From NCBI GenBank assembly GCA_951406725.2, contig OX597819.1, positions 53,444,001 through 53,508,000 of the forward strand: a stretch of 64,000 nucleotides of DNA, in the 5' to 3' direction. Source of the DNA: Octopus vulgaris (taxonomy: Eukaryota). The position numbers and the translations under genes are program-made. This document shows positions 1-64,000 of this stretch, piece by piece. The notes beneath the pieces are model-generated. The model was not told where the DNA came from and made no database searches. It worked only from the letters and a program-made list of their open reading frames with translations. The first letter of the stretch is position 1, and every line of letters begins with the position of its first letter.

Positions 1-3000
1 AGCAAAGGCAAAAGAAAACTTTTCCGGTATATTCCTAAAATACATGTAAAAATTATATCTGATGCAATGACAGTAAGGCCAAAGCCTGCAGATTGTTATT
101 GGTGTGTAGTTACAATCAATGTTACTCATGCAAATTTGTTGTTGTTTAACCCCAAGCCAGAATGGAGCCGGAAGACCTCTGATGAAATGTGGTCCAGCCG
201 TGACTATCAGGGCCTATACTGTCCAATGAATCCTTGTTTGCATTAAGCAATGTAGTCACTGAAATACAAATGATTACTGCTAGAATGTCATAGGTCAGCT
301 GCATCAAGGTTCATCTGGACCTAAACAATAATAGAAACAGCTTGTTCAAACAGACCAATAAAAATACTTGTAATTTATAAAGGATGAAGTCTGTTTCAGG
401 TTTATAGCAACTAATGTGCAAAATCTATGTCCTTACGGGTGGCTGTACACCCAGCAAAAACAAGTCTTTGTCTTCAGGTCCACAAAATACTTCACCTCCC
501 AACAGTTGCTGACTCTCTCAGAAAAACTCAAGTAACACCCACAATGGAATACAGCTACAATAGAATGGCACCACTCTTACACATACAAACATTCTAGACC
601 ATATATCATCATCAAAAAGAAACCTACCCATCTGATTGACATGGAATCACTCAACAACACACTCCAAACTCTAGCCAACAGAGATACTGTCTCTGCTTTT
701 TCTGCTGATACAACTATAGCCCTTTGTCCTTCGAGCTGAGTGATCTTGTGCCACTCCCACTCAAACATAGTCAACTCACTAGTTCTCCTCCTCGTGTCAC
801 TCAGATTGTATTTAACTCTAGCATTTAAACAGGCCATATCTCGCCCAAATAATTTATCAGTTTTATGTTTGAACTAACCAGATTGAGCCTCTCCAACCCA
901 GCATACAATGTCATGCTAAAAATCAACAATCACATCATCAAAATCTCAAAGATAATGTGATTAAATCAAAACAAGGTGAATAAATAAGCATAACATTTGA
1001 CAGAGTAATCTGAATGTTAAAGGGTTAAAAGAATTCAGACTAGCCACTATACCCAATCCATCTTTCCAAAACATCAGTTCTTTGAATTTCCCTCTTTGTC
1101 CATGTCTTTCCTGTAGTTGTTGATTTGTTTTTGTTCAAGAAGAATATCAACTTCAGTACCCTCACCAGACTTGTAGGGCTTACAATAATCACAGGTATAG
1201 CCCTTTCTCCAGATAATGAGGTAAAGTTATTTAAAAAGAAACAGTGGGACCAGGCTACAAAGTAGAGGGTAAGGCCTCAAGAAGTTAAGTTTCTATGTCC
1301 TCGTTTAAATTTCTAAGTGTAAATATTTTACTTTCATTACATTACTAATGACTTGCTCAAAATTAAGAAAGAAAAAAGGCATGAATGTCACAACCTGCAT
1401 TTTTTTTTTCAGATAGAGTTCCACAAGTAAATAGAATTAAATCACCTATTAACAAATATTTCTGATAAGAAAAAGTCAAGGAATCAATTGTATCTTATCA
1501 CACTTACATGGCATTAGATAAATCATTGAAAATGAAACAAAAAGAAAAATGAACTTAGTATGAGTGTAAAGATTAGGAAGAAGAAAAAAAAAAACTAACT
1601 TCTTTTTAAAACCTAGTGAATGCTTGAGGTATTTCCTATGAATTAAATTCAGTGGAACACAAACAAGATAAAATATATATCCCAAAGGGAAATGAAATCA
1701 TTTCTAACTTCTTTTTTTGTTCTCTTAATATAGAGAAGTAGATTCAGATACATGGTTAAGTTGCTGAAAAACTGATGAAAAGGTCATGAGTTCAAACCTA
1801 GCTACAGGCACTGTGTTATGTCTTATGTCCTTGCATCAAGAACATTACTTATTTCAGTCATTCTAGCTGAAAGCAGGTACTATTTCTACTTCTTAGTTGA
1901 GTTCTTAACATTAAGACAGGCATCCAGCTATAAAAAAAACACTTGCGTGGATAATTCATTTTAGAACCGACCAGACTACGTGTGCATGCATGAATGTATG
2001 TATGTATGTACCTACTAATTTTCATACACATACATACAGAAAAATAAAAGGTTAATCATACAGTTATAGTTTAACTTCCATAAAGCTCATAAAAACACCT
2101 GAAAAATAAATGCAGTTTGAATTTGTGTAACATCTAAAATGTTTCCAAAGTTATTCATACAAATGAATTATTTCTATCACTTTTTGACCTTAAAGTCAAC
2201 AATGCCAGAAGCAACACTAGAGACAAGTTACCTGACTAAGTTAAGGAGAAAGAGCAGCTAAAAGTATCAGACTTTAAAAATTTCTACTTTATAGCCAGCC
2301 AGGATATAAGAACACTGATAAGAAACTGCACGCCCAAAAACTTAAATAAATGATATGGTAAATAAAAATTTAGCTACTTATTAGATATGCTGAGAAAAAA
2401 AATATGAGACACAAAATTTCTTTTTCCTTCTTTCAAGGACTGTGCAGGGGAAGGGGAGGGGGCACCAACATGACATGCTGGTGGAGACTGCTGCATGATT
2501 AACCCCAAAACATTGCCATCTCAAATCCTTGAACTCATAGGGCTGATTACCCAGTTTCTATAATGCATAAGTGACTGAGCTCACAACATCGTCACTGAAT
2601 GAGACACCAGTCCATTGCAAACAAGAGTGGACTGGAGCAATATGAACTGACATGTTTTGTTCAAGAATACAATGTATCACCTGGTCCAGGAATTGAAACC
2701 ACAACTTCCTGGTTCTGAGTGCAACATCCTAACCACTAGGCAACATGCCTTCACCAGGCAGAGATTGTTGCATCATTAAACAATATTGTAAGGTATTTCT
2801 CATATTTTTGTAATGCAGAAAATCCTAAGAGTCAATTGAACAAACAGCACCAGTTGTGTGGTTAGTAATTTTAACTGACCCAGGTAGAAGGGACAAAAAA
2901 ATTCAACTCTCGTTCTTTGAACCCTGAACAGTAAATACTAAAAGGCAATGACAATATGCCACCACTCTTACTTCTCCAGAACTAAATTTGTAAATAGGCT

Positions 3001-4446
3001 GCTAAATTAACCAATGGTTTACAATCAAGTAAACATGGCAGTTTGTCTTCACTGTCAATATTTGCTTCTACATTCACCATCACTGAAGACTAGGTCTTTA
3101 CTTCCAGTTGTGTCAGTTCTAACCCAACCTTTGTTTCGATCTAGAAGTCTTGGAAAACAAAAATAAAGTTTCTTGCTTTGTTTTGTCTGGTTTTGTTTCA
3201 TTTTTAAAATTCAGAATGTGAAGAAAACATTACAGAACAAATTAGTAATAATTTATGATTTAATTCCTGCTTATCTGCTAAAATAATTCTAGGGATAAAA
3301 ACATGAACCTAAACCTGCAGATCTTAAAATAGAAAGCTCAAATTATTGCACTGATTCTGAATAAATTAAATGCATTAAATACACGTAATTTACTTGGATT
3401 CAATCAGATTAATTAAAACCAATAGGTGTAGCAGTAGAAAAAAAAAAGAGTTACTTTATTTAATAGCATAAAATGCACTTGGGCATATTAGTTGCACCTC
3501 AATTTCAGCAGCACATGTTCAGGAAAAAAGTTTTTTGAGCATTAAGTATGTTATATAGGACCGACTTTCGAAATAGGGTCAAAGGTGGTTTTATTGGAGA
3601 CATTTTCTGAAGAAAAAGTGCCATCAACTGAAGTCAAGTTATGACTTCAAATCCCGTCACAGGTATTACTATAAGTCAACAAACATAAAAATGCTTGCCA
3701 TGACTACAATTCTTATACATCACTGTATAACCCTTTAGTGTTTGAATTATACTGTTGTTTTGAATTAGCCCAGCATAATGTCATAACTCTGAGATCTCAA
3801 CAATGTAATTGTTTTTAGAATGACATATTTGCAAAGGTATGAGAGGTCAGATCTGACCAGTATGAACATAAAACAGGAAGAATATTTGAGCCAAATATGA
3901 CCAGTTTAAATGCTAAAGGGTTATGTGGTAACAATTAAGAGTGGAATGGAATCATGAATTAAAGCTGATCGAGTAAATCATACACACATCTGAATTAGCA
4001 GCAATACCTAACAAATGGTAATGAAACAGTGAAAGGAAATGAATGCTCGGCTATATATTTGTTGACACTGTAGACAAGTCATGTAAACCCTCAGGGTCAT
4101 GTTGACACTGCAACTGTGACAGAAAGGGTACACAAACAAAAGAATCAAGGACTTTAAATTGACATTTAAAATCAGAATAGATTTTTGTTTTGTTTTGTCC
4201 TTTTAGATAGATACAACAATATTTTACATGGAGTTGATAGACACAAACATACATGTATAGTTATGTATTATGTAACACATACATAAACATCCATAAATAC
4301 ATATATATATATATACACACACACACATATACATAGATACATATCAATATATTAATACATATATTGGTGTTCAACATATATATGCATATGTGTGTTTGTA
4401 TCTGTATGTATGTGTGCATGTGTGTGTGTGTATGTGTGTGTGTATG

Positions 4447-4486
<40 letters not shown>

Positions 4487-5204
4487 ATAAAACAAACACT
4501 AAAAGAAATAACCTCTTCCAACAACATTTTAGTTGAAGGAATGAACATCTTGTTAATTATCTATTATACAATGCATTTGAAAGCCAAAGAGCAATTTTAT
4601 TAAGAATGAATATTATTTAGATCGGTAAATAAAATGTTTTAACAAAACATGCAAATTATGTTCAGCGGTGCACCATGCAGTTCAATTGTAAGAATAGTTT
4701 CATAGTTGAAAAGATATATTATAATTCATAACAATAAAAGAAAAATAAAGAAAATAGCAAAAATAGAGGAGGGGTGTATATTACACTTGAATTAAGTCTA
4801 TCAGTTGAGAACAGCAACAAAGGAAGGGAACAATTGAAGCTAGTCATACAACATTCTATCAATTTAACACTGCGTTACTATGGGATCGTAGGAATGTCAG
4901 AAAAATTGCCTTGCAGTATGTTGTTCTGAGTCTACATGCCATGAGTTCAAATCCTACTGACGTCAACTTTTCTTTACATTCTTTCATGGAAGGAGGGAAG
5001 GGTCAATAAAATAATGTACCAGTAATGTACTGAGGTTACTATATTTGATTATTTCTTTTTCCTGAACTCAAGGTGTTTAGCCTATGTTAGGAACAGTAAT
5101 TATTATTATAATTATTTTGAGAAAGGGGAGCTATCCCAAAGCAGACACAGAACCTGGCACAGCCCTCTGGCTCATCTATTAATTAAATGATGATGATGAT
5201 GATG

Positions 5205-5670
5205 AACATCTTGCTTCCCTGGACATGGACACATTAAAGCTCCATCTGGCAACTGGCTTGGTAGTCACCTGCAAGATTATCCACCATCTTTCCAACAACC
5301 TTGAGCACCTTTTTGAATTTCATGTGTCTAACACTTATGGATTTGCTTACAAAATCAAAAAACAACAGAGCACCCATGACTTTCAGAAACATTTTATCAT
5401 GCTAAGAATTACTGAAGCATGGAATAAACTACCTGCATCAGTTGTTAGCTACTGAGATACTACATCCTTCAACACTTCCATACTTCCTGAAATTCACCAA
5501 CACTACACCTTTCTACACCCATTTCTTCTTCTTCCCACCCCTTTTTTTTTAGACTTTTTCACTGTTTACTGCTTGTGCATATTCTATCTACTGTTCATGC
5601 AGTTTTGGTTACTTTTTCTGATGAGTTGTAATGCACCTGAACACTAGATACAACAAGTTCATTATCATAT
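5205..5670 (+). mobile_element. CR1/L2-like LINE 3' fragment
   Basis: KHFIMLRITEAWNKLPASVV resembles the CR1 ORF2 C-terminal F..R....WN.LP..VV motif. Confidence 0.65.
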
Positions 5671-5887
5671 TCTTTTATTTGTTTCAGTCATCTGACTGCA
5701 GCCATGCTGGAGCACTGCATTTAGTTGAACAAATTGACCAGGGACTTATTCTTTATAAGCCTAGTTCTTATTCTAATAGTCACTTTTGTCAAACTACTAA
5801 GTTACAGAGATGTAAACCCACCAACATCAGTTGTCAAGCAATGGTAGGAGGACAAACACAGAAACACTACCATATACATATATATAT

Positions 5888-6314
5888 CATCATCATCATC
5901 ATCGTTTAACGTCCGCTTTCCATGCTAGCATGGGTTGGACGGTTCAACTGGGGTCTGGCAAGCCCGAAGGCTGCACCAGGCCAGTCAGATCTGGCAGTGT
6001 TTCTACAGCTGGATGCCCTTCCTAACGCCAACCACTCCGAGAGTGTAGTGGGTGATTTTATGTGCCACCGTCACAGGTGCCAGACGAGGCTGGCGAACAG
6101 CCACGCTTGGATGGTGTTTTTTATGTGCCATCGACACAGGTGCCAGACGAGGCTGGCGAACGGCCATGATCGGATGGTGTTTGTTACGTGCCCACAGCAC
6201 GGAGGCCAGTCGATGTGGTACTGGCTACGGCCACGTTCGGATGGTTTTCTTATGTGCCACCGGCACTGGTACCACAAAGATACAAATTCCATTGATGTTC
6301 ATCTAATTTGATTT

Positions 6315-6315
<1 letters not shown>
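5888..6315 (-). mobile_element. RTE 3'-UTR-derived short element with ~60-bp subrepeats
   Basis: Shares ctggatgcccttcctaacgccaaccactcc and the (GAT)n tail with the LINE 3' end at 14745-15300. Confidence 0.85.
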
Positions 6316-6362
<47 letters not shown>

Positions 6363-6369
6363 GGGAGAA

Positions 6370-6692
6370 CCTTCCGTTTCGTGACCGTTGCCAGCACCGC
6401 CCCGTTTCGTGTCCGTTGCCAGCCTCGCCTGGCCCTTGTGCCGGTGGCACATAAAAAGCACCATCCGTTCGTGGCCGTTTGCCAGCTCTGTCTGGCACCT
6501 GTGCGGGTGGCATGTAAAAAGCACCCACTACACTCACGGAGTGGTTGGCGTTAGGAAGGGCATCCAGCCGTAGAAACACTGCCAGATTTGACTGGGCCTG
6601 ATGAAGCCTTCTGGCTTCACAGACCCCAGTAGAACCGTCCAACCCATGCTAGCATGGAAAACGGACGCTAAACGATGATGATGATGATGATG
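6370..6692 (+). mobile_element. RTE 3'-UTR-derived short element
   Basis: Same tail family, ending aaacgatgatgatgatg; opposite orientation to 5888-6315. Confidence 0.85.
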
Positions 6693-6784
6693 ATAGGGAG
6701 AGTTTACGAAAAAAACAAAAGACGAAGACAGGTGATGTACAAAACAAACAGATGTATTAGTATAACACTCAGGAATAGAAAAGT

Positions 6785-6820
6785 CTTTTACATTTCGAGC
6801 CTACGCTCTTCTACAGAAAG
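6785..6820 (-). ncRNA. Minimal hammerhead-like motif, second copy
   Basis: Reverse complement reads cttt-CTGTAGA-a-GAG-cgtagg-CTC-GAAATGTA-aaag; same family as 7922-7957. Confidence 0.45.
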
Positions 6821-7324
6821 GGACACAGAAAAAACAAGGAGAGAAAAAAATGTGTGTAGTGGTTAACGATCTATCATGACGACAGGCTTCTTTCACAACA
6901 CCATCATCATTTAATGTCCAATTCTCCATGCTAGCATGGGTCAAGTGTAGTTTATTGAAGCAAATATTTTTAGAGCCGGATGCTCTTCTTGTTGCCAAAC
7001 CTTACCTGTTTCCAAGCAAGGTGATATTTCTCCCATGGTCAAACATGCTTTACAAGGAAAACTGGCAACGAACAACATCACTTGTATGATGGCAACAATC
7101 ATTTGCAACCATCATGTGATGTCAAAACAAGGAGTCACATACACACATCTGTATGTGCAGTTCAACTGAACCCAAAGCTAAATGGTTAGGGAAGAAACTT
7201 CTTCACCACACAGCCAGCTTGCAGCTATATATATATATAATCATCATTTAACACCCATATCCCATGCTGGCATGGCGTGGCTTTTTTTGTAAATGTCAGA
7301 TGAAGGCTTCATAACTTTTTTTTT

Positions 7325-7551
7325 CTTATTGCCCACAAGGGGTTAAACATAGAGGGAACAAACAAGGACAGACAAAGGAATTAAGTCAATTACATCAACC
7401 CCAGTGCATAACTGGTACTTAATTTATCAACTCCGAAAGGGTGAAAGGCAAAGTCGACCTAGGCGGAATTTGAACTCGGAACGTAAAGACAGATGAAATA
7501 CCGCTAAGCATTTCACCCGGTGTCCTAACGTTTCTGCCAGCTCGCCGCCTT
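7325..7551 (-). mobile_element. tRNA-derived SINE family B with a Nin/Deu-like central domain; copies near 4880(+), 13370, 37930, 41720, 42025, 61290(+), 62255(+)
   Basis: Reverse complement ggcgagctggcagaaacgttag...gagttcaaattcc...gtcgactttgcctttca...gataaattaagtaccag, with an A-rich tail. Confidence 0.8.
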
Positions 7552-7921
7552 AACTTATTAAACAAATGCCACAGATAATTTGTTTATAATGATCAAGCGT
7601 TAGTGCTGTACATTATCTCACTACCTCTGTCAAATCAACATGGACTGTACAGGTGCACTGATGTGTCATACTTCAGATGACGAAGTGGTTGCAGAGCAAT
7701 GCAAAATGAAGTGTTTCTCTCAAGAACACAATGCACTGCCCAGTCTGAAAATTAAAACCACAATTTAGCAATTGTGAGTGCAGCACCTAACCACTGGGCC
7801 ATGTGCTTTAGGAAGAACAATGTGTCATCAGTAATGGTGTGTGTGTGTACACATGTGCCATGATTGATTGCTAAATCCACAAGTTTTTTTTTTTTCTCTC
7901 TCTGTTTATTTCCTCGTGTTC

Positions 7922-7957
7922 CTTTCTGTTGAAGAGTGTAGGCTCGAAACGTAAAAG
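7922..7957 (+). ncRNA. Minimal hammerhead-like motif in a short Penelope-like repeat
   Basis: cttt-CTGTTGA-a-GAG-tgtagg-CTC-GAAACGTA-aaag; palindromic ACGT in stem III; A6 replaced by T. Confidence 0.5.
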
Positions 7958-8024
7958 ATTTTCTCACTTTCCCAAGCATCAAACTAATACACCTGTCTTT
8001 GTCTTTTGTTTTTCTGTAAATTCC

Positions 8025-8072
<48 letters not shown>

Positions 8073-8238
8073 CGTTGTTACACATCGCTAGTCACAATCC
8101 GCTTTTGCATTGTTTTAGCTTAATTTCCATTATGTCCTTTAAGTTGTATGAAAATTTCATGCATTTATTTGTAAAGTTAAAGAAGTTATTAAAAATTGAA
8201 ACCCATCAGTGACTTTTGGGACACACTGTGTGTATGTA

Positions 8239-8286
<48 letters not shown>

Positions 8287-8307
8287 TATACATATGTGTG
8301 TAATGCA

Positions 8308-8620
8308 GGACACTGACTGGGAGAACAATGCCTGTCATCGCCACAGATGGAGGAAGCAGGTTAAGGAGGGGATCGACACTTTTGAGAGAGCATGTATCCA
8401 GCATGAAGAACTTAAGCGAGTTGCGCAAAAGCGCACGGCTCGTATAGTGAATGGGGAAAGCTTGGTCTGCAATGTTTGCAGTCGTGTATGCTTGTCAAGA
8501 GCAGGGCTCATTAGCCACTAACAGAGCCGCAAATGCAAAATATAAGTTAGTTCTAGAGCGCACAATGTTCCTGAAGGTCAGCAATGGTCTTCCTCGGTCA
8601 CGAGTGGACGCCCATCATCA
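8308..8620 (+). mobile_element. BovB-like RTE 3' end with C2H2-type finger
   Basis: WENNACHRHRWRKQVKEG...CNVCSRVCLSRAGLISH. Confidence 0.7.
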
Positions 8621-9244
8621 TATATATATATATATATATATAGCTGAAATTCTTCATAAGCTTTACTGATATTATAGGGCTCTTCTAAAATTTTAGAAAT
8701 TATTTTTATTCTTGAACAACTGAGAATCATCTAAAGATATATTTTAGCAATAGATTCATTACCACTTATATTTCAGTCCTTTCTTCCTAACAAAGGTCGG
8801 AAAGAAGTTAGCAAGAAGATGATCAAACAATTAAAACGTAAGCAATAAAACATTGTCATCACCAAAGACCACATACTTCACCAATTTTACATCCATTTTC
8901 TACACCAGGATAAGTTGATTAGTAGCCGGGTTGATCATTGTTATATTAGTTATATCTTCCAACATCAAAATATCATACAAGATAAAAATATAAATTAAAC
9001 CAGACTCTTAAAAGAGGTTTCAAGTAGAACAGTCAAACTTACATGACACTCTGGGGGGGGGGGGACTAAAGCATTGAAACAGAAGATAACTAAATCTTTG
9101 GTAAATTCTGATGGAGGCTTCAAATGCTCCCCCACCCACCACTTCTGTCCTCCCACCCTCTCACTCTTCTGTTGTTCTTCTCACACACCACCCTGTTGTT
9201 CTTCTTCAATTACAGGAATCTGTCCAACAAAAATATTAGCTTAC

Positions 9245-9323
9245 CTCTGTCAACAGGCAAATCGGTTTCAAGTGGCAGGAAATTCAGCAACACTGACAGC
9301 CGGCACCATAAAGACTGTGAACT
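9245..9323 (-). CDS. SMG5: SMG5 exon, last found in window (79 nt, phase 0/1)
   Basis: ttgttatag|...|gtaagc; SSQSLWCRLSVLLNFLPLETDLPVDR (SMG5 SSQSLW.RLSVLLN.LP motif). It follows an intron of about 16.9 kb. Confidence 0.93.
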
Positions 9324-10894
9324 CTATAACAATTGAAAAGATAGAAATCATCAAAAAAAAAAAGTAAAGTAAAAAAGAAAAAAAAGAAGCACAGAATCTT
9401 TCACAGATACAAAAACTACAAAAGATAGAAATACTAAGTTGATGCTGCAATATATAAAAATGACCATTAAAAAAAAAAGGGGGAGGTATAAAATAAAGAT
9501 TATAAAAAAAAAAAAGTAGCCACACAATATTTGCCATTAAGTAGTCATCTCCAAATTAATTCATTCAACAATTCTGTATTTGGTTGTCTCAAGTATTTCT
9601 CATGAGTATTTATAGCCATTTCCCGAAATTACACTTTTAAACCTAAATATAGGTCTTGCCTCATTCAGTTCTCAAAGAGAATTCTTGAGGAAATCATTCT
9701 ATTTTATCTACATCACACCTTCTTGGTCTATTTCTATTCTCACGATGATCTCATACCAGATAATGGCACTTCAGAAAATTGCCACCCAAATCTTTCTTCC
9801 AAACTAGTATTAAATGTCGAGTAGCTAGTAATAATTATACCTCACTTAAAACTACATTTATGTTATTTTAATTAAACAGCACACTCGTTACATTATATTG
9901 TTTCAGAGGTTCAAGTTTCATTATATACTGCAAAAAATATAAGAATCCTTGGGTCATTGTAATAAAATAGTCAGGCTAAAAGCCCTCTCCAACCTTCTTG
10001 ATAGCTTGTTTTTATTATGACCAACAAAAGTATAACTTTGTGGTTAAGAAGTCTATTTCATAACCATGAGGTTTTGAATTCAGTCTTATTGAACAGTACC
10101 TTGAGCAAAATATCTTGGGCCAACCAATGTCTTATGAGCGAATTTGGTAGACAGAAACTGTATTCAACCCAGGTTTGGCCATATAGGCACAGTCATAGCT
10201 GTATGGTGAAGATGTTTGTTTCCTGACCACATTGTTTCAGGTTCAGTCCCACTTCGTGATATCTAGGGCAAATGTCTTCTACTATAATCCTAGACCAACA
10301 AGAGCCTTGGAAGTGAATTTGGAAGGCAGAAACTGAAAGACATCTAGTGTGTGCGTGTGTGTATTGTTTGTTCTTTCTCAAGCCATGCCTGACTCATAAT
10401 GGACCAGTATCCTGGTTTCATTGGTGTATAGGTTCCCTACCTGGATGGGACGCTGGTCCATCACAGGTGAGCTGCTAGATGCAAGAGGAAAGAGCGAGAG
10501 AAAGTTGTGGCAAAAGAGTCAGCAGAAGTTCGCCATTACCTTCTACTGGAGCCACATGGAGCTTAGGTGTTTTGCTCATAAATACACACATTGCCAGGTC
10601 TGAGATTCGAACCTGCGAGTCCACTGCTCTAACCACTAGGTCATGTGCCTACACACACACATATAAGCAAGGAGATTTTCTCCCCATCACTAAAATAAAA
10701 TAGGATAGACCAATCAAGTTGTGATAGAAGGAATCCTAGCCACCATTCACTGTGAGTTCACTGAACAATGATGGTGGTCATCTCATCTACCTTTTCATAG
10801 AAGCAATGGCCTGAGGAATGTAAAGAGCTAAGTGCACACATACACATAATCATAATAAAATAAGTTTCACAAATTTACTGTTGTATTCTGCTCT

Positions 10895-10935
<41 letters not shown>

Positions 10936-11284
10936 CAACCATCCATCTACCAAATCCACTAACAAAACTTTAGCCCACCCAGGGCCATAGTAGACAAAAC
11001 TGTTGCCCATTTGGCTGGGAAGCAAACATCTCAACTACACACAGTTATGTCTGTGCCTGGAAAATCTTAGACAAAAATAGCAAATTAACAATGCTTAAAG
11101 GATAGAAACAAAACATGTTTACTTAAAAGATTAATTCCCAAGAACATCACTGAATCAATAGGAATCAATTATGGTGTATCATTTTGTTATAAGAAGCTTA
11201 TTAGTACAGACCACATGATGCTAATGGATGATGAGTGTTAGATGAAAAAGTAATAGACATTGTTAGTAGAGGCTAATCATAGAT

Positions 11285-11531
11285 CAGTGTTTCTCAACCA
11301 GGGTCCACATGACCTTTGAGGATCCATATAAGATTCTGTTGTCCAAAATTATGTGTACTAAATTGGTTACACTTCCACAATGTACAAAATATGGTAACAA
11401 TTTCTTTTATACAATTCTTATTCAATAATTAATTATAAAATATTTTTTAAATATTGAATGGCTATTGGGATCCACCTGAGTAAAATAGAAATCAAAAGGG
11501 TTCAAGGACAAAATGTGGTTGAGAACCACTG
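11285..11531. mobile_element. hAT (Charlie-like) MITE
   Basis: TIRs CAGTGTTTCTCAACC / GGTTGAGAACCACTG; 8-bp flanks tcatagat / ccatagat. Confidence 0.8.
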
Positions 11532-12844
11532 CCATAGATGAAGAAGACTAAAGATTACTAGTAGTAGTAGTAAAATCAGATCTTAGCATACTGGTCTTCA
11601 CAGACAAGATGATGAAAGACCAAAACCGTTGACAATGTTCTGTGCAGCAGACCAATTGAAAACATTAGCATAGAATGAAAACAAAGACACTAAAATGATG
11701 ACAACAATAGTAGAGGGGTGAAGGGAGAGGTGGGGGGAGCATGGGTGGAAGACAAGAAGCATTATTGTATTTTTGTGGAGTGGGTAACATCATTAAGGAG
11801 TGATGTATGATATGAAGTGGTTGTTCTTTGGTGTTGTTTCTATGTACATAGTGTGGTGTGTTATGATTTGTTGGGTACAACTGTTAGTTTTAATCTTGTG
11901 AAGTAAAAATTTTATTTTGTGTTATTAGTGGGGTTTTTTTATTGCACTGAAGTTGATGTTAAGATAGGTTAAAAGAATACTGTAGTGGTTGAGTGTAGAG
12001 ATTTAAAAGCCATGTTTTGTGGTGAAAAGAAATACATGAACGTTTCTAAGCACTCGTAAAAAAAAAAAAGTGTTTTCTAAAAGTAAATTGATAATGATAT
12101 TCAAAAACAATGTCCTATAAACAAAGTCTGCAGTAAGTGGTGAGAAATAAATAAATTGATTGAATGAATGTAAAATTAAACAAAATTAAAATTCCAAAAC
12201 AAATTCCTTTTATAAAAGGACAAAAAAAAATAAATAAATAATATTTGTAATTAGAAGAGAATATTTGTAATTTTTAATTTTTGCTGCTTAAATTTCTGAG
12301 ATGCCAGCAACACAAATTAAATAAATGATTAACGAAAAACCAGCTACAACCGCTAAGTCTTTGAGAACAATAATAAGTCATTTCCACCACTTAGAATACT
12401 TGTAGTGTTTTCTAGTTTTCAAGTGGCCTTGCAAATTATATTACACAAATATCTTCAGATCTCCTCAGTTTGTTGAGTACCAAAAATCTGGCTAATGTCT
12501 AGGAACATTAACCCAGTTTCATGAGATGCAGAGAATAAAAAATACTAATAAATGAAGGAATAAATAAAGAGAAACATGAATGCAAAAATAATGTTTAAGT
12601 CTGCTTCACAAATTTGGAGATCAGCAATGCTAATGAAAGTGATTTATAGCTTACAATATAATATCCTTAATACATCTTGTTAATAAAATTACTCTTTTTT
12701 CTTCTTTTTTTTTTACTCCAATTAGAAATTAATTAACTGTATTTGTGAAATAATGCTTTAAGTATTTCTTAAATAATGCATCACTATTAAGTAACTTCAA
12801 GTAGTTACTTGATAGGGATGACAATGATGAAGATGATGATAGGG

Positions 12845-12881
<37 letters not shown>

Positions 12882-14744
12882 ATGAATTATAATTTTCATC
12901 TGTTCTCATTGTACAATGCTTATTTTGAAAGTTTTTTTGTTTTTCAAAGTGAGCCCAAATGACTTAAGTCTAGCATATTATTGAAGTTAAAATAATAAAA
13001 ACTGCCTCAGTTACAACTGTTAATAGTGTGGTATCAAAGTAAAGTAAACTTTGTCCAATTCACTAATTTTGTTTTTGTACCAATGTCAGAGAGATGTAAT
13101 GACTGGACACTCATGTTTCTTTAACACTGTTAATGATGTAAGATATTTGATAACATAAAAGACGTCCAATCATATTAGACAACCCCTAAAACTTCAACAA
13201 TGCATATTTAAGATAGAAAGTTTTTAGCACATTGAAAGCATGTAATATCAGGAGAAATTTAGTTTATGGGAGGAACAACTTCACATACAGGACCTGGGGA
13301 GATTTTTTTAAAGATATTTCAGTGCATATTCAGGGAAAAAAAAAATTATAATGCATTAAAGCATATAATATTGGTTTCAAATTTTGGCACAAAGCTAGCA
13401 AATTTGGGGAGGGGGTAAGTCAATTAAATCAACCCCAGTACTCAACTGGTACTTATTTTATTGACCCCGCAAAAGCATGAAATGCAAAGTCAACCTAGAT
13501 GAAATTTGAACTCAAGATGTAAAGCCAGATGATATGATGCTAAATATTTTTCCTGGTGTGCTAACAATTCTGCCAGCTCACCACCTTATGGAGGCATATA
13601 AATATTGGGACGACTTTTACATACAGGATCAACTTCGCGTATAGGATGTTTTAAGGCTTCTTTTTTTCTTTTTTTTTTGGAGGGAAAATAGTGTATCTTA
13701 TATGCCATCTAATACAGTAATTGAAAACAAATTCAGCTGAGAAAATTATAAACTAGACTGATGGACTCGATTAGCCAAGAAATTATTTCAGCACCGGCAT
13801 TCACAAAGGGAGATTCTAACAATACATTGACAGAGAGGTTTTCAATTTAAACCTGAAAAACATACAGTGCTTTTAAACATTTCCCAAGCCACTTGAGTTT
13901 ATATTTTAACCTTTTAACTATATAGTTTAATGTTCTTTAAGATAAATGGAAGTGGTTACAGGAAAATTGTAACGAAACTAAGAATAAAGCCGAAGAACTG
14001 TGTTATCAGATATATTTCCACAGACATACAAACATACATAAAAAAAGAAGTTATCTGCATCTATTTATCATCAGTTCTTATGTAAGAGAATTCCAATTCA
14101 ATACTGAAAGTGATCGAGTTAAGTAGATAAAGTATTAGAGCATCATCAGCGAAGATCTATAGTTGAAATCTACCGCAGGCATTTTATAGAATCTCTGGAC
14201 ACAACTCTCATGTCTACATCTCTTTGTTCACCTAGCTACCTAGCTATTGGCAATAGTTATCAAAACATTCAAGAAATATTAGCTGCAATAGGCAAACAAC
14301 CTCACAGGTACGGCTGCTTGGATAAGGCAGTTGCTTCACAACCACAGGGGTTCCAGTTTGAATACATTGTGTGATACCTCGAGCAAGAATTTTCAACTGT
14401 AGACTTGCATTGGCCAATGCCTTCAAAGAGGAATTTAATAGATAGATACAGAGTAGATATACATCATTTGCGTGTGTGTGTATGTGTGTATTTTTCCATA
14501 TCTAAATTTATCTGAATAATCAATAATTTTGAAACTTCATTTCAAATACATAACTTAGTAATTTGGTAAGTAGACAATGATTAAAAAAGAGTGGGGATCT
14601 GTTATGATTAACTAGAACACTGAAACAAAAGCCCTTACATGATCACAGTCCAATGGCTAAAACCTCTAAAAGTAGCATTTTATAGTCTTTGAACAAAACA
14701 GTTCTACATTTTTTGCTGATTTGGCAACTAGCAATTGTTACCAA

Positions 14745-17135
14745 ATCATCATCATCGTTTATTGTCCGTTTTCCACGCTAGCACGGGTTGCACGGTTCGA
14801 CCGGGGTCTGGGAAGCCAGGGGCTGCACCAGGCTCCAGTCTGATCTGGCAGTGTTTCTACAGCTGGATGCCCTTCCTAACACCAACCACTCCGCGAGTGT
14901 AGTGGGTGCTTTTTACGTGCCACCTGCACAGGTGCCAGGGGAGTCCAGCATTGGCCACGATCGGTTGGTGCTTTTAATGTGTCACCGGCACGGAAGCCAG
15001 CCAAGGCGGCGCTGGCATCGGCACGTTCGGATGGTGCTTTTTATGTGCCACCGGCACAGAAGCCAGTCGAGGCGGCGCTGGCATCGGCCTTCGTTCGGAG
15101 GGTGCTTTTTATGTGCCACTGACACAGAAGCCAGTCGAGACGGCGCTGGCAACGGCCACATTCGGATGGTTCTTTTGGCATCGGCCACGTTCGGATGGTG
15201 CTCTTTATGTGCCACCAGCACAGATATCACAACTACTATTTCCATTGATATTTATTTCGATATTCATGTACTTGACTCAACAGGTCTCCTCAAGCACAGC
15301 GGGATGTTCTGGAATCCAAGGTACTTTAAATGGGTAAGGGCTATGCAGAACTGAGGCAGGGGCTATGCGGAACTGGTGCAGAAAGCAGCCCGGGTCTTTG
15401 CAGTCACAGCATATCTCCAGAGATCTCGGTCCTTCGCCATTGCCTCAGTGAGGCCCAACACTCTGAGGTCATGCTTGACTACCTCATCCCATGTCTTCCT
15501 GGGTCTACCTCTCCCCCTGATACCTTCAACTGTTTGGGAGTGGCACTTCTTCACACATCTCTCCTCATCCATCCGCAGTACATGACCATATCATCGCAAG
15601 CGTCGCTCTTGCACACCGCATCTGATGCTTCTTATGTCCAGCATTTCTCTCAGGGTGCTTACCCTCTGTCGTGCGCACACACTGACATTACACATCCAGC
15701 GGATCATGCTAGCTTCATTCCTTTCAAGTCTACGCATGTCCTCTGCAGTCACAGCCCATGTTTCACTACCGTGAAGCATGGCGGTTCACACACATGCGTC
15801 ATACAATCTACCTTTCACTTTGAGAGAGAGAGACCCTTTGTTGCCAGTAGGGGTTAGGAGCTTTCTGAACTTTGCCCAGGCTATTCGTATTCTAGTGGTG
15901 ACACTCTCTGAGCATCCACCTCCAATACTAACTTGGTCACCCAGGTAGCAGAAACTATCAACTACTTCTAGTTTCACCCCCTGGAGTGTGATGGAATCTG
16001 TTTTCTGAGTATCTGTGGTGTCTATTGTCCCTGTGCATCTGCTGCACATGAAAGCTATCTTATCAGTTAATTTCCCTTTGATGTTGCTGCACCTCTTATG
16101 CGTCCATAGCTTACACTGGGTGCATCTTATGGAGTTCCTACCTACACCTTTCCTACAGATCGAGCAGGGCCACCTGCCTGAGGGGGTGTGTGCTGAGTTC
16201 GCCTTTCTGCTTACTATAACTTTGGTCTTTGCCTCATTTACTCTAAGGCCCTTTGATTCTAACCCTTGCTTCGACACCCGAAATGTCTTTTCTAGTTCCG
16301 GTAGTGATTCTGCTATGAGAGCCAGGTCATGAACATAGAGGAGCTCCCAGGGGCAACCTGTTTTGAATTCCTCTGTTATTGCCTGGAGGACTATGATGAA
16401 TAAAAGGGGACTGAGGGCTGAGCCTTGGTGTACACCTACTTCTACCCGGAAATCTTCACTATATTCGTTGCCAATCCTAACCTTGCTGACAGCCTCTCTG
16501 TATAGGGCCTGTACAGCCCTTATTAGCCATTCGTCAATCGCCAGTTTCCGCATCAACCACCAGATAAGGGATCGGGGGACCCTGTCAAAGGCTTTCTCCA
16601 AGTCCACAAAAGCTATGTAGAGGGGTTTATCTTTAGCTAGGTACTTCTCCTGCTGTTGTCGGACCAGGAATATAGCATCAGTGGTGCTTCTACCCGGCAC
16701 AAAACCGAACTGCATCTCATCTAAGCAAATTCTCTCCCTAATGAGATGGGTTATGACCCTCTTTGTGACCTTCATCACCTGATCCAACAGTTTAATACCC
16801 CTGTAGTTATTTCTATCTAGAGCATCACCCTTACCCTTGTAGCAGTTGACTATGGTGCTGCTACGCCAGTCATTGGGTATGACTCCATTATGAACTACCT
16901 GGTTTACAATGCGGGTGACTAGGCCATAGCCCACATAGCCAGCTGTTTTAAGCATCTCAGCAGTGATTCCTGATGGGCCGGGAGCTTTACCTGGTTTCAT
17001 ACCCTTAATTGCCTTAACTACAAGGGAACTGTCTATTCGGATAGCTGGTCCCTCTACTGGGTCAACATTTGGCAGGCTCTCCTCCTCCCATTCATTCTCC
17101 ACATTCAGCAGTCTTTCATAATGGCTTCTCCAAGC
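14745..17135 (-). mobile_element. 5'-truncated, inactivated RTE-clade LINE (RT, Cys-finger insert, C-terminus, 3' UTR, (GAT)n tail)
   Basis: ORFs 15786-17102, 15591-15779 and 15363-15572 carry KAPGPSGI, NYRGIKLL, QFGFVPGRSTTDAIF, FVDLEKAFDRV, GVHQGSALSPLLF and RGRGRPRKTW. Catalytic YADD reads YVHD; stops after YDACV and RRLR. Confidence 0.93.
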
Positions 17136-17254
17136 AAATGTCAGTCATTATTCCTGACTCCCTTAATTTTAGCAATTAGAATTACTGTCATGATGCAGCA
17201 CCACCATGTTTTTTAATACTCAAAACACATACACAATTTTTTGGAGGTTATGGT

Positions 17255-17988
17255 TTATTGGAATTTGTATCCTTGTGGTACCAGTGCCGGTGGCACATAA
17301 GAAAACCATCCGATCGGGACCGTAGCCAGTACCGCATCGACTGGCCCCATGCTGTGGGCACGTAACAAACACCATCCGATCGTAGCCGTTCGCCAGCCTC
17401 GTCTGGCACCTGTGTCGGTGGCACATAAAAAACACCATCCGAGCGTGGCCGTCTGCCAGCCTCGTCTGGCACCTGTGTCGGTGGCGTCAAATCGAATCAA
17501 ATCAAATAGATGAACATCAATGGAATTTGTATCCTTGTGGTACCAGTGCCGGTGGCACATAAGAAAACCATCCGATCGGGACCGTAGCCAGTACCGCATC
17601 GACTGGCCCCGTGCTGTGGGCACGTAACAAACACCATCCGATCGTAGCCGTTCGCCAGCCTCGTCTGGCACTTGTGTCGGTGGCACATAAAAAACACCAT
17701 CCGAGCGTGGCCGTCTGCCAGCCTCGTCTGGCACCTGTGTCGGTAGCACATAAAAAACACTATTCGAGCGTGACCGTCTGCCAGCCTCGTCTGGCACCTG
17801 TGTCGGTGGCACATAAAATCACCCACTACACTCTCGGAGTGGTTGGCGTTAGGAAGGGCATCCAGCTGTAGAAACACTGCCAGATCTGACTGGCCTGGTG
17901 CAGCCTTCGGGCTTGCCAGACCCCAGTTGAACCGTCCAACCCATGCTAGCATGGAAAGCGGACGTTAAACGATGATGATGATAATGAT
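17255..17988 (+). mobile_element. RTE 3'-UTR-derived element plus partial tandem duplicate (about 17255-17485)
   Basis: Near-identical reverse complement of 5888-6315; the ORF track gives the same conceptual translation over the shared part. Confidence 0.88.
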
Positions 17989-18019
17989 ATATATACATAA
18001 ATAAAAGGTAAAGTGTGAA

Positions 18020-18345
18020 GACCCACTTTGGTAATAAATGACCATAGGAATGCACCTAGGAAGTTCCCCTGCGAGGCACAAGTCCAGGAAAGGTTATTTA
18101 TGGAAAACAGCAGTTGCCCATGCATTTCAGCTTCCCCTCTCCAAACCACCGATGTTATCCAAGGGAAAGACAAATGCTGAAGCAGCTTGACACCAGTGAT
18201 GTCACAACTCATTTTCACAGCTGAGTGAACTGGAGCAACATGAAAATAAAGTGACTTGCTCAAGAACACAACACACAGCCCGGGCCAGGAATTGAACTAC
18301 CTCATGATTGTGAGCCCAATGTTCAAACCACTAAGCAATGCACCC
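18020..18345 (-). mobile_element. tRNA-derived SINE family C; pieces near 2500-2750, 7680-7810, 10380-10650 and 37327-37457
   Basis: Reverse complement head gcttagtggtttg...gttcaattcctgg..gtgttcttgagcaagtcac recurs in the window. Confidence 0.7.
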
Positions 18346-21300
18346 AAACGCCCACCCACACACACACACACACACACATACTACACTACATAGGCATAGG
18401 TGTGGCTAAGAAGCTTGCTTGCCAACCACGTGCTCTCGGTACTTCCAGTGCATGGTACTTAGGGCAAATATCATCAATTATAGCCACTGGTCAACCAAAG
18501 GCTTGTGACTGAATTTGGTAACTGGAAAGTGAAAGAACCTCATTCTGTATGTATACACTTGACATCATGTGATATAAGCAGTATTGGTTGTTTCCACTCT
18601 TCCTTAAAAAAGCATGTCTGGTCATGGAAAAATATTACCTTGCTTGGAAACAGGTGAGGATTGGCAATAGGAGGGGCATCCAGTCATAGAAAATCTGCCT
18701 CATCAAATTCCATCTGATCCATGCAAGCATGGAAAAGTGAATGGATAATGATGGATATCATTGATGTGGAAACTGAATTGTGAACTTTGTTTCTTTCTGT
18801 ATCCTCCTTGCTATAATTATAATATTTTATAATGTAACAATATCTGGATAATAGAACATTTTGCAAAATTAGCTTCTGTATGATTAAAGTTGGATTTTTT
18901 TAATGTTATTGTTGTAAAACAAGGTTATGGAATATTTGTGAAATGCTGTCCAGGGAAAAGGTATGCAAGGCTGAAAATGTTGAGAAGCAATGCTATACAA
19001 GCCTGATGCACTTTTACATGTGTATGTGTGCATATGTGAGTGTGTGTCTATACTGCAATAGATGTCAGGAGACAAGATGTCTTGATTCCTCAACTCATAC
19101 ACACTTGCTATTGTTGTGAGACCCTCACTTCCACCCTGATTGAATACCCCTATGCAAAGTGAAAGGTGTTCTAGCCAAGAGCACCCTATTTATATATATC
19201 AATACTATACTGTCCAATATGTCTGGGGTTCCCCACCTCCGTACTCAAAAGACAGGAGCACGTAATTCAAGATATCAGATTGCTATTCTATCAGGACAGG
19301 GAACTGCACAGAGCAGAGCTCATCAACAGGCGGGCCACAATCCACATTTGTAATACTGTGGTGTTTTCCATGGGCCTTGAACCTTTTCTAAAAATTTTCG
19401 TATTTAATCTATTTCTGGGCCAATCAGAAGTTGAAAGCTTTTAAATAGTCTTTTGTGTCATGATTTGTTTAATAGGGCAATATGTAGGGATAGTTTTATA
19501 TTTTATCTATTACTTGCTTCAGTCATTGGACTCTGCCCACCCTGGGACACCACCCTGAAGGGTTCAGTCAGTCAAATTGATCCTAGTACATATTTTTTTT
19601 CCAGTCTGGTACTTTTTCTAATGGTGTCTTTTGCTAAACTGCTCAGTTAAGAGGACGCAAACAAACCAACACTAGTTATCAGACAGCAAGGGGGAACAAA
19701 TACAACCACATACAACAGGCTTCCACAGTTTCCAGCTACCAAATTCACTCACATGGTATTGGTAGGCCTGGGGATATAGTTAAAAAAAAAAATTGTCCAT
19801 GGGACTGAACCCAGAAACATGTGGGACTGAACCCAGTGTGGGACTGAACCCAGAAACATGTAGTTGCAAAGCAATCTTCTTAACCATACAGCCATGCTTA
19901 TAATACAGATGTGGAGTATGGGGGAAATGTTAAAAAAGAAACAAAAAACATCCATAAGCGGGTTATTACAAAAACAATGGTCGATCCCTAGCATAGAGGT
20001 TCTCTTACAAGCTCTTGAAGGCATTCAAACTTAGGGTACATAGTGTTGTGGCAAAGCAGAGAGATTGGTGTTAGTTAACCAGTTGTCTAGACTCGACTAT
20101 CTATCTAGATTGTACCGACAAGAGCAAAAGAATTAAGATTCTAGTGTCTGAGCAACCAGACATTTTTACATAATTTATCTTACAGATAGACAGACAGAGA
20201 TACTGTTTCTACAAACATGAACACACACACACAACTACACATCTACTTGATTGCACTATTCTGGTAAGTAAATTACAGCTTCTTCGTCTTAATTAAATAA
20301 TTATTTTATTTAATTACTGTTGAATCAAATAAAATAATTTAATTCACCAAACAAATTGTATATACCCACTGACAGTAGTTATAGCACAGTATATATGGTG
20401 TTTTTATTAGTCCTTTTCACACTTTCTTAAGCAATGATTTTATCTCAAAGTTTGTGACTACAAGACTGTATTTGTGGAGAATTTTTTTCAGTCCACAATT
20501 TCTGTAATACATATATTACTGAAAACATCAATGATGTACACTGTTGGAAAGCAATAATGAAAGTTTTGATTATTTCAAAAACTTTCAAAGTCATACAGAA
20601 AAATTTTTCCTTTTGTCCATTCATTCTTCCTTCCCTTTTTTCTTGATTTCTTCTTTTCTCTCATTCATTCTTTCATTCGTTCACCTTTTCTCAGAGTGTG
20701 GCTGTGTGGTAAGAAACTTGATTCACAACCATACAGTTCCAAATTTAGTCCCACTACATAGCACCTTGAGAATGTTTTCTGCTACAGCTTCAGGCCTGAC
20801 CAAAGCCTTGTAAGTGAATTTAATAGATAGAAACTGAAAGAATCCCATTTGTGTGTGTGTGTGCATGCATACCCTTGTTTTGACATAGCATGATGGTTGT
20901 AAACAAGAATTTCCATCATACAAGCATAGTTTCTTCCTCTCTTTCCTCCATCCACCTACTCCCTACAAATTCCAAAGGCCCTTTAAAATATCACAGCTGC
21001 TGGCCTTCCTCATCTAACTAAGAAATAAGACTTTTTTTTTATTTCCAGCTTCAGGCACAGTTATTTGGAAGTACAAAGTACAGTTGATTAAATCAACCTC
21101 ACTACTTATTTTTATCAAAACCAGAATGATGAAAGACAAAATTGATGCTAGTAAAATTTGGTCTCAGAGCAAATAGGAATATAATTCAAATAATAGTAAT
21201 ATTAATATCAACTAAGAATAGATGCAGACATGGCCATGTTGTTAAGAAGCTTGCTTCCCAACTATGTAGTCTCCAGTTCAATCCACAGCATGGCATCTTA

Positions 21301-22691
21301 ATCAAGTATTTTCTATTACAGCCTCAACTGAACAAAGTTTTGTGAGTAGATTTGGCAGACAGAAACTGAAAGATGCCCTTTGTATACATATGTATATGGG
21401 TTTGTGTGTACCTTAGTCATGACATCATGTAGTGATTGCAAATGAGAATCATGGTCAGGTTTTTGCTTTCAGACATGCATGAAAAACATGTCTAGTTATG
21501 GGGAAATATTACCTTGCAGGGAAACAAGCAAAGGTTAGTGACAGGAAGGGCACCGGGCCATGGAAAACAAATTCTGTATGACCCATACAAGCATTGAAAA
21601 GTGGACATTAAATAACAATGATGATGAACAACCACAATACTCATGATAATCTAGCAGGATTAATTATTGCAGCATTAACAATAATTATTTCCAACATTGG
21701 CTCAAAGCCAAAAATGTTGGCAGAAGATGCTGTTGATTGAATGAACCACAGTATATTACTGATACTGAATTCACAAACACTAGAAGAAAAAAAATGGTAA
21801 AATCTTCCCTGATGCAATTTTAGAAGCTGAAAATGTGAGATAACTAAATATTACAAAATACCGATAATTAACAACACCAATATTAATAATAATAATAACA
21901 ACAAGAACAGCAGATATAATAAATCATTTGGAATATTCACAAAATTGTAATAATGAATACGATAAAATTAATCCATCATCAGTCATATCATCACTAGCAA
22001 TTAGTCAAACAGCTCCATACTCTTAATTTCATGCTATGGACAAAGGAAAAGAAAAAGAGAAGCATTTCATTAGAATACAGAACTGATGGACTAATTTACA
22101 CGCCTCCTACACACATGCACACACACAATTAATACGAATGAATGCATGACTAAACAACAAAGCAGAAAGTAAAAGGTTGATGCACTCATCAGACAGACAC
22201 CTGCAGCCAAAAGAAGAAAATAGTCAAATAATAATAATAATAATGATAATAATAATAATAATAATAATAATAGACAGCTACCAAATATTCTCTGAGTTAT
22301 TAAAAATCAAATTCGAAAGAGAAGATAATTTTTAATCACGCTTTTTCTCCAGCACCTGACATTCTGTATTAAATTACAGAAAATTAATTAGGTGATGGTG
22401 GGATTCCTAACTCAATTATCTTGCAGAATATGACAAAAACAATAATCATGATTGAATGAGTTAGCAGGTGGGGGTGGGTGAGCTGGAAATGTTCAATTCC
22501 TATTGGAAAATAACAACGGAGGTCTTTTAATTTCTATGCTTCTTCCTCGCCGCCGCCACTACCACCCCCCAGGCTCATGCAACTGACAAAACGACCCAAG
22601 GGAGGTAACTACTATTTTCCCTATAGCCTGAAATAATTTGAACAAAATGAATGGCGAAAGAGGAAAGAAGAAAAAAATTCTTTTTCCTCTA

Positions 22692-22732
<41 letters not shown>

Positions 22733-23719
22733 AGCAACTTCAAAAAAATAAACATAAAGCGAAAACGAAGTAAATACACACAAAAACAAAATAGTCTTGA
22801 TAGAGATTATTTGTAGCATTTCAGTTTCATCTAAAATCAGTTTATCAATCCAATTAATGAGACGAGGGTAGCTGGTGGGAGATCAGAAAGCAAAAATCAT
22901 GAAAAGTATTAACTTGTTACTTAAAGACAGACTATTTTTTATACATTTATTCATGCAAGTGCCGAAAAGAGGTATTAAGCTTTCGGCAAACTGCGTCTGT
23001 GCTGCAAGTTCAATTCCTGGTCAGAGCATTTCAATTTAATTCAGTTCTGTTATTCTTCGCTCTCATGGTTTCTGATCTTAGTCAAAATAGCCAAGAGAGA
23101 AAGGAACACGGTCAGCCTAACTTGACTTTTGCATATATTATGAAGTGACCCACTATGTGGGCATGTAGCTCAATCCGCAAGAAATAACAGCTAACTTACT
23201 CTCAAATCACCTTCTGCCATCTTTACAAAAGGAAAATGTAATCTGAGATAAACTATATCTGAAAAGGTGAGATGATCATGGTTAGTATGTCTGATCATAA
23301 GTCTACTCAACCTGAACAACTAGGTTCAAGCAACTGTTTCAATATAAAGCTAGGGGCTACAGGACTATTTTCTATATGGCTAACCATAAACACACACAAC
23401 TGAGGCTTACAGAAAGACATTGAACTGTCAAAACCTGAGGCTTTTTTGCCAAACACAGTCATACAAACACAGAAATTACTAGCAAACATGGCTATGTGAT
23501 TAAGCCATTTGCTTCCCAAGCACATAGTTCAGGTTCAGTCCTATTGCATGGCACTTTGTGCAAGTGTCATCTGCTATAGCTCCTGGCCATTCAATTTGGA
23601 AGATGGAAACTGAAAGAAGCCTGTCATATAAATGTATATATGTATGCATGTATAAATGTATATATGTGTGTGTATGTATGTATGTATATATATATATATA
23701 TATATATACATACATACAT

Positions 23720-23777
<58 letters not shown>

Positions 23778-23778
<1 letters not shown>

Positions 23779-24770
23779 AGTGCCACACCCTAGCGGTTGA
23801 GGGAACCTATTGAAGAGGTAGACCCAGGAAGACTTGGAATGAGGTGGTGAAGCACGACCTTCGAACATTAGGCCTCACTAGTAACCAAGACCTTTGGAAA
23901 TATGCTGTGCTTGAGAAGACCCGGCAAGCCAAGTGAGACCATAACCCATGGCCTTTCCCAGGGGTGTAACCAGCTCACTTATGCATACCTTTCCTTCATT
24001 TGGACACTAAACTCTGCTTGTGAAGACCTATTGAGGCAAGTGAAATCGAAATCAAATTCAATGACTGGCATCTGTCCTAGTGGAGCACTAAGAGCACCAT
24101 CCGAGCATGATTGTTGCCTGAGCAGCTGATTGGCTTCCATGCAGGTGGCACATAAAAAAGCACCATTCCAGTGTAATCGTTATCAGAGTCACCTTGCTGA
24201 TGCTTGTGCCGGTGGCACGTGAAAAAACATTCGAGTGAGGTCATTGCCAGTGCTGCTAGACTGGCTCCTGTGCAGGTGGCACATAAAAAACACTATCTGA
24301 GTGTGGCCGTTGCCAGTACCACCTGACTGGCCCTCGTGCTGGTGGCACGTAAAAGCACCCACTACACTCTCGGAGTGGTTGGCATTAGGAAGGGCATCTA
24401 GCTGTAGAAACTCTGCCAGATCAGAATGGAGCCTGGTGCAGCCATCTGGTTCGCCTGTCCTCAGACAAATCGTCCAACCCATGCTAGCATGGAAAGCGGA
24501 CGTTAAACAAACAATGATATATGTGTATATATTTCGCCAGTACCACCTGACTGGCCCCCGTGCCAGTGGCACATAAAAAGCACCCACTACACTCTCGGAA
24601 TGGTTGGCATTAGGAAGGGCATCAAGCTGTAGAAATCTTGCCAGATCAGATTGGAGCTTGGTGCATCTTCCTACCTTGCCAGTCCTCTGTCAAACCATCC
24701 AACCCATGCCAGCATGGAAAGCGGACGTTAAACAATGATGATGATGGTGGTGATGATGATGATGATGATG
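23778..24770 (+). mobile_element. RTE LINE 3' fragment followed by a second tail copy
   Basis: RGRPRKTWNEVVKHDLRTLGL-encoding segment, then 3' UTR, then a duplicated tail at 24535-24770. Confidence 0.8.
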
Positions 24771-25752
24771 TATGCCTGGGTATGTAAATGTGTGTGATTG
24801 CATGTATGTTTTTGTCTTGACATTGTGTGAATGTTGTAAATAAGTGTTATTCATTTCCAATATTTTGCTGAAACAAGTTCAACCATGAAAAAATATTACT
24901 TTGCTTGGAAACAGATGAGGGTTGGTGACAGAAAAGGTATCAGGCTGTAGGAAAACTACCTCAATAAAGTGTCCAACTCAGGTGAATGTGGAAAAGTGGA
25001 TGATAAAAAGGTGATGAAACACTACCAGTCAAGTGATTTTCTGCTTGTCATTACTGTGTGTGTATGAGGAGGTATCGTGAAAGGCCTGGTTGAAGGCCCA
25101 ATTTTCCAATGTTCTTTTACAGGGCTTAGAAAAAAATTAAGGACTGCTACAATAAGTGTGTGAATCTGAGAGGAAAATATGTTAAATAAAATCTTAATTA
25201 ACTGATCCTCCTGTATTTTCTTTTACCCAAAGCCAGGAACTTTTCAGCACCACCTCGTGTGTGTGTGTGTTAATTTCACTCACAAAGCTATGATAGTAAA
25301 AGATGTGATGCACCAGCTCTAAGCACTAATCTCGTACTGTCCTCAAGAAACAGACATATCTATAATAATAAATGCCAAAATGAATTTCTGTGGGTCAGTG
25401 TGTCACACTTTAACCCCATCTCTCACTATTCAGTGACACTTCTTCTACTCTTGCGGGGGTGAGAGTAATAGTAGGCATAGAGACGGTGAGGGCAGTAGTA
25501 GATTGGCAGTTGAGATGGTAATAGAGTAATAGTAATAGTGAGTAGTAGTTGTGATAAAGGCAAGGCGACGGGGGTGGTAGTAGTAGCTAAGGTGGTCAAG
25601 CATGACGGTGATAGTGAGGGATGTGAAAGAGTGGTAATGGTGATGGGAGGAAAGGCAGTGCAGTCAAAGGTGTGGATGGTGGTGGCGTCAAAAGATTGAA
25701 TGGTGTGTATATGGCAATTGTGGTGATAGTGATGATAGAAAACAAACAACAG

Positions 25753-25801
<49 letters not shown>

Positions 25802-26062
25802 TTGTACTAACCCCCAAATGGGAAGACAAAAAGTGGTGTTTAACATGAAGCTTTGCAATAAGTTCCAAGTCAACAAATTATATCATTGTTTTGATTATAA
25901 TATATAATTGTTCATTGCTTGAAAAATATTGGTCAAGCTTAATAATTTAATATGTACTCAATGCATGAAGTGTCATTATTGGGCCAAAGGCCCAATGCAG
26001 AGCCCTCCACAGGAGCTAGCTTAAAAGACACCCTATTGGGCAGCTTTTAAGTTAGTATATAG

Positions 26063-26107
<45 letters not shown>

Positions 26108-26216
26108 ATATTTTTGCTATGCTAGCATGAATAATATAGTATTATTCACAGGGTTTCGCTAAGCACAATGAGGTTTTGATGGAATAATCAGAAAAGAAAA
26201 TATATCAACCACCTAC

Positions 26217-26346
26217 CTGTGCACAGGTTGTGATCACGCTGGCATGACACTTCATCCAATCACACAACACTTTAACAACATGGAGCAAGCCTTCGTTTTG
26301 AATTACTTCAATAACATGTTGTAAATGCAGACGGTCATTTTCATTC
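26217..26346 (-). CDS. SMG5: SMG5 exon (130 nt, phase 2/0)
   Basis: tttattcag|...|gtaggt; NENDRLHLQHVIEVIQNEGLLHVVKVLCDWMKCHASVITTCAQ (SMG5 EGLL..VKV..DW...CAQ motif). Confidence 0.93.
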
Positions 26347-26379
26347 CTGAATAAAACAAAATATATAATTTAGTTTATA

Positions 26380-26488
<109 letters not shown>

Positions 26489-26783
26489 ATACACACACAC
26501 CATGTTTATTCATGTGTAGGTCACACTGTATTTGATTTTGATTGATAAAACTTGGGTGAGACTTATACACGAGTGCATCTTGTAGACAAGTAAATACATA
26601 TATAATATCAAAATACAGAAAGAGATGAAAAGAGACCAAAAAGGGATACAGTGTGTGTGTGTGTGTGTGTGTAGTAAATGGTTCTTTATTATTCTTTAAG
26701 TAAATAAATGGAAAATTAGCAAAACAGGAACCTCCTTGTTTTAAAGTACCACATATGATTTTTTATGTTATGGTAGTGTTTAA

Positions 26784-27004
26784 CCCTTTAGCATTTAAAC
26801 CGACCATATCCGGCCAAAAGTATTCTGCCTGTTTTATGTTCAAACTGGCCATACCTGGTCTCTCACACCAACCCTACAATGTCGTTTTAAAAATGAACAG
26901 CTACCTCATCAAAATCTTATGGCTACAAGATAATCCATGATTAGTTCAAAACAAAGTGGATGAAAAAGCATTAATTTTGGAAGAATAATGCGAACACTAA
27001 AGGG
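26784..27004. mobile_element. piggyBac-type MITE; related copies at about 812-1028, 3730-3922 and 60420-60643
   Basis: TTAA-CCCTTTAG...CTAAAGGG-TTAA terminal inverted repeats with TTAA target duplication. Confidence 0.8.
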
Positions 27005-27776
27005 TTAATGAACTCTTCCTCATCACCATAGTCATTTTACATCCATTTTTCCATGCTTGCATGGGACAGATGAGTCTTCTCCAACAGAATGTCTCTCCAC
27101 TTATCATTCACTATCTTATGATGTTCAGCATCCATAGGTCAGTTTGTACCACTTCTACCAATGCTTCCACAAGTTCCTTCCACTCTAAAGTTCCTTCCTT
27201 TCTAAACACCTCTATATTTAAGTGTCACCCTCCATATATATCACATGTCTGTACCAGTGCAATCTTGCCCCCTTACACACTACATCTGCCTCCTCTTATA
27301 CCTAGCTTCTCTTTCAGTTCATTTGTGCTCTGTCATTCATGCACACAAATATGATACACCCAGGGAAGCTTCTAATCACCACTCATCCTATGTAGTCAAT
27401 GCCCATGTTTCACTACCATACAGCAACAACTTCAAGCACAAGTAACAGGTAATCTACTTTCATTAAAACAAAGAGAAAATCCTGTTGTTATTCTGGCTAC
27501 AATGCCTTTGGAAAAGACACTTCTATTCCAAATTTGGCCACCTAGATAAAAGAATACTTTATGTTGCTCGATGTTGATTGTTTCCAATCTTCTATGAAAA
27601 AAAAATTGGGGCCATGGGAAATATTACCTTGCTTGCAAACAGCTGAGCATTGGCAACAGGAAGGGCATCTGGCCATGGAAATTTGCCTCAACAAATTTCA
27701 TCTGACCCATGCAAGCACAGAAAAGTGGATGTTAAATGATGATGAATATGAAATACTGATGAAATAATATCTTTAC

Positions 27777-27831
27777 CTATCTAACTGGGTATCTCCTTCA
27801 GCATCTGTTTCACTCAGAGCGCTAGACAATT
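27777..27831 (-). CDS. SMG5: SMG5 exon (55 nt, phase 1/2)
   Basis: tttttcag|...|gtaaag; ELSSALSETDAEGDTQLD. It supplies the phase 1 to 2 change needed to join the next exon. Confidence 0.85.
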
Positions 27832-28477
27832 CTGAAAAAAAAAGCAATAATTACATGAGAAACAATCGCTCAAAGAAAAGAATGATAAAAAAGAAACAGA
27901 GTTTACAATTCTGAGAAATGTTAATAAAGTGATTAATCTGAGTCACAATGATGAGCATTGTACCAAAGATGTAAGCTCCCTGTGAGCTAAATCAATATCA
28001 ATGATTTGATTTTGATTCCTGCCTTATGTCCCATTCGCTTCATGGATTGCAAGAATCTTAATTTCTCAAGCACTTATTGAAATTCAATAATATCAATCAA
28101 CTATAGATGGATAATTTTGCTCTCAAAGATGTGTGAATTAGTTCGGAAGATGCACATGGCAAAGATATATTCAAATGAGGTTAGATCTAAAGACATTGGA
28201 TTACCAAAGTCAAATGGACAAAGGACTGAGAAAAATGGGAAGACGCCACACTGCAAAACTGTGCAGATTCTCTATTAACTGATAACTATTTTACCAGCTT
28301 ATAGGCCTTCTTTATATTTTCTTCATATCCTGTTCTCTGATCTGCACCCTATGAGGTAAGCAGTCTTTCAATACAAAAATTAAATGCAAAGAAATAAAAA
28401 GCAAAATAAGTGTTTTCAACAAGTATCATTGAGTTAATTGAAAAAATGGTTATAAATAATTAACTGGAATTTCTTAC

Positions 28478-28582
28478 CGGTATCTGTAGGTCCACGGCTT
28501 GTCTCAGTATCAGTTTCTATCACAAAATCATGAAGCTTCTGAGTTATTTCAGCAGAATGCCAATCTTCTACAGAGTTATAAC
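28478..28582 (-). CDS. SMG5: SMG5 exon (105 nt, phase 1/1)
   Basis: tttactag|...|gtaaga; GYNSVEDWHSAEITQKLHDFVIETDTETSRGPTDT. Confidence 0.82.
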
Positions 28583-30658
28583 CTAGTAAATTATGAATAC
28601 AGAAATTATCAAAATGCCAAGAGACATTTTTGGATATGTTTTGCAAAAAAAAAAAAAATTTCCAGTCAACTGAAAACACCAAATGCAAAATAACTCAGTA
28701 TTAGATTCAACTAAGTCATTGATAATATTTTCCTATTTACAACTAAATGTTATTATTAGCACTGTGTATTTCAATCCACCTGGGTCACATTCTTGATAAT
28801 AGTGTCTTGATTACTCTTCAGAGATTCATTTAAAATGCAGTTAAGTCTTAAAATAAGAAATTCTTTTTGATGCCAAAGACAGCATGAGGGCTATTAACTG
28901 TCTCAATTAACTATATAACTAAAAATATTTCTTCTAATTATATACAAAAAAATACATGTGGAACAATGGATACTTCTTTGTACTGTTTCATTTCAAAACT
29001 TTGCTAGAAGGAACGTAACTAAAACAGCATTGAATTACTTGAGACAAAACAAAAACATAAATAAGGGTAGTTGAGAGGATTACAAATTCCAAAACCAATT
29101 CTATGCTAGTAATAACCACACCTCTAATGAGTCTCATGGGCTATGGTAACGCTTTTAGAATTAAAGGACATAACTTCTTTACATTTCCCATAAGACACAT
29201 ACATAAGAGCACAAATATTTAGAAAACTTTGAGAGCAATCATGGAACAAAGTTTTACTTTCAAAAAGTGTTTTAATGATAAATAATTCTCTTTTGTTAAT
29301 CACATGAATTTAAGTTACATAATTCACACAATATTTTCTTGTCTAATGACATAAAAATTGCTGCTACATTTAAGTACCAGAAGTCACCAGATCATTATCA
29401 TCATCATTTAATGTCTATTTCCCATGCTGGTATGTGTTGGACAATTTGATAGGATCTGAAAAGCCAGAGGAGTACATCAAACTCTGATGTCAGCTTTAGC
29501 ATGGTTTCTATGACTGGATGCCTTTTCTAATGCCAATCATTTTAGAGTCTTTCTGGGAGCTTTTTACATAGTCCTAACACTAGTAAGGTCACCAAGTAAC
29601 TCACAAGATCTCTCAATTGCATGGAGAGTAGTATTGAGGAAGGTGGCTTTATACCAGGTGATGAGAGATTAAAGCATGATAAGAGAACAGGAACAGGGTG
29701 AGATACACAGTTACCCCAGTTGGAAAAGATAAAGGATGGTAGTGAAGATGTATCAGCACCCTCTATCTTTCCCAACTGGATAACCAAATATCTCTCGTAC
29801 ACATCTCATAAAACAACAGATTTGCAGATTGCTCAGACCTGCATCTCACCAATGTTGTTTTTATGGAAGACCAGTAGTTGCCCATGCCCACAAAGGTTTA
29901 TTCTCCGTGCTACTGATGTTGTCCAATGGAAAGATGATGATACAAGTGCCAAGATTTTGCACCAATATTATTACAAGTATTACTATCAGAATGCAAACGG
30001 CCTAAACAGATGTTACAAGGTGGTCTGTCTGACCATGCATTTGCACATATATGTGCAATCCTGGACAAGATTTTTTTTGAGTAACACATGCTGCTGTCTG
30101 TAAATGCAAGTCTTTCCACTCCATATCACTGACATTTACCCAAGAGAAAGGCTGCTGATTTGGTGTCACTGTTATCATAAGCATTGCTGTCAAAATGCAA
30201 AGGGTCAGAACAAGTACTGCATATCATCTTGCCCACCTCTCTAAACAATTCTGACAGTCCACCAACCTGGATTGGTACTTTATGATTAACCTCAAAATGA
30301 TGAAAGGCAAAGTTGACCATAGCAGAATTTGATCTCAGAACACAAAGCCAGAACTGAATACTGCAAGGCTGTCTCTTCAATGCTCTAATGGCTCTTCCAA
30401 ATGTAACACATCACTAACAAATATTGCAAAGGCCTTTCACTTGCAAGGCTTTGGTTTTGCAAGTTTCTTGCTAATTTTTAGCTTCTTTGTTGATATACAT
30501 CACACACTCACACACACACTGGTTTCTGCACAATGACTACACGATTACATATGACAGATCAACCTTAAAAAAAAAAGTTACTAAAAGAAGAAAGAAAAAC
30601 TGCTCCAAAAGCAAAGTCAGTCAAGAAAAACAAAAAACAGAAATAATTAAATACATAC

Positions 30659-31150
30659 CAGAAAGCATCATATTCTTCAGTTCATAGTTATTGTCTTTGT
30701 ACGAAGTGTAATCCACACTGTTATCTGATGTGCCCACTTTGGAGTTTTTGAGATTGAGCTCCAATTTCTGTCCAAGGAATGTTGCAGATGTAGACAAGAG
30801 TTCAGTAGAAAAATGGACAAGACTGACATTGGTGGCAGCATCAGTCCAAATATTAGAGTTGCAAGAATTTGAATGCCTAATGTTCCAGCTACCATTAACA
30901 CCAGAAGCTGCAGCAACAGCTTCAGCTGCAGCTGCAACTGCAGCAATGTTGGAACGAAAATCAATTAGTCCTGCGCCGTTTGTCAAAAGCTGGTTATTTT
31001 TGCCAGTTAATGAGAAGTTTGAGGGCAAATCCTGCCCATCGATCAGTGTGTCAGAGAGATCAGAATCTGAATCATGTTCCAAGTAACTGCCAAGGTCATC
31101 GTCAGATTCCTCGGTCAACATATCATCCTCTTCAATAATGTCTTCACCAC
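30659..31150 (-). CDS. SMG5: SMG5 exon, acidic/Ala-rich insert (492 nt, phase 1/1)
   Basis: atttcag|...|gtatgt; open frame GGEDIIEEDDML...NNYELKNMMLS, within the ORF track entry 30621-31160. Confidence 0.88.
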
Positions 31151-31544
31151 CTGAAATCAAATAAAATACAGATTTTGATTAATTTCAAATGGGAGGCAGG
31201 GAACTGATTACAAAAATGGATAACTATGAGACTATATATAAGTGCTAATTTAACATTTTTATGATGGACTTTCCCATGGATTTCATATGAGCATCCTAAT
31301 GTTCAATAAAAAAACTCATTGGTAGGAAAGAAGGCAGAACCCTGGTACCCACACAGAAATGGCTTTGCTGGATATACAGAAAAGGAGTAAGTATAAGGTC
31401 CATACACTGCATCGAATATAAAGTATTGGATGTAGAGCAATCACAGACAGACTATCAGAGAACATAAGCTTCATATGTGATAGATGCACTGAAACAGTAT
31501 GTCCCATGAACACACCAGAAATAGAACTCCTTGAATGCCTAGAT

Positions 31545-32040
31545 GGCTCACTAGAGCTACATAGAAGATGTCATCAGTAAGGGAGATAGTTGTTGTGAAT
31601 GTATAGTAACCAGGTTAAGGACAAGTTCAAAAACATTTAGGGAGCCACTACCACTGCTGGCAACAAAGGTCTTTTCCCACAGAGTGAAAGGCAGATTGTA
31701 TGATGCTTGTGTCTGACTTGCAATGCTGCATGGTAATGAGATATGAGCCTTGAATGCAAAGGACCTGAGCAGATTGGAAAGAAATGAAACAAGCATGCAT
31801 TATTGGATATGTAAATATGCCTTAACATGGCATAAATGTGCTGAGAGACAGATGGGCATAAGAGGAATCAGATGCAATGTGCAAGAAGACTGCACTGGTG
31901 CAGACACATAATGAGTGTGGATGAAGACAGCTGTACAAAGTACTGATCACTAAATGTGGCTGGGGCCTGTAAAGAAAGAAGACTCAAGAAGACATGGGAT
32001 GAAGTGGTGAAGGCTGACCTCAAGGTCCTGAGCCACACCC
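31545..32040 (+). mobile_element. Degraded RTE ORF2 C-terminal fragment
   Basis: agagtgaaaggcagattgtatgatgcttgt (RVKGRLYDAC) and aagaagacatgggatgaagtggtgaag, homologous to 15400-15900. Confidence 0.75.
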
Positions 32041-32743
32041 ACAGTAAGGAGAACAGCGGCCTTCCTATCCCCTCTCCTTGGACCACCAAATAATCACTCC
32101 TCATGCACTATATCTCTATCTTTCTACTCTGCTCCTGTCAACGATATCTTCACTATAACTTTGCTGCTAGCATCCCTCTAGCCTCCACAACTCAAGCACC
32201 ACATCCTTTCATCCCTTCCCAATATTTACAGAACGCTAACCACCTACCTTCCTCTCACCCACTTCCCCTATCTCTACCCCCATACACTCTTGTAAACCCC
32301 TACCCACTACTACTCTTCCTACCTGAGATCCCACTTGGGCACCTCATCACCACTGTCTATTTCTTTGAAGATACTACCAATTCATTCTTACTTTCTCTCC
32401 TAAATGTGAGTAGACATGTAACTTCTCTACAAGAACTTGTTCTACCCCAACCTCACATACTTTAATTCCCATCTAACACAAGGATGCTTCACCAAACACC
32501 TTGGATTTGTAGACTTGCGAGGTACATGGTGACCTCAATACTGCTGGTGACATGAAAAAAGCACCAAGTACACACTGTAAAGTGGTTGGCATTAGGAAGG
32601 GCATCCAGCCATAGAAACCTTGCCAAAGCAGACACTGGAGTACAATGCAGATTCTTGCTAAACCATCCAACCTAAGCCAACATGGAGCATGGATGATAAA
32701 TAACGATACACACACACACACACACAAACACAGGTGCATGTAT

Positions 32744-32780
<37 letters not shown>

Positions 32781-34674
32781 TATGTAGACTCATACATACA
32801 GGTGTGTAGTATATGTATATAAGTGTGTGTATGTATATTTATATATACACACATGCACACACACACACAGGTGCATGTATGCACACACACAGGTGTATGT
32901 ACACTCATACAGAGGTACATGTATACACACACACACACACACATATATATATACATACACACACATACATACATACACACACACAATTCTTTTATATATT
33001 TCTATCAATTCATCTTTCTCTATTAAAACATTTTTGGCTCATAATGAGAGCAACAGCTTCCTGGTTCTATCAGAAACACTAGCATCACCTTAAACATTAA
33101 ATTCATTAAAGTTCACATCATGGAAGATTGTGACATGCAAGATACTAGAAGCAATAAGCACTTCCGCTAAGGAAATCATTTTCATAACAAAAGAAGAAAA
33201 AAAAAGAAGAAAAAATACACAGTGTATAAAGGCATGACATCAATAGTATAATTCACTTCCTAATCAGTGAATCAAGAATGTAGGCTAATATTTACAATAT
33301 TTGTTTTAAATTCTTCAGGGGGAAAAAAAATGTTTGTGTTCTTTAACAAATAATAATAGTTTGACAAAAATGAAATAAGAAGCTGTGGAAAAATAAATAA
33401 AATGGAAATCAGTTTAGTGGCTGAAGGCAATAAAAATAATAAGAAAAAGTGAACGAAAGGATTGTACTGAATTTTTGAAAGTTTAGAAAATTAGGAACAA
33501 AATAAATAGATAAGTCGTTTTTATGGAAGTAAAATGAATTAGTTTAATGCTTTGCATACTCCCCATCAACTTCCTCTTTTAACTGTGTCAGATTAATAGT
33601 CATGAAATGTAAATTCGTGAAATATAAATAATTAAAGGTGATATAAAATCTTTTAAAAAAAAAAAATTCAAAAATTTTCAAAAATTAAAAAATTATTAAC
33701 GGAAATCATAAAACAAGAAGGAAATTAAAAGAGATAGGCACAGGCATGACTGAGCGTTTGTCAAGTTAGCTTTCCAACGATGTGGCCTCAGGTTCAGTCC
33801 TACTGCATGGTACCTTGAGCAAGTGTCTTCTATTAGTCACCAGTCAACTAAAGCCTCGTGAGTGGATTCGGTAGATGTGGCCTGAAAGAGGCTCATTATG
33901 TGTGTGTGTATGTGTGTGTGTGTGTGAGAGAGAGAGATAGAGAGAGTGTGTGTGTGTGTATGTGTCAATTTGCATGAGCATGTATATGAGTTTGTCTACA
34001 TTTGCACCTCTTTGAAAATTGCGAGCTACAAGGAGTGACGTTGTTATTTCTCCTGTCAACAAATCATCTGCTGGTTTTGTGCCTTTGAAGTTGTGTGAAA
34101 TAAGAGATTACTTGTAAAAAGAAAAAATTTTAAAAACGGGTAAGAGTTAGCACGGGAAAGGACATTCAGCTGTAAAACAATGTCTCAATGAAATATTTGT
34201 CTAACCCATGCTTGCTAGGGAAAAATGGACATAAAAATTATTAAACAACAAATGACTACATAAGGAATTGCAGAGAGTGGAGAATGAGGGATGAGAGAGG
34301 AGGAATGTGGGAGCATAGAGGGACAACAAGACATGGAAGAGGAAAAGGATGGGGACAGAGGGAGGAGGAGAGGTGTATCATCATCATCATCGTTTAGCGT
34401 CCGTTTTCCATGCTAGCATGGGTTGGACGGTTCTACTGGGGTCTGTGAAGCCAGAAGGCTTCATCAGGCCCAGTCAAATCTGGCAGTGTTTCTACGGCTG
34501 GATGCCCTTCCTAAGAGAGAAAAGAGTGAGTAGGGGAAGGAGGGAGAGTGATCACTGGAGAGAGGTATAGGAGAGAGGAGGTGATGGGAAGAAAGGGAGG
34601 GGAAGGGGAGGGAGAAAGCAAGGGGAGAGGAGGGAGGAAATAAAAAAAAAAGGAAACCAGATAATGAAAATTAC

Positions 34675-34777
34675 CTTCACTGAGGTCAGACTCTTCATCT
34701 GAAACAACAGATCCATTACTGCTACCACTGTGATGGCGACGTCGACGTCTTTTTAAGTTTCGCAAATTTAACTTCTT
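34675..34777 (-). CDS. SMG5: SMG5 exon (103 nt, phase 0/1)
   Basis: ctcacctag|...|gtaatt; KKLNLRNLKRRRRRHHSGSSNGSVVSDEESDLSE, a basic cluster plus the recalled SMG5 ESDLSEG motif. Confidence 0.9.
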
Positions 34778-34929
34778 CTAGGTGAGAAAAATATAAAATG
34801 ACAATATAAAAACAGTCCCTGCTATGGGTCTTCAGTTATAATGACAGGGAAGAACAATCAGTAAGCTGACAAAATCTAATATGTAGTGGTGGGAGGGATG
34901 ACATTGCATGGAAACAAAAAAAAAAAGAC

Positions 34930-35315
34930 CATTCTACAGCAAACGGGCAGGAGGCAAGTGCACGGGCGGTGGACAGGAAAAGCACTTCAAGGATACACTC
35001 AAAGCCTCACTGAATTGCATTGAGATCAACCGCAACACCTGAGAAATGCTAGCACTGGTCCATCCTGCCTGGCAAAACTGCACCAACAGAGGTACCACCT
35101 CCTACAAACAGAACAGGATTGCAGGAGCACAAAGAAAATGTGAACTGCACAAGTTCAGAGCCAACTCCTTGCATTCATTCCCAGCAGACCACCAGTACCC
35201 AACCTGCAGCAGAACCTTTCAAGCATGCATCAGACTGATCAGCCACAGCCAGACACACTCCGACCGATCTTCTCCCATGTGATGTCCTTGGTCATTGCTG
35301 ACAACGGATGAACAT
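34930..35315 (+). mobile_element. BovB-like RTE 3' end, degraded
   Basis: GGQEKHFKDTLKASL...PTCSRTFQACIRLISHSQTH. Confidence 0.7.
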
Positions 35316-36642
35316 TATTTAACCCCTAAAAGACAACTGGGCTGATCTATCAATCAGCTGCCTTTGTGCTTCATCACCATTATTTTTATCACTTTTCAGA
35401 GCCATCCTCTCACTTCCACCCTTTCTTCTAAAAAGTGAATAGTTATGCAAGCCCTCTGAGAAACCAGTTCTGCTCTAGCCCCTTCTTTCATACTTATACC
35501 CATCATCACCTAATATAAAGCCCCTCCCCCCTCCGTATTCATGTTCTTGCAAGTTGTATGGCAACTTACCAGTGTTGGGAGCATGAAAAAATAGCACCCA
35601 GCACATGCTGTAAAATTGTTGGCATAGGAAGAATGCATCCAACCACAGAAACCATGCCCAAGCAAACACTGGGGTATGATGTGGTCCTTGGACCCCATTG
35701 TATCCTGTTAAACCATTCAACCCATGCCAACATGGAACATGGACATTACATGAGGGTTCTTCTATTCATTTCAGTCATTTGACTGCAGCCATGCTGGAGC
35801 ACTGCCTTTAGTCGAACAAATTGACCCCAGGATTATTCTTTGTAAGCCTTGTACTTATTCTATTGGTCTCTTTTGCTGTACCACTAAATTACGGGGATGT
35901 AAACACACCAACACCAATTGTCAAGCAACACAAGCACACAAATACATACATACATATATACAAGACAGGCTTCTTTCAGTTTTCGTCTACCAAATCCATT
36001 CACAAGGCTTTGGTGGGCCCAAGGCTATAGTAGAAGACACTTGCCCAAGGTGCCACGCAGAGGGACTGAACTCAGAACCATGTGGTTGGTAAGCAAGCTT
36101 CTTACCACACAGCCACTCCAGCGCCTATGATTATATTTTATGATGATTATACTTTTTTTAAGTCCTCTCTATTTTTTTTTTTAAAAAAAACCTTTCTATT
36201 TCAATTGTCCTTTCAAATTTAACTGCAATTGTTTCCCCTTTTGTTGTTCTTCAGATTTTATACAATTTTCCAACTACCCACGTTTTTCTTCTGATCTTGT
36301 ACAAATTTTTTTCCTCACCATCTATAATGTTTTCTTCATTGTTTCTCCTACTTTCTATTTCTCCCCTTGCCTTTCTTTCACCTATATCAAATTCACACTT
36401 ATTCACCTTCCTCCCCACACTCCTAATCTCACCACTTGTGCACCTCCACACACCTGGACCCTACATCACACGTAACCCTCCCCCATGCCCATCTCCCCAC
36501 AAGGCTACTTCCCTATACATGCACACACCATCCCATTTCTTCCTCCCTTCACAACTCTTCCCCTTAGAGCCACATTCCCACTTGGCCTCTAAATCATTTT
36601 TTCTTTTCTTTTCTTTTAACCACTGTTCCATCTTTCTTTTCT

Positions 36643-36682
36643 CGTCTCTGATGAAGGACTAGTGTCTGAAATGTTAAAGACC
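36643..36682 (+). ncRNA. Degenerate minimal hammerhead-like motif
   Basis: gtct-CTGATGA-a-GGAC-tagt-GTCT-GAAATGTT-aaagac; stem I register is imperfect. Confidence 0.4.
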
Positions 36683-36977
36683 TTTTCCCTTTCTTTTCAA
36701 GTTTTACATCAATAACATCTTTGTTAAAACTTGTCCCTATTGTTTTATTTTTTCTTGTTTTTGCTCATTCATACCACACACACACACACACACATATATA
36801 TACATACATATACATATTTAAAAACAATAACAAACATAGTAATAACTTCAAAACTTACTATTAACAACACTGCATTATGCACAAGATATGACAATAACTC
36901 CAGCTTACACCAATGATCTGATAACTAAAAATCATTTCCAATACATACTTACAGAAAACTGGAAAAGACAAGCTTAC

Positions 36978-37180
36978 CTTTTTATCTAGTGAAGTGACAG
37001 TTGTAGAATCTCCATTATTTTGCCCAGCCTGCTGAAGATTCCAGACAACATTGGAAATTGGTTTATCATTCCCTGCCTTATGTACATTTCCAATTGTTAG
37101 ATGACTATTATCGAATGATAGGCCATTGTTTCCACCAGGAGATGAATGGCTGTTGTCATATTTATCATCGGCTTCATCAC
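36978..37180 (-). CDS. SMG5: SMG5 exon, disordered insert (203 nt, phase 1/0)
   Basis: gttttcag|...|gtaagc; open frame GDEADDKYDNSHSSPGGNNG...VTSLDKK, phase-compatible with both neighbours. Confidence 0.85.
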
Positions 37181-39338
37181 CTGAAAACAGTGAAAACATC
37201 ATGTAAATAGAATAGCTCTCTAACAAAGAGAAGTATTTTAGAAGCTCACAGGCATGGCTTTGTGGTAAGAAGCATGCTTCCCAACCACATGGTTCTGAGT
37301 TCAGTCCCACTGTGTGGCACCTTGGTGGCATGGAGAGGGGGGGGGCCAGTATGCATGGACGACTGCTGGTCTTCAATAAACAACCTTGCCCGGACTTGTG
37401 CTTGGGAGGGTAACTTTCTAGGTGCAATCCTATGGTCAGTCATGACCAAAGGGGGTCTCAGTATCTATTTATCTTTTAATATTTATTCATTTACCTAAGT
37501 ACTTAGTTCCTTATTTTGCTAGAAACAACAGTAATGAACTACATTTTCTTTATGATATCTCAGAGGCAATTTAGAGGCTTATGGTAATCACGTTAAGTGG
37601 AAATTTCATGGGATGTCAAACAAAGCATATACACAGCTCTATAGTCAAGAAGTTTGCTTTGCAGTTATGCTGTTTCAATTTCAGTCCCACATTACAGCAC
37701 CTTGGGTGCCGTCTACAATAACTCTGGCCAACCTACAGCTTGTGAGTGAATTTCGTAGACTGTGTGAAAGCTTGTCATACTCAATGTGCATCTGAGTGTG
37801 CACATGCACATATGCATCATTGTGATGCCTCTCACTGTCCCCACGGTGCAGCACCTTGGATAAATGTCATCTACTATAACTCTGGGCTGATCTATAACTT
37901 GTGAGAAAATTTCATGAAAGTTTGTCATATTCTTTTCTACTCTAGATACAAGGCCTAAAATTTTGGAGAAGGGGGCCAGTCAATTAGATATGCAATTAGT
38001 ATACAACTAGTGCTTAATTTATCGACCCTGAAAGGATGAAAGGAAAAGTCAACCTCGGCAGAATTTGAACTCAGAACATAAGGACAGACGAAATACCACT
38101 AAGCATTTCACCGGACGTGCCAACGTTTCTGCCAGTTCATGTGGACATGAGACTGTGTGTTCACATGCACATATTCATCATTGTGATGTCTCTCACTGCT
38201 TGACAACCAGTGTTAGTTCGTTTACATCCCATAGCTTAGTGGTTTGGCAGAGACTGATAAAATAAATGCTAAACTTAAAAATGAAATTTTAAGACAAGAG
38301 CCACTTTGATTAATTGAACCCTTGCGGACTTTATCCAGCATGACCTCAAACCAATAACTGAAACAAGTAAAAGAGTAAAAAGGATGAATTGCTATGAGAA
38401 GTAGAAAGTCAACAAGAACTCAAAACGTCAGACTTCCTGCTTAACCCTTTCCAGTACTTAAACTTCTGCAAGATACCACAAAATTTTCTTGTAATGTATC
38501 ATTACTGACACAGAAGCTAACCAGTTTCCTTGGATTCTAGAATTTATCTGTAATCACATTGTAACTAACAAGACTCTAAGGTACCATGTCATCAGATGGT
38601 GTAAACTTATTTACTTCAGGACTTACAATTGATATTTAATGCTATTCTGTTTTTCTTTTTATTTCGCAGAACTGTTATCCATCAGGCAAAGCAGCAACTT
38701 TAAAATCTTGCATACTAAAGTCTTTTCAGTATTTACTCAATAAGACAGCCGCAGGATCTACACACACACACACACATGCACATATTTAAATACAAGTTTA
38801 CGATTAGTCATCTAATGTTCTACAGGATAAATCCTATCATTACAAGAGAAAATTGAATGCCATAAAATATTCCCAGAGCATATGTTACTGACAGGCTTTT
38901 AATAACATCACCAACTGAGTATCAATCTTAAAGTTATTGGTTTTTGTTTGTTAGTTGCTTGGTTTAAAGAGAAAAAATAGTTTATTTGTTTTCATGTCTT
39001 ATGTTTTGTTTGTTTTTTTTTTTTCATTAATCACAACCTAACAAAATCCATAAACTTGTTTCTGTCATTAGAAATCAATAAAAAGGATTGAGAGTATCTA
39101 ACATATTTTAAAGTTGACTAAAAACAAAAAAAAAAAAAAAAACTTCCAGATTTCTGTAATAAACAGATGTATAAGACAATCTTTGGGGTCACTACAGATA
39201 GAAGAGATAAAGATGTAAGTCTATTTTGCAAAGACATGAAAATTGGTTATGAGTATATGAAGTAGAAAGTAAAAACAACCCACATTGCTATAATGTAACC
39301 AGCATATAGCCACAAAAGTGCTGCTGCTCCTAATAATG

Positions 39339-39384
<46 letters not shown>

Positions 39385-39745
39385 TGATGATGATGATAGT
39401 AAACATTGCTACTACTTTGTTGCTACTTCTGTTAATCCTTCATTGCATCAATCACTTGCTAGCTTCTTTATTATTTATTATTATTATTATTATTATTGCT
39501 CATAATCTCTTGACAAGTCAATGTTTCAATTCCTTGTTGAGCCATGTCATTTCATTTATTTTGTTGATGCCATTAGGAAAAGGCAAAAATGCAATCATAA
39601 CTCCTAATTTCCTTGTTCCCACCAAAAAAGAAATTCTAAATTACTATGTTCACAAGTTAGCAAATAACCTGTCCCGCCACCCACCCACCAAGAACAGTTT
39701 ATCTGCTTCTAAAACTGTATTGAATGAGAATGCAAAATATTTTAC

Positions 39746-39880
39746 CTGCTCCTGCAACAGCGAGTTTAGTGAGGTTTTCTCGATCATAAAGAGCTCCTTG
39801 CAAGCGTATGACAACATGGTTGAGGATGTGCGAGAACAGAGCCAATAAGAATGCCATGGCAGCAGTCACTTGACGGGAAC
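39746..39880 (-). CDS. SMG5: SMG5 exon (135 nt, phase 1/1)
   Basis: ttgtgtag|...|gtaaaa; GSRQVTAAMAFLLALFSHILNHVVIRLQGALYDRENLTKLAVAGA (SMG5 AA.AF.LALFSH..NHV.IRLQ motif). Confidence 0.93.
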
Positions 39881-42800
39881 CTACACAACAAGACAAAATA
39901 AACAAGAAAACAATTTGATAATTTAATGTACACAAACAAAAGAAATATGCTTTGCAAAACACCATCTATGTAGATGGAGTATTTAGTTATCCTTATTGTG
40001 GTCAACATCATCACCAACATCTATGCCCTGCCACTTTTTGCGATCATCATCTAATTCATCACGCTGCAACAGAGGAAACTGCTACTCTTAGCCATCATGT
40101 ATGTCATTTTCTTTCTGAAGGTATATCTTTACAACTGGTTGCTTTTCTTTCCCTTTTACCAATTTACAAATAGATTGGGTGCATTTTATCAGGACACCAG
40201 CACTAGAGAGATTGTCTATATTGGGACAAAAGGGACCCAACAGCTTGAATGTAAACACTATATTTATAAATCAATTTAATTCCTAACCTATCATCATTGA
40301 AAATTTCAGCACACACTCAAGATGTCCTGTTTTCCTATAACATCAAAAGTAAACAGTGTGTAACTTGATGATATATAACGTGCACCTCTGTAGATTTTTT
40401 ATGTCTAAAAATAAAATGATTTCAAAAATGGCCAATGAAAATTCTAAGAATAAAACTAATTTGACCATAAACATGCTCACACAATGAAAAAAAATGCACA
40501 ATGATAGTCTACAGCAATATATAAATGAGCAGTTACGCAGCAAGAGTCCAGGGCCAGGAAAAGAGCAAAGGCACTTTTGATTTCCCCACTTAATCAATAG
40601 GTGTACTAGGCTTCAAGAATTTTGCATCCCTTCACTCGTGTGTGAGGAGAGAGGAGCTTCCCCTTTAACTACTCCCACCATACCTCACACACTGTAAGCA
40701 TCTGCAACTGAGTCCTTCAAATGTATTGAAATGGTTGACCATTGTTTCTAAACATACAATTATTGCACAGATGAAGAACTTTGCTATTGACTAGACGCTC
40801 AAGGGTTCATACTGTAGGACAGATGTCTTGTTTTTTTTGACAACACATATTACTCTGCTGGCTTCAGTCTGTCAGCCTAACAGCTGGTTGCACTGCTGCT
40901 CCAGAACTGAATGGTTACAAAGAGGAAAAGCATCTAGCTGTAAAAGAACTGCTCCTATTACATGCAAAGATCCAGAGTTCGAAAACAAAAAATCAATCCT
41001 GACTATGCAAGAATTAAAAAAAAAAAATGGATATAAAAATAACAGTAAAAAAAAATTTTTCAAACTAAAAGAAACTTCAAATCACTCTATTGCCAGCACC
41101 AATAATTTTGCCATCATCATCACCACCACCACATAACCTTTACAGAGAAAGATCACAGCTCTACATAGATTAACAAATGCTTAGAGGTGATACAAAAAGA
41201 AAAATAATAAAACAACTAACTTTATATTTTATGAAAGGCCTGAGGAGATGAGCTGGAGCTGCAGAAATATTTCTAAATGTTAAGTGTGACTTTAACATCA
41301 GCAAAACAACTCTTGTCACATTTGCTACCATTGCATCTCCCTCCTCGACCTAGTCTCAATAAGCTTAGGCTTGTAACAGTGTTTGAAACGATTATTAATG
41401 AAAACAGTATTGTTAACTTGATTATTAACTAAAATACTAGTGGGAAGTGGAAAATTATGCTAAAATTGTTCATAATTTTGTTTGACAAGAAAATAGGAAC
41501 AAAGAAAAGAAAACTTTGGGAAATTTCAGAGAAAATGTTATTATTATTATTATTATTATTATAATGGGGCTGCAATAAGGGTGGAGCACTTGCAAAAAAC
41601 AGCACTACCTGGAAACACACAATGGTGCTTGAAAAATAAGGGGTGTTACCTTAGTTCACTGGTAGTGAACAGCTGACACCGTAGTATATCTCCAGTGTTA
41701 GAAGCTGTGCAGACAATATAATAATGGTTTCAAATTATTATTTTGAAGAGGGGATAAGTCGATTTCATCGACCCCCCAGTGTTTTACTGATACTCATTTT
41801 ATCAACCCTGAGAAGATGAAATGTAAAGTCAACTTTGGTGAAATTTGAACTCAGAACGTAGCAACAGGCGAAATACCGCTAAGCATTTTGTCCAGAGCGC
41901 TAACGATTTAGCCAGCTCACTGCCTTATTGCTGATGATGATAATAATAATAATAAATTCAACTTACATTGAAAGTCAACAAAGTTTGCTTTAGAAGCGTT
42001 GAGATGTATTGAAAGATACAGATAATAATGATTTCAAAATTTGGCACAAGGCCAGCAAATTTTAGGTGAAGGATGGTAGTCAATTGCATCAACCCTAGGT
42101 CTTAACTGATACTTTATTTTATCAATCTCCGTAAAACTAACAGGCAAACTTAATATCAGCAGAATTTGAACTCAGAACATAAAGACACGATATGCTGCTA
42201 AGCATTTTGCTCAGCATGCTAACAATTCTGTCACCTCGTGGTGGCGGTGGTGGTGGTAGTAGTGGTGGTGGTGATAGTAGTAGTAGTAGTAGTAGTAGTA
42301 GTGATGGTGGTGGTAGTTTTAGTTCACAAATAACAGTTTATTGTTTTTCTCATTGCTACATCAAGTACGTTAGTTTGTAAATGTCCCTTACTCCAGCAAA
42401 CAAGTACCATATTTTCCAACATCTACCCCCAAAATTTTTCACACCAAAACTTACAGCCAAAACAGGCAGGCCAACTTACACACCAAGATGATTTTAGAAG
42501 ACCAAAAATTTCACGTGAAATGCAACAGGATTTGGAAATATGACGTTGTTTGAAAGTTTACTACATTGACTTGTATGCCAGAAAATATGTTATGTCCTGT
42601 GTGTGAGTGTGAATAAACATACACACACACACAAATGCACGCGCGCACTCGTACACACACACTTCAGATCATCTCCTAATTACTGTCACTTATCTCTTCC
42701 TCTTCCACCTGCCAATCCTATTTACCTTGTACTTTGACAGTATGCACTCACCATTTATTTTCTCCTTTTCAAAGTTCCCACTAACTAAGATAGCTGTTCC

Positions 42801-44454
42801 TATCCCTGTTACACTTTAGCCTTCAACACACGGCATAATGACATCACCTTCAATATTACAACCCTACTCAGTTGAGGGATTTTGTCCAGTGAGTTACTGG
42901 GTTATCTCACTAGTGGTCGTGCCATGAAAAAAGCACTTAGTAGTCTGTATAAAGTGGAAGGTGACAGAAAGGGCATCCGCAGAACTAAGGGCAACCACAG
43001 AACCATAGCAGCCATGGGAAAGGTAGCTGTACAAAGCAAACCAAACCAGACGTTAGACCTCAGTGCAGTCCTCTGGCTTGTTGGTTCATGTCAAACTGTC
43101 CAAGTTATGTCAGCATTGAAAACAGACTTTAAAACGACGGCGAGTATGACATAGGTACAGGTAATGACTGTATGGTTAAGTTTGCTTCCCAACCATCCAG
43201 CTTTGGGTTCAGTTCCACTGCACAGCAACTCTGGCAAGTGTCTTCAACTATAAGCTCCAGCTTGACCAAAGCCTTGTTAGTAGATTTGGCACACAGAATC
43301 TAAGTGACGCATGTGTGTGTGTGTGTGTGTATTCACATTGATGATTGTATGGAAGCTACAAGATTCAGGTGGTGCTACAGTTGGTAGTTCTTTCAACAAA
43401 TTATCCACTCCCTTCACACCTTTGAAACCACATGGAATAAAAGATCCCTTATTTGAAACACAGGTAAGGATTAGCAACATGAAGGGCATCTGGCTATACA
43501 ATATTATCTCAATAACACACTAACTCATGTAAGTACGCAAAAACAGAAGAAAAAAAATGAATACACATACACACACATATTACATCACACATCATTTTCA
43601 TATTCACTTTTCCATACTTACATGTGTCAGAGAGAATTTGTTGGGTAAATTTTTTCTGGTTGGATACCCTTCCTTCCACATAAAGTAATATTTCTCCCCT
43701 TGTCAAACATGTTGAACAGAAGATTGGTTTCAACCATTACATGGTATCAAGACATGGGTACGCACAGACACGCACGCATGCATGCATGCACACACTCACG
43801 TGCAAAAAGGTATGCACATAGCAGGCTTCATTCAGTTTTCGTCTGCTAAATTCACTCACAAAGCCTTGGTCAGTCTTGGTCTACAGTAGAAGACATGAGC
43901 CCAAGGTGCCACATAGTGGGATTGAACTCAAGACCATATGGTTGGAAAGCAAGTTTCTTAACCACACAGCCACACCGGCACCTATACATATATGTGTGTG
44001 TGTTAATTTCTTATATTATATTATGCACCTTTTCATACATACTTAGATATGGCACAGTGAAATCACAACAGAGTACCTTCTTCGAAATACTATAACAATA
44101 TCATTTTGTTTATTAATTTTAAAAAAGTTGCAAAAATATAAATTAATAAATGTATAGATAAATAATTAATTTAATCCATTTCAAAGATAGAAACAAATAA
44201 AAAGAGAAAAACACTCAATTCAGATCACATAAATTTACAATTCAATTTGCATCATGAAAGGGAGGAAAAATACAAATGCCAGTAAAATTAGAAAAATATC
44301 CACATGAACAAAAACAAATTAAAACAACTAAAAGAGCAAATAAATTTTTTTTTTTTTTACAAATACAGTAAAAAGAAAAACATTTAAAACAAAAAAAAAT
44401 ACCAGAAAGAAACAAAAAAATACAAAGTCTGCAATAAGAAGATAAAAGACTAAC

Positions 44455-44678
44455 CATTTCTTTCAAGCAAATGTACGGTTGCCATGCAGATGACAGCAAT
44501 CTTGAACACAATATCATCATCCAAATATTGGAGGTGATCAATGGAAGATGAACTGTGGTGGCGCAGGGGTGTAAACACATTATCTCTACTGTTGTAGCAG
44601 ACAGGTTCATAGAACATACACAGATTGAAGTCTTGCAATGTTTTCTGACAACATTCTTGAATTTCAGGTGCTTCAACA
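44455..44678 (-). CDS. SMG5: SMG5 exon (224 nt, phase 2/1)
   Basis: ttttctgtag|...|gttagt; [23 protein letters not shown]...[23 protein letters not shown] (SMG5 L.DFNLC.FY motif). Confidence 0.93.
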
Positions 44679-45070
44679 CTACAGAAAAAAAAAATTAACA
44701 AGAAAAAAAGATAAACTATCATATTACATAAACATATGTATCTCTCTCCCTCTATCAGAGATATATATATATATCTATGTATGTATGTATACATACATAT
44801 ATATGTATGTATGCATGCATACATACACTCAAACAAGCATGCATAGTTTCCTGTGTCCATGAGTGTGTGTGTGTATAGGTGCAGGCATGGCTGTGTGGTA
44901 AGAAGCTTGCTTCCCAGCCACATGGTTCCGGGTTCAGTCCAGTTGTGTGGCACCTTGGGCAAGTGTCTTCTGCTGTAGCCTTGGGCTGACCAAAGCCTTG
45001 TGAGTGGATTTGGTAGATGAAAACTGAAAGAAGTGTGTATGTGTATATGTGTGTGAGTGTGTTTGTGTGA

Positions 45071-45074
<4 letters not shown>

Positions 45075-45123
<49 letters not shown>

Positions 45124-45189
45124 TAGATAGATATGTATGTATGTATGTATGTATGTATATATATATATATAGATAGATATGTATGTATG

Positions 45190-45223
<34 letters not shown>

Positions 45224-45252
45224 TAGATATGTATGTATGTATATATATATAT

Positions 45253-45314
<62 letters not shown>

Positions 45315-45315
45315 T
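45075..45315. repeat. Compound (TA)/(TAGA)/(TATG)/(TG) microsatellite inside a SINE
   Basis: Directly visible; similar tracts at 4290-4482, 23630-23775 and 32705-32985. Confidence 0.9.
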
Positions 45316-45587
45316 TGTTTCCCACCACTATCGCTTGACAACCAATGTTGGGGTATTTACGTCCCCGTAACTAAGTGGTTTGGCAAAGTAAGTGGTTTGG
45401 CAAAGGGACCGATAGGATAAGTACCAGGCTTACAAAGAATAAATCCAGGGATCGATTTCTTTGACTAAAAGGCAGTGCTCCAGCATGGCAACAGTCAAAA
45501 TGATTGAAACAATAGTAAAAGAGTATGTGTGTATGTGTATATAGATATATGAGAGAGAGAGAGATGTGTATGTGTGTGAAAGATGTA

Positions 45588-46262
45588 TACAGGGTGCGAT
45601 GGGTAAATTGTTGCCATTTTATATTTTTAATTTCATGCAAGCACATTGTTTGTTTTTGACTTTTGACTGAGGACTGGCAAACCAGATCGCCGCACCAGGT
45701 TCCAATCTGATCTGGCAGAGTTTCTACAGCTGGATGCCCTTCCTAATGCATATTGGATCGGAAGCTCCAATATGAACAATTCAGAGTGTTCGGGTGTCAT
45801 TTCAGAGCGTCTGAACATTTCAGAGTGTCTGAGGACAGTGCAGAAGATTCGGAAAGAGTTCGATGAGTCTAATGGTGATTATGAAGGTACAGCAGCTTGG
45901 AAAACTCACTTTGATCATTCTGATAAGAAAAGAACTCCTGAATTTGTTGGTGAGATCCAGGCTTTAATTGACAATGATCCATCCAAGTCAATCAGGTCCA
46001 TCACCAGGGATATGTCTGAGTTTTTTTATCAGGCAGGTAGTGTACAAAGACATTTGGTATTCCACATACAAAATGAGAAAGGGCCAAATTTTATTCCAAG
46101 GCATCAAGAGGGAAAAACCATGCTACGAAGCTTTTGAACAAACTCAAGCATCCCCTCCAACTGAACATGCTTTGGTTTTTCTCAGATGAGAAAAATTTCT
46201 GCCAGGATCAGATGGTGAACACACAGAACAACCACTGGCTTGCTGTGTCCCCAAAATATGTA
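45588..46262 (+). mobile_element. Tc1/mariner-superfamily transposase relic with an inserted RTE-tail fragment (about 45665-45750)
   Basis: TA-CAGGGTG terminus; HTH-like IDNDPSKSIRSITRDM; frameshifted WFFSDEKNFCQDQMVNTQNNHWLA containing the first catalytic D. Confidence 0.75.
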
Positions 46263-46612
46263 CCGAGAGTGGATTACTAGTAACAGCAATGTTATGCCTC
46301 CATTCATCACCACCTTTAGTCGAGCAAATCGACCCCGGGACTTATTCTTTGTAAGCCTAGTACTTATTCTATCGGTCTCTTTTGCCGAACCGCTAAGTGA
46401 CAGAACACAGACACACACACATATATATATATACATATATACGACAGGCTTCTTTCAGTTTCCGTCTACCAAACCCACTCACAAAGCTTTGGTCGGCCAG
46501 AGGCTATAGCAGAAGACACTTGCCCAAGATGCCATGCAGAGGGACTGAACCCGGAACCATGTGGTTGGTTAGCAAGCTACTTACCACACAGCCACTCCTG
46601 CGCCTATGTATG

Positions 46613-46670
<58 letters not shown>

Positions 46671-46722
46671 TACATACATATACATACACACTAATATACA
46701 TATATAAATATAAAAGTATATA

Positions 46723-46936
46723 CAGTAATCCCTCACCATATCATGGTTCGCCTATTGTGGTTTATTATTTATGCTTATGTCGGATCCCTCCATGGTATTG
46801 TTTTGCATTTATAATAAAATAAATATATACAAATTATAAAAATAATATACAGTATAGTACTGTTTCTACTTCATGGATTTTCACCTATCACGGGGGTTTT
46901 TGGAACATAACACCCATGATAGTCGAGGGATTACTG
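46723..46936. mobile_element. Tigger-like Tc1/mariner MITE
   Basis: TA-CAGTAATCCCTC...GAGGGATTACTG-TA. Confidence 0.8.
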
Positions 46937-47934
46937 TACACACAGTTAAGCACACACACACACATAAGCACACACACATATAAATATGCACTCAAGTGCT
47001 CATGCATATATACAGACCTACTCATAAGTATATACACATCATGCAGGCATATATACACATACATAATGATCATTATGATTTTACCTATTAGATCTTGTTA
47101 TAAAAATTCAACACGTAAGCATAGAACATCTACATTAAATGATGATGATGCATACATATTGATATATACATACACAACAAGCTTCTTTCAGTTTCCGTCT
47201 ACCAAAGCTGTTCACAAGGTTTTGGTTAGCTCAAAGCTATAATAAAAGACATTTGCCCAAGGTGCCACACAATGGAACTGAACCTGAAACCATGTGGTTG
47301 GGAAGTTAATTTCTTAACCACAGGGCCATGACTGCACCTCTAGGACCCTGGTTCTTTTCTGGTCCCATACAACCATACTTATACCTAACCATCATTATAA
47401 TAAAATTTCTTAAACAAGCACATTATAAAGAGCATTAAGACAGTATTACGAGATTAGTAGCAGAGATTAGCAGACTAAATGAACCTCTGTTGATACCAGT
47501 AATTATTGTTATCAACTCATGGGAAGGTAAAAGGCAAGATTTGAACTCAGAATATTATGGTATATGAATACTAAATACTGCAAGATACTTTGTTCTCCAG
47601 TGTATCGATTCTGCCAATTCTATATTATATATATAAGAATCTGTCTAAGAAGAAATAGCCAAATATATAAATAATAAAAGCCAGAAAGCTATGGAATAAG
47701 TAGGTTAGAAGCAGGAGAAAATATCTTAACCTTTTACCCATTCTTTGAAAGAAAAGAAAGAAAAAAGTATGGAAAAGGAAACAAAAAAAAAAAAAAAATG
47801 AGAAATTTAGCCATGAAACTCTATGGAGTCTTAAATCATTTCTAGTTCCTTGAGTTTTCTTTGATCTTTCTTTTTTTTTATATATATTTTTCACCTCTAC
47901 AGTTCTACATTTTTCATCACCATAACACTGGTGG

Positions 47935-48560
47935 ATATAGATGGTGGAGATGATGATGAAGGTGAGGGCCATAATGTTGAAGATGGTGCTAAAAGTGGTA
48001 ATGCTGATTATAGTAGGTGTTCAAGTTTGTGGTGGTGGTGGTGGTGGTGGTGGTGGTGGCAATGATTAAAAATAGAAGTGATGGTGGTAACGATGATTGA
48101 TGATGATGATTATAATGTGGTGCTGATGATAAAGATGATAACTGTATTGATATGTTGCTTAAGGTATTGATGATGATGATGATCAAAATGATATGCTGCT
48201 TATGATGGTGGTGATGGTAATTGTAATGATGATGAAGTGATGTTAATGAAGATAAAAGTTCTGATAATTGAAATGATAACTACAACAATTTGATGATAGG
48301 GTGGTTGTGATCATGTTGAAGATGATGATGATAATATGCAGGTGTTCAGGATCAGATGATGATGACAAAGATAACACTGACAATGACACTGATGACAATG
48401 ATGGTGGTGATGACAGACATAACAATACCAATAGTGACAACATTACCCAGGGACAATCCTACCACCACTACCATTACCACAACCACTTAAGTTGTCTTAA
48501 TTACATGCCCTTGTGGAGTCACTGAACTTAACCCATCATCACCATCGTCATCATCAACAT
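47935..48560. repeat. Low-complexity (GAT)/(GGT) trinucleotide region
   Basis: Degenerate gat/ggt/cat runs; (TAA)n tracts also at 39330-39395 and 22228-22271. Confidence 0.8.
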
Positions 48561-49885
48561 TTGTTTAGTAAAGAAACCCTCACAAATCAAAGCGCAGTAA
48601 GTGAAGTCAACGAACTCATCCACTCAACTAACATATAATCACTTGAGAGGCTGGAGTAAATACCCAAACAAATATAACAGTAAAGATTGTACAGAAAAAC
48701 GATAACCTTTAGCACTATTTCCATATGCACTGACCAAAAAAACCAGAAACGTGATATCCATAGATTAGAAGAGAGGTTAGTGAAGGCTTTGTAGTTAAGC
48801 ATGGTAGGCTCTCCACAGAAGTAGATACTAGAAAATTCTATAACATGTTAACATATAAAAATGATGAGTGGCGGGGAAAAAAGTGAATACACCTTCATAC
48901 ACACATGTGCACAAACACACAAACACACACACACAAACAAGACACACTTTTCACTGTAACCTATTAGCTAGACTATCACATCTAAGATCCATGATACAAC
49001 AGATATGGAAATCATGTTAAAGGAGAGCTAGTAAAATAAGGGTGATACGTTGTGGCTGTACAGATGGATGTTTTCAGGGGCTGGTGATTTTGGCATTAAT
49101 AGCAGTAGAAGCATTGGTCATGATGTTGATGCTGGTGACGAAGATCCAGAAATTGGGGGCAAAGGTACTGATAGGGGAGGCATTATAGCTGTTCTTTAGC
49201 CCCAGGTCAATCTTGATCAAGCAGACATACAATCAAAAGCATTCCAGTTATGACCATCACATTTTAGAATATGTAGGACTTTGTTATTTAGTGTATTAAG
49301 ATACTAGGCTGTGATTTAACAGGAATTTGATGGATGCCATTTCTAACATGTTGAGCAATCATGTAGAGGACCCCTTGCTAATGAAGGTGGTGCTGATAGT
49401 GATCATGAAGGTGATTGAGATGATGGTGAAGGAACTGTTGGCAGTGTTAAAGATGGTGTTTTCTTATTGTTTAGCTCCAAGTTAAACTTTTATCAAGCAG
49501 ACCTATGAGTAAAGACCCTCCAACCAGGAACATGACATCTTTTTGTATATCAGGGATTACAATGCCCCAGATATACCTCAAGACAGTATAAGTGTGATGT
49601 GTAAGTGATTTGGCTGCTATTTCTAGCAAGTCAAGCAACCAGGTCGAGGCAGCCTTATTGACTTATAGTGAAGCTGTTGACTGTGCTGGTGTGAGATGCT
49701 GAAGGTAGTGATGGTGATGAAAATGGTGAGTTTGCTGATGGCAGTGGTGGGGGGTTATGGTGGTGAGTAAGATGACCACTACATTCATTTTATAGCCATT
49801 TTTTCATGCTAGCATGGATTAGACAAGTATATTATTGAAACATTGTTTTACAACTAGATACCTTTCCTGTCACTAACCATTACAA

Positions 49886-50090
49886 GGTGCTGAAAAGTTC
49901 CTGGCTTTGGATAAAAGAAAATACAAGAGGATCAGTTAATTATGATTTTATTGAACATATTCCCCTCTCAGATTCAGACATTTATTGCAGCGGTCCTTCA
50001 GTTTTCTTAAGCCCTGTTAAAGAACTCAAAAGGTTGGGCCTCCAACAAGGCCTTTTGTGATACCCTTAAAGCCAGGAACTTTTCAGCACC
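49886..50090. mobile_element. mariner-type MITE nested in an older repeat; related partial copy at about 25065-25258
   Basis: TIRs GGTGCTGAAAAGTTCCTGGCTTT / AAAGCCAGGAACTTTTCAGCACC. Confidence 0.75.
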
Positions 50091-51900
50091 CATCCAATTA
50101 CTTTGTTTTTCAAAAACAGGATCTTTTATTCCACACATGTTCAAAGGCTTAACTAGAGACTAGCTTTGAGACAAGTGCAAATAACTTTGAGAGAAATGCA
50201 AATATACACAAACACATGCACACACACACACACATATACATATATACATACAAAGATACATACACACATGTATACATATCATCATGTCTACTTTTCCGTG
50301 CTTGCATGAGTCAAACAAGAGGGTGCTAGGAAACTTTTCTCCAACTGGATGCCTTTCCCTTTGCCAACCTCCACTTGTTTCCAAGTGAAGTAATAATCTC
50401 CCAGTCTACTGAACAACAAACAGCCCAGAAATGTTTATGTGGAGAACTGGAAACAAATGACATTGGATGAACAATCCTTTTGTTTACAAAGATCATACAA
50501 CGTGTCAAGAGGCCCAAACATGTTTTTGTGTTGAACTGCAGCTAAATGACACACAAGTGAAGCTACCGTTTACTATTAGCAAACCAACACATGTGAACAA
50601 GGAAATGTACACATATACAATGGGCTTCTTTCAGTTTCCCTCAACCACATGCACTCACAAGGCTTTGGTTGGTCTAGGGCAATGACAAAAGACATTTGCT
50701 CAAGGTGCCATGTAGTGGGACTGAACCCCAAACCATATGGTTGAGAAACAAACTTCTTGGACATAGTCATGCCTGTGCATACACCCCCCACACACACACA
50801 CACACAACATGTTTCTTTCAGTTTTCATCTACCAAATCCATTCACAAGGCTTTGGTCAGCTTGGAACTCTAGTAGAAGACACTTGCCCAAGGTGGAATGC
50901 AAACGGACTGAACCCAAAAACCATATATTTGGAAAAGAAACCTATTAACCATACAAAAAATTATGGGCAAACAAATAGCTGAGTGGGTAAGAAGTTCATT
51001 TTGCAACAACATGCTTCCAGGCCTAATCTTGCTGTGCAAAACCCTGGGGAAAGTGTTTTTCAACCATAGCCTTATAAGTGAAATTTAATAGACAGATGCT
51101 AGTTATAGCAGGTGTAATGTTAAAATGTAGCAAACATTTTAACAAATATGGCAATATTTGATGCTATATCATTGTGACAATAAAGGGGAACATCATCATC
51201 ATCATCATCATTTAGCAATGTTGAAATCCTTAATTGAGGAGCAACTATCAGAAAACATCTAAATATAAGAAGTCAACAGGCTAAGTTCATTACACATTAT
51301 GAGAAGCCTTGAGCAATTGGTGACAACTGGAAAACTGAAAGCAAGAAGCCAGGGAAGACGGAGAGAGAAGATAAGGGCCAAAATATCTAGCATCTTCTGG
51401 CTATAGAATGACTAGCCTAATAACATACCCAAGTTGCATGCGGGATAGCCAATACCTATTAGCATAGTACATGAAGATGCTTAAATAAGTAACAGAGTGT
51501 AAACAAATTCAAATAACATTGTAGTATATCAATGAAAGAAGCAGAGGAAGATGTTGGTTTATAAAGGAGCATTTCTCCCAATATTTAGAATGTCTCCAAC
51601 ACATGTAAGAAATGATGTTAGGATGAACTAACGAAGGAGATTCTATGTGGTCACTTGACCTGCTAGAATTAGCAACTAAATATCCCTTAATCTACACCCT
51701 ACCATCTTAAAAAAGGTAGAACACAATGAATAATAAGTATACTCAAACACCTTCAGCCTGCAGTTAATAACTTTATAATATGATGAGAGGCAGATATCAT
51801 TCCTAGTAAGATTAACACTTAAAATAAGAGGGCAGTGAAGCAAACAATACAAGCCATCTAATCCAGACTGGTATTTTATTATCTCAATTATTTTCATAAG

Positions 51901-52330
51901 GCGCAGGAGTAGATGTGTGGTAAGTAGCTTGCTTACCAACCACATGGTTCCGGGTTCGGTCCCACTGCGTGGCACCTTGGGCAAGTGTCTTCTACTATAG
52001 CCTCAGGCCAACCAAAGCCTTGTGAGTGGATTTGGTAGACAGAAACTGAAAGAAGCCCATTGTATATTTGTGTGTGTGTGTGTGTGTGTGTATGTTTGTG
52101 TGTTGGTGTTTGTCTGTATATGTGTGCATTTCCTTGTCCCCCCAATATCACTTGACAACCGATGCTGGTGTGTTACATCCCTGTAACTTAGCAGTTCAGC
52201 AAAAGAGACCGATAGAATGAGTACTAGGCTTACAAAGAATAAGTCCTGGGATCGATTTACTTGACTAAAGGCGGTGCTCCAGCATGGCCACAGTCAAATG
52301 ACTGAAACAAGTAAAAGAGTAAAGAGAGTA
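51901..52330 (+). mobile_element. tRNA-derived SINE family A, full-length example; other copies near 10195, 20700, 21225, 23490, 33735, 35760-36126(-), 37248, 43155, 43820(-), 44878-45520, 46315-46604(-), 47180(-), 50620(-), 59211-59542, 63742
   Basis: Pol III A-box-like tgtggtaag and B-box-like ggttcggtccc, core ggcaccttgggcaagtgtcttc, internal (TG)n, end actgaaacaagtaaaagag. Confidence 0.85.
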
Positions 52331-52991
52331 AGCCATTTTGATTAATTCAAGGATCTCCATCTGTCAGGGTTAAACATGTAATTTCACTTCCATGTGTAAG
52401 CCTGAACAAATTTTTTCTCCCTTTTTATTTAATTGTTTGTGATGTTAAATGTTCCCCATTTAACATCCATCTTCCATGTTGGCATCGGATGTATGATTCA
52501 ACAAGAGCTGACAGGGGTCAGACGATTGCGTCAATGCTCCAAAATCTACTTTGGCATGTTTCAATGGCTGCATACCCTTCCTAAAACACTTTGCAGAGTG
52601 TACTGAGTGCTTTTCTTGAGGCACCATCACTAGTGAGGTCATCATGCAACTCACTAAAGAACCCCTTCAACAGAGAGGGAACATAACAGTGAAGTAAGCA
52701 GCTTTATGCCAGATGTTGAAAGATTAACGTATGACCATGTATGTAAATCTTTCCCTCTCTACACCACAACATCATAGTTGCCTAAAGGGAAACCCACCAA
52801 ATTAAGAGCGAATACAGCTTGGCATTGGAACTGTATCAGACATCATTTTCATAACACAAAGTGCTGGAACAGATAAGGTAAGGCAGACTGTCCAACACTA
52901 ACACTTCCACCGATCTACCAACTTGGATTGGTATATTTATAATTAATAACAATATGAATAGTAAACAATATGAAAAATATTCAGAACTTAC

Positions 52992-53063
52992 TTTCGAGAA
53001 TTGTTGTAAAAGATATCCAACAAATAAAGAAAGTAGACAAAGAATCTTTTGATGTCTCGTGGT
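52992..53063 (-). CDS. SMG5: SMG5 exon (72 nt, phase 2/2)
   Basis: ctttacag|...|gtaagt; PRDIKRFFVYFLYLLDIFYNNSR (SMG5 DIKR motif). Confidence 0.93.
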
Positions 53064-54170
53064 CTGTAAAGAAAGAAAGAAATTATAAAATTTACTGAAA
53101 ACTAATTATGTCAGTCAGAATAGACAAAGGAATAATATCATATCAGATTTACATAGAGGATCAAGAAATTCTATCTTTTCTAAAGCACTGATTGTACTTT
53201 TATAATCAAATACTTAAGGCTTAACCTTTTTAATATCAACCCACCAGAGACCACCACAGGTTCTATGATACAAACTTGTTGTTTTAAAGATATCTTAATT
53301 AAACTTTCCATCAAAATTCCATACAAATTTATAATCTAACCACCAGCTTATCATTTAAAGTCCATTTTCCATGCTGGTATGAGCTGTCCAGACTCCAACT
53401 GACTGTTGTAGCACCGTTTCTACAGCTGGATGCCCTTCTTAATGCCAACCACTTTACAGAGTGAGCTAGATGCTTTCATCATTTTAAAATTTAACTGCAA
53501 CAAATGTAGTAAATTTCAACAGAAATATGGTAACATAAGAGTTAAATAAAAATTTGTATTAAAATAATTAATATTCTGGAATCTAGTACCAGAATTACTG
53601 ACTACAAATCTGATCAATCAAAAAGAGGAAATGGGCTGAGACAACTGACTCGATCCAATATACAACTGGTACTTATTTTACAAAGTCCAAAGATGGCTTT
53701 CACATAAGGTGATCCAGCCTGAGATAAATGTATAAATAAGTAGATTATACTGACTCCTGTACCCTGAGAGTATGCCCTAGCACTTCACCACCATATATCT
53801 CTCTCTTGATCTACTCTACTATCCCATTTATATTCTAATCCCCATTCCAGGAGTATGCGCCAACACATTGCAACCATCTCTCTCTTGCACTCTTGCTTTC
53901 TTCTACTCTCTCTCTTTCTCTCTCCCTCTGACTAGTTAACCATGTATCTCCTCCTCAGCAATACACCTGTTTCTGTGTTCAATCTTGAACACTCTCTTTC
54001 TCTCTCTGACCGGGTAATCATGTATCTCCTCTACAGCAAGACAACTGTTTCTGTCTCTCTGTCACACTCTAACCATTCATCACCTGACCCAAGATCACCT
54101 CCGCCAATGCTCTCTCCCCTCTCAATGGATCTTCTCTCACAATATGTGTGTATGTATCTTGAGCCAACAG

Positions 54171-54241
54171 GTTTTTAGGATCTGACGATATGCCATAAAG
54201 CATATCTTTATGGACAGGAAACCTAAGGTAATCCCATAAAC
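54171..54241 (+). ncRNA. Type I hammerhead ribozyme fold
   Basis: Core CTGACGA 54182-54188, GAAA 54218-54221, cleavage triplet GTA 54228-54230. Stem III ACC/TAA/GGT; stem II CCATAAAG/CATAT/CTTTATGG; stem I GTTTTTAGGAT/ATCCCATAAAC (9 of 11 pairs). Confidence 0.75.
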
Positions 54242-54978
54242 TAGTCTTCTCCATTTTTAATATATATATATATATATAAAGCATATATATATATATATAT
54301 ACATAATTATTTGAGGGAATATTATTCCTAACTTACAGGGAAAAATTCAATTTAGAAATACTAAATCAAATTTCACAATATATAGCTGTCCACCGAAGTT
54401 CCATATAATATGGGAATGAAAAAGGAAAAGGAGGAAAATACAATGTTACTAAAACAAAGACACATTCACAAGTAGACAAACAAATGGTTTGATTAGGGTA
54501 TAATCAATTTGGCGAGGAAACTAAAGAGAAAATATTACGACGATGACCACCACAGATCTACAATGGAAGAATTCACCACGTGTAGTTGAGGGTAAAGAAA
54601 TCGTTGAACGACAGTAAGTACGTCCAAAATTTATAAAGCAGTGACATACATACATACATAGATACTTGTAGCACACATGTATATACGTGCAGAGTGAAAA
54701 TAAATCACACTATTTAATGTGACGGACTACACTGCAAAAAAATCAAAAATTTCATTTCTGTTTACAAACTTTCTCCGTGTCTATACGCACAAATACTTTT
54801 ATGTATACACACGCAATATTTAAGAAAAAAAGGAATATACACAAAAAAGAACGAAACATGTGTATATACACACGCAATATTTAAGAACAAGGAATATACA
54901 CAAAAAAGAACGAATCAAAAACAAATATTTTATATTTTACTTTTATCGTATTGTTGTTTACATTTTCTGTCTCTACGG

Positions 54979-56016
54979 ATGACCAGAACCAACAGAATCG
55001 CCATGGTGAAATCCATAGCGGCGTGCGATAAGACTGGTCGCTGCTCTAAAATAGAACACTGCCCAGAAAATCACACCTGCCACATCTGTACGGAACCCGA
55101 AAATACGTTCCGTAATCGCTGGGTCGAATGTGGGACATGTCTCATCTCTGTCTGCCTCCAATGTGCCACGGACTTTCAGAAGATCCCAGGCCAAAAAAAG
55201 AGCCATCATAATGCTATGATGGATAGACTCTGGAAGATGGTTCAGCTTAAATCTTGGACTTTTCAGTGTCAGGCCTGCGTGCCTCCACAACCGACGATTG
55301 TGTCTCCCCCTGCCACTCCCGTGGAGGAGGCGGAACAGCAACAGCAGCAACAACAAAATCAACCACAACCAGAGCAGCAGCAACAACAACAGCAACAACA
55401 ACAGCAGCAGCAACAACTAGAGCAGCAGCAGCAGCAACAACAAAATCAACCACAACCAGAGCAGCAGCAACAACAAAATCAACCACAACCAGAGCAGCAG
55501 CAGCAACAACAACATCAACAACAACAACAGCAACAACAAAATCAACCACAACCAGAGCAACAGCAGCAACAACAAAATCAACCACAACCAGAGCAACAGC
55601 AGCAACAACAACAACACCAATTGACCAGTGCGGTTCTTGCAGAACTGCAACAATCGATCTGTGCTTTAAAAGGGGAAGTAGCAGGAATAAAAGCAACCAT
55701 TCAGGTTGGACTCCACAATGAGGGGTCTTATCGGAATGCTCTGCTAAAGAACCTCCCTGTACCTGTACCTCTTGTCGCATTTAAGACCGCGGATTCTGCC
55801 ACCCATGAAGTCATTGCCATTGGGGTGCCAGAAGACATGGCTGATCTTCAGGCTTTTGCTGCCAACTCAGCCAAAGACCTAGGCTGCGTTCCCCCAACGG
55901 GTGCTATCCGCCTTGGACGACCTGGCCCAAAACCTAGGCTCATCAAGTTGTCTTTTACGGACCCCACTGAGGCAACCTCTTTTGAGATAAACATAAAAGT
56001 AAGTATCTCAAGTTGA
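54979..56016 (+). CDS. Intact 345-aa ORF: PHD-like Zn finger, polyQ/NQPQPE repeats, coiled coil, LINE ORF1-like C-terminus; antisense in an SMG5 intron
   Basis: CHIC...WVECGTC.x4.CLQC...WTFQCQAC; five Qn-NQPQPE units; heptads LAELQQSICALKGEVAGIK; SYRNAL; AIRLGRPGPKPRLIKLSF, a motif typical of CR1/L2-type ORF1 proteins. Confidence 0.75.
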   Translation: MTRTNRIAMVKSIAACDKTGRCSKIEHCPENHTCHICTEPENTFRNRWVECGTCLISVCLQCATDFQKIPGQKKSHHNAMMDRLWKMVQLKSWTFQCQACVPPQPTIVSPPATPVEEAEQQQQQQQNQPQPEQQQQQQQQQQQQQQLEQQQQQQQNQPQPEQQQQQNQPQPEQQQQQQHQQQQQQQQNQPQPEQQQQQQNQPQPEQQQQQQQHQLTSAVLAELQQSICALKGEVAGIKATIQVGLHNEGSYRNALLKNLPVPVPLVAFKTADSATHEVIAIGVPEDMADLQAFAANSAKDLGCVPPTGAIRLGRPGPKPRLIKLSFTDPTEATSFEINIKVSISS

Positions 56017-56055
56017 TTGAACAGTTCTGTTCCAGAAAACAAATTTCTTACTTAC

Positions 56056-56181
56056 CTCTGTTGTTCAGGTGGGAGATCACGGGGAGATTTTTGAGATAAT
56101 TCAGTGAATCTTTTAAGATTTTTCTCCAATAGACGTTTTAAATTCCCATGGGCACCATCAAATGGCTTTTGGCTTACCAAA
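56056..56181 (-). CDS. SMG5: SMG5 exon (126 nt, phase 2/2)
   Basis: aaacag|...|gtaagt; LVSQKPFDGAHGNLKRLLEKNLKRFTELSQKSPRDLPPEQQR (SMG5 F.GA.GNLKRL motif). Confidence 0.95.
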
Positions 56182-56247
56182 CTGTTTTGGTAAATAAGAT
56201 ATAAAATAAGTGTTAGAGTCATTAAAGTATATATGAAAACATTAAAG

Positions 56248-56327
<80 letters not shown>

Positions 56328-56800
56328 TTAAAGAATGGGTTACATAAGCTCTTGATAATTATTCAGGTTGTGATGGTAAGTTAAAAACCAAGCACCAGCC
56401 TGAGTTCAATCCTGCCTCTTAAACAAGAAATGAAATTGTTTACTGCAAAATTAACCTTGATCAAATGAACCTATGATCAGATGTTCCAATAATACCTCTC
56501 TTTTTGCATATATCTACAACAACCATACCTAATGCATCCTTTCTGTTTTTAAGACGACAGGGTGAGATTTGAGGAAGATTTGACTGCTATTTTTAAGAAT
56601 GTCACAAGAGACGGCAGACTTGATCTATCATCTATTTGAACAGAATCTTGGATATCTTCAACAGAATTCACTCTATTGTAAGCATTCAGACCAGGTCTTC
56701 AGTCAGAATGCTTGGTCTCCAATCAGAATACTTGAGATATCTTTCTCTCTCTCTCGCTCCTTCCCACCAGTCTCAGAGACCCTGTAAAGACTCATAGGCA

Positions 56801-57205
56801 TCCTGACTATATAATAAAAAATGTAAAATTCTGTCTGTCCAGGACTCCTGTGTCTCAGTCTACATTTACTCTACATAGACATACCTTTTTGAAATTAGGA
56901 TGATCCCAGGATTGAAAATGAGCCTTTCATTTGGTTCTTAAACATCCAATGTTGGGATCAGCTCTGGATGAGGATTTGTTATATGCTAACAGTTGAAAAT
57001 TCAGATTTTAAAAGAACTCTCAAAATTTGTGAACTTAGAAGTTTTTCATTTAAATTGAATTTAAAGTAATACTATATTTGGTAGGGTAATGCCATATTGG
57101 TAGGTACCAATAAATGCTGTATTATTACTGCTCTCTTGAGTTTTGGGCCACAGGCCCAATTAGCCCTCCACAAGAGCCAGCTTAAAAGTCTGCAGCTTTT
57201 AAGCA
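56801..57205 (+). mobile_element. Non-autonomous Helitron-like relic; isolated 3' end also at 25977-26055
   Basis: 5' TC..ACTATATAATAAAA..ctgtctgtcc; 3' hairpins gggcc..ggccc and cttaaaag..cttttaag. The 26 kb copy ends ..aagttagt, close to CTAG. Confidence 0.5.
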
Positions 57206-58110
57206 CTTGTGATCAAGGAAGATTACTCTGCTTACCTTAGATGTAGTACCTACACCATACAATTTTGTGGTAAACAGTGTAAAAGAACAGTTCTAAAGAC
57301 ACATAATTAAATGAGTTATGTAAAAGCATCTAAATTAATTTTCTATCTTGTGAAATATTCCTATAACTAGTTCAGCATACACACACACACACGCATGCAG
57401 CTTATATAGAGACAGTGTAGAAGTTTTAAAATAAAAGATGAAGTTATTTTACCAATGGGTTCAATCTTGATCAAGTGCACTAATGACTAGAGGTATTCCA
57501 ACTATGACAAAACCATCTTTTAAGGGGTCATGTGTAATTCCCCTTTTTGAAAATAGTAGGGGGAGATCTGAGGGGTATTTGGCTGTTATTTCTAAGAACA
57601 CTGCTAAAAAACAATTCATTTGTTCTATAGTCTCAGGTCAGCAATGACTGAGTGAACATATGGTGAAAGACATTCTAGGTGTGATTATCTCATCTTATTT
57701 TCAGCATATCCAGCACCACATTATCCAATGTATCCTCTCTTCTTTTTAGACAGTTGGGTATGATTTATGGCAAATTTGGCTGTTACTTCTAGCATGTTGC
57801 TGTAGAGGATCCCTCACTAGTTTGCAAGAGATTGCTTAAAACTTAGACGCAGTGGGGTAATTTTATAATACCCCACTGTTTTATCATAAATTATATAAAT
57901 AATACGATAAAATTGTAACAATTAAAATTTTTATAATTTTATATTATTTACTGCTAACTCAAGTTTATCTTTAATATAACAAGGTGCTAAGGTGCTAATA
58001 TATTTTCAACAAACAGGTAATTTAATTAATCTTAAGCGATAGGTTAATGAAAAAGATCGTATATTTAATAAAATATAACCAGTATAATCAACTCCTTATC
58101 ATTAACTTAC

Positions 58111-58189
58111 CATCTTATATAATGGTAAGCTGCTTCTGTGTGGAAATAACGTGACGCAACCAAACTTCCCAACTGGTTGTGAGGTATAC
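58111..58189 (-). CDS. SMG5: SMG5 exon (79 nt, phase 1/2)
   Basis: ttttaag|...|gtaagt; GIPHNQLGSLVASRYFHTEAAYHYIRC, the EST1 G.P.NQLG motif. Confidence 0.95.
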
Positions 58190-60125
58190 CTTAAAAATAA
58201 AAAAAAAAATTGGAAAAATAGATTACATCAAGCACAAATTATTCTTAAACAACTATTAAAAATGTCTTTCTTTTTTTTAATTCCAGGCATTAACAACATT
58301 TGTGAACAGATTTACTTGTAAGCATTGTGGTACTTTGTTATGCAAACACAATATACTATGAAGTATAATAAATGTTTTTATAAGTCAGTATCACGTTCTA
58401 CTAGGTCAGCAGTGCTTCTTATATTATTTTTGTTAAGGCTGTCTCTACAGATATTCTATAGAACTTATAGCCAGCACTGATTTTTGCTACAACGTTTCAT
58501 TGTAAGCATTTCTGTTTACAAGTAAAGGCATTTATCGCTTTACAAAACATACTAATATATACCAAGGGAGATAACTGTTGACTATGTTATGATGCCATGT
58601 TATCTAATAAAAATTGCTAATACTTCAGAAAAAATCCTATGAACTTCACAGCACCATATTCCTCCTCTGTAAGTTCGAGAATATATGCATAATATGATAA
58701 ATTGTTGTTAGAATTAAAACAGCTTATGCCATAGCAACAACAATAAGCTCTCGGTAAAGAGATTCCCCCTGAAACTCAATTTAAATTCCAATTTAATATA
58801 AGGCTTTTTCATTCATTTAAGCAATTTATAATACACCTTTCCTGTAAAAATTTTCATAACTATGTCATCATCATCATTATTTAATGTCTGTTGTCCATGT
58901 TGGCATGGGTTGGACGGTTTGACTGGGCTGGTAAGCTGGAAGGCTGCATCAGACTCCAGTATGATTGGCATGATTTTCTACAGCTGGATGCCCTTCCTAA
59001 CGCCAACCAGAGTGTAGTGGGTGCCTTTACGTGCCACCGGCACAGGTGCTATTTGCGTGACATCAGGGTGCGTTTACGTGCAACCAGCATGGGTGCCAAT
59101 TTGCGTGACACCGGTATCTACCACGACTGCAATTTTGCTCAGCTTGATGGGTTTTCTTCTCAAGCACAACATAATGCTGTGAAAATATTTTTTCTTAAAA
59201 ATTCCTCAAAGGCGCAGGCATGGCTGTGTGGTAAGAAGTTTGTCTCCCAACCACATGGTTCCAGGTTCAGTCCCACTGCATGACACCATGGACAACTGAA
59301 GCCTTGTGAGTGGATTTGGTAGACAGTAACGGAAAGAAGTCTGTTGTGTGTGTCTTTGTGTATGTGTCTGTCTCCTGCTACTGGTGTGTTTAAATCCCTC
59401 ATAACTTAGCAGTTCAGCAAATGAGACCAATAGAATAAGTACCAAGCTTTACAACAAGTTACTGGGGTCAGCTCATTCAATTAAAATTCTTCAATGTGGT
59501 GCCCCAGCATGACCACAATCTAATGACTGAAACAAGTAAAAAGGAGGGGGGGAGCTTCAAATCATCTCAGGTGTCTTTAACAAAGATGGAAGATGAAATT
59601 CCACCACAAGTTCTAGTCCTTGTGGAGTGGTGACTTTGAGCTATTCCAGTAAAGCGCAAGCTCTTGGTAGGACCTCCCATGATGGACAGGTCAAAGGATA
59701 GAACCCAGACAAATAAAGACGACCTCCATGTAGAAGTTAAAGATGGGTTGGTGTAAGGTCAACACCCCTACCTAACAAAAAAAAATCGAAGTTACAGAAG
59801 CATTGATGACAATTCAGAATCAACAGGACCTGAAAGAGGAAGGCACCTTCATGATGCCGCATAATCCAAAAGGAGGAACCAAGATCCTGCATTATCTGTC
59901 AGGTTCTGACCCAGAACTCACAAAGGAGGGGGGAAAAGAGGATGCCCAAAAAATAGCTAGAGGCAGGATACCAAGGTAAAGCTGAAAAGGAAAGGATCCA
60001 GCTAAAGAGAAGCAGAGTCGTGAGCAGTGGAAGAGGGTCAGCAACAGCTAATGTTGCATAGGGAGTGAAGGTCTTCAGTAAATAAAGAAGATGAAATTAC
60101 TAAGAAATGAAGAGTTCAAACTTAC

Positions 60126-60215
60126 CAACATCAGGAAGGAGGCAAAGGGCTTGGTAATAAAAACGTTCAGCTGTGCTATTACTCAGACTATGGTCAAAGT
60201 CTTGTTGGTACCGGG
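60126..60215 (-). CDS. SMG5: SMG5 exon (90 nt, phase 1/1)
   Basis: tttcag|...|gtaagt; ARYQQDFDHSLSNSTAERFYYQALCLLPDV, matching recalled SMG5 AERFYYQAL. Confidence 0.95.
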
Positions 60216-61835
60216 CTGAAAATATAAATATATTTCACAATTATTTATAAAGAAATTATTTCATATTGAGAAATAACAAAGGATAGAAACTGAGTGTCTA
60301 AATAACAAGGGTTAATGTTTTAACCAGTTTTACATCCTATATTCCAAAGGCTACACGGATTGGTGTTTCTTATAGAATCCATTGAGCTGTGAGAATTTAG
60401 GCAAGTAAATTGTTGTGTTTAACTCTTTAGCATTCTGATTATTCTGTCAAGTGTAATGCTTGTTTATTCACATTACTTTGTATTAATCATGCATTACCAT
60501 GAAGCTTCAAAGTTTCGATGCTGTGGTTGTTTATTTCTAGAATAACAATGTAGCATAAGTGGAAGAGACCAGATCTAGCCAGTTTAAACATGAAACAAGT
60601 AGAATATCTGGGCCAGACATGGTCAGTTTAAATGCTAAAGGGTTAGTAAAATTAAGATGATTTTCAAGCTTTTATAACCTGTTCAGCATCATGGCAAAAA
60701 AGGAATCATCATCATCATCATTCAAAAGTCCCTTTTTCCATGCCTGCATTGGCCAGAGTTTATTGAGGTAGGCTTTCAAGAGCCAAATAGTTTTACCTGT
60801 TTTCCAGCAAGGTAATATCTCCCTATGTCCAGACACATTTTTTGCAGAATATTGGGGGGGAAAAAAGGTTTTCATTCACAAAAAAATGAGGAGACACAAG
60901 CGCATGCGCACACAGACACACACACAGAGTTCCTGCAGGTCAAATCCATTCACAAGGCTACAGAGCTTTAAAAGAAACTTGCCCAAGGTGCCATGCAGTG
61001 AGACTGAACCCAAAAGCATGTGGTTGGGGAGCAATCTGCTTAACCATGCTTGTATCTATATGGATGCAAATTATATTTTCGCCTTTCATTAATAAGGAAG
61101 GAGTGGTGGAATTTTCACTAATTTCATGGAGAGGGACTAGTATTTTCCAGTTTGAGATCAACTGGATTGCCTTACACAGCTTTAACTGAGCAGACCTATG
61201 AAGAGAAGGCTGATCAAACACCAGAAGCACTCCACAGGTATCAGTTTGCATAGAATTTGTACTCATGTACATTGATATTATTGTTAATGTTAAGGCAGCG
61301 AGCTAACAGAATCATTAGCATTCCAAGCAAAATGCTAATGGTCTTTTGTACATCTTTACATTCTGAGTTCAAATTCCATCAAGGTCGACTTTGCCTTTCA
61401 GGGTTGATAAAATAGATTGCGCACTGGTATCGACTTACCCCATCCCGCGAAAGTGCTAGCTTTGTGCCAAAATTTGAAACATGAAATTGAGTGACTGCGT
61501 TTGGAAGTTGATTTGTTGACACAAATTTGCCCAAGTTGTGATATAGTTCAAAGCTCTTTTTACACAAGCATTCAACCCGAATGAGAGAAGGGATATCATT
61601 GTTAACTAAGCCTCTGATTTACGTGACGTAAGGCTACTGCCTGACTGTATATTAGATTAGCAATAAATAGTAACAAGAATTCAATTAGGTCTCTAAACCA
61701 TAAATCAATAAACAATTCCCTGCAATTGACGTAAGTAGATTAATTTTTTCTTTTACTAACACTATTTTTAGTGCTATAAAAAGTTGCCTCCCTTGCATTA
61801 GAAACTGCGTTACAGCATGGTGCGCGTGCGCACAT

Positions 61836-61866
<31 letters not shown>

Positions 61867-63531
61867 CGGTTGTAGGTGTGAGAGAGATTTTTTTTTTTTT
61901 ACCTTGTAGTAATTGACAGAAACAAATAGGAAATTGCAACATTTTGTTTACAGGCAAACATCTCTTCAATAAAGACCTCATATACTACCTCTACGCTACC
62001 GTTACAAAATACAATTTTCCTATCTACTGCAAACTAATGACTAATGTCACTCTCTTAAATTATGTCCGGGGTGAATCTAATTGTCTTATGTTGTTATTTA
62101 GTATGTCCCAAGACAAAATAAATTATTCCAATAAAAGACCAAAATGAAAGACTTAAGTCATTTAAATAAACTGCTCTCTCTCTTATACACACACACACAC
62201 ATCAATAGAAATCAATATCTGGGAAATTCCTTTAAATGATGTATTAAAAAATGTTAAGGCAGCAAATTAATAGAATCTTTAGAATAATGCCTATCATTCA
62301 TTCCATCTTTCTAAGAGTTTTCTCTGAGTTCAAATCCCATGGAGGACGACTTTGCCTTTCATCCATTGGAAGTCAATAAAGAAAGTACTAAAAAAGCACT
62401 GAGGGCAAATCTCTCTCTCTCTCTCTCTTTCTCTGGTTTGTAACTTGTGATTAAAAAGTCTAGACTCGTCACTTCATCATGTTGGTTCAGCCAGAGAATT
62501 GCATTAAGCTCATACATGTCTGTGGAATACTCATCCGTTTACATGTTAACTTCATGACTAGGAATTCAGTTCGTCGAACAACTGAAAGCTCCTTGTCAGG
62601 AACAATGAATAAACCACCATCAAAAGAATGTATTTTATCATATATTAATTTATTTTATATAAATTTTTTAAAGGAAAGAAAATGAGATGGACAATATTCA
62701 TGCCTTACTCAAAAGGAAAGAAAGTATGAGTGTCACATCTTTATTTTCCCTTTTCTACAAAAGCTAAAATGCTGTGGCTATGATCCCCACCCATCAAAAA
62801 ACTGAAACTAAAAAGCTTTTTGCTGACTGAAAGATTCTAATCAAAGATACTGTTTTTGCTCAGTGTGATATCTTTTTAAATAAGGTTATCTCAGGCAGGA
62901 CAGTATCAAAAGGGTTTACACCGATTTACATTAAGAACTCTATAATATGTATTTTCCAGTGAGATTACAAAGCACAGTAGTATCATTTAATGTGCGTTTT
63001 TCATGCTGGCATGGGTTAGACAGTTTGACAGAAACTGCCAAGTCAGAAAAAGGAACTGTCAAGTGAGAAGCCCTGCTGTCTGCTTTGACATGGTTTCTAC
63101 AGCTGGATACCCTTCCTAATGCCAACCCCTCTACAGAGTGTACTGGGTGCTTTTTAATGGCACCTGCAGCAGAAGTCACCAAGTATCATGCAGGACAAGA
63201 CCCCTGAACTAGGCTGAATAGTATTGAGTGACAGAAAACGGTGTCTTGTGCAAAATTCAGTGTCAGTACTTGACTGCATGATTTTTAATTTCAAAACTTG
63301 TTACAGAGATTAGGTTCCTTTGCTAACAACAGACTACTCATATTTTACAGCAAAGTATTTATTTAAAAGTAAGAAAAGAATCCACTGTAGAAATAAATGT
63401 GCCTACATTAACCAAAAAAGAAAACATCCCCATATGTGTATGATAGAAAAAACAGTCCAGAAAACTGGAATTTAAGGGATATAATTTAAGGTTACCTAAT
63501 GATTCAAGCAAATTACATGTCTTTCACTTAC

Positions 63532-63639
63532 CAATATCTCCAAGGTAAACCAGACAACGATGGCATGCTCCTAATGCCCACTCTTGAACAGTAATGCTCA
63601 CCTCTTTCTTCTTTGAGTTATGCAATTGACTCTTTTTCC
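63532..63639 (-). CDS. SMG5: SMG5 internal exon, first in window (108 nt, phase 1/1)
   Basis: ttttaacag|...|gtaagt; translates KKSQLHNSKKKEVSITVQEWALGACHRCLVYLGDI. CHRCLVYLGD is the recalled SMG5/EST1 motif. Confidence 0.95.
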
Positions 63640-64000
63640 CTGTTAAAAAAAGATTAATATTTTAGATGGTAAAAGATTTATGTGAGAATATATAGGAATG
63701 ACTGTACATATAAAAATATATATTCACTTTTATGTCTTAAGTGCAGGCATGGCTGTCAGTTTAAGAAACTCACTTTGTAATCAGATGGTCCCACTGCATA
63801 GCACCTTCAGCATGTATCCTCTACTTTAGTCATAGGCTGACCAATGCCATGTGAGTAAATTTGGTAGATGGAAACTGTGGGGAAGCATGTCACATATATA
63901 TATATACGTCGTTCAATGCTTGAAATGAGGAGTAGCTGGACAGCTGACAACTGATGAAGGGTCATTCTTTATGTTACTTGCCCTGTTTTCCATTTATTTC

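Follow-up and report, generated by a model that had tools for sequence, protein, structure and literature searches.

The 345-codon open reading frame (ORF) on the + strand of the window (the whole 64-kb stretch of Octopus vulgaris DNA analysed), running from ATG 54979 to TGA 56014-56016, is very probably the 5' part of a young, high-copy repeat copy, likely a long interspersed element (LINE) of CR1/L2 type, which lies antisense in an SMG5 intron, is broken inside ORF1 at 55981, and probably amounts to a dead fragment that leaves with the intron at splicing. We describe it as an element with a type IIC ORF1, truncated at its 3' end. An earlier note had read the frame as an exonised or domesticated spliced gene, a proposal that found no support: near-identical copies exist, no junction contig was recovered, and two other organisms have no element next to 55988. 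As it stands, the locus matters little, being one broken copy among many; what the copy does mark is an octopus LINE family that is very young, is transcribed, and has an ORF1.

Run contigs were compared over 55621-56248 only, in 4 runs (X4, X7, X10, and X19) of 24; X10 and X19 were treated as RNA because both contain spliced SMG5 contigs. Contig depth, read as an order of magnitude only and giving no copy number, was 5,058 to 16,316 over the ORF in X4 (17.1 in the adjacent intron; ~300 to 950×) and 443 to 552 in X7 (5.45 in the adjacent intron; ~80 to 100×), with the single-copy contigs beginning at 55988. Over the compared interval, 45/64 and 16/19 contigs were at least 99% alike, and the longest X10 and X19 contigs showed 0 differences from the window copy over 55621-55981 (361 nt). 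Flank differences numbered 3 in 261 (X4) and 0 in 86 (X7), so that the contrast between host and element amounts to 3 differences only. Upstream junctions inside the ORF were of at least 8 distinct kinds among the 22 loose ends listed, as expected from 5'-truncated LINE copies. Gene models of this kind are spread over five different O. vulgaris contigs (34.6 to 225.7 Mb), and an O. bimaculoides dehydratase model contains a fused fragment. Taken together, depth ratios, junctions, and gene models show a multi-copy family that is dispersed and variably truncated at the 5' end; it is likely a LINE retrotransposon that was active recently. The earlier note had named many near-identical copies leading into an APE-RT ORF2 as telling against its own gene; the copies are there, and beyond the break their sequence carries on through the remainder of ORF1. 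No second copy was found within the 64-kb window (tblastn), metagenome scans with A1 and P0002 found no locus, and P0023 was the one addition from a profile search with A2. Abundance of the family appears very different in two related organisms (~10-fold in depth ratio).

The N-terminal part of ORF1 (54979-55281, + strand) opens with the family start Met and carries, besides a PHD-like finger of C4-C-C3 type, an additional Cys/His cluster; it is 55 to 67% identical to five relatives. The Cys reported at the usual PHD His position is present, as it is in three of the four aligned relatives covering it. Pfam gave no PHD and no Tnp22 match in the ORF or in four relatives; the Cys spacing fits PHD, with Cys in place of His, Atlas leads for the finger were PHD clusters (0.87 to 0.88), and the best VIA row for its low-confidence model (pLDDT 54.5, no clear match) was a PHD at only Z 2.2 (rmsd 3.0, 52 aligned). 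A CAG/CAA tandem array follows (55333-55620, + strand; TRF period 33, score 297) and encodes a linker as Q-rich as the earlier note had it (71 Q in 96 residues); relatives' linkers are Q/P/S-rich and of different sequence. Beyond this the window copy holds a coiled coil and partial RRM only (55621-55981, + strand), a high-copy segment identical to the main family contigs. For the family, the coiled coil-RRM-CTD (Tnp22-like) layout comes from the model of the full-length relative P0002 and its Foldseek search, in which the top four matches were L1 ORF1p (E 3.9e-4 to 1e-3), the best being to human L1 ORF1p (2ykp, 2yko, and 2w7a; E 3.9e-4 and 5.7e-4 for 2ykp/2yko). VIA against 2w7a gave Z 8.8 (rmsd 2.5, 80 aligned), level with other RRMs. 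Identity to human L1 ORF1p is ~15%, and that protein, by the type II definition, has no N-terminal finger, while the window copy is without RRM strand 4 and the CTD. The earlier assignment to a LINE ORF1 (finger, coiled coil, and RRM) was right.

In the available text of Metcalfe and Casane 2014 (PMC4120745), ORF1 type IIC combines PHD with Tnp22 and belongs to CR1 subgroup 5 and L2 subgroup 6. Like the type IIC CR1/L2 LINEs of that text, the window family places a zinc finger N-terminally, ahead of coiled coil, RRM, and CTD, and forms dispersed copies with variable 5' junctions; it differs in its finger (C4-C-C3, PHD-like only, preceded by an additional Cys/His cluster) and its linker (a long Q-rich array), and the window copy, unlike those LINEs, has kept its 5' end but not its 3' end. 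Since the RT sets the clade and the assignment here was made from ORF1 alone, CR1/L2 membership is likely rather than fixed. For O. vulgaris, 787 near-full-length insertions from 13 recently active CR1 families are tabulated (3,207,572 bp; PMC13282606, Table 1), and the window family may be in the repeat library of this 2026 curation, the supplement of which has no ORF1 or PHD entry. In the available part of an octopus brain-transcriptome study (PMC9115989), only RTE and Dong elements appear as full-length candidates. No literature on this ORF1 repeat family was found by title or abstract opening.

No ORF2 follows the ORF in the window, as the earlier note had stated. The family would quite probably carry an APE-RT ORF2 downstream of ORF1. 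The alternative that the parent was a HAL1-like element with ORF1 only, non-autonomous and dependent on mobilisation in trans, with the window copy again 3' truncated, is unlikely and departs from our reading solely in the nature of the parent. It would make the very high ORF1 depth easier to reach, with a short element; it also agrees with the lack of ORF1-ORF2 fusions among 1,527 candidate longer proteins (weak evidence) and has a mammalian precedent in HAL1, or half-L1, which, in the available text of PMC5753468, resembles the window copy in having an ORF1 with no visible ORF2. HAL1, however, carries a whole ORF1 as a family, whereas the ORF1 here is cut; no tail or 3' end was seen, and the hundreds of recently active O. 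vulgaris CR1 insertions average ~4.1 kb, with room for two ORFs. The window copy is a truncated fragment whether the parent family is two-ORF or ORF1-only.

The host gene is laid out on the - strand, and the antisense position given earlier for the element in SMG5 was correct. Exons at 58111-58189 and 56056-56181 matched PF10373 (EST1_DNA_bind; E 3.9e-4 and 7.7e-4, respectively), both matches falling below the Pfam cut-off, each with a single short exon. RNA loose ends at 56182 match the former exon, and exon 56056-56181 is joined to 58111 in X10 and X19 alike. In X10 it is also joined to 53063: a loose end at 56056 maps to 53042-53063 within the next exon (52992-53063, - strand) and the frame is open across the joint. 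The intron 53064-56055 contains the element, which spliced SMG5 contigs skip. Its donor at 56055-56050 is close to the ORF end, as described in the earlier note, and the stretch from 55988 to 56055 is host intron DNA that holds both the + strand GTAAGT at 55999 and the read-through stop of the ORF.

In 4/4 runs, contigs leave the window sequence at 55981 and run on into the C-terminus of the family ORF1; six loose ends at 55977-55981 (4/4 runs) continue into YHLASVKAGR, the same as in the O. vulgaris protein P0004, and contigs extend at most 234 nt past the break. The break corresponds to P0002 residue 318, so that 87 residues are missing, among them the CTD and RRM strand 4, the final one. 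The 6 nt at 55982-55987 match neither the family nor the intron of other organisms and are possibly filler. On the far side, 55988 is where the match of single-copy intron contigs of organisms B and C ends; these contigs run on for ~805 and 378 nt, respectively, in other DNA, which in organism C is not in the window. At this 3' junction, then, the element is absent from the orthologous site in 2/2 other organisms, an outcome that the earlier note had listed as counting against a gene. The copy would probably have arrived after the split from these two organisms, and its 3' end would have disappeared along with part of the host intron: a post-insertion deletion and an endonuclease-independent insertion at a break are two routes that fit equally well. 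Non-classical insertions of the second kind, described for human L1 in the available text of PMC1920257, have extra junction nucleotides and loss of target DNA, comparable with the 6 unmatched nt here and with the organism C flanking DNA that the window lacks, although post-insertion deletion fits just as well.

Two further accounts of the boundary were rejected. A target-site duplication at 53720/55983 (a 9-mer within a 19-of-23 match) fails because the organism C sequence beside 55988 is unlike the DNA at 53720 and does not occur in the window, and 8- to 9-mers common to the flanks occurred at chance level only. Twin-priming inversion fails because the missing ORF1 C-terminus is on neither strand of the window (tblastn and motif search).

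The junction 55981/55988 itself is taken from the window assembly alone, and an assembly mis-join at a high-copy repeat, with a longer element or none at the real locus, is quite improbable. No contig bridges 55981-55988 in any of the four runs and the organism C host DNA is missing from the window, both as a mis-join would predict; yet none of the runs is DNA of the window's own species, so bridging is not expected, and SMG5 exon order and frame are intact on both sides.

The upstream limit of the copy lies somewhere around 54310 to 54640. CpG observed/expected climbs from at most 0.3 to 1.2 to 2.3 starting at 54500, and 54500-54978 (+ strand) would be the LINE 5' UTR, which holds the GTAAGT at 54614 and the pyrimidine tract. 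X10 contained 0.44 of the words of 54600-58400, compared with 0.413 expected if 54614-54986 is retained and a ceiling of 0.325 if it is always spliced out, which suggests that this segment is retained in RNA.

Every motif on which the spliced gene had been built was confirmed in the sequence (the 345-codon ORF, + strand GTAAGT at 54614 and 55999, AG at 54985-54986, GCCATGG with its ATG at 55003, a + strand candidate terminal exon of 24 codons plus stop at 58287-58361, and AATAAA at 58367); what fails is the reading of these motifs as a domesticated gene. That reading, in which an exonised ORF1 gene of ~356 amino acids is joined through 54613>54987 and 55998>58287, is very improbable. In its favour, the motifs are in phase (332 + 24 codons), a + strand GTAAGT within 40 nt of any given point, as near as this one is to the break, has p ~0.01, and 58287 is the sole + strand terminal-exon look-alike in 64 kb (one more on the - strand; post hoc filter). 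L1TD1 (PMC4161310, available text), a domesticated L1 ORF1, is the precedent and resembles the window ORF as an ORF1-derived coding sequence without ORF2. L1TD1 is, however, described there as an old orthologous eutherian gene with a history of selection, whereas the window ORF belongs to a set of many near-identical copies, and two other organisms lack it at the junction: far from being single copy and diverged from active elements, it has 80 to 950× depth and 0 differences in 361 nt, and no presence in relatives was found at the 3' junction, nor any orthologue with which to compare it for selection. Identity to the high-copy family leaves no time for selection. Given 0 differences from the main RNA contigs, the open frame needs none (the probability of no stop at 0.3% divergence is 0.86), and the frame would be open only because the copy is young.

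The ORF1-like sequence had been said to stop at donor 55999; homology ends at 55981, and the donor lies 17 nt after the break (counting to 55998), in intron DNA that is single copy in two other organisms. The proposed 5' acceptor sits within the N-terminal coding sequence of the family and would cut away its start codon: ATG 54979, upstream of the acceptor, is where the 345-codon count begins and aligns with Met in 4/5 relatives, whereas Met 55003, the start proposed earlier, aligns with Thr in three and Met in one. Retention of 54614-54986, as the X10 word share suggests, speaks against the first junction. For the second, no contig covers 55982-55998 in 2/2 spliced-RNA runs, although the ORF is well covered, and no contig shows the + strand junction 55998>58287 in either run (contigs carry no strand, drop rare forms, and attest presence rather than absence). 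The product's RRM would be broken, and any protein made, being without RRM strand 4 and the CTD, would not be expected to work as an ORF1p.

The candidate terminal exon with its AATAAA (58287-58372, + strand), which lies within an SMG5 intron, is probably a chance look-alike, and GTAAGT occurs in the window at chance level (37 versus 36.2 expected). A rare spliced transcript may come from the locus; should the spliced form exist, it would show ORF1 exonisation in a rare and testable snapshot. A long shot at best is a nascent restriction factor: in carriers of the insertion, the element's own promoter and the cryptic donor 55999 would give rise to an antisense, polyadenylated mRNA. Its product, a truncated ORF1p with finger, polyQ, and coiled coil but no intact RRM/CTD, would co-trimerise with the ORF1p of an octopus LINE family now in mid-burst and poison it; if true, this would be domestication caught at its first step.

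The two GTAAGT flanking the ORF, with a tidy terminal-exon look-alike downstream, are a somewhat unusual arrangement. Elsewhere in the window, where the earlier note had held every other transposable-element relic to be broken, a fragment of RT (15786-17144) keeps an open frame of 452 codons.

The frame at 54979-56016 (+) runs uninterrupted for 345 codons from its ATG (54979) to a TGA (56016), as the earlier note had reported, and all the motifs it listed lie where it placed them; the frame is very probably an ordinary young 3'-truncated LINE copy. Its product comprises a Cys-rich finger, a 96-residue segment in which 71 residues are Gln, a stretch predicted to form a coiled coil, and the start of an RRM-like domain. 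The N-terminal finger has PHD clusters as its Atlas neighbors (scores below 0.9), gave no Pfam match for PHD, and was poorly modeled in structure; its PHD identity is a lead. The minus-strand host gene is SMG5-like, with two exons matching EST1_DNA_bind; the matches themselves point to the EST1 family, and the name SMG5 is the earlier note's and our presumption. RNA contigs splice 58111 to 56181 and 56056 to 53063, so the frame lies entirely inside the 3-kb intron 53064-56055.

A first protein search returned 3 genuine relatives among 5 matches, and a profile search returned 15 proteins (E up to 0.001). Among 13 relatives that were looked up, six are gene models of O. vulgaris, mostly fragments, on five different contigs (34.6 to 225.7 Mb). 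The named homologues point to Octopus as the genus. Relatives P0002, P0009, P0010, and P0016-P0018 are longer and extend well beyond the point at which the window frame diverges; the P0002 model has a coiled coil, an RRM, plus a C-terminal domain (CTD), and human L1 ORF1p takes the first four places in its Foldseek search (E 3.9e-4 to 1e-3). An O. bimaculoides threonine dehydratase model (P0012, XP_014770999.1) carries a 70-residue ORF1 RRM piece at its end, either a true exonisation or a gene-model error.

Four of 24 listed runs were compared, aligned over 55621-56248. Depth in the ORF versus the intron was 5058-16316 versus 17.1 in X4 (organism B; roughly 300-950×) and 443-552 versus 5.45 in X7 (organism C; roughly 80-100×), ratios that give an order of magnitude, not a copy number. 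Over 55621-55981, the family-to-single-copy depth ratio is ~10-fold apart between B and C, hinting at a lineage-specific burst. Eight distinct upstream junctions inside the ORF, among the 22 loose ends listed, form the scattered pattern expected for 5'-truncated LINE insertions at other sites. A 780-nt contig of RNA run X19 (depth 24), placed at 55940, joins a 5'-truncated family copy to 750 nt of other sequence and is another family insertion, residing in a transcript.

According to the excerpted text of PMC4120745, a PHD ahead of a coiled coil-RRM-CTD module marks ORF1 type IIC of the CR1 and L2 lineages. In its workings the window family resembles a CR1/L2 LINE whose ORF1 is of type IIC; the Tnp22 module and its many copies support that membership, its PHD and ORF2 being putative. 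The 13 recently active CR1 families of O. vulgaris (787 near-full insertions; excerpt of PMC13282606) are a likely home for it. From an L1TD1-like gene, as excerpted in PMC4161310, the window element differs in two defining respects.

Contigs from all four runs depart from the window at 55977-55981 and enter YHLASVKAGR, the next family residues, as in relative P0004. The break corresponds to P0002 residue 318, in the second RRM helix, with 87 residues lost, including strand 4 and the CTD. Single-copy contigs of B and C match from 55988 upward and hold ~805 nt (B) and ~378 nt (C) of other DNA below it; the final 21 nt of C's contig are absent from the window, and 6 nt (55982-55987) are like neither side. 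Given these 6 nt and the other DNA, the junction seems to have lost host DNA along with the 3' part of the element. The data would fit either a longer insertion later trimmed by deletion or the 5' part of an RNA captured at a break, with endonuclease not involved; extra nucleotides and target deletions accompany endonuclease-independent human L1 insertions in the excerpt of PMC1920257. Mis-assembly at this junction is possible, since it is seen in the window assembly and the four runs compared include no same-species DNA. A 23-nt direct repeat flanking the element (53720-53742 and 55983-56005, 83% alike) was rejected as a target-site duplication.

An open frame at 0.3% divergence has an 86% chance for a copy so close to its family; in each of the two RNA runs, the longest contigs show 0 differences over 55621-55981, and the intron differs at 3 of 261 sites from B and 0 of 86 from C. 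Nor is the frame alone unbroken among the TE relics, as had been claimed: a fragment at 15786-17144 (-) is open for 452 codons, so the window has more than one long open TE frame. That fragment comes from a LINE reverse transcriptase: it matches RVT_1 (E 1.4e-25) and, past the RT core, a PHD finger (PF00628, E 3.5e-5, narrowly above the cut-off). A relation to the zinc-finger RTE from octopus brain described in an excerpt of PMC9115989 is possible.

A domesticated ORF1 gene spliced through 54613>54987 and 55998>58287, as earlier proposed, is not supported. Its donor (GTAAGT, 55999), said to mark the end of ORF1 homology, lies 17 nt beyond it, in intron that is single-copy in B and C. GTAAGT occurs in the window at chance level, although p is ~0.01 for one lying 40 nt or less from the break. 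Bin depths show no RNA contig over 55982-55998 in X10 or X19 (RNA runs) despite ORF depths of 63-107 (SMG5, 32 and 8); transcription of the family therefore arises from run-on copies, which extend further, and the contigs carry no strand. The proposed 5' acceptor (AG, 54985-54986) falls two codons within the family N-terminus, where the ATG at 54979 pairs with Met in 4 of 5 relatives and the Kozak Met (55003, GCCATGG) with Thr in 3. X10 has 0.44 of the words of 54600-58400, against a ceiling of 0.325 if 54614-54986 were always removed, which indirectly suggests an unspliced 5' UTR. In the model's favor, the 58287 exon is the sole + strand terminal-exon look-alike in 64 kb under our own filter, and a rare transcript is compatible with the contig data. 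The candidate exon peptide (58287-58358, +) has a CxxC..CxH pattern and a weak FYVE match (E 0.02); we presume a likeness to the Cys-rich end of piggyBac transposases, and the Cys pattern is probably coincidence.

The putative 5' UTR of the element contains a 57-59-nt tandem duplication (54802-54917, 79% alike), presumably akin to the promoter monomers of some LINEs. It also holds, on the SMG5 strand (54733-54760, -), a tract that strongly resembles an acceptor, a potential cryptic splice site in SMG5 pre-mRNA whose use is not seen. Two abundant SINE-like short-repeat families, at 58865-59470 and ~25 other places, make up the bulk of the window's self-matches.
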